Shown: positions 1-64,000 of the stretch, in pieces
Layout of the letters: each line of letters starts with the position of its first letter
How positions within the stretch are numbered: the first letter of the stretch is position 1
Assembly: GCA_023381415.1 (NCBI GenBank)
Contig: JAMCUN010000009.1
Coordinates: forward strand, 26,616 to 90,615
Direction of reading: 5' to 3'
Length of the DNA stretch: 64,000 nucleotides
From: Thermoplasmatota archaeon
GTDB taxonomy: Archaea > Thermoplasmatota > Thermoplasmata > Thermoplasmatales > GCA-001856825
The notes under the pieces: generated by a model
The model's database searches: none
Told to the model about the DNA's origin: nothing
What the model saw: only the letters and a program-made list of their open reading frames with translations
Translations under genes and position numbers: made by a program

Positions 1-45
1 GTTGACACATAGCTGATTGGTTGGTAGCCCAAAAAATAAATAGAT

Positions 46-1383
46 TCAACTGTCCCTTCCCTTCACGACTATCCTCAGACCCTTCCAGCTTACCTTGAAG
101 CCAGCGGCACGCAACCCCTCCTCAGGTGGGATACCCATGAAGTCTAGGTAATCCACCATTGCATTATCATCAGGGTAGAGAGAGTTGAGGTGAGATATCA
201 TCTGGTCTGTTAGCCTGACTGGTGTTACATTGCTTTCATTTGAAATGGACTGTCTGCCAATTGGGCCTGATGGTCTCTGTTTCTCCACTGAATACTTCTG
301 AGCTATGTATTCCCTAACTCTCCACCAATCCACACTTTCCCTGAAGCACATCGCACCCTTTGGACACTTTTCCTTCCCCTCCAGCAGGCAGAACAACTCC
401 GCCTTGATTCCGGATACAGAAATCTGCCTTGCCTTAAGAAGTTCGTCGCCGTAGTATATGAGCGGTGAGATGAATACTGGTACTTCCTTCCCTTCTATAC
501 TTATGGAATAGTCAGGTGTTATGAAGCCACCATCTACGTCAATTGATTTGGGATTCCTGTTCACGAATGAAGGGAGCTGTTCCTCTGGGACTTTCTCTCC
601 TGATGTAAGATCTGATACCGATTCATCAAGATGGTAGAGGAATTCATCCTTTTCCTTTTTCCCTGTGCTGCTCTTCAGGGAGATGGATGCATTGATCTCC
701 CAGTCGTCGTGGGTGAGCACATATCTCACAAAAAGTGCTAGCTTCACACCGTACCTCTCGCTCTTCTCGAATATAGATACAGGACCGTTCACTCTTATGA
801 TGTGCGTCTGAGCATCCATTCTCTCTTCGTAGAGCAGCCCCTTTGACCTTATGCTCCTTATGAAATCGTTGGAATGCGTTGTGGTCGATACTTCTATCCA
901 CAGCGATTTCATGATCACGGTTTCTATCTGTTCAGAGTTGTATTTCTTTGAAAGGATGTCGGATGGTGCATCGAACGGCTTGACAAGGATGAGGTTGCTC
1001 TCCTTGTCCCCATATATTGCCTCGTCCACTTCTTTTGGGGTTGAATTCATCTGTGATGCTATTCTCTCCATTATTTCTTCCCTCTCTTCAGGGTTCACCA
1101 CAGGGTTCCTTGCTATGGAGAATATAGTCTTTCTTACCACCTCTGAATCAAGTGGAGATGGTTTCACGAATTCAGAGGAACGGAACATTATGAGCGCAAG
1201 ACCCCTGAGTATCTTTGGGTTCTGCACCTTCAACTCCATCGTCTTAAGTTCTTCTTCAATTTCACCCCTGCTCTTACCTATGCTCTTTGAGAATAATTCA
1301 ATTATAGAGGAACAGTAGTCGCTGTTCTCCTCAGTAAGGAATATCGACCTCAAGGTTCCCTTTTTGCTCCTCCTAACTGACAT
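46..1383 (-). CDS. bax1: Bax1-type nuclease (DUF790), XPB partner protein
   Basis: ORF lies directly downstream of xpb on the same strand. It overlaps the xpb stop by 11 nt if ATG 1383 is the start; the longest ORF starts at TTG 1428. Size (445-460 aa) and XPB linkage fit archaeal Bax1. The call rests on context; no catalytic motif was verified. Confidence 0.7.
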   Translation of the reverse strand: MSVRRSKKGTLRSIFLTEENSDYCSSIIELFSKSIGKSRGEIEEELKTMELKVQNPKILRGLALIMFRSSEFVKPSPLDSEVVRKTIFSIARNPVVNPEEREEIMERIASQMNSTPKEVDEAIYGDKESNLILVKPFDAPSDILSKKYNSEQIETVIMKSLWIEVSTTTHSNDFIRSIRSKGLLYEERMDAQTHIIRVNGPVSIFEKSERYGVKLALFVRYVLTHDDWEINASISLKSSTGKKEKDEFLYHLDESVSDLTSGEKVPEEQLPSFVNRNPKSIDVDGGFITPDYSISIEGKEVPVFISPLIYYGDELLKARQISVSGIKAELFCLLEGKEKCPKGAMCFRESVDWWRVREYIAQKYSVEKQRPSGPIGRQSISNESNVTPVRLTDQMISHLNSLYPDDNAMVDYLDFMGIPPEEGLRAAGFKVSWKGLRIVVKGRDS

Positions 1384-2710
1384 CAGCTGAGTCGGGAACA
1401 CCCTTCCTCCTCCTTCTTGAAGTGGCAAACTCGCTCGTACCTCTTGCGACTATTTCGTACAGTATGGCTTTCTTGCCTGAAGATGGCCGAAGAAGCCTTC
1501 CTAGCCTCTGCCTGAACTGCCTTGTTGAACCTGAACCGCTGAGTATTATGCCCACTGATGCATCCGGTACGTCCACCCCCTCGTCCAGTACTCTGGAAGT
1601 GGCTATAGAAGTGACGTCACCCCTCCTGAACATATCCAGATATTCTTTCCTCTCAGGTCCTGGGGTGAGATATGTAATGCATGGCATGAGGAATTCTTTT
1701 GATATCAGGTAGGATGTGTTTGTATCTTCAGAGAATATTATCGTCTTCTCTCCCTTATGCTTTGACAGGACGTATCTCACCGTATCTATTTTAACTCTTG
1801 AATTGAATGCTATCGACCTTGCCTTCCTCCACGCTATGAGTGCTTCCCTTCCCTCAGGATTCCATGATGACAAGATGAACCTCTCGAAGTCCCACGGACC
1901 TCTCATCCTCATCCTGTGCTTCCTCAGGTAATTGAGGAACAAATTGTGATTCCTGTCATATTCCTCTTCCTCCTCCTGCTCAAGTTCTACTGGAATCCTT
2001 ATAATCTCGTAATCAGCCAGGAATTCAGTAAGCTCTTCATAACCAAGTTCGAACACCTTTCCTCCCATGAACTGCTTGAGTCTTTCATGGAGCATGTCCG
2101 TCCGTTCATAAGTTGCGGTGAGACCCATCCTGTATGGAGAGGCATACATTCTGGCTATCTCCACGAATCGTTCCGCCGCGAGATGGTGCACCTCGTCCAC
2201 CAGAAGGAATTTGAACCTGTTTCCAAGCTTCTCTGCCATGAGGTATGCAGAATCGTATGTGCTTACAGACACATCCAGTATCTCCTTCTCCCCTCCTCCA
2301 ATCTGTCCAACATCTATGTTGAACGTCTTCTTCAGCTTCTCTCTCCACTGCTGAACAAGCTCTATCGTTGGTGCTATCACAAGGGTGGATGTTGATAGCC
2401 TCGACATCGCCTCCATCCCTATGTGCGTCTTCCCTGCTGCAGTGGGAAGGACGACAACTCCCTGAAATGAATTGGAAGACCACAGATCAACAGCCCTCTT
2501 CTGGTACGACCTCAGTTTCTCCTGATGGTTCAGCTCAGTCTTCCTTTCCTTGAAAACATCATCTTCGGCATCAGGGAAATCAACCTTGAGTCTGGAATAA
2601 AGGTATCCTTCTGTCCGGTAAGAACCGGTCCTCCTGTCGAATGTTGTGTAGTCCGGGACTGAGGTAGGGTCCTTGATTGTTATCGTACCTCCTTCGTAGC
2701 TTATATGCAT
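1373..2710 (-). CDS. xpb: XPB/Rad25 superfamily-2 DNA repair helicase
   Basis: Walker A LPTAAGKTHIG, DEVH box LLVDEVHHL, motif III GLTATYER, C-terminal helicase lobe RVLDEGVDVP and QRLGR. An N-terminal domain of about 60 aa precedes the helicase core, as in archaeal XPB. Confidence 0.9.
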   Translation of the reverse strand: MHISYEGGTITIKDPTSVPDYTTFDRRTGSYRTEGYLYSRLKVDFPDAEDDVFKERKTELNHQEKLRSYQKRAVDLWSSNSFQGVVVLPTAAGKTHIGMEAMSRLSTSTLVIAPTIELVQQWREKLKKTFNIDVGQIGGGEKEILDVSVSTYDSAYLMAEKLGNRFKFLLVDEVHHLAAERFVEIARMYASPYRMGLTATYERTDMLHERLKQFMGGKVFELGYEELTEFLADYEIIRIPVELEQEEEEEYDRNHNLFLNYLRKHRMRMRGPWDFERFILSSWNPEGREALIAWRKARSIAFNSRVKIDTVRYVLSKHKGEKTIIFSEDTNTSYLISKEFLMPCITYLTPGPERKEYLDMFRRGDVTSIATSRVLDEGVDVPDASVGIILSGSGSTRQFRQRLGRLLRPSSGKKAILYEIVARGTSEFATSRRRRKGVPDSADVS

Positions 2711-2847
2711 CTTCTTAGAATATCTTCTAGAATCTATTTAAGGGTTGCTGGGTTGAATAAAGCCACAGAACTTTGACCCCCTTCAGATACTATTGCAAGT
2801 TTAGTTGTTTGCCCTTCACTTAATTGAAACGGGATACTTTCAAAAAT

Positions 2848-3498
2848 TCATCTCCTGAATCTTGGATCAGTTACATCTCTCAAACCGTCCCCTAGCAAAT
2901 TCAAGCTTACCACCAAAATCAGTATTGTAAATCCTGGTATTAGGACAGTCCACCAGTACTTTGTGAGAGCGGGAGTACCTCCTCCAAGATCCTTAGCTAG
3001 CCCGATCAGGTTCCACCACTCAAGTGTCGAATAGCCTGCAAAACCGACACCGAAATAGAATAGAGCGGCAATTGTAAGAATGACATTGCCAAAGTCAAGC
3101 GATATTTGCACGAATATTGGATAGATCGAATTCGGAATTATGTGCTTCAAAACAGTCCTCAGAGGAGAAGATCCTGAAGCTACTGATGCCTCTACATATT
3201 TCAACTCCCTTACTGAAAGGACTTGCCCCCTCACAATCCTTGTGTATGTGGGCCACCATACCACTACTAGGGCTATTATCATTACCGTCAGGTTGCGACC
3301 GAACACTGTAAGAAAGGCAATTGCTAGCACTAGAAAAGGAACAGAGAGGAACATGTCTGTGATTCTCATTATCACGTCTCCAATAATCCCACCTTTGTAC
3401 CCGGCCACGCTTCCCAGCAACACTCCAACAAGCGCGCCGCTGATGGATTCCGTAAGTATTAATAGCGGTTTTAACCTAGGCCCGATTATGGCGGACAA
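2848..3498 (-). pseudogene. N-terminally truncated ABC peptide-transport permease (OppC/DppC-like) fragment
   Basis: Binding-protein-dependent permease core is present: IMRITDMFLSVPFLVLAIA, WWPTYTRIVRGQVLSVRELKYVEA. The frame opens right after an in-frame TAA with only a TTG as possible start. It lacks the first 70-90 aa, including TM1, of full-length OppC. No oppA/B/D/F gene is nearby. Confidence 0.6.
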
Positions 3499-4138
3499 TT
3501 ACGGGACTGAACCCCAATTAGGTCTGCAGAATAGTGAAGTGATGAATGCCCTTAGAAACATCATGACATTCTCGATTCTGTCGATGGTCGGGTTCCTTAT
3601 AGACCTAGCTGCATTCATAATTACCATCTTCTCATTTGGTGAGATACTATCCAGGATTTCTTCTCCCTCAAGTATCACGACTGCTTTAGGTGCAACCTTT
3701 TTGGCAATAATAGCCACGGTCATATCATCAGCCATTATTCTGGTGGTCTCATTCATATTCCTAAGGTCCGGGTACAAGACACTCAAAGGTGTATCTGAGA
3801 GATTCAGTTCACCTTATACAGGGACAAACCTGTTCTTCATAGGCCTTATACTAACAGTAGTGGGGGCATTGTTAGCGTTAGGAAGCGCGTTAGCAGTATC
3901 CCCTGGATTGATCATTGTCTCACTAGTAATTATATTTGCAGCCATAATAATTGCATTCATCGGACAGATCCTTGGTCTTATCCTTGGTTCGTTCAGGCTG
4001 AAGGATTTCTTCAAGGAATCAACGTTCAGCGCTGCTGGCATACTCTACATTGTCGGAATCTTCTTCGCTATATTCAGCCTGGTAGGCTCAATACTTCTGT
4101 ACGTCGGAACAAAATCAGTCATGAAACGCTTCAAGTAA
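3488..4138 (+). CDS. polytopic membrane protein of unknown function (DUF973-like by overall pattern)
   Basis: The hydrophobic, repeat-like TM-rich C-terminal 200 aa of the 3140..4138 ORF look coding. The first 116 codons are antisense to the permease fragment and look non-coding, so ATG 3488 (or ATG 3542) is taken as the start. Confidence 0.45.
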   Translation: MADNYGTEPQLGLQNSEVMNALRNIMTFSILSMVGFLIDLAAFIITIFSFGEILSRISSPSSITTALGATFLAIIATVISSAIILVVSFIFLRSGYKTLKGVSERFSSPYTGTNLFFIGLILTVVGALLALGSALAVSPGLIIVSLVIIFAAIIIAFIGQILGLILGSFRLKDFFKESTFSAAGILYIVGIFFAIFSLVGSILLYVGTKSVMKRFK

Positions 4139-4231
4139 ATGGAGATACAGAAGGAGGGTTACTTTTTAAAATATGGTAGAAAAGCGTTTCTCTAATTCTG
4201 CCTCGTTCGTCAGTGTAGATGGTGGGGACAG

Positions 4232-4999
4232 TCAGTTTGAATTCTTTATTCTGTCATCTTGGGACTTTTGATCCTTCCTCAAAACTTGTGCTGCGTAGAC
4301 CGCGTAGTAAACGGATGTGAATGCCAAAATTGCGAAAAGAGCATCCCTGTTAGAGTAATCGTATTTTGGGGATAGTATGTACACTCCATAATAACCTATG
4401 TACTCCAGAAGTGCGTACCTTATCCCGAATCCAAGTGTTGTTGCAGCCATGTAAGGAACAACCCTCATCTTTAGCGTTCCAGCTGCAAAAGCGGCAACCG
4501 AATAGAAGTAAGGTATGAACGTTGCCATGAATATTGAGAAGTTCCCATGATCCAGCAACCATCTCTCTGCTACCTCAATATTCCCCTCCTTGATCCTCAT
4601 TATTGAAAGGACCTTAAGCATGATAGGTCTGGCAGCGAACCGACCCGCCAGATATTCTATTGGTAGTATTGCTCCCGCAAGGGCAACAAAGAAGACTATC
4701 ACGGGGTTGAAGACGTGGATAGAACTCAGGTATCCAAACAGGGGGACTGTTATGAAATCTGGAATGGGAAGGAGACGGAGAATGAACACCCCAACATATC
4801 CTGCCAGAAGGTGTGAATACGGGATTTGTTGATTTGTGGAGTGGTATGACGTTATATTTAAGAACCTGAAATATGCATTTGCGAGGCCTACTGCAGATAT
4901 TGCGGTGAGAGTGAAGCTTACTGTCAGCCCGTAATGCCAGTACTTGCTTCTCTTTACCCTGATCCCGTCAATTGCGCTGAGCCGGCCCTTGACTTGCAA
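4232..4999 (-). CDS. DedA / VTT-domain (SNARE-associated) membrane protein
   Basis: Pattern HGNFSIFMATFIPYFYSVAAFAAGTLKM...LGFGIRYALLEYIGY parallels the DedA core (HG..alligRFi...R...p..aG). Multiple TM segments. TTG start. Confidence 0.6.
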   Translation of the reverse strand: MQVKGRLSAIDGIRVKRSKYWHYGLTVSFTLTAISAVGLANAYFRFLNITSYHSTNQQIPYSHLLAGYVGVFILRLLPIPDFITVPLFGYLSSIHVFNPVIVFFVALAGAILPIEYLAGRFAARPIMLKVLSIMRIKEGNIEVAERWLLDHGNFSIFMATFIPYFYSVAAFAAGTLKMRVVPYMAATTLGFGIRYALLEYIGYYGVYILSPKYDYSNRDALFAILAFTSVYYAVYAAQVLRKDQKSQDDRIKNSN

Positions 5000-5078
5000 G
5001 CTTCAAGTCGCCCCCGCCTATTGATGCCCTCTGGATATAAACGGGTATCTTAGATTGTTTGAACAGCAATTGTTGATT

Positions 5079-7085
5079 TCACCAGATTGTGATTATTCCT
5101 CTTCCAGTTGTCTTAGGATCGCTAGGATGTTTGAAGTTATCACCGAACTTGTAATGTACAACCACAGGTATTTCACCCCTGAATTTCTCTGGAGAATGAG
5201 GATCGTTTGATATCTGCCATTTTACCGATTCTTCCCGCACGTTGGCCCTCCAGCTTTGGGCCCAGCTGATGTAGAACCTTTGCTCAGGCGTAAGACCGTC
5301 TATTTCCCTTCTCAGTTCTGGATTCCTCCCAAGTTTCCTCTGCAATGCTTCGTATGCTATGCTTATCCCTCCAATATCTGCTATATTCTCTCCTAAAGTC
5401 AGTTCTCCATTCACCCGCAGCCCTGGCAGCGCCTCCAGTTCTCCGTAAAGATTCACCACTGTCTTCGCCCTCCTTTCAAACTCTTCTGCATCTTCCTTAG
5501 ACCACCAGTCCTTCAGGTTTCCATCCAGATCATACTTCCTGCCCTCATCGTCAAATCCGTGAGTAATCTCGTGAGCTATGATTCCGCCTGTTGCTCCGTA
5601 GTTCACCGCATCATCCATTGTAGGGTCAAAGAATGGCGGCTGCAGGATCCCAGCTGGAAAGACAATCTCATTCTTTGTTGGCGAAAAGTATGCATTTACC
5701 GTCGGGGGAGTCATCTCCCAAAGTTCCCTGTCCACCGGTTTATTGACCCTCCTGATTTCCCTCTCGAACTCGAATGCGTTACACCTGATTATGTTGCCAA
5801 AGAAATCGTCAGGGGAGATTTTGATGGATGAATAATCGATGAACTTATTCGGATATCCGATCTTGGCCCTGAACTTGCCGAATTTCTCCAATGCTGTCCT
5901 CTTCGTCTTTTCTGACATCCAGTCAAGTTTCGATAGCTTGTCTGAAAAAACCTCCCTGAGATCGTTAACCAGCTCCTCCATCTTAGCCTTCGACTCTTTC
6001 GTGAATTCCCTCTCCACATATAGCTTCCCCAGAGCTTCGCCCAGAAGCATATCTGTCAGCTGTACAACCTGCTTCCACCTCCTCTCTTCCCTCGGCCTTC
6101 CAAATAGCTTCCTTTCATAGAAGTCAAAATATTCTTCCCTCACTTCCTTGCTGAGGAATGGGGAAGCAAAGTGAAGGAGCTTCCAGGTGAGGTACGTCTT
6201 CCAGTCTTCGATCTTGACAGTATCCAGCATCGCCCCAAGGTTCGAAAAGAATTCGGGCTGTCTTATTACTATCTGGTCAACTTGAGGGAGGCCTATTTCT
6301 GAGAAGTATCTCTTGATGCCGAGCCTTGGGACCGCCCTTTCGAGTTCTGTGAACAGGAATCTGTTGTAGTTCCTCTCCGGATCCCTCAGCTCGACGGGAG
6401 TCCTGCTTGACCTGGCAAGTGCCAGTTCAATGCTGAATACTGTTTCAGCTGACCTTTCTGCATTCTCTCTGCTTTGCCCGTAAAGGCTGAAAATGTTTGC
6501 CACGTGCTTTCTGTAATCTTTTCTGATTCTCTCAAATGTATCTAGGAGGTAGTAGTCCCTGTTCGGTAGGGAGAGACCCCCCTGTTCCAGATAATAAGTA
6601 TATAAGGAGCTGTTCTTTTCGTCAGAATCTGATGAGAAAGAAAACATGGCCGGAAGTCCATTATGGTGTAATTTTGATACCACTGGGGCAATGTCGTCCA
6701 CAGTCTCAATGCCCTCTATGATCTCGGCAAAAACCATTATCGACTGGAATTTCAGTTCGTCTATCCTTGCCGTGTCCATTGCTGACAGATAGAATGATCC
6801 AAGCTGCTTACTGATGGGATCATCGTTTTTGTCACTAAACGCACAATCCTCAAGGATCTTCCCCAGGACATATCTGTTCTTGTCCACCAGTTCCATAAAC
6901 GCACTCCACTGCGTCTTGTCCTCGGGGATTGGATGCGTTCTTATCCAGTTTCCATTGCTATAGGTATAGAAGCTATCGTGGGGGAGGACCGATTTATCCA
7001 TATAATCTACTGAAAATCTTGGATTATCCGGCTTCTCGTTTGGCGCAATTTTCTCAATCCGTCCCCTTACATCTTCAAAATTCAT
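5079..7085 (-). CDS. M13 family zinc metalloendopeptidase (neprilysin/PepO-like)
   Basis: HExxH zinc site HEITHGFDDEG, downstream GENIADIGG (third ligand Glu region), NAYFSP motif. 668 aa is typical of M13. Confidence 0.85.
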   Translation of the reverse strand: MNFEDVRGRIEKIAPNEKPDNPRFSVDYMDKSVLPHDSFYTYSNGNWIRTHPIPEDKTQWSAFMELVDKNRYVLGKILEDCAFSDKNDDPISKQLGSFYLSAMDTARIDELKFQSIMVFAEIIEGIETVDDIAPVVSKLHHNGLPAMFSFSSDSDEKNSSLYTYYLEQGGLSLPNRDYYLLDTFERIRKDYRKHVANIFSLYGQSRENAERSAETVFSIELALARSSRTPVELRDPERNYNRFLFTELERAVPRLGIKRYFSEIGLPQVDQIVIRQPEFFSNLGAMLDTVKIEDWKTYLTWKLLHFASPFLSKEVREEYFDFYERKLFGRPREERRWKQVVQLTDMLLGEALGKLYVEREFTKESKAKMEELVNDLREVFSDKLSKLDWMSEKTKRTALEKFGKFRAKIGYPNKFIDYSSIKISPDDFFGNIIRCNAFEFEREIRRVNKPVDRELWEMTPPTVNAYFSPTKNEIVFPAGILQPPFFDPTMDDAVNYGATGGIIAHEITHGFDDEGRKYDLDGNLKDWWSKEDAEEFERRAKTVVNLYGELEALPGLRVNGELTLGENIADIGGISIAYEALQRKLGRNPELRREIDGLTPEQRFYISWAQSWRANVREESVKWQISNDPHSPEKFRGEIPVVVHYKFGDNFKHPSDPKTTGRGIITIW

Positions 7086-7281
7086 GGAAATTGATTGACT
7101 GATTAGATTAAGTTATTTCTCATGATTCCGCTTTGGGGACTCATTCGCTCAATGTACAAAATTTGACGTTCCATTTATGACTCCGACTTTTCACCCAGCA
7201 ATAATGAACTCTCCAAAAATAGAAGGCGTCTGGAAACAATGGAAACGTTGAGCCTTCCATTTCCAACATCGGAAAAGGAGA

Positions 7282-7518
7282 ATGATAGGTTTTGAATTGC
7301 CCCTACAAAACGCTAATATACTAATTTCGAGTGGAAAAAACATGGCAGAAGAAGAATCCATCATAGAAAGTTTCATTAGAGCGATAGAAGGAACACAGAG
7401 TTCAGCGGAGTTCAACTTTGACGGCCTGACAGTCAAGCTGTCTGGCACAGTTTCTATAGTTGTTAATGGGAAGGTAACCATAACTGCTCGGCCGGTCCAT
7501 GACAGGGACAAGGCTTAG
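7282..7518 (+). CDS. small hypothetical protein (78 aa; 58 aa if ATG 7342)
   Basis: Purine-rich AAAGGAGA directly 5' of ATG 7282. Beta-strand-like C-terminal half (FNFDGLTVKLSGTVSIVVNGKVTITA). No family recognised. Confidence 0.35.
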   Translation: MIGFELPLQNANILISSGKNMAEEESIIESFIRAIEGTQSSAEFNFDGLTVKLSGTVSIVVNGKVTITARPVHDRDKA

Positions 7519-7822
7519 GTACCCACAGCTGGATGGTTCGGCCAGGGTCTTATTGAGCGGGAAGGAGTTCTCAATTCGTTTTGAAGGCAGGGCCATATCC
7601 ATATTGGGGAATGAAGAGAACTACTCGTCGTTAATCCCGAAGCTTCCTTTCAGACTCAGGAACTTAAGTCTTTTGAGAAAAATGTCCAAACAAATTTCTG
7701 ATCTTGAATTTACCCTAAAAGTGGAGGATGAGAAGGGTGTCATGCTATCCTTGGGGAAAGGTGTGATCACTCCTCTGGGTCATTTCTCGTTCAGGCCTAG
7801 AATAAGAAAGTACCTGAAATGA
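7499..7822 (+). CDS. small hypothetical protein (107 aa)
   Basis: The ATG lies 20 nt inside the end of the preceding ORF, in another frame (operon-style overlap). Basic C terminus. No family recognised. Confidence 0.35.
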   Translation: MTGTRLRYPQLDGSARVLLSGKEFSIRFEGRAISILGNEENYSSLIPKLPFRLRNLSLLRKMSKQISDLEFTLKVEDEKGVMLSLGKGVITPLGHFSFRPRIRKYLK

Positions 7823-7842
7823 TATAGACTGCTCGTCAAGAC

Positions 7843-7858
7843 ACTGCAGGAATGCAGT
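7843..7858. terminator. hairpin ACTGCA-GGAA-TGCAGT between convergent genes
   Basis: Perfect 6-bp stem with a GGAA loop, 21 nt after the stop of 7499..7822. A second ACTGC copy at 7828..7832 could pair alternatively. Function not established. Confidence 0.25.
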
Positions 7859-7903
7859 CTGCTACAGTATCAAAAGATGGAGTGGAATTTGAAAAGCTCG
7901 ATT

Positions 7904-8248
7904 TCAGGATTTTATCGATGGGTTCGCTTCCATCTTTTTGTTCAGTTCACTCGCCAGGGCTTCCTCCGGTATCTTTCTGACAGTATCCCTTAGATAATCA
8001 ATGCCCTCAGGGTAAGAGATGGCGTTCCAGAGGCACGATACCTAACAGTTATTGCAACCGACCATGCAGTTATCCGGATTGAGAACCACTGCCTTTCTTA
8101 AGCTTCTGTCATAGCCGAATACATTCCTCTTTTCACCGCATGTCACAACACACATTCCGCAACCTGTGCACTTTTTAGGATCAACGATTGGATGCCAGTT
8201 TATATCACTCCTGCTCTTTCCATGCCAGGTCGCCAGTTCACTGACCAT
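7904..8248 (-). pseudogene. 2x[4Fe-4S] ferredoxin-like paralog interrupted by an in-frame TAG (8042..8044)
   Basis: The 68-aa ORF ends ...NPDNCMVGCNNC-TAG. The same frame continues VSCLWNAISYPEG... for 45 codons to TGA 7904..7906. This aligns with CTTCGKLCPENAISFP of the neighbouring paralog. Confidence 0.6.
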
Positions 8249-8639
8249 ATTTTAGCTCACTTCCTTCGTTCACATCGTGATCAGGAAATTTTGACAGCCT
8301 CCCCTCAAGCTCTTGTTTCACTGCAGGGAAGACTTTGTACTTGATTGTAGCTGCTCTGATGAAAGTCTTTGGATCGCATGGAAATGAAATCGCATTTTCT
8401 GGACAGAGTTTACCGCAGGTGGTGCATCCGAGCACACAGTTCTGGGGATTTGCAACCACTGGCCTGTGAGCACCGACGTTCCACTTGAATACGGAGTTTC
8501 CGCAAGTCAGAACACAAATCGAACAACCGCTGCAGGAGTTACTGGATATTTTTGGATACCAGGTCAATTCATCTCTTTTCACGCCGTGCCAAAGCTTCTT
8601 ACCTGACTCGTTGAGATTGGATTGAATACCTGTTGTCAT
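8238..8639 (-). CDS. 2x[4Fe-4S] ferredoxin-domain protein
   Basis: Two Cys clusters, CSGCSICVLTCG and CVLGCTTCGKLCP, preceded by a WHG...W.P motif. 133 aa. Confidence 0.8.
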   Translation of the reverse strand: MTTGIQSNLNESGKKLWHGVKRDELTWYPKISSNSCSGCSICVLTCGNSVFKWNVGAHRPVVANPQNCVLGCTTCGKLCPENAISFPCDPKTFIRAATIKYKVFPAVKQELEGRLSKFPDHDVNEGSELKYGQ

Positions 8640-8645
8640 ACTTCC

Positions 8646-8662
8646 ATATCATATTATGATAT
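8646..8662. promoter_or_regulatory. perfect 8-1-8 palindrome ATATCATA-T-TATGATAT, candidate operator
   Basis: Lies 7-23 nt upstream of the ferredoxin ATG (8639) and just downstream of an ATTAAAATAT TATA-like box (minus-strand sense). Its half-site recurs in the acr3 operon promoter. Confidence 0.35.
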
Positions 8663-8880
8663 TTTAATTTGAGGATTCTAATTCTCACGCCAGAACCCTC
8701 CCCAGCATATTGATAATCCCAACGCTTGTATCTATTGAAATAGAAACGATAAAGCTTGAACCTCAAGAGTGCTCCTAGCCCTTAATTTGAAGTGCTCTCT
8801 TGGTAAGAAATCAGCGCCTGTGCCGTTACCGTCAATGTCCTTGCTCTAAAAATCGATTCATTTTCTTCAATGCAGCTACT

Positions 8881-9255
8881 TCATAATGATACCCGTTTCC
8901 CTGTTCCCCTTGAACTTACTTCCTTCTTCCGACTGGAGTTAGGCGACACTATCTGTCTTACCAGGCTTTCATACCGTGGATTGATGAAATAATAGCTGAA
9001 TTTCCATTCCTCTCTTCTTTTAAGAAGCCCCACTTCATACATCTTCAGAAGATGTGCAGTCGCTGTTGGCTGTGGAAGCCCTAAAGCTGGTTGGAGTTCA
9101 CAGGAACACACGCTTCCGTACTTAGAGATTATATCCAGTATTGCTATCCTGTTTTTGTTTCCCAGCACCCTAAGTATCCTCGAGAAATCTTCATACTTGT
9201 CCGGGTCTACTTCTTCTATCTTCCTCGCGCTGCAGAAGTTTACGTCATCACTCAT
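8881..9255 (-). CDS. arsR: ArsR/SmtB family metalloregulator
   Basis: Winged HTH (NKNRIAILDIISKYGSVCSCELQPALGLPQPTATAHLLKMYEVGLL) with a CSC triad at the position of the ArsR CVC As(III) site. ATG 9255 forms an ATGA overlap with the acr3 stop; the longer ORF to 9324 would overlap acr3 by 73 nt. Confidence 0.8.
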   Translation of the reverse strand: MSDDVNFCSARKIEEVDPDKYEDFSRILRVLGNKNRIAILDIISKYGSVCSCELQPALGLPQPTATAHLLKMYEVGLLKRREEWKFSYYFINPRYESLVRQIVSPNSSRKKEVSSRGTGKRVSL

Positions 9256-10304
9256 TTGCCTATCTCCATTGAACTTAACCTCTTCTGCGTATTTATTTTC
9301 TGTTCTCTTCCAAGCTGAACCCATACAAGGAATAGCATCAGCGGGATCTCAAGCAATGGTCCGATAGCAGTAGTTATGACGACATAAGGGTACACGGCAA
9401 ACGCGGCTATCGCAATAGCAATGCTCACCTCAAAATCCCTGGCAGATACCGTAAATCCAATCGCAGTGGAGTCTGGGTAATTGTGTCTGAGTCTCCTTGA
9501 CGTGAGATAGCCTGTCTGAAAGAGGAGGAAATAGAAGATCAGCATAACGATGCCAACCATCCAGACCAGGGAGGGTGTGTCGATTATTCCAAACCCCTCT
9601 CCCCAGAATATAACCAGGATGGTGAAGAGTAATGCTACGGTCTGTACTGAACCCAGCCTATTTAGCACCCGCGAGAAGTAGTTCTTTTTTTGCAACAATC
9701 TTCTGGTTATTACCCCGGCGATCAATGGCAGTGCAAGGTACAAGATCACGCTCTCAAGGATCAATTCGGGTTTCACAATCACCGATGTACGTGCAAGAAG
9801 GTAAACTAGGAAAGGCGTTGTTATGACCTGGATAATGGAGTTCCACGCAACGAATGACACCCCAAGGGGAAGATTTCCATGGGCAAGATCTGTCCAGACC
9901 ATTACCATCGCAATGCACGGAGCAACTCCAAGCAGTATGATCCCCACCAGCATCTGAGATGCGACATTAGGTCCTATTAGATTCAGTGGCCAGTAGACTT
10001 CATATATGAAAAAGTAAGCTATTCCTGCAACCAGGAATGGAGCTATTGCGTAGTTGAGTAGCACCATCAGCCCTACAGTTTTGAAATTCCTGAGGCTCTT
10101 TCCCAGTTCATTCAGCCGGACCTTCGTCATGGCCGGATATATCATGAAGAAAAGACCTATTGGGATGCCGTAAGTTGCAACATCTGAGGTCCCAGCCTTA
10201 ACCTTGAATCCCAGGACTAGGCCTGCGATAATCGCTATTACGACAAAGACCGGAAACAGGATTGTCCTGATACCAATTTTCCGACTGATGCCCGCTTCCG
10301 TCAT
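9252..10304 (-). CDS. acr3: ACR3 family arsenite efflux permease
   Basis: About 10 TM segments. Conserved segment LLGVAPCIAMVMVWTDLAHGN with the invariant membrane Cys. ATG 10304 is 5 nt after the upstream stop; TTG 10313 is an alternative start. Confidence 0.85.
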   Translation of the reverse strand: MTEAGISRKIGIRTILFPVFVVIAIIAGLVLGFKVKAGTSDVATYGIPIGLFFMIYPAMTKVRLNELGKSLRNFKTVGLMVLLNYAIAPFLVAGIAYFFIYEVYWPLNLIGPNVASQMLVGIILLGVAPCIAMVMVWTDLAHGNLPLGVSFVAWNSIIQVITTPFLVYLLARTSVIVKPELILESVILYLALPLIAGVITRRLLQKKNYFSRVLNRLGSVQTVALLFTILVIFWGEGFGIIDTPSLVWMVGIVMLIFYFLLFQTGYLTSRRLRHNYPDSTAIGFTVSARDFEVSIAIAIAAFAVYPYVVITTAIGPLLEIPLMLFLVWVQLGREQKINTQKRLSSMEIGK

Positions 10305-10309
10305 TGTTA

Positions 10310-10819
10310 TCAACTTGATTTGATCAAGTTTATGAATGCTGCCGTAAATTCACCCGGGTAAAAGCGCGTTTTTGCTGTGATAATAGTTTCTGATGATCTC
10401 ACCACTTCTGATTTTACTGATATTGCTCCAGAATTCTCAATCTCCCTTCCTATGGGGTTGCGCACCATAATTCTTTCCCCATCCAACAGTCCGGCTATCG
10501 CCATGATGAGACTGGAGATGCGAAAATTTGCAAATAAAGTCCTATCATAGAACATCTTCCTTACGACACCAGCTGTTTCTTGATTCCAGAGCGAGTTTTC
10601 TTTTGACCCTAGCCCTAGCAAGATAGCTGGATCGCACTCCACTTTGGGACATGACTGGCGTCTTGAAGGTGTTATCCGATCAATTCCAGGTCTGCACTCG
10701 GGCGGCCTTTCTTCACATCCAGGCACATCCAAATCTGTCTCCCCATCCCGCACTCTGCAATATTTAACATGGGGTTCAAAGTAATGGCCATCATCCCGCA
10801 TTGTACCTGTATCTTTCAT
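10310..10819 (-). CDS. cysteine-rich hypothetical protein, first gene of the acr3-arsR operon
   Basis: 169 aa with five Cys in residues 21-62 (KYCRV, PGCEE, PECRP, QSCPK, VECDP). No family recognised. The coding call rests on tight linkage to acr3 and protein-like composition. Confidence 0.5.
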   Translation of the reverse strand: MKDTGTMRDDGHYFEPHVKYCRVRDGETDLDVPGCEERPPECRPGIDRITPSRRQSCPKVECDPAILLGLGSKENSLWNQETAGVVRKMFYDRTLFANFRISSLIMAIAGLLDGERIMVRNPIGREIENSGAISVKSEVVRSSETIITAKTRFYPGEFTAAFINLIKSS

Positions 10820-10836
10820 CGGTCGAAATTATAACG

Positions 10837-10858
10837 TCATATTAAAAAATTATGATAT
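10837..10858. promoter_or_regulatory. inverted repeat TCATA-N9-TATGA(TAT) bracketing a TTAAAAAAT TATA-like box
   Basis: 18-39 nt upstream of ATG 10819. Read on the minus strand it contains ATATCATAAT, identical to the left part of the 8646..8662 palindrome. Confidence 0.3.
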
Positions 10859-10976
10859 GATAATTAAGAATTAATCCCTTGGAGGGCAACGCCTAACACC
10901 CTTGAAGTTCATCTTCGTCCCCTGCCTTTAGCCCCTTTTTGTAATTAAATGGCAGCACCAGCCCCTGTCCCGTCCT

Positions 10977-12857
10977 TCACATTTGAGCTACTGGAGATAC
11001 AGAGTCACCTTTTTCTTCCTTCAATTTCTTGAGCCTTCCTATTTCCTCATCCAGTTCTCGAAATACTTCGGCCGGTGTTGTCCTTATCCCCTTATAGATT
11101 TCCTTTATCCTTACATCCTTTTCAATTAGTTTTGCAACCCTTATTCTGAACTGCTCCTCGTACTCTTTCACCGTGTAATCCTTGTTCAGGACGCTCTTGA
11201 AAAGCGGTTTTAGGTCTTCATACTTCGGAATGTATCCTATTGGCGTGAGAACAGCTCCTATCTCGCCGTGGATCCTCTTCTCCATCCACTTCAACCACAC
11301 CGCTTTATCTATCTTCTCGTTCAGGAACTTACCATTTTCCTTGAGGAAGTAGTTAACTGCAAAAATCAGTGGCTTATCCTTGAGTTTAGCACCGAAATCC
11401 AGGTAATTTCTCACGTATTTTCCAAGGTCTACTGACATGAATTCCATAATTGACATGGGATTAAAGGTCCTTACACCTGTCTTCCCGAGAGTAGCTGCAG
11501 TTGTCTCCGACTCTATGCTCGCCCCCTTGTTGATCACGCCATGATTCCAGTTCAGGGACTCGCATACAGGTGGCCACGTGTCGCTATCCCTCCCTCCGAA
11601 TATCATACCTCCAACCACAACCCCCTCTTTTGCCTCGAGGGCTTCCCTGTCCAGTCCATCGAAAGAGTCCAGGCTTATAGTGAAGCGTGCGTTCTTGTGA
11701 GAAGGAGTTATTTCATTTCCCTCTGCATCCTTGTTCCCCCTCTTCCAGATCCCGCTGTGGTTCTCCCCAGAGTCCGGGATATCAACGCCCATCCCATTCC
11801 AGAATGGTTCTCCATTGTGAACAAGAACGTTTGAGAATATGACTTCTCTATCGCTGTATATTGCATTCCATAGCTTCGCATCATCGTCCTCGTTCACTCC
11901 GTCAATTATTCCAAACACACCATTCTCTACATTGATTGCACGTGCCTTCCCTCTGTCTTCCTTTATGAAGACTAGGTCATCGCCCACTATCTTCTCTGAC
12001 GGTATCATGCTCGTTGAGGTCTTGCCGCAGGCCGAGGGGAATGCACCCGTGAGGTACGTTATCCTGCCGCCTGATCCATTCACTCCCATCAGAAACATGT
12101 GCTCTGAGAGCCACCCTTCCTTCAGCGCCCTGTTAATCGTAATCCTGAACGCAAGCTTCTTTGGACCGACAGTGTTTCCGGCATATTGGGTGTTAACAGA
12201 AAGGCTCCTGTTGCCATCAAGGTCGAAATATATCCTCCTGTTCTTCAGGTTCTTGCTTACCTTCCTCGTATCTACTTCTCCCTGGCTGTGAACAAACCTC
12301 AGGAAATCTGCGCCTGGGTTTCTCACGAAGTAGTCAAAGTCAGTCCTGTACAGCATCATGTCGCTGTGCATGACGTAATAGGAGTCCGTGATCTGCACAC
12401 CTTTCATAGAGAAAGGTGAATCCTTCGGCCCTAGGGAAAAGAATCCTATGATCATCGTCCTTCCTCTCATGATGCCTTTCATCAATCCTTCTACTTCCGC
12501 TATTCCAGCAGACCTCTCCATTGTGTTTATGAAAGGAAGGTTCTCTCCGTTGGGTGTAAGGATCTTGGTGTTCTCCTTGTCCCTTGCCTGATCGTAGTAG
12601 TTGTCAAAGTGGTATGTGTGCATTTTCACCGCGAGCTGCCTCTCCTCCCCTTCTTCCAGCGATTTCCTTCTTATGTATTCATAATCCTCCCTTGAGTCTG
12701 TTACCAGAAAAATGGAGGATGGCTCCATAAGGTCGATATAATGGGAAATGAATTCCAAAATTTTCTGGTTCTGCAGTAGGTCAATTTTTTTAATCTCGGA
12801 GGATGGAAATAGTTCGCGCTTCGAGATGATAGAACTTTTCATAATAGTCCCTAACAT
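10977..12857 (-). CDS. pckG: phosphoenolpyruvate carboxykinase (GTP)
   Basis: Kinase-1a loop FPSACGKTS. GTP-PEPCK length (about 620 aa). Conserved blocks YLTGAFPSACGKTS, GDDLVFI, WLKWME. ATG 12842 is an alternative start. Confidence 0.9.
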   Translation of the reverse strand: MLGTIMKSSIISKRELFPSSEIKKIDLLQNQKILEFISHYIDLMEPSSIFLVTDSREDYEYIRRKSLEEGEERQLAVKMHTYHFDNYYDQARDKENTKILTPNGENLPFINTMERSAGIAEVEGLMKGIMRGRTMIIGFFSLGPKDSPFSMKGVQITDSYYVMHSDMMLYRTDFDYFVRNPGADFLRFVHSQGEVDTRKVSKNLKNRRIYFDLDGNRSLSVNTQYAGNTVGPKKLAFRITINRALKEGWLSEHMFLMGVNGSGGRITYLTGAFPSACGKTSTSMIPSEKIVGDDLVFIKEDRGKARAINVENGVFGIIDGVNEDDDAKLWNAIYSDREVIFSNVLVHNGEPFWNGMGVDIPDSGENHSGIWKRGNKDAEGNEITPSHKNARFTISLDSFDGLDREALEAKEGVVVGGMIFGGRDSDTWPPVCESLNWNHGVINKGASIESETTAATLGKTGVRTFNPMSIMEFMSVDLGKYVRNYLDFGAKLKDKPLIFAVNYFLKENGKFLNEKIDKAVWLKWMEKRIHGEIGAVLTPIGYIPKYEDLKPLFKSVLNKDYTVKEYEEQFRIRVAKLIEKDVRIKEIYKGIRTTPAEVFRELDEEIGRLKKLKEEKGDSVSPVAQM

Positions 12858-13089
12858 ATATTTTATAAAACTTTATCTATTTTGTTCCAAGATGCTTCTT
12901 TAACAACTAAATCATCAACCTTTGGTCATGGGTATGTTTCTGCCAGCCACCTAGCATCGAATTGCTTCTCTATATCTGTGTAATGGTTCAGGAATTATTT
13001 GATATAACTTACAGCATCAAAGCGGATAAAAATGAAAAAATAGAGGCAAAAACGCTTAATTACTTTTAAAATAAGTACAGTAATTCAAG

Positions 13090-13236
13090 CTACTCTTTCT
13101 TTTCTTCCTTCTTGAAGCCCTTCGAAAGCCCTTTGCCGAACCCCTTAATTATTCCTGCCCCCTTCTGAGCGACCTCGCCTACTACCTCGCCCGTCTTTTC
13201 CGAAATACCTTCCTTCTTTTTTTTATCTTCCTCCAT
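13090..13236 (-). CDS. 48-aa Lys/Gly/Glu-rich small protein (not in the ORF track)
   Basis: ATG 13236 is preceded by GGTGAT 5 nt upstream. Translation: MEEDKKKKEGISEKTGEVVGEVAQKGAGIIKGFGKGLSKGFKKEEKKE, stop TAG. It lies alone in a 650-nt gap. Low-complexity, so coding status is uncertain. Confidence 0.3.
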   Translation of the reverse strand: MEEDKKKKEGISEKTGEVVGEVAQKGAGIIKGFGKGLSKGFKKEEKKE

Positions 13237-13504
13237 GCTAATCACCTGACATTGAAATGCTAAACGCAGTATTTATTGATTTACCATGAACGGCCGACCA
13301 TGACTGCTGATTGAAGTGTTACAACAATCATTTGCGCCCTGGCAAGGAATCAATCTTTCCTCATTGAGTGTCTTGTAGTAAATTGACAATGCTACTCCAA
13401 GAGTTGTTCATTTTTATTCAGTTTTTTGATTGTTAGATGTTTTTCTCAGTACCATTCAAGAATTGCAATAGCAAGGCTCATAATGAATAATCTCATGAAA
13501 GAAT

Positions 13505-13936
13505 ATGTTGGATAGCGACGCTTCTACGGCAAAAACGCTCACCCTTGTTGCAATAATAATCCAGGCAGTATTCTTCGTGATAGGATTATTTGAGACGTTT
13601 GCTCTGGTGCTCTTCTTCGAAAGTGTATCTACCTCCTCATTAACCACTAACCCTGGTGGCCAGCAATTTGTCGCTCTGCCAAACGTGATTTCCGTAATAT
13701 TCTCTGTCGCTCTTGCGATCGGAATTCTGTGGCTCTTGCTTGACTACTTTCTGATATACAAAAGGTTGAACGAGGAAAGAGTAAAGGAGGCTGAGGCACC
13801 TGCCATTGTTCTGGGTATAATACAACTGATATTCGGTGGGCTCATTCCAGGGATACTGCTCATAGTTGCTTGGATAGAGATAAGGGATTCGGTGAACAGG
13901 CAAGGTAATATGAGGGGGAGCGCCCCTCCTATCTGA
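13505..13936 (+). CDS. hypothetical membrane protein (3 predicted TM segments)
   Basis: Three long hydrophobic stretches (TLTLVAIIIQAVFFVIGLF, ISVIFSVALAIGILWLLLDYFLI, AIVLGIIQLIFGGLIPGILLIVAWI). No family recognised. Confidence 0.5.
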   Translation: MLDSDASTAKTLTLVAIIIQAVFFVIGLFETFALVLFFESVSTSSLTTNPGGQQFVALPNVISVIFSVALAIGILWLLLDYFLIYKRLNEERVKEAEAPAIVLGIIQLIFGGLIPGILLIVAWIEIRDSVNRQGNMRGSAPPI

Positions 13937-13941
13937 GTTAG

Positions 13942-14577
13942 ATGTCAGAAGGAAGCGTCTTTCCGATTCGTCCCCCGTCTCCTCGGGGAAAGTCAAGGTT
14001 AAAGATATTTGCCATTGCCATCGTAGTCATAGTTATAGCATCTGCAGTTGTAGTGGTCGCTTACCCTCCAGTTGCTCATTATCTTACATCTTCACGACCT
14101 CTTACTCCCGTATTCGCTTTCCTTCCATCGTCGGTTCTCAACTCCACTTATGAAGCGGGTTTCACGGCGTATAATCATTCCGAGAACTTATCCACATCTT
14201 CCATTTATTCGACTGGAAACATAGTGAAGGGGGAGTTTTGGATCTATAGTGAAGGGAACTCGACGAATACCACTGGTACTGTAGCAATTTTGATTCTCCG
14301 TATGAACTCCACGTCTGCTGCCTCACTTTTCGTAAGTAACTTCATTAAGGGAGTGGAGAGTTCACCTAAGCTCTTCTTAAATGTAACGATGACAAACGGC
14401 ACGTTTGACAATTTCCTCTATTCCACATACACCGCTTCAGACAGCAATGCGACTCTGGCTCAGGTATTTATCGCACACGACGGGGAGTTCGTCCTCCTGA
14501 TGGAATTCCTCAACCTTGTAGTTTTAGCGAAGGACTTGGCTGCCTTCCATGACCAAGTGAAACTCATGTTCCACTGA
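13942..14577 (+). CDS. single-pass membrane-anchored, sequon-rich hypothetical protein
   Basis: Starts 5 nt after the previous stop. N-terminal anchor LKIFAIAIVVIVIASAVVVVAY. At least 10 N-x-S/T sequons in the predicted external domain. Confidence 0.5.
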   Translation: MSEGSVFPIRPPSPRGKSRLKIFAIAIVVIVIASAVVVVAYPPVAHYLTSSRPLTPVFAFLPSSVLNSTYEAGFTAYNHSENLSTSSIYSTGNIVKGEFWIYSEGNSTNTTGTVAILILRMNSTSAASLFVSNFIKGVESSPKLFLNVTMTNGTFDNFLYSTYTASDSNATLAQVFIAHDGEFVLLMEFLNLVVLAKDLAAFHDQVKLMFH

Positions 14578-14868
14578 GAAACAGATACCCACTCCAATGA
14601 TCATCTTATCTCACGATCAAATGACATTGTATCTTCCCCAGAAAATGTTGGGAAAGATTGCCATTGTTTCAAGACATCTCCCATGCGTTTGGATAAGGTG
14701 AATTTCAACACAATCTTAGACAGCGCCCAAGGAAATCAGTTAGAATTCATGTGTTAGACCTTTGACGGTTGCATTTACTCAAATACAGTTGTCATCCCTT
14801 ATATCTCTTTACGTCATAGTCTGGAAAATTGGGCTGATTGAATTTGACAGATTGTACAAATTACGCTA

Positions 14869-14953
14869 TGCGGAGGGAGGGATTTGAACCCTCGGATCCC
14901 TACGGAGCCAGACCCTCAATCTGGCACCTTTGACCTAGCTCGGCAACCTCCGC
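14869..14953 (-). tRNA. tRNA-Leu (anticodon GAG), class II with long variable arm
   Basis: Minus-strand sequence GCGGAGG..CCAGA-TTGAGGG-TCTGG..long variable arm CTCCGTAGGGATC..GAGGGTTCAAATCCCTC..CCTCCGC-A folds as a cloverleaf. No CCA encoded, no intron. Confidence 0.9.
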
Positions 14954-14972
14954 TGTCGAGAAAAGTCATTCA

Positions 14973-14983
14973 TTTTATTTATT
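14973..14983 (-). promoter_or_regulatory. TATA-like box for tRNA-Leu
   Basis: AATAAATAAAA (minus sense) lies 20-30 nt upstream of the tRNA 5' end. The same TTATTTAT core occurs upstream of tRNA-iMet. Confidence 0.35.
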
Positions 14984-15048
14984 CTTTGGTACACTCAGCC
15001 AAGTTCTGAAGATGAAATCCCCTTACCATTATTAAAGGAGGAGCTTAT

Positions 15049-15939
15049 TCACCAGCTTTGACCTGTTATCCTTTCGTACAACTTCTTGTATAATAAGGAT
15101 GTCTCCTGCAGTATATCGCTTGGAAGAGGAGGTATCGGCGGCTCTTCCAGATTCCTGCTCCTCGCCTCGCTCAGCTTCTGATAGTACCCCATCTTTCTGT
15201 AATACTGCCTCACAAATTCCTTGCTCCTTTCAACCATTGTTCCATTCTTCTCGTAATCTTCCTTCTCCCAGAACCTGTCTTCGTCTGCCGTGCCGAATGT
15301 GTCTACAAGAACTGGCTGGCGCTCATCATCAAGGGCAAACTCCTTCTTGCCGTCAGCGTGTATGAGACCCCTGGAGAGTGCGGTGCTGTTAATTTCTCTG
15401 TCGACCTTGAATATAGTCTCCCTTATTGCCTCCACATCCTGGTCGCTCAGTCCTCCTATCTCCTTTGCCTCCGAAATATCTAGAAGCCTGTCTGTCTTTT
15501 CGAACTTGGTAGTCATCTCAAATAGTGGGTCCGGAATCTTGTCTCCGTGCTTCGGAGTGCTCCTGAATCCCAGGTCCTGGAATCTTGTCTTCCCTTTCTC
15601 TATTCTGTCCAGCAACGACCCTGCCACGTAATACCTAACTATGAATTCGAGCGGGACAAGGTAGCTCCTCTTGTCTCTAGATGCCTTCCCTTCTATTATC
15701 TCGAACTTTTTGACAATCATCTCCTTCCTGTTCCTGAATTCTAGAAGGTGATTGGGGATCTGGAGGTTTGATGCCCGCTCAAACCAGTAAGCAGATGTCC
15801 TGGCCAGTGATTCCCCTTTGTCTGGAACCAGAGAAGGGATCACCTTATCAAAGACAGAAATTTGATCCGTGAACACAAACAGGAGGGTTTCTCCCATGTC
15901 GTATACCTCTTTCACCTTACCCTTTCTAAGAAGTTTCAC
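15049..15939 (-). CDS. purC: phosphoribosylaminoimidazole-succinocarboxamide (SAICAR) synthase
   Basis: N-terminal KGKVKEVYD and FTDQISVFD blocks, LIHADGKKEF. Length 296 aa. Confidence 0.9.
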   Translation of the reverse strand: MKLLRKGKVKEVYDMGETLLFVFTDQISVFDKVIPSLVPDKGESLARTSAYWFERASNLQIPNHLLEFRNRKEMIVKKFEIIEGKASRDKRSYLVPLEFIVRYYVAGSLLDRIEKGKTRFQDLGFRSTPKHGDKIPDPLFEMTTKFEKTDRLLDISEAKEIGGLSDQDVEAIRETIFKVDREINSTALSRGLIHADGKKEFALDDERQPVLVDTFGTADEDRFWEKEDYEKNGTMVERSKEFVRQYYRKMGYYQKLSEARSRNLEEPPIPPLPSDILQETSLLYKKLYERITGQSW

Positions 15940-16029
15940 GCCTCATTATCTTGGTATGAACTTTAAGCTTTCGTTTTGTTGCCTGAGACATTTCGAAACT
16001 TATATTTCGAGGGTTGTAATCTATCAGGT

Positions 16030-17037
16030 ATGGCAACTGAGATCAAAGTCAAGTACGGTACGGACTTACTGAAGAAGGGATTTGCCAAGATGACAAAGGG
16101 AGGGGTCATAATGGATGTCACCAATGCGGAACAGGCCAAGATAGCAGAACGCGCAGGGGCAATATCCGTGATGGCACTAGAAAGGGTACCGGCCGACATA
16201 AGGGCGGAGGGAGGAGTTGCAAGGATGGCTGACCCACTCAAGATTAAGGAGATAGTAGATGCGGTCACCATACCAGTGATGGCCAAGGTGAGGATAGGCC
16301 ACCTGGCAGAGGCAAAGGCACTTGAAGAGCTTGGGATAGATATGATAGATGAATCTGAAGTGCTCACCCCCGCAGACCCATTCTTCCACGTGAACAAGAA
16401 GGAAATTTCAATTCCGTTCGTCTGCGGAGCAAGGAACCTGGGGGAGGCAGTGAGGAGGATATGGGAAGGTGCGGCCATGATAAGGACGAAGGGGGAGGCT
16501 GGCACAGGGGATATAATAGAAGCGGTAAGGCACGTGAGGATGGTAAACCAGGGGATTCAGGAAGTTGTTATGGCTGACGAAGATGAGCTGTGGGAAATGG
16601 CAGTCAACATTTCCAAGAGCTATGAGAACCTGATCAGGGAAACTAGAAAGATGCTCTACGGAAGGGATATGATAACGGACGACGACGTCATATTCGGCAC
16701 TTTCACCTACGGAGAGATCAAGTCCGGTATACACGAAGTTCTAAGGGAGGTCAAGAAGGCAAAGAGGCTGCCTGTCGTGAACTTTGCTGCCGGCGGGGTG
16801 GCATCCCCGGCAGATGCTGTCCTTATGATGGAGCATGGCGTCGACGGCGTATTCGTTGGAAGCGGCATATTCAAGAGCCCCAACCCAGACAGGATGGCAT
16901 CTGCCGTGGTTCAGGCAACAGCAGCCTGGGACGATCCATCCATTCTTGTTGAGATGAGCAAGGGACTGTCAGGCATGAAGGGAAGGGACGTCGGGAAGAT
17001 GGAGGACTCGGAGAAGATACAGGGACGAGGCTGGTAA
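16030..17037 (+). CDS. pdxS: pyridoxal 5'-phosphate synthase, synthase subunit PdxS
   Basis: Blocks [20 protein letters not shown]-like ([22 protein letters not shown]), [33 protein letters not shown] 16030 chosen; the upstream 18 codons look non-coding. Confidence 0.95.
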
Positions 17038-17047
17038 ACACCATTAG

Positions 17048-17860
17048 ATGAGCTTCCTTACAGTTGTAGGCCACGTAAACGTGGACATAATACTGAAGAT
17101 CAGGCAGATTCCGGCCTTCGGAAGCGAGGAGGTAAAAAGCATCGAGCGCAAGCTCGGTGGAACCGGAGCCAACATTGCGATGTTCGCTGCCTCACTTGGG
17201 ACTCCTGTAGACCTCATATCCAGGGTTTCGAGGAGCTTTCCGGAGGACATGCTATTGAAGCTCAGGAACGACCACGTCAACCTGAAGCTGGAGATGACTG
17301 AAGATGAAGGGCCCTTCTGCTACATTGCAGATGCAGGGAACAACCAGATTGCATACATGTACCAGGGTCCCATGAATTCCGTGGGTAAAGATTATGAGAT
17401 AGAGAGCGAATTCTGCCACTTTGCAACATCGAACCCTGAATGGATACTGAGGTTGATGCGACGTGCAAAGGGCATCAAGGTCTTCGATCCGGGACAGGAG
17501 GTAAAATACAGGTGGAAGCAGGAGAGGATAGTCGAAGCCCTGCGGATGGCCGACCTCGTGATCCTTAACGAAGCCGAATTCAACTACCTCTCCTCTTTCA
17601 CAAGGCTCGACCACGAGAAGACAATAGTCACCCTAGGCGATAGGGGTGCGATATTCAGGGACGAGCTGATCCCCACGGAAAGGGTCGCCAAGGCCTCTAC
17701 ACTGGGAGCAGGTGACATGTTCAGGGGGGCCCTTTATTCTTCGCTGTTCAGGGGAAGGAGCATGAAACAGGCGATTGTGTGCGCCAACAGGATAACCAGT
17801 TTTTACCTGAGGAATGGGGGGGTTGCCCCAAAGCAGCTGGATTGGGACGAAACGTGCTGA
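17048..17860 (+). CDS. PfkB/ribokinase-family sugar or nucleoside kinase
   Basis: N-terminal GGTGANIAMFAASLG and C-terminal TLGAGDMFRGAL signature regions of PfkB kinases. Substrate unknown. Confidence 0.75.
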   Translation: MSFLTVVGHVNVDIILKIRQIPAFGSEEVKSIERKLGGTGANIAMFAASLGTPVDLISRVSRSFPEDMLLKLRNDHVNLKLEMTEDEGPFCYIADAGNNQIAYMYQGPMNSVGKDYEIESEFCHFATSNPEWILRLMRRAKGIKVFDPGQEVKYRWKQERIVEALRMADLVILNEAEFNYLSSFTRLDHEKTIVTLGDRGAIFRDELIPTERVAKASTLGAGDMFRGALYSSLFRGRSMKQAIVCANRITSFYLRNGGVAPKQLDWDETC

Positions 17861-17961
17861 CGGTCCTGGATTGATTTCTCTCCCAATGAAAGAATCTGAA
17901 TATCCTCCAGAAGATTCATACAAACTTCAAAATACAAATAATCGCACGAAATAACCCGAGA

Positions 17962-19206
17962 ATGGAACGGACTCCGGGCAAGGACAGGTGGTTTCTTTCG
18001 TACTTCCCGATGAACACCTCGTCGGGCATCGCCAGTCCGCTCGCACCTCTTTTTATTACCGAACTCCTTGCTGGAGGGGCAATTGAGTATTCGGCCTATG
18101 TCATCGTATCCTCTCTCGCGACGATCATCGGCCTCTTCGTATGGGGGAACCTCTCTGACAGGCTGGGTAAGAGGAGGATGTTCGTGTTCATCGGATTCGT
18201 ATCCCTTGCCCTTACGTCCATAATGTTCTCCCTTTCGTTCAACGTTGAGTATTTCATAGCTGTATCCTTCCTGTCAGGGTTCTTCGGTGCAGCAGTAACC
18301 CCGGTCTCGTCCATACTTATAATGGAGCTTACGGAACGTAAGGACTGGTCCATGAAGATATCGAAATTCTCACAGTACAACAGCTACGGGAATATAGCGG
18401 GAGTGCTCTTCTCTGCCCTCTACACCGGCGCATTCCCGAAGGCATCCATGCTGAGGTACCTCTATCTTGTTACGTTTGTATTCTACGTAGCTTCTGCTGT
18501 GCTCGGATATCTGTTCATCCCAGAAAGTTCGACAAAAATCAACAGGGACGAGGTGCCCCTCAGGACTTTCAGGGTCATAGAGAGGGTCAGGTACCTCCCA
18601 TCTCAACTCATACACTTCAACTTCCACTTCAGGAACCTTGAAAAGGACCTTCAGCTCATACTGATCGGGTTCCTGATAATGATGACAGGGTTTCAGTTAT
18701 TCTTCGTGGAATTCCCTATAATGCTCACCAACGATCTTCACGTTTCCTCTTCAGTCTACTTCCTCATCTTCCTTGGCAACTACCTGTTCGGAGCCATAAC
18801 TTTCGGCTTCTCGGGGCACACGACATTGAAGTACGGAAACAGGAGAGTTGCAACAATGGCAGTGATAGCAAGAATAATCATTTTCCCGTCCACTGTAGCG
18901 CTTGTCGCACTGGTTACCTTCCGTCCACTCCTGTTCGTCGGACTCCTGCTTGTATACTCTGTTCTGGGTGCCCTCTGGGCCTTTATATCTGTTGGCACTG
19001 GAACACTGGTCTCGAATCTCTCCAAGCCGGAGGAACGCGGACGTGTCAGCGGGACGTACAACGCAGTCCAGAGTTTCGGGGCCGTCATCGGGTCAGCATT
19101 CACTGGGATCATAGTATCTAAGTTCGGCTTTTCGGTTGACTATTTCGTCGCTTCCCTGGTGGTCATAGTAGGCCTCCTGATATTTCTCAGGATACGGTCA
19201 AAATGA
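17962..19206 (+). CDS. MFS transporter
   Basis: About 12 TM segments. MFS loop motif GNLSDRLGKRRM between TM2 and TM3. Confidence 0.8.
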   Translation: MERTPGKDRWFLSYFPMNTSSGIASPLAPLFITELLAGGAIEYSAYVIVSSLATIIGLFVWGNLSDRLGKRRMFVFIGFVSLALTSIMFSLSFNVEYFIAVSFLSGFFGAAVTPVSSILIMELTERKDWSMKISKFSQYNSYGNIAGVLFSALYTGAFPKASMLRYLYLVTFVFYVASAVLGYLFIPESSTKINRDEVPLRTFRVIERVRYLPSQLIHFNFHFRNLEKDLQLILIGFLIMMTGFQLFFVEFPIMLTNDLHVSSSVYFLIFLGNYLFGAITFGFSGHTTLKYGNRRVATMAVIARIIIFPSTVALVALVTFRPLLFVGLLLVYSVLGALWAFISVGTGTLVSNLSKPEERGRVSGTYNAVQSFGAVIGSAFTGIIVSKFGFSVDYFVASLVVIVGLLIFLRIRSK

Positions 19207-19839
19207 CAGGTCTGCCTTCACTATCTTCCCTTCCCTGTATACAGGAATTATATCCGTGATGTCCTGCTGTAGGCAGAATGAGATATCTGCTTCAAGCTTC
19301 TTGCCCCTCAGCAGGGACGCTCCGTTCCCGTTTCTCGCCCTCGTGATGTTTACTTCAATGTTAGATCCAGGCTCAAGCACCTTCTTGGTCAGGGCATAGG
19401 CGAACTCGTTGTCCTCCGTTGACACCCCATTCCTGAGGTTTGCGGGGAAGATGTGCACCTCCCTGTTCCTCAGGTATCTTGACAGGGAGGTGATGTTGAG
19501 GAATGAACCTATCAGTGTTCCTTCTCCAGCCCGGATTATCGCCCCTGTTCCGTTCGTTGTCTTGAGCACCACCTTCTTCCCCTCCAGATCCAGCCCCGAT
19601 GTTTCCACGGGAGAGTTGCCGTAATCGAACCCTTCTATGGGGTTCAGGTTCTCCTCTCCGAAAAGAATGTAGCCCTCCCTCTTCAGTAGAAGTGCCCTGT
19701 TCACCTCATCCACAGGCACTATTTCAGACGCCCCCCTCATGAGCATCGTGACTATGTTGGAGGTTGCCCTGAATATGTCTGCAACCACGGGAGTGCCGTA
19801 AACATGCCTTATGTACCTTCCATCCGTTATCCTTATCAT
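19198..19839 (-). CDS. ComB-family (2-phosphosulfolactate phosphatase-like) phosphatase
   Basis: VVADIFRATSNIVTML...EIVPV...GEENLNPIEGFDYGNSP matches the ComB family pattern (VDVLRAT..I..A......PV...GER.G..I.GFD.GNSP). ATGA overlap with the JAMM gene. Confidence 0.75.
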   Translation of the reverse strand: MIRITDGRYIRHVYGTPVVADIFRATSNIVTMLMRGASEIVPVDEVNRALLLKREGYILFGEENLNPIEGFDYGNSPVETSGLDLEGKKVVLKTTNGTGAIIRAGEGTLIGSFLNITSLSRYLRNREVHIFPANLRNGVSTEDNEFAYALTKKVLEPGSNIEVNITRARNGNGASLLRGKKLEADISFCLQQDITDIIPVYREGKIVKADLSF

Positions 19840-20198
19840 GGGACCATTTCCAGGTTTATCTCGAAGCCTTCATTGTTGAACGCTTTCCAGGAGTATAAGT
19901 TGAACGGATACCCTACTATGATATGAATGTTCCCGAATTTTGAGTAAAGGTTCCTGTCCTCGTCGCTTGGGTAAGTGACGCCTGAGGGGTGGGAATGGAT
20001 CGTACCTACGTACCCGAGGTCCAGAGGCCTTGCCCATAGCTGCATTATTGCGCTTCTGTCCCCGGATATCGTGCCAGGCAGAAGTGCGATCTCATAGATC
20101 ACGTCCTTCTTCGCCTTGAGGAGGGCAGCGAACTCGTTGGGGAGAGAATCCTTGCTGCTCTCCATCACAAGCTCGATCACCCCCCTCCTGATCTTCAT
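19836..20198 (-). CDS. JAMM/MPN+ metalloprotease domain protein
   Basis: Complete JAMM motif HSHPSGVTYPSDED (H-x-H-x7-S-x2-D) with an upstream Glu. 120 aa, stand-alone archaeal type. Confidence 0.85.
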   Translation of the reverse strand: MKIRRGVIELVMESSKDSLPNEFAALLKAKKDVIYEIALLPGTISGDRSAIMQLWARPLDLGYVGTIHSHPSGVTYPSDEDRNLYSKFGNIHIIVGYPFNLYSWKAFNNEGFEINLEMVP

Positions 20199-21001
20199 GT
20201 CATTTTCTCCCTAGTATTCCTGTAGAAATCTGAATTGAACCTTATGAACCTTGCAGGATGCTCGCTCTCCGTGAATGATATCTCGTCATGGAACCCCACT
20301 TCCAGCCCGTCCTGTCCGTCGAGGGTCAGCATTATGCTCTTCCCCTTGTCCAGGGCAACAACCCTTATCGTTGACTGCGAAGGGACGACCATGCTCCTCG
20401 CGCTGAGTGTGAACGGGGCCATGTAAGATATTATGAAACCCTTCACCTTCGGGTCAAGGATGGGACCTCCCACGCTCAGGGAGTAGGACGTGGACCCCGT
20501 TGGTGTGGCGATTATTATGCCATCTGCCCTTATGTTGTGGATGAAGTCGTCGTCGAGGTACATCCCGAACCATCTTATCTTCGACATTATCGTAGATTTC
20601 AGGACGGCCTCATTCAGTGAGTCGGGTAGCCTCTTCGAGTTGACTGTTGTCTTTATCCTTGCCCTCTCCTCAACCCTGAAATCTTTCTTAAGGAGCCTGT
20701 TCACATACCCAAGGGCGTTGCTAGCATCCACCTCAGAGAGGAAGGCAAGGCTGCTCACCTTTATTGGGAGGATAGGCAGGTCAGTTCGCTGGAGCGCCCA
20801 GAGAGCCGTGCCATCCCCTCCGACTGTGACCAGCGCATCTGCCCTTATCCTTTCAATCCTCTCCCCATCCACCTTCATATCCCTTGCAGTGCTCGATTCG
20901 ATCACAAAATCATGCCCGTTATCCTTCAGGTACCCCCCGAGAAACCTTATGAGCTCCAGGCACCTCGGGCACTCTGGCTTTGAGACAAAACCGAGTTTCA
21001 T
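20195..21001 (-). CDS. nadK: NAD kinase
   Basis: GGDGT motif (VTVGGDGTALWAL) and DGIIIATPTGSTSYSLSVGGPI block. Confidence 0.9.
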   Translation of the reverse strand: MKLGFVSKPECPRCLELIRFLGGYLKDNGHDFVIESSTARDMKVDGERIERIRADALVTVGGDGTALWALQRTDLPILPIKVSSLAFLSEVDASNALGYVNRLLKKDFRVEERARIKTTVNSKRLPDSLNEAVLKSTIMSKIRWFGMYLDDDFIHNIRADGIIIATPTGSTSYSLSVGGPILDPKVKGFIISYMAPFTLSARSMVVPSQSTIRVVALDKGKSIMLTLDGQDGLEVGFHDEISFTESEHPARFIRFNSDFYRNTREKMT

Positions 21002-21192
21002 CCCCCTTCCCCCTGCACGTCTAGAAAGTCAATTTTAAGTATACTAATCATCGTTAGGTGGGCATACCCTCTAAATATTTAAGCCTGAAGAACGTAGATG
21101 CTGCAGCGAATGAAAGACCAATATTAACTTCCATATTCTTCGCTCAGGATGACCGAAATGCCTACATTCCTTGCATAACCCATTTCCAGGGT

Positions 21193-22032
21193 TCAGATGC
21201 TGTCCTTCACATCTTCGTACGACTCGACGTATTGAAGCCTTATACCCTTAAGGGCTCCCGTCTTCTCGAAGTAGCGTACCAGGAATGGCTTGACCAGGAA
21301 AGAAGGAAATATCGCAGTTGAATCAACAGCGCCATTCCTGCGGTGCTCAAAGTATCCCACTATCGGTATCTGATCCCGTATGAGCGTCATGAGGAATGGC
21401 ATTATGGGGGTACTGGAAATATCCACCCTCTTCACCTCCCCCTTACCATCCCTTCCATAGGATACTGCAGCGTAAGGTTCAGCAATTCCCTTCCATTCTA
21501 TCACGTCGTCCATTCCAGAATCATTCCCATACGAGAATCTTGCCACCGACATCCTTGCCCTTCCCTCCATCTCTCCGAGCTTCGATATCAGCCCCGCCGA
21601 TTTCCCGAGATAGGATATTCTTACGTCTGCGTTTATGGACGCAATTACCTTCACTAGGCCCTCGACCTTCTGTAGATCTGAATTGTGGAACCTGAAATCC
21701 GTCATCACCCTGTTCTCCTGCGTGTAAAGCCCGCCCAGGACGAACGTGGGGATTGAAGAAATTGTCCTGCGAATCTTGTCCAGTTCAGGCCACTCTATCC
21801 TCTGTGCGATCAGCACATAACCGCCGTATATAATTGGGTTATAATATTTGTAAAAGTCATAGTCAGTCCCCATCTTCCTATCCACGAAGAAATCGAAATA
21901 CATTGATCCCTCGTGCACATGAAGGTCCATAGGCACCTGGCTCCTCCCTTCCGGGAATGGTGGTCCTGGATCTTGGATCGGAGATGAAAAGTAGAGAGAC
22001 ATATCCAGCTTTCGATCCAGAATGTCCAACAT
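21193..22032 (-). CDS. hypothetical protein (279 aa)
   Basis: Long ORF with protein-like composition. ATG 22032 is preceded by TTATTTATATAAG about 21-33 nt upstream (leaderless-type promoter). The GTG 22089 extension is less likely. No family recognised. Confidence 0.5.
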   Translation of the reverse strand: MLDILDRKLDMSLYFSSPIQDPGPPFPEGRSQVPMDLHVHEGSMYFDFFVDRKMGTDYDFYKYYNPIIYGGYVLIAQRIEWPELDKIRRTISSIPTFVLGGLYTQENRVMTDFRFHNSDLQKVEGLVKVIASINADVRISYLGKSAGLISKLGEMEGRARMSVARFSYGNDSGMDDVIEWKGIAEPYAAVSYGRDGKGEVKRVDISSTPIMPFLMTLIRDQIPIVGYFEHRRNGAVDSTAIFPSFLVKPFLVRYFEKTGALKGIRLQYVESYEDVKDSI

Positions 22033-22226
22033 AATGAAGTAACTGCTTCTTATATAAATAACATGGCGGTTGGAACCCGACAGGATCACATCCCAACGCC
22101 CAAGATCCCCGTGTCGGTTGATTTTTCACCCTTAGAACGGGTGTAAGGGTACCCTTCCAGTGGAAGGGCGTTGACATATGTGGGAAAGCATAAAATAATA
22201 ACTTGATGTCGCATCCATAGAAGTCG

Positions 22227-24338
22227 ATGAAGCTGGGGAGGAAGGATATCGCAATAATCACAGGAATAATCGTAGCCGGCGTAGCCATAAGGCTCCTTCC
22301 CAATATACTTAATTACGCATGGGGAAACGATTACGGCATATACTACTACCTCAGCGAAGCATTCCTCAGCGGAAACGCGCTAGCCTATCCGCCATCCTCC
22401 CCCTGGGGAACGGACGGATACCAGTACTTCCCAGTGACTTACCTGATAGTTGACATGGTTCACTATCTGACAGGTATACCTATTGCGGAATCCCTGGACT
22501 ATTCGATACCGTTCCTGGGCGGCCTCACCCCTTTCCTCGTGTACCTAATATCAAGGGAGATAGGGTTTGATAGAGCGATATCCGCCCTTGCAGGATTCTT
22601 GCTTGTAGTCAGCCCGGTGCAGCTGTACCAGACATCACAGCCCAACTACCTTACCACTGGGCATTTTTTCCTGCTACTTTCCATGCTGTTTTTCCTGGCC
22701 TACCACAGGAAGAGGATATTTGCCGTTCCCATGTCCGTTTCAATAGTCCTCCTTGTCCTCTCCCACCAGCTATCAACATACTTCTTCCTCATATCCATCA
22801 TAGGCATGGTATTCTCTGTAAACCTGCTCAGCACCAAGTGGAAGGAACGCCTGATCTCCGACATGCTGATAATAGAGCTTACAGGCACACTGATGATCGC
22901 ATATCTGCTTCTGAGGGTCCCGGACATGGTTGCATTCTTCTCAAATGCAGTCCACGGGCTTGGATATGGGGCCGTCATAGGCCTCTTCTATGCACTTGTC
23001 CTGGGGATGTTCTTCATCCTTAGAATGGTGAATCCGGAAAGGATCAAGACCCGGGCTGTCAAGGTCGTCGAGATGCTTAAGCTTGAGATAGCACCAAAGA
23101 GGGACCTCTTCCTTGTTTTTGTATCGTCGGTAACACTTGTCCTTCTCTTCTTCCTGCTGAGGGAGATGGGATTCATACCGCCCTACATCAGCTACGTTGC
23201 GATATTCATATCCCTTCCTTTCATAATTTTCATATCCGTTTCCGTGGTTGGAATAAAGTATTTCCTGATTGAAAACAACATAGCAGAAACGCTAGGATGG
23301 TCTATGGCGATTATCCTCTCCCTGCTTTACAGCTTCCTGACAAAGAACACCGTTCTCCTCCCAGCAAGGAACATTGAATATCTTTCAGAACCGTTCTGCA
23401 TCATCAGCGGCTATGTGCTGATAAAATGGTACCATTACTTCAGGACAAACAGGAAGGGCTCCGGAGTGAAGGTAAAGCAGATGTACTCCGAAGTGAGGCA
23501 TGTGGCTACTCCCATAGTCATGAACGGTCCCGTGGGTGCAACCATCGTGACCGTACAGAGGAGCGCAACAGTCAGGAATGTAAGGAACCTGACGTATTCG
23601 GCGAGGAGGCCAGTGGAGAACATTGTCGTCATTGCTGCAGTTTCACTTGTACTGATGATGGGAGTGGCAAGCTACCCTATGGTCAACGACTTTGTGCCAT
23701 CCCACAACGAGGCGATCACAGTGGAGGACAACTCCACAATCCAGTACCTGATACAGACAGGAAACAGGAGCCTGTCAGTTGCTACTGACCACCAGATAGG
23801 GATCCTCCTTTATTCCTACGGATTCAGTTCACCATTCAACAACATCTCCATCCTCTGGAACTCCACCACATGGACAAGCGCTATTTGGGAAATAACGGGA
23901 GAGAACGGCTCCTACTCCCCAGTAGGATACGTTTTCCTGAACAGCTACATGCTAAGGTATGGCGTATGGGGGTTCAACAGCAGCCTCAACCCTAACCAGG
24001 CACCGATCATGGTCAACAGCTCCTCCTTCTCCAAATTCTTCGTGCAGCCCTTCCAGCTCGTATACGAGAACAGTTCAACCGCCGACAACAGCACAACATA
24101 CCTTTTCGCCGTGAACTGGACATATCTCGGTGAAAAGGGGTACAGCCTTTCTTTCTATGAAGGGCTCTACGAGAACAGGACTTCAGGAGATTCCGTTACC
24201 CAACCTTCTCCCACTTCTCCAGCTTCTGAACAGATGAGAGCGTACTCCCCCTCCTTATCTCCTCCCTCACCCTGTTCTCCCTCTCAGCCACGTCAACAGC
24301 CCTGTTTGCAATCTCCTGCGCGTTCTCCTCGGGTATGA
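22227..24338 (+). CDS. large polytopic membrane protein, GT-C-fold glycosyltransferase-like, with sequon-rich external C-terminal domain
   Basis: More than 10 TM segments in the first 400 aa, with an N-terminal loop NYAWGNDYGIYYY. C-terminal 250 aa are soluble and N-x-S/T rich. No WWDYG motif, so not called AglB/STT3. Family assignment is tentative. Confidence 0.5.
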   Translation: MKLGRKDIAIITGIIVAGVAIRLLPNILNYAWGNDYGIYYYLSEAFLSGNALAYPPSSPWGTDGYQYFPVTYLIVDMVHYLTGIPIAESLDYSIPFLGGLTPFLVYLISREIGFDRAISALAGFLLVVSPVQLYQTSQPNYLTTGHFFLLLSMLFFLAYHRKRIFAVPMSVSIVLLVLSHQLSTYFFLISIIGMVFSVNLLSTKWKERLISDMLIIELTGTLMIAYLLLRVPDMVAFFSNAVHGLGYGAVIGLFYALVLGMFFILRMVNPERIKTRAVKVVEMLKLEIAPKRDLFLVFVSSVTLVLLFFLLREMGFIPPYISYVAIFISLPFIIFISVSVVGIKYFLIENNIAETLGWSMAIILSLLYSFLTKNTVLLPARNIEYLSEPFCIISGYVLIKWYHYFRTNRKGSGVKVKQMYSEVRHVATPIVMNGPVGATIVTVQRSATVRNVRNLTYSARRPVENIVVIAAVSLVLMMGVASYPMVNDFVPSHNEAITVEDNSTIQYLIQTGNRSLSVATDHQIGILLYSYGFSSPFNNISILWNSTTWTSAIWEITGENGSYSPVGYVFLNSYMLRYGVWGFNSSLNPNQAPIMVNSSSFSKFFVQPFQLVYENSSTADNSTTYLFAVNWTYLGEKGYSLSFYEGLYENRTSGDSVTQPSPTSPASEQMRAYSPSLSPPSPCSPSQPRQQPCLQSPARSPRV

Positions 24339-25488
24339 CGACAACGCCGGATGAATCTGCTATGATATAATCTCCAGTTCTGATCTTCTTCCCGTTGATC
24401 TCGATCTCGCTCCCTATCTCTCCGAAGCCCTTTGGGTCGCCTGCATTTGATGAAACGTATCTGGTGAATGCTGGGAAGGGTATCTTCATTATGTCGTCCA
24501 TGTCCCTTATCGCCCCCCATATCACCACCCCTTTGACCTTCTTCGTGACACAGCTCCAGGATGCGAGTTCTCCCCATACGGCATCCTCCCCTCCGTCAGC
24601 GTCTATGACCAGTATATCCCCTTCCTTCGCCCTATCTATCGCTTCAACAGGCTTTGCCCAGTCACCGTTCACAGTTTTGACAGTGAGTGCCCTCCCAGCT
24701 ATCCTCGTGCCTGGCAGGACCCTCGGTATGAGACCGTGAATCGCCCCCTCCCTGTGCATCGCATCTGAAACGTTGGATGAAGAGACCTTCGAGAGCGCCT
24801 CTAAGATCTCGTCCTTCGAATACTTCCTGTACATACTGCCATGTTCTGCTATGCCGGTGGAAATCACCCTCTTTATTGCTTCCGTTTCCTGAGTGACGTT
24901 TGGTGCCTTTGTGATCGCCCCTCCAACTATTATTACAGAAGCCCCCCTCTTAACTACCTCTGGAATAGACTCCTTGTTCAGCCCTCCTGCGACTGCGACG
25001 GGTATCTTCGTTGCAGAAACAACCCTCTCGAGTATCTTCAGCGGGTCCTTCCCAATCATCTGCATGTCTATCCCAACGTGTTCGCAGAAATATTTCACTC
25101 CGAGTTTCTCAAGCTGCTTAACCCGCTCCTCCACGTTCTCAACCTGAAGGAGGTCGATCATTATCTCAGCACCGTACTTCTTTCCCGCCTTGACTGCCTC
25201 TGTGATCGTCGGATCGTCGCTTATCCCTAGTATAGTTACTATCTGGGCGCCGCTCTTTGCCGCCAGTTCGGTTTCAAATCCCCCGACATCTGCTGTCTTC
25301 ATGTCGGCGACGACTATCTTGTTGGGGAAGTTCCTCTTTATCTCCCTTATAGCCTGCATCCCTTCGCTCTTTATGAGAGGTGTGCCGACCTCTATCCAGT
25401 CAGCTCCCCCTTCGACAGCCTCCTTTGCAACCTGAAGGGCCCTGTGAAGATTCTCAAAATCCAGTGCGACCTGTAAAACCGGTTCCAT
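24196..25488 (-). CDS. fusion protein: 3-hexulose-6-phosphate synthase (OMPdecase-fold) domain + RraA-like domain
   Basis: N-terminal half has LQVALDF, GADWIEVGTPLIK, VADMKTADVG, VGGAITKA (HPS/HUMPS family). C-terminal half has GELASWSCVTKKVKGVVIWGAIRD and GDYIIADSSGVVVIP (RraA/aldolase fold). Confidence 0.8.
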   Translation of the reverse strand: MEPVLQVALDFENLHRALQVAKEAVEGGADWIEVGTPLIKSEGMQAIREIKRNFPNKIVVADMKTADVGGFETELAAKSGAQIVTILGISDDPTITEAVKAGKKYGAEIMIDLLQVENVEERVKQLEKLGVKYFCEHVGIDMQMIGKDPLKILERVVSATKIPVAVAGGLNKESIPEVVKRGASVIIVGGAITKAPNVTQETEAIKRVISTGIAEHGSMYRKYSKDEILEALSKVSSSNVSDAMHREGAIHGLIPRVLPGTRIAGRALTVKTVNGDWAKPVEAIDRAKEGDILVIDADGGEDAVWGELASWSCVTKKVKGVVIWGAIRDMDDIMKIPFPAFTRYVSSNAGDPKGFGEIGSEIEINGKKIRTGDYIIADSSGVVVIPEENAQEIANRAVDVAERENRVREEIRRGSTLSSVQKLEKWEKVG

Positions 25489-25658
25489 GTTATCGCATCT
25501 TTACATTGAAACTGACTACTTTAAGTTATACGAGATCGTTAAGGATGCTGTTTATCTGGAAGGAACATTATCATTCCTGGATGTCAACCCAATCCAAAAG
25601 AATTGGAAGGAGGGAGGGTGTTTAGATTTTGCTTCATCCTTTAACAATTCCTAGCCCT

Positions 25659-26459
25659 TTACTTTTTTGAGGACCTCCTTATTTCCTCTATCCTCTTCTT
25701 CAGCTTCGTATCTGATTCTGAAGCGATGCCAACAAGGTCTGCCCTGGCAGCTTTCACGATTGCGTTGGAATACGCCCTTGATATCTTCCCTGAATTGTTC
25801 CTGGACGCCTTGTATATGTCTGGTATCTCATAGATTATACCGTGCTTTGGCGGTGTCCCCCTCCCCTTCCTGAACCTGAAGAATGCCTTCTCCGCCCCTA
25901 TTATCTGGACAGTGCTTGATGAGCTGAGCGCCAGATTCCTTACACCCCCGAATGACTTGATTAGCCGTGCGGCTACCTTGTATCCTACCACATTCCTCAG
26001 GTTTGGTGCGCTCCTTCCGACATACTCGTCAAGCGTCTTCTCAAGTTCCCTCACGTACTCCCTCACCTGCTTCAGCATGCCCGACAGCTTATCTGAGAAC
26101 TCCCCCCGGGCTGAAGTCGCATACCTCATGAATATTCTCGTCTCCTCAGCCTTCTGCTCCAGGAAATTCTCAAACTTCTCCATCTCGTCGAGTGTTGAGA
26201 TGATCTTTTCTATCAACTGATCCTCTGTAAGCTTGGTTGAAAGCAATTTCCTGTTCAGCTCCTCCAGAGTTTCCCTCAATAGGCTGGAATCTATTGCCTT
26301 CTTCCTGAACGCTGGCGAAAGCAAGACTGTCTCTCCGTTGAAATTTGACTTCCCGTTCCGGAGTATGTCAAGGTAAATTGTCGTGAATTCCTCCTTTGTC
26401 AGGGAATATTCCTTGCCTTCACCATTGATAGCGTTGACTGAAATCAGATAAAGCATCAT
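25659..26459 (-). CDS. nop5: Nop5 (Nop56/58) box C/D RNP protein, short form
   Basis: Nop domain blocks APNLRNVVGYKVAARLI, IQIIGAEKAFFRF, PKHGIIY, GKISRAYSNAIVKAARAD. ATG 26459/26456 chosen; the 106-codon upstream extension overlaps the divergent gene and looks non-coding. Confidence 0.8.
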   Translation of the reverse strand: MMLYLISVNAINGEGKEYSLTKEEFTTIYLDILRNGKSNFNGETVLLSPAFRKKAIDSSLLRETLEELNRKLLSTKLTEDQLIEKIISTLDEMEKFENFLEQKAEETRIFMRYATSARGEFSDKLSGMLKQVREYVRELEKTLDEYVGRSAPNLRNVVGYKVAARLIKSFGGVRNLALSSSSTVQIIGAEKAFFRFRKGRGTPPKHGIIYEIPDIYKASRNNSGKISRAYSNAIVKAARADLVGIASESDTKLKKRIEEIRRSSKK

Positions 26460-26620
26460 CCATTGAAAAATCGGTAAGATAAAAACATTGGCGACTTTTC
26501 CCTCGTTTTCCAGTTGGTCCGAAAGGAAGCATCTATCGCCCCAAAGCATGACACCGATCTTGGAGCAAGTCGGCCTCATAATTCTCATATACAGGGAAAG
26601 GGATGGGATGATCGGGAAAG

Positions 26621-27400
26621 TTGAGGCGACCTTCATATTTGCCAGTGATAATCGCCCTAGCGGTAGGGATGTTGCTTGTCTCATCCTCATTTGTTCTATA
26701 TTCCCAATCGATGATGAAGCAGGGTGGGAGTGCGAGGGGAGACTCGATTCTAGTACCCCTTTACTCAGGGAATGCATCCCAGTTCGAGGAGGTCATTGGC
26801 ATCCGGGAAAGGTACGGAAACGTTCACGTCTTCGTCATAATAAACCCTGACAATGGTCCAGGGAATGCATCAGATCCGTCGCTGTACGGATGGGTTGACA
26901 GATCAGAGGTTTCGGGCATCACAGTCCTCGGGTACGTTTACACAGACTACGGTCAGAGAGCCACTGGAAGCATCCTGGAGGACATTCACAATTACACAAA
27001 ATGGTACAACATTCATGCCATATTTTTCGACGAAGTATCTGACAACGTTTCCCTTGAGCCATTCTATTCGAACCTCGTTGCTCAGAGCAGGCTTGTGGGG
27101 GTAAACTTCACCATAGGCAACCCGGGGGACTTCGTTCCTGGAGGCTACTTATCTATCTTCAACATCACAGTAATATACGAAAACCAGGGCTACCCTTCCC
27201 TGTCAGCACTGAGGACATACGGGCAGAACGAATCAAAGGGGAGACTGGCAGTCATAGCCTACGGTGTCCCCTTCTCTGCCTCGGAGATAGTGAGGATAGG
27301 GGAGATAGCCGGAGTGGACTATTTCAGCGACCAGTCACTTCCCGACCCTTACCAGAAGCTTTCATCATACATTCAGGAAATCGCATCTGCTTTCAACTGA
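26621..27400 (+). CDS. membrane-anchored Spherulin-4 family protein (GH135-related fold family)
   Basis: ILVPLY...VHVFVIINPDNGPG...ITVLGYVYTDYGQR...DIHNYTKWYNIHAIFFDE matches the Spherulin-4 family pattern. N-terminal signal anchor RRPSYLPVIIALAVGMLLV. TTG start. Confidence 0.65.
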   Translation: MRRPSYLPVIIALAVGMLLVSSSFVLYSQSMMKQGGSARGDSILVPLYSGNASQFEEVIGIRERYGNVHVFVIINPDNGPGNASDPSLYGWVDRSEVSGITVLGYVYTDYGQRATGSILEDIHNYTKWYNIHAIFFDEVSDNVSLEPFYSNLVAQSRLVGVNFTIGNPGDFVPGGYLSIFNITVIYENQGYPSLSALRTYGQNESKGRLAVIAYGVPFSASEIVRIGEIAGVDYFSDQSLPDPYQKLSSYIQEIASAFN

Positions 27401-27452
27401 ACAGGCTCTTCCACCCTCTCCAAATATATATAACAAATGAGAATGTGGAAGG

Positions 27453-27905
27453 GTGAAAGGGACAGATTTTGATTCTCTTTACAAGAGGTTCAGCAGTGAA
27501 CTTAAGGATCAGACCGGGGATATTGCTTCATTCGTGGTGAACTTCCTTAACAGTAACGTTCCCCACTACAACTGGGTTGGAATCTACGTGATAGAGGGGG
27601 ATGATCTAGTTCTGCGCGCATATTCAGGCCCGAAGGAAACAGAACATACAAGGATAAAGGTAGGGGACGGGATATGCGGACTCGCTGCAAAGGAGGAACT
27701 TACAGTCGTCGTTCCTGATGTCTCGAAGGATTCCAGGTACATAGCCTGCTTTCCAGAAACAAAGTCAGAGATCGTGGCACCCATTTTCAAGGACGGGAAG
27801 GTGACAGGGGAAATTGACATAGACAGCGATTACGTAGACCCATTCTCCAATCAGGACAAACATTTCCTCGACAGAATAATAAACTTAATAGGGAGAAGGA
27901 TATAA
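27453..27905 (+). CDS. GAF domain protein (free methionine-R-sulfoxide reductase-like)
   Basis: NWVGIYVIEGDDLVLRAY.GP......I.VGDGICGLAA....VVVPDV......IAC...KSEIVAPI..DGKV.GEIDIDS pattern of fRMsr/YebR-type GAF proteins. GTG start. Confidence 0.75.
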   Translation: MKGTDFDSLYKRFSSELKDQTGDIASFVVNFLNSNVPHYNWVGIYVIEGDDLVLRAYSGPKETEHTRIKVGDGICGLAAKEELTVVVPDVSKDSRYIACFPETKSEIVAPIFKDGKVTGEIDIDSDYVDPFSNQDKHFLDRIINLIGRRI

Positions 27906-27963
27906 CTGAAACGAGAGATTTGTGACAGTTTCAAGTATGATGAAGTACTCATCAGGTGGTTCA

Positions 27964-28155
27964 ATGTCGGATAAGAAATATTCCAAGTACGAGAAAGCCA
28001 GGATAGTTGGCGCAAGAGCCCTTCAGATTTCTATGGGGGCACCTATCATCATTGAGATTCCAAAGGAAGTAGTGGATCCACTCAGAATTGCCCTCCTGGA
28101 ATTCGAGAACGGGGCTATTCCAATGACTGTTAAAAGGAAAAAGAAGGCTAAGTAG
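27964..28155 (+). CDS. rpoK: DNA-directed RNA polymerase subunit K (Rpo6)
   Basis: [19 protein letters not shown]...[16 protein letters not shown] is the conserved Rpo6/omega-like core. ATG 27964 chosen. Confidence 0.85.
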
Positions 28156-28162
28156 GTAGATC

Positions 28163-28546
28163 ATGAAGAACTGGAGCGGGCACATAATATTCCCACAGAA
28201 TTTCGAATGGAAGCAGCTTGAGAAGAGCTTCAGGGGAATGATGGAACTGTTCTTCAAGGAAACGAACGAAATGGAGGATGAGCCTGATCACAGGGATGTG
28301 ATAATTATGCTCAACATGCAGGACATCAAGAAGAACAGGAAACCTGAGGGATATACGAGAGAAGGGAAACTGAGGATGATCTTCCCCCTTGGAAAGAAGG
28401 AGATATCGATACTTGCTCCCCTTCCGGAGACTTATGTCAGGGATGTCACGGAGGATATCAGCAAATACCTGATATCCAAGAAGATCAGGCACGTCCTGGA
28501 ATTTGACCAGATGAAGTATACTGCCTACAGGAAGAAGAGGAAGTAG
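28163..28546 (+). CDS. hypothetical protein (127 aa), co-oriented 8 nt after rpoK
   Basis: K/E-rich composition typical of this genome, basic tail YRKKRK. The antisense ORF 28148..28492 looks less protein-like. No family recognised. Confidence 0.45.
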   Translation: MKNWSGHIIFPQNFEWKQLEKSFRGMMELFFKETNEMEDEPDHRDVIIMLNMQDIKKNRKPEGYTREGKLRMIFPLGKKEISILAPLPETYVRDVTEDISKYLISKKIRHVLEFDQMKYTAYRKKRK

Positions 28547-28613
28547 GCCTGCAGTTGATGCTTCTTCATTTTAATGCAACTTGCTTCTAAATGACCAGGT
28601 AAGGGAGAACTGG

Positions 28614-29756
28614 TCACTCGTTAAGGAATTCGACTATCCTGGAGGCGCCTTCTTCCAGTTCCTTGTCAGATAGAGCGAAGGAGAGCCTGACCCTGTTGAT
28701 TCCTGACGGGCCGAAGCCTGAGCCTGGAGTGACAAGGACCTTCTTCTTGTCCAGGAGCGATGCTGAGAACTCCTCACCTGTCATCCCGTTCTTTAGGAGA
28801 GGGAATGCGTAGAATGTACCTGCCGGTTTTTTGAAGTCTAACCTGTCACTCCTTGATAGAATTGAATGGAGAATGTCCCTCCTCTTTCTAAAAATCTCCC
28901 TCTGCCTTGCGGGGAAATCCTGTTCATCCATCGCCTTTAGGGCTGCGTACTGCGACACGGATGATGCGCATGTGAGCGTCTGTTGCTGGTAAGAATCTAT
29001 ATATGTCGTAAATTCCGGAGGAGAAATCAGGTATCCTATCCTCCAGCCAGTCATCGCGTGACTCTTTGACATCCCGTTTATGACGAAAACCCTTTCCTCC
29101 ATACCTGGGAAAGAGAGAGGGGAGATGTGCTTTCCTTCGTAGATTATCATCTCGTATATCTCGTCAGATGTGATGTAGAGCTTGTAGTCAGATGCTATTT
29201 CTGTCAACCCTTTCATGTCCTGATATGAAGCAACCCATCCGTGGGGGTTGGATGGGGAGTTTATCAGGACCATCCTGGTTTTGTCGTCTATCTTCTCCTT
29301 CAGGTCCTCCAGGTCAGGGCTCCCATCTTCCCTGGATTTGAAATACCTCGGAACACCGCCTGCAATCTTTATGATCTCTGGATACGAAACAAAGCTCGGA
29401 TCCTGTATGAGGACGTTTTCACCCGGCTCTATGACTGCCTGTACTGCCAGGTTTATTGCAAATTTCGCTATAGTTACTATAACGTCCCTGCTCCTGATTT
29501 CCTTTCCTGTCATTAGCTGATATTTCCCAGCAATCTTCTCCCTCAGTTCCTTTATGCCAAGGGAAGATGTGTAATGTGTCTTCCCCTCCCTTGCCTTCTG
29601 TGCCGCATAGTCTATGACGGTCTGTGGTGTTGTTGCATCGGGTTCCCCCACTCCAAAGGAAATTGCGTTCTCACCTTTCTCCTTCAACTCTGAGAATTTG
29701 TTGTTCAGCGACACAGTCGGTGATGGCATAACCGCTTTGAATCTAGACGAGACCAT
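28614..29756 (-). CDS. class I/II (aspartate-type) aminotransferase
   Basis: NSPSNPHGW, PLP-lysine block MSKSHAMTGWRIGY, and C-terminal RLSFA. Confidence 0.85.
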   Translation of the reverse strand: MVSSRFKAVMPSPTVSLNNKFSELKEKGENAISFGVGEPDATTPQTVIDYAAQKAREGKTHYTSSLGIKELREKIAGKYQLMTGKEIRSRDVIVTIAKFAINLAVQAVIEPGENVLIQDPSFVSYPEIIKIAGGVPRYFKSREDGSPDLEDLKEKIDDKTRMVLINSPSNPHGWVASYQDMKGLTEIASDYKLYITSDEIYEMIIYEGKHISPLSFPGMEERVFVINGMSKSHAMTGWRIGYLISPPEFTTYIDSYQQQTLTCASSVSQYAALKAMDEQDFPARQREIFRKRRDILHSILSRSDRLDFKKPAGTFYAFPLLKNGMTGEEFSASLLDKKKVLVTPGSGFGPSGINRVRLSFALSDKELEEGASRIVEFLNE

Positions 29757-30192
29757 TTTGAGAAGTGAACTACATTACTCTATAAAGAAGTGACGCTTTA
29801 TCCTTATTTTTTAAGGATATGGCAGTGGATACATCAAGACCAGTATATGGATGTTAAATGTGAATCATCCACCAGAAACCTTGCACAAACTTCTGACAAT
29901 TACATACAGTCAGAAAGTCACTGGACCAAGCAACCCACAACCTTGAAATAACCCTCTTGGAAAGAGTAGAAAAGTCAATCTTTCTCATTTGCAACTCTCT
30001 CTCAAATGCCTGAGACCTGAAATTTTCCACGGAAGGTGGCCTTCCTGATAAAGATAGATTCATTTAGTTGATGAGGCCTCTCATCTAAAACCTTATAAAT
30101 TGGGAAAAAATATTCTTTTTAGGTTGAATTTAGAAGATTTATTTTCCTAAATTCTTCAATTAGAGCTATCAAATTGCCATTATTTATACTGA

Positions 30193-31650
30193 TTGTACCA
30201 TAAGCAACTCGTGCAGTCCTCTGAAGAGTCTAACAAGCTTAGAAAGGGGGCTATTGGGATCTGGCAGGGAATTTTTCAATCTGTATCCTATATAGCTCCA
30301 GCAGGCGACGTTGCAATATTGTTGGTCGGAACTTTTGCATTTGCCCTTCAGTTTTCCACGATAAGCGTGATCTTGGGATGGCTTATTTACGGTATAATGA
30401 TGATTGTTCCCTACAAATTCTCCAAGAAACTGGCAACTGCAGGTTCATACTATTCATACGCCGCCAGTAGCGGAGACGGAGGAATATGGGGAATAATGAC
30501 AGAACTTCCGTGGTTCTTTGACCAGTTTACTGGGGAATCATTCGCAATTCTTGGACTTGCTTCGTTCATTGCCCTGATATTCCCTTCGGTATTCTATTAC
30601 GTCTGGGTCCCCATTGCAATATTTGTCGCACTTTTTGGCCTTGTACTGCCATACCTTGGAATTAAGCTGTCCCTGAACTACGCGCTCTATACTGGTATGG
30701 CAGAGATTCTGTTCCTAATAATAGGAGCCGTCATAGTTATATTGAGAGTTGGATCCTCTCATCTATCGGTCCAGCCATTCACCATTCCAGCTGCTCTGAT
30801 AGGGCCCATCATGTTTGGTACAATATTTTCGATTGTGGACTTCATCGGACTTGGCTCTGTTACAACTACGTCAGAGGAAATCACCAAACCCAGGAAACAT
30901 ATCAGAAACTCATTGTTTTTTGCATGGCTTCTGGCCGGAGTAACCCTGATTCCTGCGACGTATGCTTTGACTGTTGGCTGGGGAATAGGAAACATAGCGA
31001 GCTATGCTGTTTCTCCTGACCCAGGACTGATCGTTTTTGGAAAGTTTTTGGGACCGATAGGGGCAGGCCTCATGATCATATTTACAGCTAACAGTTACCT
31101 CGACTATTCAGTGGCGAAAGTGAACGCTACAAACAGAGTATGGTATACCATGGCGAAGAATAAATTCGTCTTCCCTAGGTTTATGTCAAAGCTGAACAAG
31201 CACGGTGTCCCCGGAAACTCCATGATTGTCAACACGAGCGTAATCCTGATTCTCTCCCTGATTGCAGGCTTCATTTTGGGACCGGCATATGGTGCACTTG
31301 TTTTCCTAACCGCAATTGGAATAGGGTCGATATTTGTCCACCTGTTTATGAACGTTGCTTTTATACGATTCACTCAAAAGAACAAAACGAGAGAATCCCT
31401 GGTAAACTACGCCGCATCCATTGGAGGCATAATAGCTGCTCTTGCAATCATCACTGTATCATCCTATTCCACAGTGACAACCTATTTTGCATCTCCGTCT
31501 GTGTTAAATGCAGCTTACATGGGAGCAGTCATATTTGCATTGATATGGTCAGCGGTTATAGGCCCGATATTCGCAATATATCTGAAACACAGGAAGTCAG
31601 ATGTCCTGAAAAACTCGGCCTTGGTTCCAAGCGACGTGGAAGAGGATTGA
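30193..31650 (+). CDS. APC superfamily amino-acid permease
   Basis: About 12 TM segments with APC-like overall pattern. TTG start; the true start may be slightly downstream. The stop abuts the adh ATG with no spacer. Confidence 0.75.
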   Translation: MYHKQLVQSSEESNKLRKGAIGIWQGIFQSVSYIAPAGDVAILLVGTFAFALQFSTISVILGWLIYGIMMIVPYKFSKKLATAGSYYSYAASSGDGGIWGIMTELPWFFDQFTGESFAILGLASFIALIFPSVFYYVWVPIAIFVALFGLVLPYLGIKLSLNYALYTGMAEILFLIIGAVIVILRVGSSHLSVQPFTIPAALIGPIMFGTIFSIVDFIGLGSVTTTSEEITKPRKHIRNSLFFAWLLAGVTLIPATYALTVGWGIGNIASYAVSPDPGLIVFGKFLGPIGAGLMIIFTANSYLDYSVAKVNATNRVWYTMAKNKFVFPRFMSKLNKHGVPGNSMIVNTSVILILSLIAGFILGPAYGALVFLTAIGIGSIFVHLFMNVAFIRFTQKNKTRESLVNYAASIGGIIAALAIITVSSYSTVTTYFASPSVLNAAYMGAVIFALIWSAVIGPIFAIYLKHRKSDVLKNSALVPSDVEED

Positions 31651-32691
31651 ATGAAGGCAGCCAGACTAGAGTCTGTGGGAAAACCCTTAAAGCTCATGGA
31701 CATAGATACTCCGCCTGTTCCTAAGAAAGGTGCACTTGTCAGAGTCAAGGCAGCAGGCGTATGCCACAGTGATGTTCACCTGAGAGATGGAGGATACGGC
31801 AAAATAGACATCGTTAAGGATTTAGGAGCAAAGCTCCCAATAACACTAGGACATGAGATTGCTGGAATAGTGGAAGAAGTTGGTGAGGATGTGAGGGGGC
31901 TGTCTTCTGGAGACAGGGTGGTGGTTAACCCGTGGATAGGAGATGGAACCTGCAAATACTGTCTGTCAGGACTCACCAATCTATGCGACAGCCCGGTAAA
32001 TCTGGGTGAGAACACCGATGGAGGGTATGCCGAGCTTGTTGCAGTACCTGACTCTTCATACATTGCAAAAACAGGGTTGAGCTTCTCGGATGCAGCGCCG
32101 CTATCGTGCTCTGGACTTACCGTCTTTTCTGCGCTTAAAAAGGCGAGCTTGAATCCTTCTATGGTTTTGCTTCTAGTGGGGGCGGGAGGAGGCTTGGGCT
32201 CGATGGCAGTACAGCTTGGCAAACTTCTGGGAGCTCCCACGATTATAGGGGTAGATACGAACACTAAGGCGCTAAATCTCGCAAAGAGTCTGGGAGCTGA
32301 CATAACGCTAAATGTGAACGATCCGGACTTTGAAAAGGAAATCAAATCGACAACAGATGGTTACGGACCAGATGTGATAGTTGATTTTAACTCTTCGACC
32401 CAGACCCTGTCTAAGTTTATCCCACTCCTTGCAAAAGGAGGAAGATACATTATGGTTGGATTGTACGGAGGAAGATTGGAGTACGACACTCCAAATCTGA
32501 TAAATTACCAAAAGCAGATTTCAACCAGCGTGGTCGGCACTCTAAAGGAATTCAGGGAACTGATTGCGCTCTCTGATAAGAAATATCTAAAGTCGACGGT
32601 AACAAGCTTGTTCAAGCTGGGTGACGTAAACAAAGCCATTGACAACCTTAAAAAGGGGACAGCTCAGGGGAGACAAATAGTAGAAATCTAG
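31651..32691 (+). CDS. adh: zinc-dependent alcohol dehydrogenase (MDR family)
   Basis: GVCHSDVHL, GHEIAGIVEEVG, structural-zinc Cys cluster CKYCLSGLTNLC, Rossmann GAGGGLG. Confidence 0.9.
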   Translation: MKAARLESVGKPLKLMDIDTPPVPKKGALVRVKAAGVCHSDVHLRDGGYGKIDIVKDLGAKLPITLGHEIAGIVEEVGEDVRGLSSGDRVVVNPWIGDGTCKYCLSGLTNLCDSPVNLGENTDGGYAELVAVPDSSYIAKTGLSFSDAAPLSCSGLTVFSALKKASLNPSMVLLLVGAGGGLGSMAVQLGKLLGAPTIIGVDTNTKALNLAKSLGADITLNVNDPDFEKEIKSTTDGYGPDVIVDFNSSTQTLSKFIPLLAKGGRYIMVGLYGGRLEYDTPNLINYQKQISTSVVGTLKEFRELIALSDKKYLKSTVTSLFKLGDVNKAIDNLKKGTAQGRQIVEI

Positions 32692-32875
32692 GGGCTTAAT
32701 TATGATCAATTAAAGTTTTGAACATCATAAAGAGAGGTGATTCCAATCTCTCTTCGGTAGAGTTTTGCTGCCCACTTGCAGCTGTTTTGATGCAGACCGC
32801 ATTTTCCCGTAACATCGATACTTCCTTGATATATATGAGTGGTTTCGTTAAGCGTAATTTAAATTTTGGCGCTGA

Positions 32876-34045
32876 TCATTTTCTATGGGTCGGCGGGTTC
32901 CTCCTGAAGGATTGTATCCTCTTCCCATCAATCGATGCTGGAAATTTCGTGAATAGCATTTCTTTACCCCTTACATTCCTCCTTTCTATGAAGGATGAAA
33001 GACTCATTTCATTCATGACATCAGTCAGCCGGTTTATTGGGGCAACGGGGATTGATCTTCCGTTGAATATTCTTATCCACTGACTTGCACGTTTTTGAAT
33101 CATTATTTGCTCAAGAAGAGGAATCAGCTCGTCCCTGTGCTTAACCCTTTGTTCATTAGTCCTGAAACGCTCGTCGTTTACTAGGTCGGGTCTGTTTATG
33201 GCAGCGCAGAATCTGCCCCATTGATTGTTGTTCGCAACGGCAATGATCAGCTTCCTGTCCTTAGTGTCAAAGGGTTGGTATGGTACAATCCCGGGGTGAG
33301 CAGTTCCAGCTGGTTTAGGATTTTCTCCAGTTGCCGCAAGATATCCAAACAGAAATGGCATAGAATAGATTGCGCTTCCAATGAGTGGTATGTCCACCCT
33401 GGTGCCACCCCTCTCCCCCCTTTTCGCTGAGGAGTAGAGGTAGGCCAGAATTGTTGTAGCGCAAAGATATGCAGTGTAGATATCTACGGTTGAATTGCCT
33501 ATTCTAGCCAGATTATTTTCATCCATCCCCGTGACGCTCATCAAGCCGGATTCACCCTGCATCAGTATGTCGTATCCAGGCAAGCTGGCTCGCTTTCCCT
33601 CCCTTCCGTATCCTGAAATAGTCACGTAAATGATTTTTCCATTCTTCGATCTTATGGTATCATATCCTACTCCCAGCTCCTCCTCCACTCTCGGCAGGAA
33701 ATTGTGAATGAAGACATCAGATTTCCTTATTAGAGAATAGAGCCTCTCTCTACCATTTCTTTCCTTCAGATTCAGGAATAGAACCTTCTTGTTCCTGTTT
33801 ATTGAAAGGTAGTACGAACTTTCCCTGCCGATAAGGGGCTGGTAATATCTAGTTTCATCCCCCTTTTCCCTGTCTTCTACCCTTATAACCTCGGCTCCAA
33901 GATCGGATAGGAGCATTGAGCAAAACGGGCCCGCAAGCACTCGCGATGCGTCCAGAATCTTCACTCCTTCTAGCGGGAGATTGACCTTTGAATGGTTGCC
34001 CTTATTCCTGCTCCCTCCCTTCCTTCGCTTTACATCTGAGTTCAA
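32876..34045 (-). CDS. family III CoA-transferase (CaiB/BaiF/formyl-CoA transferase type)
   Basis: N-terminal signature LEGVKILDASRVLAGPFCSMLLSDLGAEVIRVE. Length 389 aa. Confidence 0.85.
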   Translation of the reverse strand: MNSDVKRRKGGSRNKGNHSKVNLPLEGVKILDASRVLAGPFCSMLLSDLGAEVIRVEDREKGDETRYYQPLIGRESSYYLSINRNKKVLFLNLKERNGRERLYSLIRKSDVFIHNFLPRVEEELGVGYDTIRSKNGKIIYVTISGYGREGKRASLPGYDILMQGESGLMSVTGMDENNLARIGNSTVDIYTAYLCATTILAYLYSSAKRGERGGTRVDIPLIGSAIYSMPFLFGYLAATGENPKPAGTAHPGIVPYQPFDTKDRKLIIAVANNNQWGRFCAAINRPDLVNDERFRTNEQRVKHRDELIPLLEQIMIQKRASQWIRIFNGRSIPVAPINRLTDVMNEMSLSSFIERRNVRGKEMLFTKFPASIDGKRIQSFRRNPPTHRK

Positions 34046-34064
34046 GGTTTCCTCAATCGTATTT

Positions 34065-35570
34065 CTACTCAGAAGGCTGATCTCCGTATATCTGGTAGTA
34101 CCAGCTCTTTCTCGCCTGACCGGTCAGGTCAACGTAAACGTGCTTGACGGTGGTGAATTCCTCCAGCGAGTATTTTGAGGTTGAAGCGCCGTAACCTGAC
34201 TTCTTCATCGGGGACCACGGCATTTCCGAAGGGATAGGTGCGTGGTCGTTCACCCAAACTGTCCCAAACCTCAGGTCCCTGGCAGCCATCATTGCTGTCC
34301 TCAGATCCCTTGTCCACACGGAAGAAGCAAGTCCATAGAGGACGTCGTTCGCCTTCTCTATTACTTCATCGTACGTCTTGAATCTAAGAAGAACTGGGAC
34401 AGGCCCGAATATCTCCTCCTGAACGATGCGTGCCTTGTTGTTTTCTGTAGAGAACAGTGCAGGCCTCAGGAAGAACCCCTTTTCCAGTCCGCTTGTTCCA
34501 CCCTCATAAAGTATATCAGCCTCCTTCTTCCCAATCTCAATATAATCCATCACCTTTGTCTTCTGCTCTTTCGAAATCATCGGTCCGAGATCTGTCTTCG
34601 GATTCGTCGGGTCACCGACCCTTACCCTGCTCAGCTTCTCCACCATCAGCTTCCTGAACTTATCGAACACGCCTTCCTGGACGTATATTCTTGTTGCTGC
34701 CCCGCAGTCCTGTCCGTTGTTAATGAGTCCTCCTACGACTGCCCCTTCCGTTGCTGCTTCCAGGTCAGCGTCGTCAAACACTATGAAAGGTGCCTTTCCT
34801 CCGAGTTCGAGTGAAAGCCTCTTCACAGAGTCAGATGCCAGACTGGATATCCTCTTCCCTACTTCATTAGAGCCAGTGAATGCAACCATGTCAACACTCT
34901 CACTCCTTGCCAATTCCTCACCAACAGCGGCTCCAGATCCTGTGACTACGTTGAAAACCCCCTTCGGTATCCCTGCCTTCTTCACCGCATTGGCCATCTC
35001 CAGTGCCGTCAGTGGAGTGTAGCTTGCGGGCTTAACAACTACAGTGTTTCCTGCAGCAATGGCAGGTATAGCCCTCCACCCAACCATCATCAACGGATAA
35101 TTCCAAGGTGTTATCGCCGCAACCACTCCCACCGGCTCCCTCCTCAGCATGCTTGTCCCGTCCTGAACGTATTCCTTTGCAGCAATACCCTCTATCAGCC
35201 TTGTTGCACCTGCGAAGAACCTCAGGTTGTCTATTGTGTATGCAATGTCGTAATCAACCACCTGCTTGACTGCCTTTCCTGTATTCTGGAGCTCTATTTC
35301 GCCGTACCTAAGCATATTCTCCTCGACTATCCTTGCCAGCTTCATTATGAGCTCTGCCCTTGAAGCCGGAGGCATCCTCGGCCAGGGACCAGAATCGAAC
35401 GCTGTCCTGGCCGCATCTATCGCTGCCCTCACATCATCCCTTCCACCCTTCTGTATCCTAGCTATTGCCTGTTCGTTTGCAGGATTGATAACGTCCTGTT
35501 CCTCCCCCTTCTTTGACTTTACCCATTCGTTGTCGATGAATAAATCGTAACTCTTCATGTGTTCCCCCAT
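34065..35570 (-). CDS. NAD(P)-dependent aldehyde dehydrogenase
   Basis: ELGGKAP (catalytic Glu), NNGQDCGAATR (catalytic Cys), EEIFGPV, ITPWNYPL. Confidence 0.9.
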   Translation of the reverse strand: MGEHMKSYDLFIDNEWVKSKKGEEQDVINPANEQAIARIQKGGRDDVRAAIDAARTAFDSGPWPRMPPASRAELIMKLARIVEENMLRYGEIELQNTGKAVKQVVDYDIAYTIDNLRFFAGATRLIEGIAAKEYVQDGTSMLRREPVGVVAAITPWNYPLMMVGWRAIPAIAAGNTVVVKPASYTPLTALEMANAVKKAGIPKGVFNVVTGSGAAVGEELARSESVDMVAFTGSNEVGKRISSLASDSVKRLSLELGGKAPFIVFDDADLEAATEGAVVGGLINNGQDCGAATRIYVQEGVFDKFRKLMVEKLSRVRVGDPTNPKTDLGPMISKEQKTKVMDYIEIGKKEADILYEGGTSGLEKGFFLRPALFSTENNKARIVQEEIFGPVPVLLRFKTYDEVIEKANDVLYGLASSVWTRDLRTAMMAARDLRFGTVWVNDHAPIPSEMPWSPMKKSGYGASTSKYSLEEFTTVKHVYVDLTGQARKSWYYQIYGDQPSE

Positions 35571-35953
35571 GACTTATACTCGATCTAAGGATAAAATTTC
35601 TCACCTTATTTCCCCTCCCATGATCAAGGAGAAAATAAGTGCATTATACCTTGGCAATTGGTAAATTATTTCGTCGATGAACCTTGAGGAGATGCGATAT
35701 GCGATCCACTGTTGAAAGCATCTTCGACTGCATTTTCTAGCAGCATATTCCATTGGTAACTCCGCATTCAAGCTACTTCAATTTCTGTGTTCCATCCAAC
35801 CATCTTTCGTTCTAATCAAGAAACAGTTTGAATATCATTTGCAGCAACTGAAATGACCGCGTTTAAGAGATATGGATCATCTACCATTCTTTGCCTGCCA
35901 AAGGAATTCAGCTGCCCTTAATCACTGGCTAATTCCTTGGAAAACTTATAGGG

Positions 35954-36997
35954 ATGCCCACGATCTCGGTGACGATGCAGAGAAGTGTTTTTAGTCTCTT
36001 CTGTTCGGAATGGTTCGGCATCTCAATCTCAACCCTTGCCCTTGCCCAACTTTACATTCTTCTATCCCAAGAGTTTCATTTGGAGTTCTTGGGACTTATA
36101 GCAGAATTCCTCTCAATCTCGGGCATTTCTATTTTCCTGTTGGTATTGGTACTGTGGATATCCAGGTCCATCACCCTCAGGGATGGTACATTTTCGCACT
36201 GGAACAACATGACGAGGCTCAGTTTTACTGCGCTCATCCCAATTATAGGATTTGTGGGAAATTATCAGCTGATCTATTTCTTCGGCCTTTCAGGTACAAC
36301 AGCGTACTTTTCGACAGTAAATTTTTATGCCGAGTACGTCCTTGCCCTGGGACTAGGGGTGACTCTCGGTTACAGGCTGTATACCAAGGAGATAGACCCC
36401 AAGGAGATCAGTTACGCGATAGTCATACCCCCTCTTGCAATAGGCACAGGCGTCTTCCTCGCAGGAACACTGATGAAGTATTACGGAGGAGTAGAGGAGC
36501 AGGCGATGTACTTCCTTGTCCTGATGGGACTGGGCATATTCTTCTTCCTTTTCGTGTTCATAGGCTCACTCGCCCTTGCAGGGCATGTATCTACCAAAGT
36601 TCATGAAACAATGCCAACAACAATGCTGCCTGTTGGAATTGCAAGTCTCATAATCATAAACCTGTTCTCCCTATCGGGTTTCGGAAAGGTGGACGAGCTT
36701 TTCATCGGATTGCAATCCGTCGAATGGGTCTCAGTCCTTCTCTGGGGTTTCGAGGTCTGGAATTTCCTTGTGGTGATGATACTGATGTTAACCCGTCCTG
36801 TGAAGGGGACTCTTGGCGCATGGGCATACGGATTTCCTCTCGGATTGTTTGCAACTTCAACTGTCAGGATACTTGCTGTCACCCATTTCACCCCACTTCT
36901 GTGGGTTTTTGTAGCTATTGCCGTGATATTCAACATTCTGTGGGTATATGCCTGGATTAACACTGGAATATTCATAAGAAGGTCAATATCATCTTGA
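35954..36997 (+). CDS. 10-TM membrane transporter, tentatively TDT/SLAC1 (TehA/Mae1) family
   Basis: About 10 evenly spaced TM segments, 347 aa. The family guess rests on size and topology only. Confidence 0.45.
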   Translation: MPTISVTMQRSVFSLFCSEWFGISISTLALAQLYILLSQEFHLEFLGLIAEFLSISGISIFLLVLVLWISRSITLRDGTFSHWNNMTRLSFTALIPIIGFVGNYQLIYFFGLSGTTAYFSTVNFYAEYVLALGLGVTLGYRLYTKEIDPKEISYAIVIPPLAIGTGVFLAGTLMKYYGGVEEQAMYFLVLMGLGIFFFLFVFIGSLALAGHVSTKVHETMPTTMLPVGIASLIIINLFSLSGFGKVDELFIGLQSVEWVSVLLWGFEVWNFLVVMILMLTRPVKGTLGAWAYGFPLGLFATSTVRILAVTHFTPLLWVFVAIAVIFNILWVYAWINTGIFIRRSISS

Positions 36998-37177
36998 GAT
37001 GATACCCTTCACCAACTGGAAACATTAACCTGGACGGCTTCTATATTCAGGCCTATTAATGCCTGATGCTCGTCTATCGGCAAGAAGAAATGACCGTCCT
37101 CCGATTTTATCAATTCATATATTGGATCAAGGTGCTTCGATTTTGGCACATATCCCAAGAAAAGGTAAATAATCCAA

Positions 37178-37948
37178 TTGACCTATTGCGTTGTGTCCAT
37201 CAAGGTCCAATCCCTGAACAAATTCTACGGGCAGAAGAGAGTTCTTTCAAACTTCTCCATCGAAATTCCTGACGGGGAAATATATGGGATACTGGGACCG
37301 AACGGATCTGGAAAAACAACCCTACTGAAGATAATGGCAGGCATTTCCCAGTTCGATGGAGGTTCAGTTACCGTAGACGGAATAGACGCGAAGACTGACC
37401 AGATTGCAATAAGGAAGATAGTAGGGTATGTTCCTGAAACCCCTTACCTCTACGAGAGCCTTACACCTTATGAATACTTCAGTTTCATAGGGTCAATAAG
37501 GGGAATACCAAGGGATGTGGCCCAGAGAAGGGCTGACGACCTGACGAAGGCGTTCGGGATGGAGGAGTACAACGACCAGTTCATAGGCAGCCTCTCCTTC
37601 GGAACAAGGCAGAAGGTTTCGATCATAGCTTCCCTCATCCACTCACCAAAGATTCTCATCCTCGACGAGAGCATAAACGGCCTGGACCCGCAGTCGGCGA
37701 AGATATTCAGGGACCTGCTGAGGAGCCTTTCCCAGGACGGGATGACAGTGGTCTTCTCCACTCATATACTTGAGATTGCGGAGAACGTATGCGAGGAGAT
37801 AGCGATAATGAAGGGAGGGGAGATCGTTGCCCAGGGAAGGACGTCAGAACTCCTGAAGGAAAGGAACCTGGAGGATGTGTTCATCGACCTCACTTCCACA
37901 GAAGACATAAGTTCTGTTGTAAGCGCACTCAGGGGCTCCCTGAGATAA
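37178..37948 (+). CDS. ABC transporter ATP-binding protein (ABC-2 type), no adjacent permease
   Basis: Walker A GPNGSGKTT, signature LSFGTRQK, Walker B LILDES, H-loop STH. GTG 37193 is a likely alternative start. Confidence 0.85.
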   Translation: MTYCVVSIKVQSLNKFYGQKRVLSNFSIEIPDGEIYGILGPNGSGKTTLLKIMAGISQFDGGSVTVDGIDAKTDQIAIRKIVGYVPETPYLYESLTPYEYFSFIGSIRGIPRDVAQRRADDLTKAFGMEEYNDQFIGSLSFGTRQKVSIIASLIHSPKILILDESINGLDPQSAKIFRDLLRSLSQDGMTVVFSTHILEIAENVCEEIAIMKGGEIVAQGRTSELLKERNLEDVFIDLTSTEDISSVVSALRGSLR

Positions 37949-37999
37949 GTTGATAATTGACGCAACAAAATTATTAGTTTCCGAAGGCATACTAGTGTT

Positions 38000-39082
38000 A
38001 TGCTATCCTACAGCAAGATTTCCAACCCCCTTTTGAAACCGTTCAAGACAAGTTTCGGAACGCAGCTCACCCGTGACGCTGTCATTCTAACATACATGGA
38101 CGAAAGCATGGAGGCTTATGCTGAAGCAGTCACTGATGAGGCGCCGCTCTACGGATACGAAGACAACTACACGCTGTTCCACGTAATAAACAACCACCTC
38201 AAGACCATTTTTTCCCCTGACCTGGAACCAGAAAAGTTCAACGAAAAGGCCAAAGAGATCAGAGGGCACAACATGGCGAAGGGGGCGATGGAAATGCTTC
38301 TGTGGGATATAAATGCGAAGAGGGAGGGCAAGCCGCTGCACAAGTTCCTCGGAAAGAGCAAGGGGTACGCTGATGTGGGTATATCGATCGGGATGTCTTC
38401 GATAGATGACGAGATGAGGACAATAGAGGAATCACTGAAGAAGGGGTACAGGAGGATAAAGGTGAAGATAGAAAGGGGGTTCAATGTGGAGCTGTTGAGG
38501 GCAATCAGGAACAGGTTTGGCGACATCCCCCTGAGCGCAGACGCGAACCAGGGATTCACAAGGGACGATTTCAAGATTCTTAAGAAGATAGATGAGTTCA
38601 ACCTCATCTACATAGAGCAGCCCCTCCCCCTTGAGGACATCAACGGTCATGCCCTCCTCAGGAAAGAGATCAAGACGCCGATCTGCCTTGACGAAAGCAT
38701 AGAATCCGTGGAATCTGCAACGAATGCAATCGAAAGGGGGGCGGTGGACGTGATAAACATCAAACCTGGGAGGGTGGGAGGATTGCAGAACTCGCTTGAT
38801 ATCATGGAAAAGGCCAGGGAGAGGGGGGTGAATATCTGGATAGGGGGAATGCTTGAGACAGGAATTGGACGGTCGTTCAACATATCTCTCGCATCAAACT
38901 CTCTCGTCAACATGCCAGGGGACACATCGCCGAATTCCAGGTATTTCAAGAAGGACATAACAAACGAAACGTTCGAGATGAAGGACGGAAGGATAGCGCC
39001 TTTAAAAGGAAATGGAATAGGAGTAACGCTCGATTACAGATTCCTGAGCACACTTCAGGTGGAAGGGGGGAGGCTGCTTTGA
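38000..39082 (+). CDS. enolase-superfamily OSBS / N-acyl(succinyl)amino-acid racemase
   Basis: KxK (IKVKIERG), metal ligands ADANQGF, IEQPL, LDESI, second Lys NIKPGRVGG. N-terminal capping domain PLLKPFKTSFG. Confidence 0.8.
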   Translation: MLSYSKISNPLLKPFKTSFGTQLTRDAVILTYMDESMEAYAEAVTDEAPLYGYEDNYTLFHVINNHLKTIFSPDLEPEKFNEKAKEIRGHNMAKGAMEMLLWDINAKREGKPLHKFLGKSKGYADVGISIGMSSIDDEMRTIEESLKKGYRRIKVKIERGFNVELLRAIRNRFGDIPLSADANQGFTRDDFKILKKIDEFNLIYIEQPLPLEDINGHALLRKEIKTPICLDESIESVESATNAIERGAVDVINIKPGRVGGLQNSLDIMEKARERGVNIWIGGMLETGIGRSFNISLASNSLVNMPGDTSPNSRYFKKDITNETFEMKDGRIAPLKGNGIGVTLDYRFLSTLQVEGGRLL

Positions 39083-40185
39083 TAGAGCTATCAGAGGTAG
39101 AGAAGATTTACCCCCTCGTGGTAGAGTACAGAAGGCACATCCACGAGAACCCTGAACTCGGGATGGAGACTGTGGAGACCAAGAACTACGTCAAAAAACT
39201 GGCTGCTGATCTTGGATTCTCAGTCAAGGAGGTCGGTAACGGGCTGATCGTCGATTCCGGCAGGTCGCCCAGGATAGCCCTGAGGGCCGACATGGATTCC
39301 CTTCCGATTGTGGAAGAGACAGGTCTTCCCTTCTCCTCCAGGACAAGGGGAAGGATGCACGCTTGCGGACATGACCTTCACACTTCCGTACTCATGGGCG
39401 TTATGGTGTATTGCAAGAGGATGAGCATGAAGCCCGTGAGGTTCATATTCCAGCCAGGGGAGGAGATTGGGGAGGGGGCTGCCATGATGATCGAGGGCGG
39501 CGCGCTTGAAGGGATATCAAACGTATTCGGCCTCCACGTCTGGCCTTCTCTCGGTGTGGGAGAGTATTCTATATGCAAGGGGAAGGCAATGGCTGCTGTT
39601 GATTCCTTCGAGATAAAAGTCAGGGGGGCCGGAGGGCACGGCGCCTACCCTCATCTTGCCTACGATACTGTGCTGGAGGCATCGAGGATCATCCAGTACC
39701 TGCTCACCGTTCCAGCGAGGAAGGTGGACCCACTGAACTCCGCAGTACTCAGCGTCGGGTACGTCAGAGGGGGGACGGCGAAGAACATAATACCTGCGGA
39801 GGTGGAGATAGGTGGAACGGTAAGGACGTACACCAGGGAGGATTCGGAGATAATGGAGAGAGAAGTGATGAAGCTCAGGGGAGAGCACGTGGAAGCATCT
39901 TACACGAGGGAACTGCCTCCACTGGTGAACGATGAGAAATTTGCTAAGTCAGTGGATGCTGTTGCCTCTAAATACCTGAAGCAGGTGAGCGCAAATCCTA
40001 CGATGGGTGGGGAGGACTTCGCGTTCTACTGTTCCAGGATCCCCTGCGCATTCGCATTCCTTGGAACAGGGAAGATTAAGGGAAAGGAGGTGTCGAAGCA
40101 TTCAAGCATATTCGACATCAATGAGGAGGCCCTGAAGTACGGAATGCTTCTTCATCTTTCCGCACTGGAATCTGCGAACCTTTGA
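39079..40185 (+). CDS. M20D family amidohydrolase (N-acyl-L-amino-acid amidohydrolase type)
   Basis: RRHIHENPEL, HACGHDLH, GGEDFA blocks. TTG start overlaps the upstream stop by 4 nt. Confidence 0.85.
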   Translation: MIELSEVEKIYPLVVEYRRHIHENPELGMETVETKNYVKKLAADLGFSVKEVGNGLIVDSGRSPRIALRADMDSLPIVEETGLPFSSRTRGRMHACGHDLHTSVLMGVMVYCKRMSMKPVRFIFQPGEEIGEGAAMMIEGGALEGISNVFGLHVWPSLGVGEYSICKGKAMAAVDSFEIKVRGAGGHGAYPHLAYDTVLEASRIIQYLLTVPARKVDPLNSAVLSVGYVRGGTAKNIIPAEVEIGGTVRTYTREDSEIMEREVMKLRGEHVEASYTRELPPLVNDEKFAKSVDAVASKYLKQVSANPTMGGEDFAFYCSRIPCAFAFLGTGKIKGKEVSKHSSIFDINEEALKYGMLLHLSALESANL

Positions 40186-40313
40186 TGGCAGTCCGCATTC
40201 CAATTTCTCCCACTTTCAAGGCAGGGCATTCGGAAATTTGAAATGAGAATGACATGTGATGGAAATCCGGGAAATGCAAACAAGATTTATTATTGATGCT
40301 GTTATTAAGATGA

Positions 40314-40685
40314 GTGGTCGATCCCGCATCAAACTATTTTTCTTGTAGTGATAAAGAGAGGGCGATTTTCGAGGCAGGAGTCAAGCTTGGTTCAATTTAT
40401 CACCAGTACACCGGCATACCGATAAACAATAGCAATGTGGATTTCCTTGAAAGGGCGATAGAGAAGGCGGTATCCGCTCAACCGTTCGTCACCATGGTAA
40501 AGGTGAGCGTTGACAGGAGGAAGGTTGGGAAATCCAAGCCAGCCTACAGGTACAAGACCCTTCTCGGGGACATGATGGACGTTAAGCTGCACATCAAGTA
40601 CGGGAAGGCAGTGGTGGAGGGAAGGATGGCCTGGGTGTCGTCGATGAAATACCCCCTGATGAGATTCAAGGTGCTTAAGGAATGA
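40314..40685 (+). CDS. archaeal dihydroneopterin aldolase (MptD)-like protein
   Basis: ERAIFEAGVKLGSIYHQYTGIPI resembles the MptD-family signature as I recall it (ERA.FE.GIKLGALYHQF.G.PV). About 120 aa. GTG start. Confidence 0.5.
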   Translation: MVDPASNYFSCSDKERAIFEAGVKLGSIYHQYTGIPINNSNVDFLERAIEKAVSAQPFVTMVKVSVDRRKVGKSKPAYRYKTLLGDMMDVKLHIKYGKAVVEGRMAWVSSMKYPLMRFKVLKE

Positions 40686-41221
40686 AGGTCAAGATATCCC
40701 TGGCAGGGTTGCCCGGAGTTGGCAAGACGAACACGCTGCTGAAGACGATAGACATACTTGAGAAGGAGGGGAACGTCGTTGGAGGGATACTGACGGAGAA
40801 GGTGATGGACGGGAAGGAGGCTGTAGGGCTGAAGGTGCTGGACTGGCACAGCAAGGCGTCCATAATATTCGCACACAAGAGCATAAACTCCAGGATAAGG
40901 ATAGGGAAGTTCGGCGTGGACCTGAAGGCGTTCGACCAGGTGGCGATACCGGCAATAGAATGGTCCAAGGAGAATGCTGATGTCATAGTCATAGACGAGG
41001 TCGGCAAGATAGAGCAGGAGAGCAAGGCTTATACAGAGAAGGTTAAGGAGGTCCTAGAGCTGGACAAGATGATGATAGTCACTCTCCACAAGAAGGGGCG
41101 CAACCCTCTGCTCCAGGAAGTGAAGAAGAGGGATGATGTAAGGAGCCTAGAGGTGACGCAGATAAACAGGACTCTCCTTCCATACAAAATAGCCCAGCTC
41201 CTCAAGGGAGAGGAAGCTTGA
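40682..41221 (+). CDS. THEP1-type nucleoside-triphosphatase
   Basis: Walker A GLPGVGKTN and Walker B VIVIDEVGKIE. 179 aa. ATGA overlap with the upstream gene. Confidence 0.8.
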   Translation: MKVKISLAGLPGVGKTNTLLKTIDILEKEGNVVGGILTEKVMDGKEAVGLKVLDWHSKASIIFAHKSINSRIRIGKFGVDLKAFDQVAIPAIEWSKENADVIVIDEVGKIEQESKAYTEKVKEVLELDKMMIVTLHKKGRNPLLQEVKKRDDVRSLEVTQINRTLLPYKIAQLLKGEEA

Positions 41222-42216
41222 TTGTCCGTGAAGGATCGGTGGAAATAGAGACTATATCGACCTTCGAGAAGGGTCCCGGAAGCATATCCCCCGGTTTTTA
41301 CAACAGGACGATGGAAGTATCCAGGGATATGACGGTTGCGCTCCTTGGCACACAGAAACCCGGCATAGCGCTTGATTCCATGGCAGGGACGGGAATAAGA
41401 GGGTTGAGGATAGCAAAGGAGACGAAGTGGGAAGTGGTGCTCAACGACAGGGATTCCAGGAACACTGAGATAGAGAAGAGGAACGCAAGGATGAACTCCC
41501 TCGAGCCTGAGATAATGAGGGGGGATTACTTCTGCGCCGTCTCGTCCAGGAAATGGGATTATATAGACGTGGATCCGTTCGGCTCCCCTGCCGGGCTGGT
41601 GGAGGCTGCGGTGACGAACTTGAAGAACGGCGGAATACTTGGCATTACGATGACTGACACCGCCAACCTGGAGGGGAAGTCAATCACCAAGGGGGAGAGG
41701 ATTTACGGATCGAGGTCGGTGAGGGGAAGATATTCAAGGGAGATTTCAACGAGGATATTCCTGAAATATGTCATAGAGCGGGGGGCCTCCCTTGGAAGGG
41801 CAGGAAGGCCACTTCTTGCAGTGAGGGAGGGGCATTTCATCAGGCTGTTCGTGAAATTCAAGAAGGGGAACAGGGTTGCTGATGATGCCCTCAAGAATAT
41901 CAGGGTAGCGGAGGTTGAGGGAGAGGAGGTAGGACCTCTCTATATGGGAGAGCTTTACGACCGCTCCGTTCTAAATGGCATGAAAGATTTCCCCTTCTCC
42001 CGCACATCCAGGGACATCTTTTCTAACTTCTGGAGCGAGGACCTGATGTTCCTCTTCTACGGGAATTCAAACGGGGAGAAGGAGATAAGGAAACTGAGGA
42101 TAATAGAAGGGCTGAAGGATAGGGGTTACGATGCCGGAGGGACAAATTTCAATGAGAAGGGTATCAAATCGAACGTTGATGCTGAGGAATATAGAAAAAT
42201 ATTGAACTCTCTATAA
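41218..42216 (+). CDS. trm1: tRNA (guanine26-N2)-dimethyltransferase Trm1
   Basis: FYNRTMEVSRDM, SAM-binding LDSMAGTGIRGLR, IDVDPFGSPA. TTG start overlapping the upstream stop. Confidence 0.85.
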   Translation: MIVREGSVEIETISTFEKGPGSISPGFYNRTMEVSRDMTVALLGTQKPGIALDSMAGTGIRGLRIAKETKWEVVLNDRDSRNTEIEKRNARMNSLEPEIMRGDYFCAVSSRKWDYIDVDPFGSPAGLVEAAVTNLKNGGILGITMTDTANLEGKSITKGERIYGSRSVRGRYSREISTRIFLKYVIERGASLGRAGRPLLAVREGHFIRLFVKFKKGNRVADDALKNIRVAEVEGEEVGPLYMGELYDRSVLNGMKDFPFSRTSRDIFSNFWSEDLMFLFYGNSNGEKEIRKLRIIEGLKDRGYDAGGTNFNEKGIKSNVDAEEYRKILNSL

Positions 42217-42268
42217 AAACTCAATATTTGAACAGATTTATTTAGTCGAAGACCCTTCCGTTGTAGGC

Positions 42269-43087
42269 ATGAAGGGATATCTCGCATTGATGAGACCTAT
42301 CAATGCCGTCATGGCATCCTTCGGGACGGTGATAGGGGGAGTGATTGCAGTCGAGAATATTCGCGGACTGCTATATCCAAAACTATACCTCGCCATGGCA
42401 GTTGTTTTCCTTGTGCTCCTTGGCGGGAACATACTTAACGACTACTTCGATGCAGATACAGACAAGATAAACCATCCCGCGAGGCCAATACCTTCAGGCC
42501 AGGTCTCAAGGAAATCAGCCAAGTACCTGGCTGTGGTACTCTTCGCTCTCGGTCTCCTCATTTCCATATTCACTCTAAACCCCCTGCAGTTCCTGATCGC
42601 AGTCCTAGCAGTATTCCTTCTTGTTACATACGAGTGGAAGACTAAGGCCTGGGGACTGGTGGGGAACATCATAATATCATCCCTTGTAGGCCTGATATTC
42701 GTCTATGGGAGCATGTCGATAAAGCTGACCTACGTGGTTATAGTGCTTTCCCTCATGGCATTCCTGGCCAACCTTGCGAGGGAGATAGTTAAGGACGTTG
42801 AGGATGTGTCAGGTGACGTGAACAGGACCACCCTTCCGAAGAAGATAGGGAAGGGGTTGAGCCTTGTGGCTGCTGCAATTCTGATAATAATAGCGGTCAC
42901 GCTTACGCCTATACCCTATGTGTTCTTTAACTGGAGCAGGTTCTACGCGGTGACTGTTGCGCTGTCGGACGTAGTGTTCATAGTATCCGTATTCTACTTC
43001 TTCAACGACCAGACAAAGGGGCAGAACCTGATAAAGATAGGCATGATCCTTGGGCTGGTCGCATTCCTGGTTGGTAGCGCTATATGA
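42269..43087 (+). CDS. UbiA-family prenyltransferase, digeranylgeranylglyceryl phosphate synthase
   Basis: Asp-rich motif NILNDYFDADTDKINHPARPIPSG, about 8 TM segments. Translationally coupled to the GGGP synthase gene. Confidence 0.8.
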   Translation: MKGYLALMRPINAVMASFGTVIGGVIAVENIRGLLYPKLYLAMAVVFLVLLGGNILNDYFDADTDKINHPARPIPSGQVSRKSAKYLAVVLFALGLLISIFTLNPLQFLIAVLAVFLLVTYEWKTKAWGLVGNIIISSLVGLIFVYGSMSIKLTYVVIVLSLMAFLANLAREIVKDVEDVSGDVNRTTLPKKIGKGLSLVAAAILIIIAVTLTPIPYVFFNWSRFYAVTVALSDVVFIVSVFYFFNDQTKGQNLIKIGMILGLVAFLVGSAI

Positions 43088-43800
43088 TACTCGAGAACAT
43101 CAAATATGGACGGATCAGGCATCTGACGCTTCTTGACCCAGAAAAGAACGGGCCTGAGAATACTGGCAGTGTGATAGACTTCATAAACAGGGCAGGGAGC
43201 GACGCAATACTTGTTGGTGGATCAACTGGCACCGGAAAGAAATCTGTGGACGAACTTGTTGTAGCGATAAAGAAACTCACCAGGAAACCTGTTATACTCT
43301 TCCCCTCGAGCCCTGATGCATTTTCCCCCAGGGCCGACGGAATATTCTACCTGAGCCTCCTTAATTCAATGGACCTGAAATACGTGATGGGGTACCAGGT
43401 GCAATCCGCTAGACTTCTGAAAGGCACAAGGATGGAAGTGATTTCAGTTGCCTATCTCGTCTTCGAGCCTGGCATGACTGTGGGAAAGGTCGGGGGGGCG
43501 AAACTGATAGGGAGGGATGATGTGTCATCTGCACTGGACTACGCCACGGCTGCCGAGCTGATCGGCTTCCACGCGATCTACCTCGAGGCAGGGTCGGGTG
43601 CACCAATGAGCATTGACCCGAAGGTGGTAAAGGCAGTCTGCGAAGATATGACCATTCCGGTGATAGTTGGTGGCGGCATAAGGGATCCAATCACTGCAAG
43701 GAAGATGATCGATTCTGGGGCGGCTGCGGTCGTCACGGGCACGGTTGCTGAAAAGGACCCGGAGATGCTGGGAAAGATAGTCAGGGCTATAAAGGACTAG
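43084..43800 (+). CDS. geranylgeranylglyceryl phosphate synthase (PcrB/GGGPS family)
   Basis: GGSTG, YLEAGSGA, VGGGIRD blocks of the TIM-barrel GGGPS family. Confidence 0.85.
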   Translation: MILENIKYGRIRHLTLLDPEKNGPENTGSVIDFINRAGSDAILVGGSTGTGKKSVDELVVAIKKLTRKPVILFPSSPDAFSPRADGIFYLSLLNSMDLKYVMGYQVQSARLLKGTRMEVISVAYLVFEPGMTVGKVGGAKLIGRDDVSSALDYATAAELIGFHAIYLEAGSGAPMSIDPKVVKAVCEDMTIPVIVGGGIRDPITARKMIDSGAAAVVTGTVAEKDPEMLGKIVRAIKD

Positions 43801-44414
43801 ACCTCGGACTCTATCTTCTGGAGGTTAAGTTTTGCCTTGTTGTTTGAAGGGTCAAGTGAAAGCGCCTTCTCGAAATCGGCGACTGCCGTTGCATTGTCCC
43901 CCTTTCCCATGTATGCGAGACCCCTGTTGACGTAGTAGTCGGCATTCTGCGGGTTGAGCTTTATAGACTGGTCGTAGTTCTTGATTGCGTTGTCGTATTC
44001 TTTGAGATAGAAGAATGCGTTGCCAAGATTCACGAATCCGTCCAGATAAAGTTCGTCTATTTCCACGCTCTTCTGGAGGTTCTCGACCGCCTTCCTGTAG
44101 TCCCCCCTCTCCAGGTAAACGCTTCCTACGTTGAAATATAGGTCCTGGTCACCCCTTCCTTCCTTGATGAGCTGATCGAATATCTCCAGTGCCTTGTCGT
44201 ACTTACCTGAGTGGAAATATGTGACTGCAAGGTTGAATCTTGTTTCATAATCCTCCGGCTCCAGTTCAAGAGCCTTCTGGAAGTTGTCTATCGCCTCCTT
44301 GTACTTCTTCAGCGACAGGTACCTAGATCCCCTTTCGAAATAGATCTCGGCGCTTACTGCCCTCTCCTGATCCTTGCTCTCTTCCTTGTTTTCCTTCGTT
44401 ACTCTAAAGTCCAT
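43797..44414 (-). CDS. TPR repeat protein
   Basis: Five or six tandem 34-aa repeats with the A..YF..G..Y...G.Y..A...F.KALELDP-type pattern. Confidence 0.8.
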   Translation of the reverse strand: MDFRVTKENKEESKDQERAVSAEIYFERGSRYLSLKKYKEAIDNFQKALELEPEDYETRFNLAVTYFHSGKYDKALEIFDQLIKEGRGDQDLYFNVGSVYLERGDYRKAVENLQKSVEIDELYLDGFVNLGNAFFYLKEYDNAIKNYDQSIKLNPQNADYYVNRGLAYMGKGDNATAVADFEKALSLDPSNNKAKLNLQKIESEV

Positions 44415-44459
44415 TGGTCAGTTGAAATAAAGAAGGAAATAAAATGTTTGTCAAGAAAA

Positions 44460-45794
44460 TTAGGACATTTCCTTCAGTACTTGCCTCACAGTTTGTGAGA
44501 ATTCCTCTATGTCATCTTCGTTGACAATCAGGGGCGGCCTCAACCTTATGGTCCTCTCAGAAGCCTTCAGCACTACAACCCCCTTGGAATACATCCTGTC
44601 GAAGAACTCGTCCCTCTTCTTCTCATTCTTGAAGTCTATTGCGTCCAGGACACCCTTCCCCCTTGGGTTGAGCACCACCCCTGGGTACTTTTCGTTCATC
44701 TCGTTCAGGAATTCCACTATTATCTTTCCCATCCTTTCCGCATTCCTGACGAGGTCGTACTTCTTCATGATCTCAAGAATCTTAGTTGATCTTACCATGT
44801 CTGCCAGATTCCCTCCCCACGTGGAGTTTATCCTGCTTGAAACTTTGAAAACATTGTCCTCGACCTCATCCACTTTCTTACCTGCTATTATGCCGCATAC
44901 CTGTGCCTTCTTCCCGAATGCGAGTATGTCTGGCTCGATGCCGTAGTGCTGGTGTGCCCACCACCTTCCCGTTACACCCATCCCCGTCTGCACTTCATCC
45001 ACTATGAACAGTGAGTCGTTTTCGTGGACTACATCCATTGCCCTCTCGAAGTATTCCTTCCTGAACTGGTTGTCCCCTCCCTCGCACTGTATAGGCTCCA
45101 TTATGAAGGCTGCAATGTCGTCCTTGTTCTTCCTGAACGCCTCCTCCATTTCGGCTATGCTCTTGTCCTCAAGCTTCTCCACATCTGAAACAGATTTCTC
45201 CGTGAGCGGGAAATTTATCTTAGGGTTCGTTATCCTCGGCCAGTCGAACTTGGGGAAGTACATAGTTTTCCTCGGGTCGAATGTGTTCGTCATTGAAAGT
45301 GTGTATCCGCTTCTCCCGTGGAAAGCCTCCTTGAGGTGAATAATCTTGGTCCCTTTCTCCCCCTTCACACCTTCCTTCACGTTCTTCCTTACCTTCCAGT
45401 CGAATGCTGTCTTGAGCGCGTTCTCCACTGCCAGTGCCCCACCATCTATGAAGAAGTAATGCTCCATGTATTCAGGGCCGGCGATCTTTGCGAAATGATC
45501 AACGAACCTTGCCATCTCCGGGGTGTAGATATCCGAATTCGTGACCTTTGTTATTGCGGCCCACTTGAGGTCCTCCAGGAAGTCCTTTTCAAACATGTCT
45601 GGATGATTCATTCCCACCGCATTTGATGCGAAAAAACCGAAGAAGTCCAGGAAGCTCTTCCCAGTCTCCATGTCGTAGAGCCTCATACCCTTGCTCTTCT
45701 GCAGGTTCAATATGAGGGGAAGGCCATCTGCAAGCATGTGAGTGGAAATGATCTTTTTGATCCCATCGGCGTCCAAAAAATCCTCTGTAATCAT
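44460..45794 (-). CDS. class III aminotransferase, L-lysine 6-transaminase (LAT)-like
   Basis: N-terminal HMLADGLPLILNLQKSKGMRLYD...FFGFFASNAVGMNHP resembles LAT. DEVQTGMGVTGRWWAHQH and the PLP-Lys region AFGKKAQVCG are present. Confidence 0.75.
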   Translation of the reverse strand: MITEDFLDADGIKKIISTHMLADGLPLILNLQKSKGMRLYDMETGKSFLDFFGFFASNAVGMNHPDMFEKDFLEDLKWAAITKVTNSDIYTPEMARFVDHFAKIAGPEYMEHYFFIDGGALAVENALKTAFDWKVRKNVKEGVKGEKGTKIIHLKEAFHGRSGYTLSMTNTFDPRKTMYFPKFDWPRITNPKINFPLTEKSVSDVEKLEDKSIAEMEEAFRKNKDDIAAFIMEPIQCEGGDNQFRKEYFERAMDVVHENDSLFIVDEVQTGMGVTGRWWAHQHYGIEPDILAFGKKAQVCGIIAGKKVDEVEDNVFKVSSRINSTWGGNLADMVRSTKILEIMKKYDLVRNAERMGKIIVEFLNEMNEKYPGVVLNPRGKGVLDAIDFKNEKKRDEFFDRMYSKGVVVLKASERTIRLRPPLIVNEDDIEEFSQTVRQVLKEMS

Positions 45795-45866
45795 AGAACT
45801 AAATTTAAAGAAAAGATATATATTTTTCTAAGTTTTAAAATTATCCTAACATAAAAATAAAACAAA

Positions 45867-46514
45867 CTATTTTTTAATCGCACTACATTCCTTGATCTCT
45901 ATTCCTTCACCGAACGTTTCTGATATATTCCTGACCATCATTTCAAGGAAGCCCTCTTCGTCGACACTGTGCCCAATCTCCTTTGCAAGGGATGTCATCA
46001 CTCCAGGGTCCATGTCACAGGGGTTTATTTTGAAGAATTTCGAAAGGTCGGTGTTCAGGTTCACTGCTATTCCGTGGAATGTGGAAAAGCCTCTCACCGC
46101 GAAGCCTATTGAGCATATTTTTCTATCGCCGACCCACACCCCTGTCTCCTTGAAGAGCCTTCCTTCTCCTTTCACTCCATAGTAACCAAGCGTCAGAATC
46201 AATGATTCCTGCACCCTTTCTATCATATCCCTTACGTTCATCTTCCTTTCCTTGAGGTTGAAAATGAAATAAAGGACCAGCTGCCCCTTTCCGTGGTACG
46301 TCAGGTTTCCCCCCCTTTCCACCCTTATGATGGGCACCGAATAATCTCCTCCATTCTCCTCCCTGAAATGGATCCCTCCTGTATAGGTATCATCATGCTC
46401 AGTTGCAATGATTGTGTCCCCTATCCTGCCCTCGTTCCTTTCCTCGTTCAGTCTTCTCTGCAGTTGCAGGCAGTCGTCGTATTCCATCGGGATGCAACGG
46501 TAGAGGTTGATCAT
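45867..46514 (-). CDS. lipB: octanoyltransferase LipB
   Basis: RGGNLTYHGKGQLVLY and DRKICSIGF (catalytic Lys/Cys region). 215 aa. Confidence 0.85.
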   Translation of the reverse strand: MINLYRCIPMEYDDCLQLQRRLNEERNEGRIGDTIIATEHDDTYTGGIHFREENGGDYSVPIIRVERGGNLTYHGKGQLVLYFIFNLKERKMNVRDMIERVQESLILTLGYYGVKGEGRLFKETGVWVGDRKICSIGFAVRGFSTFHGIAVNLNTDLSKFFKINPCDMDPGVMTSLAKEIGHSVDEEGFLEMMVRNISETFGEGIEIKECSAIKK

Positions 46515-46842
46515 TGTCTATGGTAATAACTCAAGGGATAAATTCTATTTGAACCGTATTTGACGTAGCTGGGATGGACCGCTGAACCCTGGATAGCTTT
46601 GCGGCTGAATATAGGACAAATCGTGAGCAGGTGGATCTCTACCAGCTTTTATCACTTCATAGGTGTCATTCCCTGATAACACCCCTTCGGTAATGAATGA
46701 AGAAACATCGCATTGGAATCCTTGAACTACCTTTCCCTACCCGTGATTGAAGAGCCAAGTGTTGGGCACGCCTGTTCCAGTGGCACCCATCGGCACATTT
46801 TGATGTAGCTTAGAGGAAGTCACTGAAAAGAAGGAGAGGAGG

Positions 46843-47535
46843 TCACTCCTTCTTCTTGACGAATTTCTTTGCTTCCTGGACTTCGTTTGCTGGGACCTCC
46901 TTGTAGGTGAGCCACCAGGCAAATCCTTTTGACTGCTCCATTCTCGTCTTAGAATCTGCGACATTTCTAGGAGGAGGATTTATTGCATTCTCTCCTATAA
47001 GCTCGTTTTCAGGCCAGTTTGCCGGCAGCGCTACCTTGTACTTGTCGTTCATCTGGAGCGCCTTGATTGCCCTCAGCAGTTCATCTACGTTCCTGCCTAT
47101 TTCAAGTGGGTAGTACATTATGAGCCTCACCACGGAGTTGGGGTCAACGATGAATACCGCTCGAACAGTGGATGAGGAGGACTCTGGATGAATCATGCCA
47201 AGGCGTGTAGCCACCCTTCCCATCGAATCCCCAATCACTGGAAAAGGTACTTTCACCCCCAGGTGCTCCTCGATCCAGTTAACCCACTCAATGTGGCTTA
47301 TTGTGCTGTCGACAGACAGTCCTATGAGCTCAGTATTCAGCTTCTGGAAATCAGCGTATCTCCTTGAGAAGGAAAAGAATTCTGTTGTGCAGACAGGAGT
47401 GAAATCTCCTGGATGGCTGAACAGCATGAACCATTTCCCCTTGTAAGCATCAGGCACCTTAAGCATACCGTGTGTGGTCTCAACCTGCAATTCCGGGAAT
47501 CGCTCCCCTATCAATGGAAACCTATTCTCTTCCAT
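46843..47535 (-). CDS. peroxiredoxin (Prx6/1-Cys type)
   Basis: Peroxidatic Cys motif [14 protein letters not shown]. No C-terminal resolving Cys pair visible. Confidence 0.9.
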
Positions 47536-47573
47536 TTTCTTTCACCTTCTTCAAAACAGTAATAAATATTAGT

Positions 47574-47585
47574 TAATAATTATTA
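47574..47585. promoter_or_regulatory. perfect 12-bp palindrome TAATAATTATTA, candidate Fur/PerR-type box
   Basis: Located 39-50 nt upstream of the peroxiredoxin ATG, in the 188-nt divergent gap shared with the Fur-family gene. Confidence 0.35.
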
Positions 47586-47723
47586 CTATTTAGTATCTTG
47601 TTAATTGAACTTAAAATATATTTTTATGGGAATGAACGCACAATCACCAACTATGCAGTCAAGCCGGTGTATTCTGGGTGATTACAGAAAATTGAATAAC
47701 TATCACTGAATAGTCGCTGCGAC

Positions 47724-48119
47724 ATGGAACTTGATGCTACTAAGCTGCTTCGTGACAAGGGGCTGAAGGTAACCCCCCAAAGGATTTCCATACTCAGGAT
47801 ATTGAGCAGGGGCGGTCATTTTACAGGAGAGCAGGTTTACTCCCTGATAAGGAAGAAGGAACCGAGCATTAGCATCTCAACAGTATACAACACCCTGGAT
47901 ACATTGGACCGCAGTGAGATTCTGAATTCGTTCGAGGTGAACGGGATGAAGTGGTACGAATCAAAACTGGATTCACACGTGAACGTCTATTGCACGGACA
48001 GCAATGAGGTGATGGACATCGACCTGGACCTCGCCCCTTTGAAGAAAGAGCTGATGCGGAAGGGGTTGGATGCCACAAAGATAAGCGTCATAGCCTACTC
48101 TGAATGCAGGAAAAAGTGA
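47724..48119 (+). CDS. Fur family transcriptional regulator
   Basis: N-terminal winged helix GLKVTPQRISILRILSRGGHFTGEQVYSLI....SISISTVYNTLDTL. The C-terminal domain has only two Cys, so there is no CxxC pair. Confidence 0.8.
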   Translation: MELDATKLLRDKGLKVTPQRISILRILSRGGHFTGEQVYSLIRKKEPSISISTVYNTLDTLDRSEILNSFEVNGMKWYESKLDSHVNVYCTDSNEVMDIDLDLAPLKKELMRKGLDATKISVIAYSECRKK

Positions 48120-48136
48120 GTGTTGTGGATATCAGT

Positions 48137-49345
48137 TCAGTGCTTCTTGACAGCTTCCGCTATTTTTTCAAGCGCACTCCTCAATATTGACCTGGGACAG
48201 GCCAGGTTTATCCTTTCAAAGCCTTCTCCGCCGTCCCTGAAAATATAACCTTCGTCCAGCGCCACCTTCGCATCCCTCAGCATCATTCTTTCCAGCTTCT
48301 TCACATCCTGTTCCACTCTCCTGAAGTCAAGCCAGCATAGGTATGTCCCTTCAGGCTCAATCACCCTGACCTCTGGTACGTTCTCTTTGACGAACTGCTT
48401 CAGGAAATCAAGATTCCCCTTGAGGTATGCACGGAACTCTTCCAGCCAGTCTTCGCACTCGTTGTATGCGACCATTACTGCATCTGGAGCAAATGAGTTG
48501 GGGTGTACGTTGCTGCAGGACTCAACCTCATTTGAGAATATGCTCCTCTTCTTCTCGTCAGGTATTATTATGTTTGATATCTGGAGTCCTGCGAGATTGA
48601 ACGTCTTTGACGCAGAAGTACAGGTTATGGAAGTGGATGCAAATTCTTCTGATATGGATGCGAAGTTCGTGTGGACTATGCCGGGGTAAGTTATGTCGGA
48701 ATGAATCTCGTCCGAGATCACAAGAAGACCGTTGTCTGCGCATATCCTCCCAAGCCTCTTCAATTCGTCTTTCTTCCACACCCTTCCCACTGGATTGTGC
48801 GGTGAACATAGTATCATAATCCTCGCCCTGCTGTCCCTGGCCTTCTCCTCAAGATCGTCGAAATCCATCTCATAGCGGTCACCGTTCAGCTTCAGCCTGT
48901 TGTTTAGAACCTGCCTTCCGTTTGATTCTATTGACTTGAAGAATGGGTAATACACCGGGGTCTGCACTATGATCCTGTCCCCTGGGTTAGAGAATGCCCT
49001 GATTGCAAGACTGACGGCAGGGACCACTCCAGGAGTGTAGACTATCCATTCCTTCCTTATCTCCCAACCGTACCTCCTCCTGTACCAGCCTATCACTGAG
49101 TCGTAGTATTCGTTCGTAAGGCCGGTATAGCCGTATATGCCGTGCTTAGCCCTGGATACAAGCGCATCTATCACAGGTTGGGGGGACCGGAAGTCCATGT
49201 CAGCCACCCAGAGGGGCAGAAGGTCGTCATAACCGAAGTTCTTCTCCAGGAAATCCCACTTCTCGCATGATGTGTTTCTGCGATTCACTACGTCATCAAA
49301 ATTGTATTTTGTACCAGACATCGCTATATCAGCCGCTCTTAGCAT
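48137..49345 (-). CDS. PatB/MalY-type PLP-dependent C-S lyase (cystathionine beta-lyase family)
   Basis: NRRNTSCEKWD, LWVADMDF, SPHNPVGRVW, PLP-Lys block SASKTFNLAGL. Confidence 0.8.
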   Translation of the reverse strand: MLRAADIAMSGTKYNFDDVVNRRNTSCEKWDFLEKNFGYDDLLPLWVADMDFRSPQPVIDALVSRAKHGIYGYTGLTNEYYDSVIGWYRRRYGWEIRKEWIVYTPGVVPAVSLAIRAFSNPGDRIIVQTPVYYPFFKSIESNGRQVLNNRLKLNGDRYEMDFDDLEEKARDSRARIMILCSPHNPVGRVWKKDELKRLGRICADNGLLVISDEIHSDITYPGIVHTNFASISEEFASTSITCTSASKTFNLAGLQISNIIIPDEKKRSIFSNEVESCSNVHPNSFAPDAVMVAYNECEDWLEEFRAYLKGNLDFLKQFVKENVPEVRVIEPEGTYLCWLDFRRVEQDVKKLERMMLRDAKVALDEGYIFRDGGEGFERINLACPRSILRSALEKIAEAVKKH

Positions 49346-49768
49346 TTGACATTTCTATATGCCGTTTTCGGTATCTGTCGCGATCATAGGACTTAAAGAT
49401 GCGCTGCTTCAGGTGGATTATTGTTACGAGAAGCTTCATGATTTACCTTGCGATCAGCATCATCCACTCTCCGATACTCCCATCCAATTTGACCCGCAGC
49501 AGCCTGCCGTTCCTGTGGTGCTTGCGGAGGATCGGAACATATGTTTTATACAAGAAGCAGTCAACATTTGCGTTATCTGCCAGTCTTCAGTGAAATGGAT
49601 GATCATCCATTACCCTTCATATTGTGGAGAAACCGGTTATTTAGGAAACGCATTTATGAGGTGTTCAGATTACTAAGGTGCATATTCAGAACGTCATGCC
49701 TCCCAAAATGTACCTGAACCATGATACCACAGTCAAAACAAATCTGAGGTGCTTTACCGAATGAAAGG

Positions 49769-49776
49769 TTATATAT
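49769..49776 (+). promoter_or_regulatory. TATA-like box TTATATAT for the r-protein/rpoD operon
   Basis: 37-44 nt upstream of the S13 ATG (49813), preceded by purine-rich GAAAGG (BRE-like). Confidence 0.35.
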
Positions 49777-49812
49777 GCAAAACATCTAAAGGTCTTGCTC
49801 CGCAGTGATATA

Positions 49813-50349
49813 ATGGCTGAACAGAAAGGAAAGAATGAAAACATAAAATATATTGTAAGGCTTGCGAACACTAACCTTGACGGTACTAGACAGGCAGTGT
49901 ACGCTCTTTCAAATATTAAGGGAATAGGTTACAGGACTGCAGAAATATTGCTCAAGAAACTTAACATACCAAGAAATGTCAAGCTTGGGGAACTCGACGA
50001 TAGCAAGATCGATGAGATCAAGGATGCGATAGAGAGGAGATATCCGGAATTCTATCCACCCTGGACCATGAACCACCAGAGGGACATCCAGACGGGGGAA
50101 AACCTGCTCAAGGTCGGCCCGGACCTGGGAGTTGCTCTCCAGGATGACATAAACAGGATGAAGAGGACAAGAAGCTACAAGGGAATGAGGCACGAGAAAG
50201 GTAAGAAGGTCAGGGGACAGAGGACAAGATCGAATGGAAGGAAGGGACTGGCAGTTGGAGTCATGAAGAAGAGGGAAGGCGCAGCCCCGGAGGGAGGAGC
50301 CCCAGCGGCTGCTCCGGCTGCAGCGCCAGCAGAGGAAGCTAAGAAGTGA
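49813..50349 (+). CDS. rps13: 30S ribosomal protein S13 (uS13)
   Basis: RLANTNLDGTRQAVYALSNIKGIGYRTAEILL and RSYKGMRHEKGKKVRGQRTRSNGR blocks. ATG 49813 chosen. Confidence 0.95.
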   Translation: MAEQKGKNENIKYIVRLANTNLDGTRQAVYALSNIKGIGYRTAEILLKKLNIPRNVKLGELDDSKIDEIKDAIERRYPEFYPPWTMNHQRDIQTGENLLKVGPDLGVALQDDINRMKRTRSYKGMRHEKGKKVRGQRTRSNGRKGLAVGVMKKREGAAPEGGAPAAAPAAAPAEEAKK

Positions 50350-50355
50350 TGATCA

Positions 50356-50940
50356 ATGGGAGATCCTAAGAAGATAAGGAAGAAGTACGACACCCCGAGA
50401 CACCCGTTCGAGGGGGAGAGGATTAAGGCAGAGAACCAGGTGGTAGTAGCGTACGGCCTGAAGAACAAGAGGGAACTGTGGAAGGCAGAGTCAGAGCTCA
50501 AGAAATACAGGACAAACGCAATATCAATACAGGCAAGCCTAAGGCTCAACGATGCAAGGGCTGTTGAAAGGATAAAGAGCATGATAGGAAGGCTTTCCCG
50601 TTACGGCATACTGAGCGAGAACGCAACCGCAGACGACATACTTGCACTCAACGTCCAATCATTCCTCGAAAGGAGGCTGCAGACCCTTGTCATGAGGAAG
50701 GGACTGGCAAGGACTCCTGGAATGGCACGCCAGCTGATAGTTCATGGGCACATATCAGTGGGGGACAGGAAGGTCACTGTTCCTGGATACAAGGTACTGA
50801 AGGTGGAGGAGGAGTCGGTGAACTATGCACCAAATTCCCCACTTGCAAACGAGCTTCACCCCATGAGGATGGTAGGGGAGAAGAAGGAAGGGGAGGCACC
50901 GGCAGGGCCTGCACCGCAGCAAGAAGGAGATGATCAATGA
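50356..50940 (+). CDS. rps4: 30S ribosomal protein S4 (uS4)
   Basis: [20 protein letters not shown] terminus and S4 RNA-binding domain [35 protein letters not shown]. Confidence 0.95.
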
Positions 50941-51323
50941 TGGGTAAGGTAGGAGTAGTCAATATATATGCATCGCAGAATAATACTGTTATCACCGTGA
51001 CAGACATTACGGGTGCGGAAACGCTTGCGAAGGCATCCGGAGGAATGGTCGTCAAGGCAGACAGGGACGAGAGTTCTCCCTACGCCGCAATGAAGGAGAT
51101 AGACCTCATTGTGGAGAAGCTGAGGGAGAAGGAGATAACAGACGTTGTGATCAAGATCAGGGCACCTGGAGGTGCCAAGAGCCACAACCCCGGGCCTGGA
51201 GCACAGGCAGCCGTGAGGGCGCTGGCAAGGGCTGGAATAAAGATAGCGAGGATAGAGGACTCAACACCCATTCCCCACGACGGAACGAAGAAGAAAGGGG
51301 GGAAGAGGGGAAGAAGAGTATGA
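50937..51323 (+). CDS. rps11: 30S ribosomal protein S11 (uS11)
   Basis: [23 protein letters not shown]...SPYAAM...[19 protein letters not shown]...[13 protein letters not shown] overlap with S4. Confidence 0.95.
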
Positions 51324-52141
51324 GCGAGAACATCAAGATACTGGAGGAGGGAGAAACTTTCATCAGGTTCGAGATCAGCGACATCTCCCCTGCATACGCC
51401 AACCTACTGAGGAGGACGCTCATTAACGACATACCGAAACTCGCAATATCAAAGGTCAATTTCCATCATGGTGAGATAAGGCAGGAAGGGGAGAAGGTGT
51501 ATTCCTCCCTCACGTCCCTTTTCGACGAGGTGATAGCATCTAGGCTGGGAATGATACCCCTCCCTACAGACCTCAAGATGAACGAGAGGGAGAACTGTAG
51601 CTGCGGTGGAGCAGGATGTTCGCTGTGCACAGTCAACTACAGCATATTTGTCGTAGGACCGAAGAAAGTCATGAGCGGAGACCTTGTTGCAATAGGGGAT
51701 TCAAAGATGTCACCCACTGACAAGGAAATTCCGATAGTTGACCTCAACGAGAGGCAAGCGATGATGCTGGATGCTGAGGCATACGTGGGAAGGGCGAGGG
51801 ACCATGCAAGATTCCAGACAACGAGCGGCGTATCTTACAGATACGGGAGGGAGTTGAAGGTTTCTGCAAGGGAGCCGGAACTGGATGAAATAATAAAGCA
51901 CTCCCCCAAGAACGTCCTCAGGAAGAACGACAAGGAGGTCGTGTTCACTGCAGATTATCCGTCCAAGTACATAGGCAAGCTGTACAGGATGGATTCGCTT
52001 GAGATAAAGGAAGACGAAAGAAGGTTTATATTCTACTTTGAAACTGATGGTAGCTTGGGACCCAGACAGGTTCTTGAGTACGCACTTTCCAGGATAAGGG
52101 AGAGGCTGTCGGGAATAGTCGAGAAGGTTCCGGGCGAGTAG
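51320..52141 (+). CDS. rpoD: DNA-directed RNA polymerase subunit D (Rpo3)
   Basis: [13 protein letters not shown] dimerisation-domain block and an Rpb3-like Cys loop [11 protein letters not shown]. No domain-3 Fe-S Cys cluster visible. Confidence 0.9.
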
Positions 52142-52160
52142 CTGGAATAAGTGAGACAGG

Positions 52161-53525
52161 ATGGTACTTGATTCGCTGGCCAAGAGCCTACGCGATGCCC
52201 TCAGGCGCATAAACAAGAGTGCATTAGTGGACGACAGGTTGGTAGATGAGATCGTCAAGGAAATGCAGAGGGCCCTTTTGATGGCTGATGTGGACGTCGC
52301 CCTCACTCTAGATATCACGAATTCTGTGGAGAAGAGGGCGAAGGAGGAGCCGGTGCCGAAGAATTCGAACCCGAGAAACCACCTCATCAGGATCATATAC
52401 GAAGAGCTCCTCAGGATACTCGGTAAGCCGAGGGAATTTCACGTCAAGCCAGCCACCCTGATGCTTGTGGGACTCTATGGCCAGGGGAAGACGACAAGCG
52501 CAGGGAAGCTTGCAAAGTTTTACGCCAAGCACGGCTACAAGGTGGTCCTCATAGCCGCCGATACGCAGCGCCTTGGAGCCTACGAACAGCTTGAACAGGT
52601 AGCGGGTTCAGTCGGCGCCAGCTTCTTCGGGATATACGGTGAGAAGGACAGCAGAAGGGTCGTGAAGGAAGGACTGGAGAAATTCAGGGACTGGGACGTG
52701 AAGATAATAGATACAAGCGGAAGGAATGCTATAGATTCATCCCTTACGAAAGAAATAGCGGACATAAACGATATTGCCAAGCCAGACGAGGTCGTGCTCA
52801 TCCTGGACGCGAGCATAGGCCAGGCTGCAGGAAAGCAGGCAAAGGCGTTCAACGAGGCTGTAAAGATAACAGGTGTTTACATAACGAAGCTTGACGGGAC
52901 TGCAAAGGGGGGAGGTGCCTTGAGCGCGGTAGCCTCAACGGGCGCCCCGATACTGTTCATCGGGACCGGGGAGCACATGGAGGATATGGAGTACTTCAAC
53001 CCGGCCAGGTTCCTGTCGAGGCTGCTCGGGATGGGTGATTTCGAAACGTTAATGGCCGCTGCCAAGGAGTTCCAGAAGGAGCTTGATGAGAACGCTGTAG
53101 AGAAGATGGCCCAGGGGAAATTCACGCTGAAGGAGATGTATGACGTATGGGACCAGATGAGCAAACCGGGCCTTTTCAAGAAGCTATTTGACTCCATGCC
53201 GATGGCTGCGGGGGGTATGAAGAAGGAGATGGACGAACAGTTCCTGGACGAATCTGAGGGGAAGCTCAGGAAGTACAAGGTCATAATGGATTCGATGACT
53301 TATTACGAGATGGAGAACCCTGAGGAGATAAAGGGGCAGAGGGTTGAAAGGATTGCAAGGGGGTCAGGGTATAACACTTCAGATGTGAAAGAACTGCTCA
53401 GGGACTACAAGAGGGTGAAGGACATGGTGAAGAACCTTAAGGGCAACAGGAAGATACTGAGCATGATGAAGAAGCAGTTCAAGAACGGAAACGTCCCAGA
53501 GGACTTGAGCAACCTTCCTCAGTGA
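52161..53525 (+). CDS. srp54: signal recognition particle protein SRP54
   Basis: G1 GLYGQGKTTSAGKLA, G3 DTSGR, G4 TKLDG, and a Met-rich M domain. Confidence 0.95.
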   Translation: MVLDSLAKSLRDALRRINKSALVDDRLVDEIVKEMQRALLMADVDVALTLDITNSVEKRAKEEPVPKNSNPRNHLIRIIYEELLRILGKPREFHVKPATLMLVGLYGQGKTTSAGKLAKFYAKHGYKVVLIAADTQRLGAYEQLEQVAGSVGASFFGIYGEKDSRRVVKEGLEKFRDWDVKIIDTSGRNAIDSSLTKEIADINDIAKPDEVVLILDASIGQAAGKQAKAFNEAVKITGVYITKLDGTAKGGGALSAVASTGAPILFIGTGEHMEDMEYFNPARFLSRLLGMGDFETLMAAAKEFQKELDENAVEKMAQGKFTLKEMYDVWDQMSKPGLFKKLFDSMPMAAGGMKKEMDEQFLDESEGKLRKYKVIMDSMTYYEMENPEEIKGQRVERIARGSGYNTSDVKELLRDYKRVKDMVKNLKGNRKILSMMKKQFKNGNVPEDLSNLPQ

Positions 53526-54034
53526 GTGTATAGCTCATATTTCCCTTCAATGTGGTCCCTTATGAGTTTCTGGTAAACTTCTCCGTTTCTCCTCGCTGCT
53601 TCTCCCACTGATTCATCGCACCTGACTATCTTTGCTGGCGACCCGACTGCGAGACAGTTCTTCCCAACCACTTTCCCTGTTGTGATTATAGATCCAGCTC
53701 CAATTATTGCCCCTTCCTCGACAACAGAGCCGGACAGAAGTATGCTGCCCATGCCTATCAGTGCATTTGACCCTACTCTTGCCCCGTGGACTATGGCACC
53801 GTGCCCTATCGATACGTTCTCTCCAACCTCAGTCCTGTTTTCCCTATCCACGTGAATGACGACGTTGTCCTGTACGTTTGAATTCCTTCCTATGTGTATT
53901 GAATTCTGGTCCCCCCTCAGGACCGCGCCGAACATTATTCCTGCGTTGTCGTCTATCGTTACATCTCCGATGATTGTTGCATTCCTGGCAATGAAAGCTG
54001 TGGATGCTATCTTCATGTACCTTTTAGTCCGCAT
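53519..54034 (-). CDS. gamma-carbonic-anhydrase-like / hexapeptide-repeat (PaaY/YrdA) protein
   Basis: Left-handed beta-helix hexapeptide repeats (IIGDVTIDDNAGIMFGAVLRGD...IHIGRNSNVQDNVVIH...VGENVSIGHGAIVHG). 171 aa. Confidence 0.8.
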   Translation of the reverse strand: MRTKRYMKIASTAFIARNATIIGDVTIDDNAGIMFGAVLRGDQNSIHIGRNSNVQDNVVIHVDRENRTEVGENVSIGHGAIVHGARVGSNALIGMGSILLSGSVVEEGAIIGAGSIITTGKVVGKNCLAVGSPAKIVRCDESVGEAARRNGEVYQKLIRDHIEGKYELYTH

Positions 54035-54940
54035 GAATATTTATTGATTTCTTTGCAGGTCCTCCTTCGTTCTCCCATATTTCTGAGGATTCTGTGAGTG
54101 GAATGTTTGATACATCAAGACGTCTATCTAAAGATGTTATGAAATCCGCTCAGACGCCAATAGGCTAAAAATTTGATTCAGATGGAAGCTGAAGAGGGGA
54201 ATTGGTTAGGTGTTGCCGTACGAATCGAGCGTTTAGTAGAATGCTCTGATTAATGGAGAAGTATGATCAATTTTGCATTACCTGAACTCCCCTTTAAATG
54301 CCAACACGCCTCTTTGAAATAAAGAAACATTATCTCAAAAAGATGGAAAGCTAGGGTGTTTTGTCTCGTTCCGCAGTGCCGACAAGTGGGTAAATGCACA
54401 GGAAAAAAGGGATCTTGGCACTGCGTTGAAATGCAGGAAATAAGATATAGTTATACTCATCATCCAAATCTAGTGGCGACCCTACTGCCCCTCTTTCTGG
54501 CGATGAGAACCAGGCCAAAGAGCGGAAACTTAGACATGTTGTGGTCGTGAAATAGCCAAAAATGATGACCAGCTGAAAAAAATCCTGAAATACATCTTGA
54601 GAGATTGGTAAATTATACTGTATTGCAGAGAGAGTTGATGGCTGTGTGAAATTACCTGACATTCAAAATGAAGTCCTTAGAGTCTTGAAGTTGAAATCTA
54701 GGCATTGAATTGTAGTTTTTGGAAGTCAAGAAGGCTCTGACATTCTATCAAATTTAATTAAAGTTCAAAAGTGCCTTGCTTTACTCATACTTCTCTGCCC
54801 TTTCGCATCAAGGAAGGGACAATGCCCGGATAAATGAAATGCATGAGGTTAAACCTAGAATGAATATGGGAAGGGACTCCCGGAAAGAGAAGTGAGGTTC
54901 CATCCTTGTCAAATGGCTGGGAAAAAGCACCCTGTGGAAT

Positions 54941-55987
54941 CTATTTTACTAAAGAGTGCAATTTTGCGGGATGTTTCCTTACTATGTGCATATCCTCTCC
55001 GCAGTAAGGACATCTTCCGTCCGTGGTGATTTCATATTTCATTATCTGAAACCCGTACCTCCTCACCAGTTCCTTTCCACAGTTAGGGCAGTAGGTATTC
55101 TCCAGGCGGTGACCTGGAACATTGCCGACGTAAACGAACCTCAACCCCTCTTCCTTCGCTATCTCATGGTGCCTTTCGAGTGTCGCTACTGGGGTAACGG
55201 GAACGTTCATCATCCTGTAGTCTGGATGAAATCTCGTGAAATGAAGGGGGGTGTTCGGTCCAAGGTTGTCCCTTATCCATCTCGATAGCGTTCTCGCATC
55301 TTCCTCGTTGTCCCCCATTCCCTTAACAGGAATTACCAGGTCGGTTATCTCCGTGTATATTCCTGCTGCCTTCAACCGCTTCAGTGTGTCGAAAACTGGC
55401 GAATAGCTCATTATTCCTATGTACTTTCTGCCAAATGCATCGTTTGCATTACCCTTGAAGTCCACGCTTATTGCATCCAGGAATTCTTTCAGGTATGGAA
55501 TGGCCTCTTGAGACTCATAACCGTTGCTTACGAAGGTGCTGAACAGCCCCTCTTTCTTTGCGAGAATACCTATGTCATGCGCATACTCCGCAAATATTGT
55601 GGGTTCGTTGTAGGTGTATGATATGCCGTCTGCACCGCTCCTCACCGCCAGGCCGACTACCTCTTCTGGCGTTAGATAATCCCCCATTATCTGCCTTCTC
55701 TGGGAGATATCGTTATTCTGGCAGAAAGAACACATCCAGTTGCAGCCGCTTGTTGAGAGGGACAGCACCCTTCCGCCTGGAAGGTAGTGGTAGAGTGGTT
55801 TTTTCTCTATTGGGTCGACTGCAATGGCAGCCACCCTTCCGTAGGAAAGCAAATGGAGTCTTCCCCCCACATTCTTCCTTATTCCGCAGAAACCAGTCTG
55901 TCCCTCGCCCAGTAGGCAGTACCTTGAGCAGGCGGTGCATTTCACTTTACCTGAGGACGATGAGTAGAGGACAGCTTCTTCCATCAA
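54941..55987 (-). CDS. AmmeMemoRadiSam-system radical SAM enzyme
   Basis: N-terminal Cys-rich segment VKCTACSRYCLLGEGQTGFCGIRKN, radical SAM CNWMCSFC (Cx3Cx2C), C-terminal CPNCG...CPYCG. Confidence 0.8.
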   Translation of the reverse strand: MMEEAVLYSSSSGKVKCTACSRYCLLGEGQTGFCGIRKNVGGRLHLLSYGRVAAIAVDPIEKKPLYHYLPGGRVLSLSTSGCNWMCSFCQNNDISQRRQIMGDYLTPEEVVGLAVRSGADGISYTYNEPTIFAEYAHDIGILAKKEGLFSTFVSNGYESQEAIPYLKEFLDAISVDFKGNANDAFGRKYIGIMSYSPVFDTLKRLKAAGIYTEITDLVIPVKGMGDNEEDARTLSRWIRDNLGPNTPLHFTRFHPDYRMMNVPVTPVATLERHHEIAKEEGLRFVYVGNVPGHRLENTYCPNCGKELVRRYGFQIMKYEITTDGRCPYCGEDMHIVRKHPAKLHSLVK

Positions 55988-56066
55988 GATGCAATATGAA
56001 ATTAGGACTTATCGTTTTCTGGATGTTCCCAGCTAATTTACAGTGGCATATCCCTCAGATCATCTT

Positions 56067-56249
56067 TCAGACAGGCCAGAATATCTTCAGGAGTTCTATT
56101 ACGACGCCGAAAATAACCGCTATATAAAGCACCAGCTTGGGATCGAATATTGGACCCAGGTCTTCCTCCTCGTCGAAGTAACGGATCAGGCCTGCTGCTG
56201 ACTGGAATCCTCCGCCTCTCTTATCTTCCGGCACCGTCTGGTGATGCAA
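56067..56249 (-). CDS. secG: preprotein translocase Sec61-beta (archaeal SecG)
   Basis: 60 aa. AGLIRYFDEE motif followed by a single C-terminal TM segment LVLYIAVIFGVVIELLKIF. Confidence 0.75.
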   Translation of the reverse strand: MHHQTVPEDKRGGGFQSAAGLIRYFDEEEDLGPIFDPKLVLYIAVIFGVVIELLKIFWPV

Positions 56250-56422
56250 ACACCGTGTTTAAACCTTTCTGGGTATTCCACCTTGTGTTGAACCAATATA
56301 TTGATTTGCATGCAGACGTACTGCCTTCCGATGCGGTGAAGTCGTCCTAGTATAGACGAACACGTAAAATACAAGCCTAAGATATTTTAACCAAAATGTT
56401 ATATGGAAGGAAGGGGAATTAA

Positions 56423-58153
56423 ATGATGCACGACCTAAATCTTATGGTAGCGGGTCCCCAGGGCAGTGGAATCAATTTTACGTCAGATACTTTTGCAAAA
56501 GTGATGACAAGGGAGGGGTATCACGTCTTTACAAACGCTGAACTGTTCTCGACCATCAAGGGAGAACATTCGTACTTCAGGGTACGTGTTTGCAAGGACA
56601 TGATAAGGAGCTATTCCGAAAGGGTGGATATTCTTATACCGCTTGATGCGAAGAGCGTGATGCTCCATACCAAGGAACTATCGAAGGATGGCTCCATAAT
56701 TTATGAGGACAACCTGGAAGACCCAAGGCATGCTGCGATACCTTACAAGGACATACTTCAGACAGTGGCAACCAAGTTCGGGAAGGCCCTTTCCGAACTG
56801 AATGTGATGAAGAACACCGTTGCCCTGGCCGGCGCAACAAAGATGATCGGCCTGGACAAGGAGAAGATAAAGAGGGTTATATCGGAGAATTTCGCATCCA
56901 GGCCGAAGATCGCCGAAATGAACAATGCGATCGTTGACGAGGTATATTCGGATTTCAAGCCAGGCAGAACGTTCGATCTTGAGCCAGCTGTATACAAGAA
57001 GAGGATGCTCATAAACAGCACACACGCAGTAGGAATGGGAAAGGTTGAGGCTGGAATGAAGTTCCAGTCATACTACCCCATCACACCGGCAAGCGACGAA
57101 TCGAACTATCTGGAAAGACTGATGGACAAATACGATTTTGTCGTAGAACAGACGGAGGACGAGATAGCAGCAATTAACATGGCTATAGCTGCCGCAAACG
57201 CAGGGCTCAGATCGGCCACAAGCACTTCCGGGCCAGGATTTTCACTGATGGTGGAAGCGCTCTCCTATGCAGGCATGACAGAGACCCCTGTCGTCATATT
57301 CTTCTACCAGAGGGCAGGACCTGCAACGGGTATGCCAACAAGGCATGAGCAGGGTGATCTGAAGTATGCGCTCAGTGCGGGCCACGGGGAGTTTCCCAGG
57401 GTGGTTATAACACCGGGAGACCACAAGGAGGCATTCTACGACACAATAGAGGCTTTCAACATAGCTGAGAAGTATCAGGTACCAGTCATAGTGCTTCTAG
57501 ACAAGGCGATGGCCATGAGCAATTATACCGTTGACCTGTTTGACCTTAGCAAGGCGAGGATAGACAGGGGCAAGCTGATACTCGCTGAAACAAAGGACTA
57601 CCTTAGGTACAAATTCACGGATGACGGGATATCTCCAAGGTCTGTACCAGGCGTGAAGGGCGGTCTGGTAACGATAGCGGGGGATGAGCATGACGAGGAT
57701 GGACACATATTCACGGAAGATGCAGAAAACAGGATAAAGATGATGGACAAGAGGATGCAGAAGATGGCATCAGTACTCAGGGATGTTCCTGCAGACATGA
57801 AGGTCAAGTTCTACGGATCGCCTTCAAACAAGAAAGTTGTGCTGTCGTGGGGCTCCGCAAAAGGACCGGTACTGGATGCGATGGAGAAGGTGGGGGATGT
57901 ATCGCTGCTCCAGGTCAGGATGATGGAGCCGTTCCCGGTGGAGGATGTCATGAAATACCTGAAGGGAAAGACGATAATAGATGTGGAACAGAATTACAGC
58001 GGTCAGCTTGCAGACCTGCTGAAGGAGAAGACTGGACTTGATGTGAGCGCTAGAGTAGTGAAGTTCAACGGAAGGCCGATAGCATTCGAGGAGATGGTGG
58101 AAGTGCTGAGCAAACCAAAGCTGAATGGAAGGGAGGTGCTTACATTTGATTAG
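56423..58153 (+). CDS. 2-oxoacid:ferredoxin oxidoreductase, alpha (fused gamma-alpha) subunit
   Basis: N-terminal gamma-like domain, then YYPITPAS, TSGPGFSLM, and the FYQRAGPATGMPT pattern of KorA/PorA. Confidence 0.9.
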   Translation: MMHDLNLMVAGPQGSGINFTSDTFAKVMTREGYHVFTNAELFSTIKGEHSYFRVRVCKDMIRSYSERVDILIPLDAKSVMLHTKELSKDGSIIYEDNLEDPRHAAIPYKDILQTVATKFGKALSELNVMKNTVALAGATKMIGLDKEKIKRVISENFASRPKIAEMNNAIVDEVYSDFKPGRTFDLEPAVYKKRMLINSTHAVGMGKVEAGMKFQSYYPITPASDESNYLERLMDKYDFVVEQTEDEIAAINMAIAAANAGLRSATSTSGPGFSLMVEALSYAGMTETPVVIFFYQRAGPATGMPTRHEQGDLKYALSAGHGEFPRVVITPGDHKEAFYDTIEAFNIAEKYQVPVIVLLDKAMAMSNYTVDLFDLSKARIDRGKLILAETKDYLRYKFTDDGISPRSVPGVKGGLVTIAGDEHDEDGHIFTEDAENRIKMMDKRMQKMASVLRDVPADMKVKFYGSPSNKKVVLSWGSAKGPVLDAMEKVGDVSLLQVRMMEPFPVEDVMKYLKGKTIIDVEQNYSGQLADLLKEKTGLDVSARVVKFNGRPIAFEEMVEVLSKPKLNGREVLTFD

Positions 58154-59078
58154 CACCGTAAGCCCTGCTGCGAAACCACAGAGCTACAAGACGAACGTGG
58201 AAATAGACTGGTGCCCGGGGTGCGGTGACTTCGGTATACTCAATGCCCTGGTACTTGCTCTTCAGGAGCTGAAGATACCGAATGAGGATGTCGTCCTCAC
58301 TGGTGGCATAGGGTGCAGCTCCAAGATTCCGCATTACGTCAATGTGAACACACTTCATACACTTCACGGAAGGTCGCTTGTTCAGGCACAGGCAGTGAAG
58401 ATGGCAAATCCGCGCCTTGAAGTTATATCCGCTTCTGGCGACGGCGACGGGCTTGGGATAGGGTCTGCGCATTTCGTTGCCGCCGGAAGGAGAAACGTGG
58501 ATATGACGTACATACTATTCGACAATGGAGTTTACGGACTCACGAAGGGACAGGCCTCCCCAACTCTGCCGTACGGTGAGATGCCGAAGAGCATAGAGAC
58601 TGAGAACATAAAATTCCCAGTGAATCCGTTGTTCCTCGGACTGGCGTCTGGATTCACTTTCGTTTCAAGGAGCTATTCGTACAACATCAAGCACCTAAAG
58701 GAAACGTTGATAAGAGCCATGAAGCACAGGGGGCTTGCACTTGTAGACGTGATGCAGCCCTGCGTTACCTACAACAACATCAATACCAAGGAATTCTACG
58801 ATCCCAGGCTCTACGACATAGAGAAGGAAGGATGGAACCCCGTCGCTAACAACGAAGCGGAATACAAGCAGAAGGTGCCGCAGGCAGTCCTGAAATCACT
58901 GGAATGGGGCGAAAGGATACCGATGGGGGTATTCATAGACTACCAGACAGAAACATACGATCAGAAGCTCCAGAAACTGGTACCGGACTACGGAAAAAAG
59001 AACTACGTGATGGACCCTATCCACTCAAACGGAAAACCGCTGAACGACGTTACGGACCTGATGAACTCGTTCTGCTAG
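58125..59078 (+). CDS. 2-oxoacid:ferredoxin oxidoreductase, beta (TPP-binding) subunit
   Basis: WCPGCGDFGIL, GIGCS, TPP motif SGDGDGLGIG...NGVYGLTKGQ. The true start is probably TTG 58146, overlapping the alpha stop. Confidence 0.9.
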   Translation: MEGRCLHLISTVSPAAKPQSYKTNVEIDWCPGCGDFGILNALVLALQELKIPNEDVVLTGGIGCSSKIPHYVNVNTLHTLHGRSLVQAQAVKMANPRLEVISASGDGDGLGIGSAHFVAAGRRNVDMTYILFDNGVYGLTKGQASPTLPYGEMPKSIETENIKFPVNPLFLGLASGFTFVSRSYSYNIKHLKETLIRAMKHRGLALVDVMQPCVTYNNINTKEFYDPRLYDIEKEGWNPVANNEAEYKQKVPQAVLKSLEWGERIPMGVFIDYQTETYDQKLQKLVPDYGKKNYVMDPIHSNGKPLNDVTDLMNSFC

Positions 59079-59099
59079 TTTTTTTCATTTTATTTTATT
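59079..59099 (+). terminator. oligo-T tract after the oxidoreductase operon
   Basis: TTTTTTTCATTTTATTTTATT begins immediately after the TAG stop. Archaeal terminators are typically T-runs. Confidence 0.4.
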
Positions 59100-59278
59100 C
59101 CATTACTCACTTCTTCTTCGCTCTCCATCTGCTAGTACGGCACCTATTGCTGCTATTATTATCACCACTGAGATTATTGCGCATAACAGGTAATATGTTG
59201 CAGGATTTGATATTGCATTAACCTTAGACTGTATGCTTGACCCTGGTAGGGTTAGGGAACCCGTTGTGTTATTGCTTG

Positions 59279-59317
59279 AATATCCTGATGAAAGATGAAA
59301 TGTTTCTCTGATATATT
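59279..59317 (+). ncRNA. candidate minimal box C/D-like (k-turn) RNA element
   Basis: AATAT-C-CTGATGA-N16-CTGA-T-ATATT: a C-box-like UGAUGA and D-box CUGA closed by a 5-bp terminal stem. No C'/D' pair. Lies in a convergent intergenic gap. Confidence 0.2.
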
Positions 59318-59490
59318 GGAGGATCCCGAATAACCCATCTTGTAATGTTCATGGCACTTTGAGACAAATCGAGAAAATAATTATGAAATAATATTTTGGA
59401 AAGGCTGTTGAATTCTATTAGAGACCTTCTGTGTCACCTGAATTTCAATGCGCATATTCAATGGATGGACCACCTTGTGTGCGTTCTACG

Positions 59491-60642
59491 TCAGGGGTGC
59501 TTCGTACTTCTAAGCGTTTCTGCGATTATTGAAACCCCTTTCTCGACTATTTGCGCAGGGGCGGTCACAGGAGGGGTTATCTTTAAAACATTGTTGTTTG
59601 CGCCTGTAAGGGTGCATACAACGCCTCCCTTCGCAGCCTTATCCCTCACTTCAAGAGCGTACTTTGGATCAGGCCTGCCTCGTGAATCCACTAGCTCCAC
59701 TCCTATCATGAACCCTCTCCCCCGGACCTCTAGAATGTTCCCACTTTCGATTTCCCTCAGGGAATCGATTATCTGCCTGCTCATTTCATTCACGTAGCGC
59801 AGCCTCTCCTCTGTTATCTTAGAGAGCACCTTTAACGCAACCCTTGCGGTGAACATCGTGGCTGCCTGCATGCTCACCAGATTGTTCTTGTAGAGAGGGT
59901 ATTCATCGCTGTAAAGGACAGCGCCCAGAGGAAAGCCGGCTCCTAGTGCCTTCCCTAGACAGAGGTAATCAGGCTTGAACCCATACCTCTTGAACAGGAA
60001 CATCTCCCCAGATCTTCCTAGCGCAGTATATACCTCATCCACTATCAGTTTCATTCCGAATTCATTGATCGTCTCCTTAACGTATCTTGCGAAGCTGTCT
60101 GTCATCACATTGATGCCACCATCTGACTGTATCAGCTCCGTTATCATGGCACTACCCCTTAAATCGAAACGTCTCGATGCCTTTTTCAGGATCCTGTCAT
60201 TTGCGTCTATCGCCCCTTCTTCACTCAGTTCTGTATTAGGGAACCTGAGGTGGACAATCTTGTTGGATAAGTCAATTCCATTTCCATTTGAAACCAGGTT
60301 TGTTATATAATCAAGTCCGTGGTATGCCCCCTCGAACGATATGTATGGCCTGCCGTAATTCATCTGTAAAGCGGAGTCACATGCCTCCGTTCCTGATGTT
60401 GAGAAAGCAACGTTATCAAATCCGGATATGGAGGTGAGCCTCTTTATGAGCCTTTCTGTGTATTCGTTCCTATATATAAGGTAGGTCAGGGGCGAGATGA
60501 GTTCGTCTGGACGGACGAAGTTGTGCCCGACTGCCATGGCTGCCCCTGAGAAGTCGATGTATTCCTTTCTTCCGATCTTTACTATGAACCGTCCAGTGGA
60601 GCTCACCCTGCCCCTCAGCTGCTTGAATTCAGGGGTTACCAT
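59491..60642 (-). CDS. class III (ornithine/GABA-type) aminotransferase
   Basis: STSGTEA, DEVYTALGRSGEMF, PLP-Lys block CLGKALGAGFPLG. Substrate unknown. Confidence 0.8.
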   Translation of the reverse strand: MVTPEFKQLRGRVSSTGRFIVKIGRKEYIDFSGAAMAVGHNFVRPDELISPLTYLIYRNEYTERLIKRLTSISGFDNVAFSTSGTEACDSALQMNYGRPYISFEGAYHGLDYITNLVSNGNGIDLSNKIVHLRFPNTELSEEGAIDANDRILKKASRRFDLRGSAMITELIQSDGGINVMTDSFARYVKETINEFGMKLIVDEVYTALGRSGEMFLFKRYGFKPDYLCLGKALGAGFPLGAVLYSDEYPLYKNNLVSMQAATMFTARVALKVLSKITEERLRYVNEMSRQIIDSLREIESGNILEVRGRGFMIGVELVDSRGRPDPKYALEVRDKAAKGGVVCTLTGANNNVLKITPPVTAPAQIVEKGVSIIAETLRSTKHP

Positions 60643-60657
60643 CCTCTATTCTATCCC

Positions 60658-62109
60658 CTACTTCATCAGTTCCTCGACACTTTCCACCTTCGTGTGGCCT
60701 CTCCTGAGGTATATGATAATGATGCTCAGTATTATCCAGACCACAATCATGAAGTCAGCTACTAGCAGCGGGCCTGAGAGCCCTGCGAGGGAGTAGTAGA
60801 TCGCTATTGCCATTATCACAGATGCGATTGCCGGTCCCACTATGTGGAATGGAATGTTGATCTTCTCCTTTGTCCTGCGAAGGAACAGTGCGAGAGATTG
60901 GTTCGTGAATATGTGGTATAGAAGCGTGAACACCGTAATTGCGGTGAACCATGCCGAGAACCCGTAGAATAACCCGTTTGCAACTCCCAATGCTGCGACG
61001 AACCCAGCGATGGTCGCTATTACTCCCACGAAAAGTGCTACGAATAGCCAGATTGTGGCAATATGTGGACTCTGGTACTTCTTGTGCACTTTTGCTAGGC
61101 TTGATGGAAGTACTCCATCCCTTGCCAAGGCAAATATCGTCCTAGCACCGCTGTTGCCGAATATCACAGGGGATGCTATCTGGGCAAAGACCACTATCAC
61201 CAACGCAAGGAAGGCAACGTCTATACCCATGTACTGCTGGGAAAGATATATTCCTGGGGCAAAGGAAGAAACGACAGTGCTGAAATTGGAACCGGACGAG
61301 GCGACTATCGCATAGACCACAAAAGTGTCAAAGGCAACCATTATGAGGAGGGCTGTCACGATTGCCTTCTTCAGGCTTCTCTTCGCAAGATGAGCTTCCT
61401 CACCGAGGGACACAACTGAACCATATCCGCCATAAGCAAGGAATGCACCGACGACCATCGCGAGGAAGAATCCGTAGAGACCGTTCGTTGAGTTGGCTAT
61501 GTTGAACGCCGCGAGGCTGTGATGACCGCTGAGCCCAAGCAATGCAGATGCGACTATGACGAAGAACACTATCTGCACAAGACCGATGAACATTGCAGTT
61601 CTGGTGGCAACCTTGATCCCGAAATATCCCACAATGAGGTACAGCACCGGAACGATGAGGCTGAGCAGAACAACTGCATAGAATGGTAGAGTGTAGTTGA
61701 ACAGCGCTATCAGGCTGACGTAGACGAACCATCCTACGACGATGCTTGCACCGACTATATCCCCCACTACCCAGAATAGGTGCCAGAAACCGACGCTCTT
61801 TGAAATGTACTTATTTCCCGTTCCTGCCTCTACAAATTTGAAGTATCCTCCCGCGTTTGCTATCTTCTCGCTGAAAACATAAACAGCTATTATCGCAAGA
61901 AACAGTGTCGCACCGGCTATCAGGAACGCCAGAGGCGCCGTCACCCCTCCAAATACCATTGCCGTAACACCCGTGACGGCAAAGGCACCTGCGGGGAAGA
62001 TAATGGAAACAGCATAGAATACCAACCCCCAGAATCTGACAGCATCTTTCTTCAAGCCAGGAGACGTCTGAGCTCCACTCGAACTGTTGTTAGTCATTTT
62101 CATCTCCAA
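60658..62109 (-). CDS. APC superfamily amino-acid permease
   Basis: 12 TM segments with APC-like organisation. 15 nt upstream of the aminotransferase gene on the same strand. Confidence 0.8.
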   Translation of the reverse strand: MEMKMTNNSSSGAQTSPGLKKDAVRFWGLVFYAVSIIFPAGAFAVTGVTAMVFGGVTAPLAFLIAGATLFLAIIAVYVFSEKIANAGGYFKFVEAGTGNKYISKSVGFWHLFWVVGDIVGASIVVGWFVYVSLIALFNYTLPFYAVVLLSLIVPVLYLIVGYFGIKVATRTAMFIGLVQIVFFVIVASALLGLSGHHSLAAFNIANSTNGLYGFFLAMVVGAFLAYGGYGSVVSLGEEAHLAKRSLKKAIVTALLIMVAFDTFVVYAIVASSGSNFSTVVSSFAPGIYLSQQYMGIDVAFLALVIVVFAQIASPVIFGNSGARTIFALARDGVLPSSLAKVHKKYQSPHIATIWLFVALFVGVIATIAGFVAALGVANGLFYGFSAWFTAITVFTLLYHIFTNQSLALFLRRTKEKINIPFHIVGPAIASVIMAIAIYYSLAGLSGPLLVADFMIVVWIILSIIIIYLRRGHTKVESVEELMK

Positions 62110-62389
62110 ATGTGGACAAAGTGTATTTAATATTAAACATTTGCAATATCTTTCAGATCAACTCCTATTTCCCAAGAAAATAGTTAATAATTGCACGTAG
62201 AGACTCAACTTCTCGTCAACACTTTCACTGCATAAGTCTCTTAGGACCGTATTCTCACCTGACTCGAAATGGTGAAGCCATTTGCAAGAGTATTCCCCCT
62301 ATTTAAACTGCTACCCTGATGCAGTCCCCTTTCCATGAAAAATGTCCCGATCCTGGGCAAGAAATTTAAATTAACTTCGCCTATATCTA

Positions 62390-62411
62390 CAGAACTTCTA
62401 ATGAAGTTCTG
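62390..62411. promoter_or_regulatory. 22-bp palindrome CAGAACTTC-TAAT-GAAGTTCTG
   Basis: Perfect 9-bp arms ending 12 nt before the epimerase ATG (62424). Either an operator or a 5' hairpin. Confidence 0.3.
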
Positions 62412-62423
62412 AAGGGAAAAATT

Positions 62424-63542
62424 ATGACTGTACTGAATGAAAAGGTCGTTGATCTGAATGTCCAGGTTGGAGACCTCAAGATACAAAAGGCCAAAGTTTA
62501 CCACATCAAGCTCCCTCTGACTGAACCCTTCAAGATTTCCCTGGGAACTCAGTACGACTACTCAGGGACGGTAGTTGAACTTGATTCTGGGGAGATTGAA
62601 GGTTATGGAGAGGGTTCCACTATAGAAGAGATCACGGGTGAAGTGCCTGCCGGTGTTTTCGAGACTGCTCTCCATATATTGAATCGCCTGAAGGATAGGA
62701 AGTACTCTGGAATAGAGGAACTCTTGGAAGATGTCTATAAGTCCGTATATGCGAATCCAACAGCCAAGGATGCCGTAGATACAGCCATTCACGACATCGT
62801 ATCCAAGCACTACGGCATCCACCTGACAAGACTCCTGGGGGGAGGCCCGAAGGAGATGCAGACAAGCCTGACCATTGGGCTGGGAACTGTAAAGGAGAAT
62901 TTGCAATCGCTGGAGAGACTGAAGAGATTGAAGAGCAAGGTAATCAAGGTAAAGGTTGGAAAGAATGCAGATGAGGATATTGAAAGGATAAAAGCGATCT
63001 CAGAACATCTTGAAGGTATGGAGTTTTACGTTGACGCGAACCAGGGGTACAAACTGGGGGATGCAATGAAAGTTGCAAATGTACTGGGTGATTCCGGAGC
63101 GCTCTTCTTTGAACAGCCACTGGATAGGCATGCACTGCAGGACCTCCGTGCCTTGAGGAGACAGAGTGGCATCCCAATTATGCTGGATGAATCAATAAGC
63201 GAGCCTTTGGACGTGATAGACGCAATTCTTTCAGAAAGCGCAGACCTGGTTAACGTGAAGCTCACCAAGAGCGGCGGGATAAGGAAGGCGTTCAAGACTC
63301 TGATTACCGCACAATCCTACGGCATTGATTCAATGGTTGGATGCATGATTGAGAGCAAGGTTGGAATCGCTGCTTCACTTGCGGTTGCATCTTCTCTATC
63401 AAATGTCAAATACACAGATCTGGATGGATTTCATTCAATCAAGATACAGCCTTTTGACGGTGGGTTGGAATATAGGTCTGGAATAAACATACCCGTCTCG
63501 AAACCAGGACTTGCCTGTGCACCAATTAGGAAGAACTGGTGA
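62424..63542 (+). CDS. enolase-superfamily dipeptide (L-Ala-D/L-Glu-type) epimerase
   Basis: MLE-subgroup residues: KxK (IKVKVGK), FYVDANQGY, FFEQP, IMLDES, VNVKLTKSGG. N-terminal capping domain LPLTEPFKISLG. Confidence 0.8.
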   Translation: MTVLNEKVVDLNVQVGDLKIQKAKVYHIKLPLTEPFKISLGTQYDYSGTVVELDSGEIEGYGEGSTIEEITGEVPAGVFETALHILNRLKDRKYSGIEELLEDVYKSVYANPTAKDAVDTAIHDIVSKHYGIHLTRLLGGGPKEMQTSLTIGLGTVKENLQSLERLKRLKSKVIKVKVGKNADEDIERIKAISEHLEGMEFYVDANQGYKLGDAMKVANVLGDSGALFFEQPLDRHALQDLRALRRQSGIPIMLDESISEPLDVIDAILSESADLVNVKLTKSGGIRKAFKTLITAQSYGIDSMVGCMIESKVGIAASLAVASSLSNVKYTDLDGFHSIKIQPFDGGLEYRSGINIPVSKPGLACAPIRKNW

Positions 63543-63674
63543 TCCTTCTCGAAGTTGCCTCTTCAAATACAGTCTGTATAGAAAACAAGACAGAATGATT
63601 CAAATGTCTAAATCGGACACCTACATTTCGGTTTCTACTCTCCGGATACATTCCATACAACTTTTGGTAAAATA

Positions 63675-63748
63675 TAGCGGGGGATGGATTTGAACCATCG
63701 GTCTACGGGTTATGAGCCCGTCGGGATACCTGGCTACCCCACCCCGCT
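63675..63748 (-). tRNA. initiator tRNA-Met (anticodon CAT)
   Basis: AGCGGGG...CCCCGCT-A gives an A1:U72 pair. Three consecutive G:C pairs close the anticodon stem (GGG-CTCATAA-CCC). T-loop is GGTTCAAATCC. No CCA encoded. Confidence 0.9.
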
Positions 63749-63770
63749 TCGAGTTGCAGATGTCGGTACC

Positions 63771-63778
63771 TTATTTAT
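63771..63778 (-). promoter_or_regulatory. TATA-like box for tRNA-iMet
   Basis: ATAAATAA (minus sense) ends 23 nt upstream of the tRNA 5' end. Confidence 0.35.
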
Positions 63779-64000
63779 GTTTTTGTGAGACATTTGCTGG
63801 GTTTGATGGAAACACATTCACTTCATCTAACGGAACCATCTCTATTGAGGAGAAAAACTGAAGCTACCAGTACCATCTGCAGATAGTAAATTAGTACAAT
63901 TTTTCCTTACATTCCTAGGGAGTCATGGTAAACGGAAATCACACAAGCAATTCTATTGCATGGAGCATTGCCATTTATCCAATCCTGGTTGCACAGGACT

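What the first reader, a model, noticed from the sequence alone, without database searches (positions are those of the whole stretch)
7904..8248. Tandem ferredoxin paralog cut by an in-frame TAG inside its second Fe-S motif, with homology continuing past the stop
The 68-aa ORF (8042..8248) aligns along its length with its upstream neighbour (133 aa, 8238..8639). Short copy: WHGKSRSDINWHP..CTGCGMCVVTCG..NPDNCMVGCNNC. Long copy: WHGVKRDELTWYP..CSGCSICVLTCG..NPQNCVLGCTTCGKLCPENAISFP. The short copy stops at TAG (8042..8044), where the long copy has Gly. The same frame then reads VSCLWNAISYPEGIDYLRD... for 45 more codons to TGA at 7904..7906. That restores the fourth Cys and the NAIS[YF]P block. 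It is therefore a very recent nonsense mutation, an assembly error, or a stop that is read through. TAG ends xpb, rpoD, both oxidoreductase subunits and the radical SAM gene here, which argues against genome-wide TAG recoding.
Basis: partly seen in the sequence, partly recalled or inferred. Interest (0 to 1): 0.55.

Follow-up and report, generated by a model that had tools for sequence, protein, structure and literature searches.

The report
Strain-specific nonsense mutation in a ferredoxin gene
One strain of an uncultured hot-spring archaeon carries a single C-to-T change that turns a glutamine codon into a stop in the middle of a small iron-sulfur protein gene, while a co-occurring sister strain keeps the gene intact, so this is an ordinary young loss-of-function allele and not a new way of reading the genetic code.

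Summary
On the minus strand, a 68-codon ferredoxin ORF (8248..8045) ends at TAG (8044..8042). The same frame continues for 45 codons to TGA (7906..7904). That extension restores the fourth cysteine and the NAISYP block.

The TAG is not an assembly error. It appears in at least 15 independent contigs from several assemblers and samples.

The TAG is derived. A sister strain 96-98% identical in DNA, often found in the same metagenomes, has an intact 114-aa gene with CAG (Gln) at that codon. The two nearest sister species also have CAG. None of 77 species-level orthologs has a stop there.

The site tolerates Q, R, S, M, G, T and E. TAG ends 14 of 61 genes in the window (23%). No Pyl gene or suppressor tRNA lies in the window, and no unusual RNA structure follows the stop.

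Amino-acid changes are enriched in this gene between the strains (8 nonsynonymous to 4 synonymous, against 26 to 86 in neighbouring genes). A DJ-1-like gene in the same cluster is also degenerating.

Best reading: a young CAG→TAG nonsense allele segregating in the population, in other words an incipient pseudogene. Readthrough cannot be excluded without expression data, but nothing supports it. Interest is low.

The parts
8045..8248 (-). FdS, 5' part. These are 68 sense codons of the short ferredoxin-like gene. They hold motif 1 (C27-x2-C30-x2-C33-x3-C37) and the first three Cys of motif 2 (C61, C65, C68). The ATG at 8248 overlaps the stop of the upstream paralog by 11 nt.
   Evidence: The same 68-aa product is called in at least 15 public contigs.
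8042..8044 (-). Premature TAG at codon 69, derived from CAG (Gln) by a C→T change at window position 8044 (minus-strand reading).
   Evidence: the window and L001 have TAG. Sister-strain contigs L095-L099 and sister species L091 and L012 have CAG; 77 orthologous loci have Q 36, R 12, S 8, M 7, G 7, T 5, E 2 and no stop.
7904..8041 (-). FdS, 3' part. These are 45 codons plus TGA, now downstream of the stop. They encode the fourth Cys of motif 2 (C72), the LWNAISYP block and a C-terminal helical tail.
   Evidence: C72 is invariant in 48 full-length orthologs. The AlphaFold model of ortholog P0001 (pLDDT 90) places the stop inside helix 67-71 and shows three C-terminal helices, 83-91, 95-108 and 110-113. 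There are no indels or extra stops relative to the intact allele.
8238..8639 (-). FdL, the intact 133-aa paralog with a canonical ...CGKLCPENAISFP second motif. It is the first gene of the two-gene module.
   Evidence: An FdL-like gene lies immediately upstream of FdS in almost all of the loci L012-L072 fetched from genome contigs, plus L100 and L101, from archaea and bacteria. NCBI names it 'ferredoxin family protein' (MCL4333433.1).
8646..8662 (.). Perfect inverted repeat ATATCATA-a-TATGATAT between an A/T-rich TATA-like stretch and the FdL start codon. It is a candidate operator; this is inferred, not shown.
   Evidence: It is conserved in sister strain L096 and nearly so in sister species L091 and L012.
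8881..9324 (-). ArsR/SmtB-family metalloregulator directly upstream of the ferredoxin pair. Gene callers use a shorter 124-aa start in some contigs.
   Evidence: Pfam HTH_5. NCBIfam HTH_metalloreg scores 54.6 bits against a cutoff of 55. An ArsR-like gene lies next to the pair in roughly 25 of the related loci.
9252..10313 (-). ACR3-like (SBF superfamily) transporter in the same gene cluster.
   Evidence: Pfam SBF 137.6 bits. NCBIfam acr3 scores 199 bits, below the 282.8 cutoff.
10310..10819 (-). Degenerate DJ-1/PfpI-like ORF at the head of the cluster. It supports the idea of local relaxed selection.
   Evidence: Pfam scores only 19 bits, below cutoff. It is 41% identical to the sister-species ortholog, and the TICHS nucleophile motif is replaced by NFRIS. 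Between strains it is 85% identical in protein with pN/pS 1.6.

Best explanation
The short gene (FdS) is the second gene of a conserved two-gene module of paralogous 2x[4Fe-4S]-type ferredoxin-like proteins, FdL then FdS, which overlap and are probably translationally coupled. In the strain that the window comes from, a single C→T transition changed codon 69 from CAG (Gln) to TAG. Translation then most likely ends there. The 68-residue product lacks the last cluster-ligating cysteine (C72), the following strand and the C-terminal helices, which is 39% of the protein. It is therefore most likely non-functional or badly impaired. The allele is young: the 45 downstream codons are still open and still look like the intact allele. 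It coexists in the same communities with an intact CAG allele carried by a sister strain. In short, it is a segregating loss-of-function allele, an incipient pseudogene, in a gene already under relaxed constraint in this species. Shown: the stop is real, derived, strain-specific and absent from all relatives, and TAG is a normal stop in this window. Inferred: termination at the TAG and loss of function.
For: (1) The stop is real. The window and contigs L001-L011, from ENA, JGI and Logan assemblies, all carry TAG, and 10 of the 11 contigs are base-identical to the window over all 345 nt. (2) The stop is derived. Sister-strain contigs L095-L099 encode an intact 114-aa protein (P0097) with CAG at codon 69. 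Sister species L091 and L012 also have CAG. (3) It is a polymorphism. Both alleles occur in JGI 3300039716, ERZ27237285 and ERZ27237177. They form two linked haplotype blocks across positions 8277..7720, with mosaic flanks. (4) The stop is not conserved. In 77 orthologous loci codon 69 is Q, R, S, M, G, T or E and never a stop. (5) TAG is an ordinary stop here. It ends 14 of 61 crude gene calls (23%). This matches the 22% median of archaeal genomes without Pyl, against 5% with Pyl (PMC12626013). (6) No recoding machinery or signal was seen. The only tRNAs in the window are Leu-GAG and Met-CAU. No Pyl genes were found among the annotated window genes, and the radical SAM gene is AmmeMemoRadiSam rather than PylB. 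The RNA downstream of the TAG folds no better than shuffles (z = 0.26), and there is no Rfam match. No in-frame ATG, GTG or TTG lies in the roughly 37 codons after the TAG that could restart translation. (7) Constraint is relaxed. Between the strains FdS shows 8 nonsynonymous to 4 synonymous differences, against 26 to 86 pooled over ten neighbouring genes (Fisher p = 0.003; p = 0.009 against L096). The DJ-1-like gene of the same cluster is also degenerating. (8) The missing part matters. C72 is invariant in 48 orthologs. By textbook 2[4Fe-4S] ferredoxin chemistry (my own knowledge), the fourth Cys of a motif completes the ligation of the other cluster.
Against: The 45 downstream codons carry no second disabling mutation. 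Their differences from the intact allele (3 nonsynonymous, 2 synonymous) are no worse than in the translated part (5 nonsynonymous, 2 synonymous). Decay after the stop is therefore not demonstrated; it is merely undetectable at this divergence. The TAG allele is the commoner one among public contigs (at least 15 against 5). It has been around long enough to pick up one later substitution (R49S; L001 still has R49). It also sits on mosaic flanks, although assembly chimeras could mimic that mosaic. So the allele is tolerated and not merely transient. The FdL-FdS pair is otherwise nearly always kept intact, which makes outright loss somewhat unexpected. Near-cognate reading of UAG as Gln would regenerate exactly the ancestral protein. 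No expression data are available.
Confidence: 0.8

Rival explanations
1. Leaky termination. The TAG is occasionally misread by a near-cognate tRNA, most plausibly tRNA-Gln, which would restore the ancestral residue. The allele would then be a knock-down rather than a knock-out, and the downstream frame would stay under some selection.
For: The downstream frame is fully intact and its nonsynonymous-to-synonymous ratio is no worse than in the upstream part. The allele is common and widespread. Codon 69 tolerates many residues, so any inserted amino acid would probably be acceptable. That UAG is commonly misread as Gln is my own general knowledge and was not tested here.
Against: No stimulatory RNA structure follows the stop. 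The stop is not conserved in any relative. With only 5 substitutions downstream, the intact frame is equally expected for a young pseudogene. Basal readthrough is normally a small fraction of termination (my own knowledge).
Confidence: 0.1
2. Programmed recoding. TAG here encodes pyrrolysine or is read by a dedicated suppressor tRNA, as in Pyl-using archaea. These include the Methanomassiliicocci, which belong to the same phylum, Thermoplasmatota.
For: The organism belongs to Thermoplasmatota, a phylum that contains Pyl users (bioRxiv 10.1101/2024.09.30.615893). Pyl can appear at tolerant positions by neutral drift, and no RNA signal is required (PMC12626013). TAG usage in genomes with Pyl ranges up to 27%.
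Against: TAG usage of 23% fits genomes without Pyl, whose median is 22% against 5% with Pyl. There is no pyl gene, methylamine methyltransferase or tRNA-CUA in the 64 kb. The gene content looks like a heterotrophic Thermoplasmata archaeon: archaeal 2-oxoacid:ferredoxin oxidoreductase, aldehyde dehydrogenase, M13 peptidase and the Ta1207 family. The closest relatives are hot-spring and acid-mine Thermoplasmata MAGs, not Methanomassiliicocci. The sister strain has plain CAG. The 14 TAG-terminated genes have short, unremarkable in-frame extensions.
Confidence: 0.02
3. Sequencing or assembly error. The true codon would be a sense codon.
For: Nothing beyond the prior that single-base errors occur in MAGs.
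Against: TAG is seen in the window and in at least 15 contigs from three assembly pipelines and about ten samples. It is linked to 12 other allele-specific SNPs within the gene. It is separable from a CAG contig in the same samples.
Confidence: 0.01
4. The truncated 68-aa protein is itself functional, for example as a one-cluster or 3Fe-4S partner of FdL, and the truncation is a tolerated or adaptive remodelling.
For: The 68-aa product keeps a complete first motif and three Cys of the second. The allele is frequent. FdL remains intact with few nonsynonymous changes.
Against: No natural ortholog among 77 loci or 95 database proteins ends near residue 68, except for fragments and frameshifts. 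C72, L73, W74 and I77 are invariant or nearly so. 39% of a confidently folded protein is removed, including part of the cluster-binding helix.
Confidence: 0.06

Closest known systems
Ordinary nonsense (amber) loss-of-function alleles and young pseudogenes segregating in microbial populations
   Same: It is a single derived base change creating a premature stop. An intact allele is present in a sister strain at 96-98% DNA identity and in all other relatives. The downstream frame is still open because little time has passed. The nonsynonymous-to-synonymous ratio is raised in the affected gene.
   Different: Nothing of substance differs. The only notable points are that the nonsense allele is the commoner of the two in public assemblies, and that the gene belongs to an otherwise strongly conserved two-gene module.
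Pyrrolysine-containing genes with an in-frame TAG at a tolerant site, such as the neutral-drift cases mentioned in PMC12626013
   Same: There is an in-frame TAG at a variable, non-catalytic position, with homology continuing downstream.
   Different: There is no sign of Pyl machinery. TAG usage is high. The host is not a methanogen-type Thermoplasmata archaeon. The TAG is absent from the sister strain and from every ortholog.
Clostridial-type 2x[4Fe-4S] ferredoxin domains and subunits (PFOR/OOR delta, AprB, HgcB, DPD Fe-S domain)
   Same: The intact ortholog has two Cys motifs and a confidently predicted ferredoxin core. Foldseek matches OOR 5c4i_B, AprB 1jnr_B, PFOR delta 9bt4_G and the HgcB model 9a0b_B (E about 1e-3, TM about 0.45-0.49 over 60-100 columns). 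Pfam Fer4 family hits are present.
   Different: The protein belongs to no named equivalog. The best NCBIfam hit is HgcB at 34.7 bits against a cutoff of 99, and the best PDB sequence hit has E = 3.7e-4. The family has its own N-terminal WHG-x2-R-x2-I-x-W-x-P segment and a C-terminal three-helix tail. Its second motif has C-x3-C-x2-C-x3-C spacing, followed by LW rather than P. It always comes with a paralogous partner, FdL.

Membership tests
2x[4Fe-4S] ferredoxin (Pfam Fer4 clan) | First cluster motif C-x2-C-x2-C-x3-C | tested here: met
   C27, C30, C33 and C37 are present in the 68-aa ORF. Fer4_2 scores 32.2 bits, above the 24.5 cutoff.
2x[4Fe-4S] ferredoxin (Pfam Fer4 clan) | Second complete four-Cys motif within one polypeptide | tested here: not met
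   In the product as terminated at TAG, only C61, C65 and C68 remain, and C72 lies after the stop. The feature is met only if the stop is ignored (Fer4_7 29.8 bits against 27, residues 26-76) and in the intact allele P0097.
Young pseudogene / nonsense allele | Premature stop that is derived relative to intact orthologs and close relatives | tested here: met
   TAG stands against CAG in the sister strain (L095-L099) and in two sister species. No stop is present in 77 loci.
Young pseudogene / nonsense allele | Relaxed selection (raised dN/dS) on the gene | tested here: met
   The counts are 8 nonsynonymous to 4 synonymous, against 26 to 86 in neighbouring genes (Fisher p = 0.003). The counts are small, and some changes lie on the intact-allele lineage (K26G).
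Young pseudogene / nonsense allele | Secondary disabling mutations downstream of the first lesion | tested here: not met
   There are no indels or further stops in 7904..8041. This is expected if the lesion is young, so it dates the event rather than contradicting it.
Young pseudogene / nonsense allele | No full-length product made | not testable with these tools
   This needs proteomics, ribosome profiling or transcript data from the source community.
Pyrrolysine-encoding TAG | pylTSBCD present in the genome | not testable with these tools
   Only 64 kb are available. Within it there is no tRNA-CUA and no pyl gene among the annotated ORFs.
Pyrrolysine-encoding TAG | Depleted use of TAG as a terminator | tested here: not met
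   TAG ends 14 of 61 genes, or 23%. The medians are 5% for genomes with Pyl and 22% for genomes without (PMC12626013). The range for genomes with Pyl reaches 27%, so this is strong but not absolute.
Pyrrolysine-encoding TAG | In-frame TAG shared by orthologs in related Pyl-using genomes | tested here: not met
   No stop appears in 77 loci, and the sister strain has CAG.
Programmed stop-codon readthrough | Conserved stop plus a downstream stimulatory RNA element | tested here: not met
   The stop is unique to one strain. The 121 nt from the stop onward fold at -28.3 kcal/mol, against -29.3 ± 3.7 for shuffles (z = 0.26). There is no Rfam match.
HgcB mercury-methylation ferredoxin (NF040864) | Score above the curated equivalog cutoff | tested here: not met
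   The score is 34.7 bits against a cutoff of 99. No HgcA is nearby.

The most novel reading that the evidence does not exclude
The TAG is decoded often enough to yield full-length ferredoxin. The decoder could be a near-cognate tRNA-Gln, an unrecognised suppressor tRNA, or Pyl in a non-methanogenic Thermoplasmata archaeon. The amber allele would then be maintained alongside the CAG allele as a tunable, reduced-dosage variant of a conserved FdL-FdS redox module.
Probability: 0.05. Interest if true: 0.55.

Novelty: already known. Interest (0 to 1): 0.12.

Why it matters
As it stands it matters little. It is a clean, well-documented example of a nonsense allele caught while still polymorphic in a natural archaeal population, with the intact allele present in the same samples. 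Practically, annotators should flag 7904..8248 as one disrupted gene and not as a 68-aa 'ferredoxin'. If the amber codon were shown to be read through, it would be a rare case of functional stop suppression in a non-methanogenic archaeon. The more useful by-product is the FdL-FdS pair. It is an uncharacterised two-gene ferredoxin module conserved across archaeal and bacterial genomes and MAGs, and it is frequently linked to ArsR-type regulators.

Tried and rejected
- **Assembly error:** rejected, because many independent contigs carry TAG and the SNPs are linked.
- **Own species in genome contigs:** the scan found no contig of this species. The best hit was 73% identical (L012), so the organism could only be placed as an uncultured Thermoplasmata/Thermoplasmatota archaeon.
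- **Allele counting in metagenome contigs:** two exact-pattern scans around the TAG/CAG site returned nothing. That collection evidently lacks these samples.
- **Other alleles or revertants at codon 69:** the 90%-identity cluster holds only three sequences, namely two 68-aa TAG forms and the 114-aa CAG form.
- **Downstream RNA element:** none was found.
- **Independent restart after the TAG:** no in-frame ATG, GTG or TTG lies in the roughly 37 codons after it.
- **Pyl genes in the window:** none were found. The 348-aa radical SAM protein that might have been PylB is an AmmeMemoRadiSam enzyme.
- **Polarising the substitutions downstream of the TAG:** the outgroups are too diverged (pS about 0.7-0.8) and the sites too variable. 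A relative-rate test has no power with 3 amino-acid differences.
- **Naming the family:** NCBIfam, PDB sequence search and Foldseek gave only generic ferredoxin-domain matches.
- **P0077 (Conexivisphaera) context lookup:** it returned no record.

Full report
**1. What is in the sequence**

On the minus strand, an ATG at 8248 opens a 68-codon ORF that ends at TAG (8044..8042). The same frame then runs for 45 more sense codons to TGA at 7906..7904. The upstream ORF (8639..8238, 133 aa) overlaps the short ORF's start by 11 nt.

With the stop masked, the 114-residue sequence aligns with the 133-aa neighbour over 105 residues. Identity is 35% and E = 5e-23. The alignment crosses the stop without a break, and Gly in the long copy sits opposite the TAG. 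Pfam's dicluster model Fer4_7 matches residues 26-76, spanning the stop, above its threshold.

**2. The family**

A search of 5.8 billion proteins returned 95 relatives. Most are 110-130 aa long and cover 95-100% of the fused sequence at up to 75% identity. Those that carry names are from Thermoplasmata, Thermoplasmatales, Nitrososphaeria, Conexivisphaera and Athalassotoga.

The alignments show an invariant second motif, C61-x3-C65-x2-C68-x3-C72, followed by L-W-x-A-I. C72 lies beyond the TAG.

A genome scan fetched 79 loci from species-level representatives. In nearly all loci with a true ortholog, an FdL-like paralog sits immediately upstream of FdS. This holds even in bacteria: Athalassotoga, Mesoaciditoga, Cryosericum and spirochaete MAGs. 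FdL-FdS is therefore a conserved two-gene module.

No curated family claims it. The best NCBIfam hit is HgcB at 34.7 bits against a cutoff of 99. The best PDB sequence hit has E = 3.7e-4.

An AlphaFold model of the closest intact database ortholog, P0001, has mean pLDDT 90. It shows a ferredoxin core plus three C-terminal helices, and the stop position falls inside helix 67-71. Foldseek returns only generic ferredoxin domains and subunits: OOR, AprB, PFOR delta, DPD and HgcB.

**3. Is the TAG real?**

Yes. The exact 68-aa product is on record in 14 contigs, and a one-residue variant (R49) in one more. These come from ENA (MEGAHIT), JGI and Logan assemblies of about ten samples. All 11 contigs fetched have TAG and an undamaged downstream frame. 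Ten are base-identical to the window over all 345 nt, and L001 differs at one base. An assembly error is excluded.

**4. Where did it come from?**

The 90%-identity cluster of the 68-aa protein also contains a 114-aa member, P0097. P0097 is encoded on five contigs with the same gene order (L095-L099). These contigs are 97.0-98.5% identical to the window in DNA.

P0097 has CAG (Gln) at codon 69. So do the orthologs in the two nearest sister species: L091 (the same PEPCK–DJ-1–ACR3-like–ArsR–FdL–FdS synteny) and L012 (DJ-1–ACR3-like–ArsR–FdL–FdS within the stretch held). TAG is therefore a derived single C→T transition.

Across 77 loci the codon encodes Q (36), R (12), S (8), M (7), G (7), T (5) or E (2). 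It is never a stop.

Both alleles occur in the same metagenomes: JGI 3300039716, ERZ27237285 and ERZ27237177. A SNP matrix shows two fully linked haplotype blocks across about 8277..7720, with mosaic flanks. This is a segregating polymorphism between co-occurring strains.

L001 carries TAG but keeps the ancestral-like R49. The other TAG contigs have S49. At least one substitution therefore followed the nonsense mutation.

**5. Selection**

Between the strains, synonymous divergence in neighbouring genes is 0.01-0.09, with pN/pS mostly 0-0.35. FdS has pN/pS 0.61 upstream of the stop (5 nonsynonymous, 2 synonymous) and 0.42 downstream (3 nonsynonymous, 2 synonymous).

Pooled, FdS shows 8 nonsynonymous to 4 synonymous differences, against 26 to 86 in ten neighbours. 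Fisher's test gives p = 0.003, or p = 0.009 against L096. Constraint on FdS is relaxed in this species.

One unusual replacement, K26G next to the first Cys, lies on the intact-allele lineage.

The translated and untranslated halves do not differ. This is what a very young lesion would give, but it is also compatible with translation of the tail. The counts are too small to decide.

The DJ-1/PfpI-like gene of the same cluster is independently degenerating:
- It is 41% identical to the sister-species ortholog, against 74-89% for the other cluster genes in the comparison with sister species L012.
- The nucleophile motif TICHS is replaced by NFRIS.
- Between strains its pN/pS is 1.6.

**6. Recoding?**

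- **Stop usage:** in a crude non-overlapping gene set of the window, TGA ends 39 genes, TAG 14 and TAA 8. In-frame extensions after TAG are short and unremarkable. The figure of 23% TAG matches the 22% median reported for archaea without Pyl, against 5% with Pyl, though genomes with Pyl range up to 27% (PMC12626013).
- **Taxonomy:** within Thermoplasmatota, Pyl machinery is reported for the Methanomassiliicocci (bioRxiv 10.1101/2024.09.30.615893). The relatives found here are hot-spring and acid-mine Thermoplasmata MAGs. The window encodes a heterotroph-like gene set.
- **Machinery:** the window has no tRNA-CUA and no pyl gene. The only radical SAM protein of PylB-like size is an AmmeMemoRadiSam enzyme.
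- **RNA signal:** the RNA after the TAG is not unusually structured (z = 0.26) and matches no Rfam family.
- **Restart:** no in-frame start codon follows the TAG closely enough to make the tail separately.

The rest of the genome could not be inspected.

**7. Verdict**

The finding is a real, derived, strain-specific amber mutation (CAG→TAG) in the second gene of a conserved ferredoxin pair. The most likely consequence is termination at codon 68 and loss of a functional FdS, making this an incipient pseudogene that is still polymorphic (confidence about 0.8).

Low-level near-cognate readthrough would regenerate the ancestral Gln protein. It is the main surviving alternative (about 0.1). A functional truncated protein (about 0.06), Pyl or a suppressor tRNA (about 0.02) and an assembly error (about 0.01) are unlikely.

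The phenomenon is ordinary, so the interest score is low.

Noticed in passing
window 10310..10819 (-): The DJ-1/PfpI-like ORF looks like a decaying gene that is still open. Pfam scores 19 bits, below cutoff. It is only 41% identical to the sister-species ortholog (L091:5434-5946), while the other cluster genes are 74-89% identical in the comparison with sister species L012. The TICHS nucleophile motif is replaced by NFRIS. Between strains the protein is 85% identical with pN/pS about 1.6.
   Followed up: partly
window 8646..8662: A perfect 8+8 inverted repeat, ATATCATA-a-TATGATAT, lies between an A/T-rich TATA-like stretch and the FdL start codon. It is conserved in the sister strain and nearly so in two sister species. 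It is a candidate operator for the adjacent ArsR/SmtB regulator at 8881..9324.
   Followed up: partly
window 7904..8639 and loci L012-L072, L100, L101: The overlapping FdL-FdS tandem is an uncharacterised two-gene ferredoxin module. It is conserved in about 60 genomes of Thermoplasmata, Nitrososphaeria, Thermoproteati (Caldivirga, Vulcanisaeta) and bacteria (Athalassotoga, Mesoaciditoga, Cryosericum, spirochaetes). The isolate names suggest mostly hot-spring or acidic habitats. An ArsR-family gene is adjacent in about 25 loci and an ACR3-like transporter in about 15. DPANN-type loci (L074, L076-L084, L086, L087) carry a single copy with a canonical CP motif.
   Followed up: partly
L069:6001-6334 (I-plasma), L075:1665-1978, L071:560-784: Other assemblies show the FdS ortholog disrupted in different ways. 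L069 and L075 have frameshifts and L071 has a divergent truncated end. These could be assembly errors or independent losses, and none involves a stop at codon 69.
   Followed up: no
window 30193..32691 (+): An amino-acid permease gene ends in TGA at 31648..31650. The next gene (a Zn-dependent alcohol dehydrogenase family protein) starts with ATG at 31651 in the same frame. This mimics a 346-codon readthrough extension but is simply two abutting genes.
   Followed up: yes
window 6500..9400 versus L001-L011 and L095-L099: The flanks of the ferredoxin gene are mosaic among contigs. TAG-bearing contigs carry sister-strain alleles in the M13 peptidase gene and in the FdL upstream region. This suggests either frequent recombination between the two strains or chimeric metagenome assemblies.
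   Followed up: partly
window 7282..7822 (+): Two small overlapping convergent ORFs (78 and 107 aa) lie downstream of FdS. They have no Pfam or NCBIfam match yet are conserved with almost only synonymous changes between strains (0-1 nonsynonymous against 1-4 synonymous per gene). They are probably real genes of unknown function.
   Followed up: no
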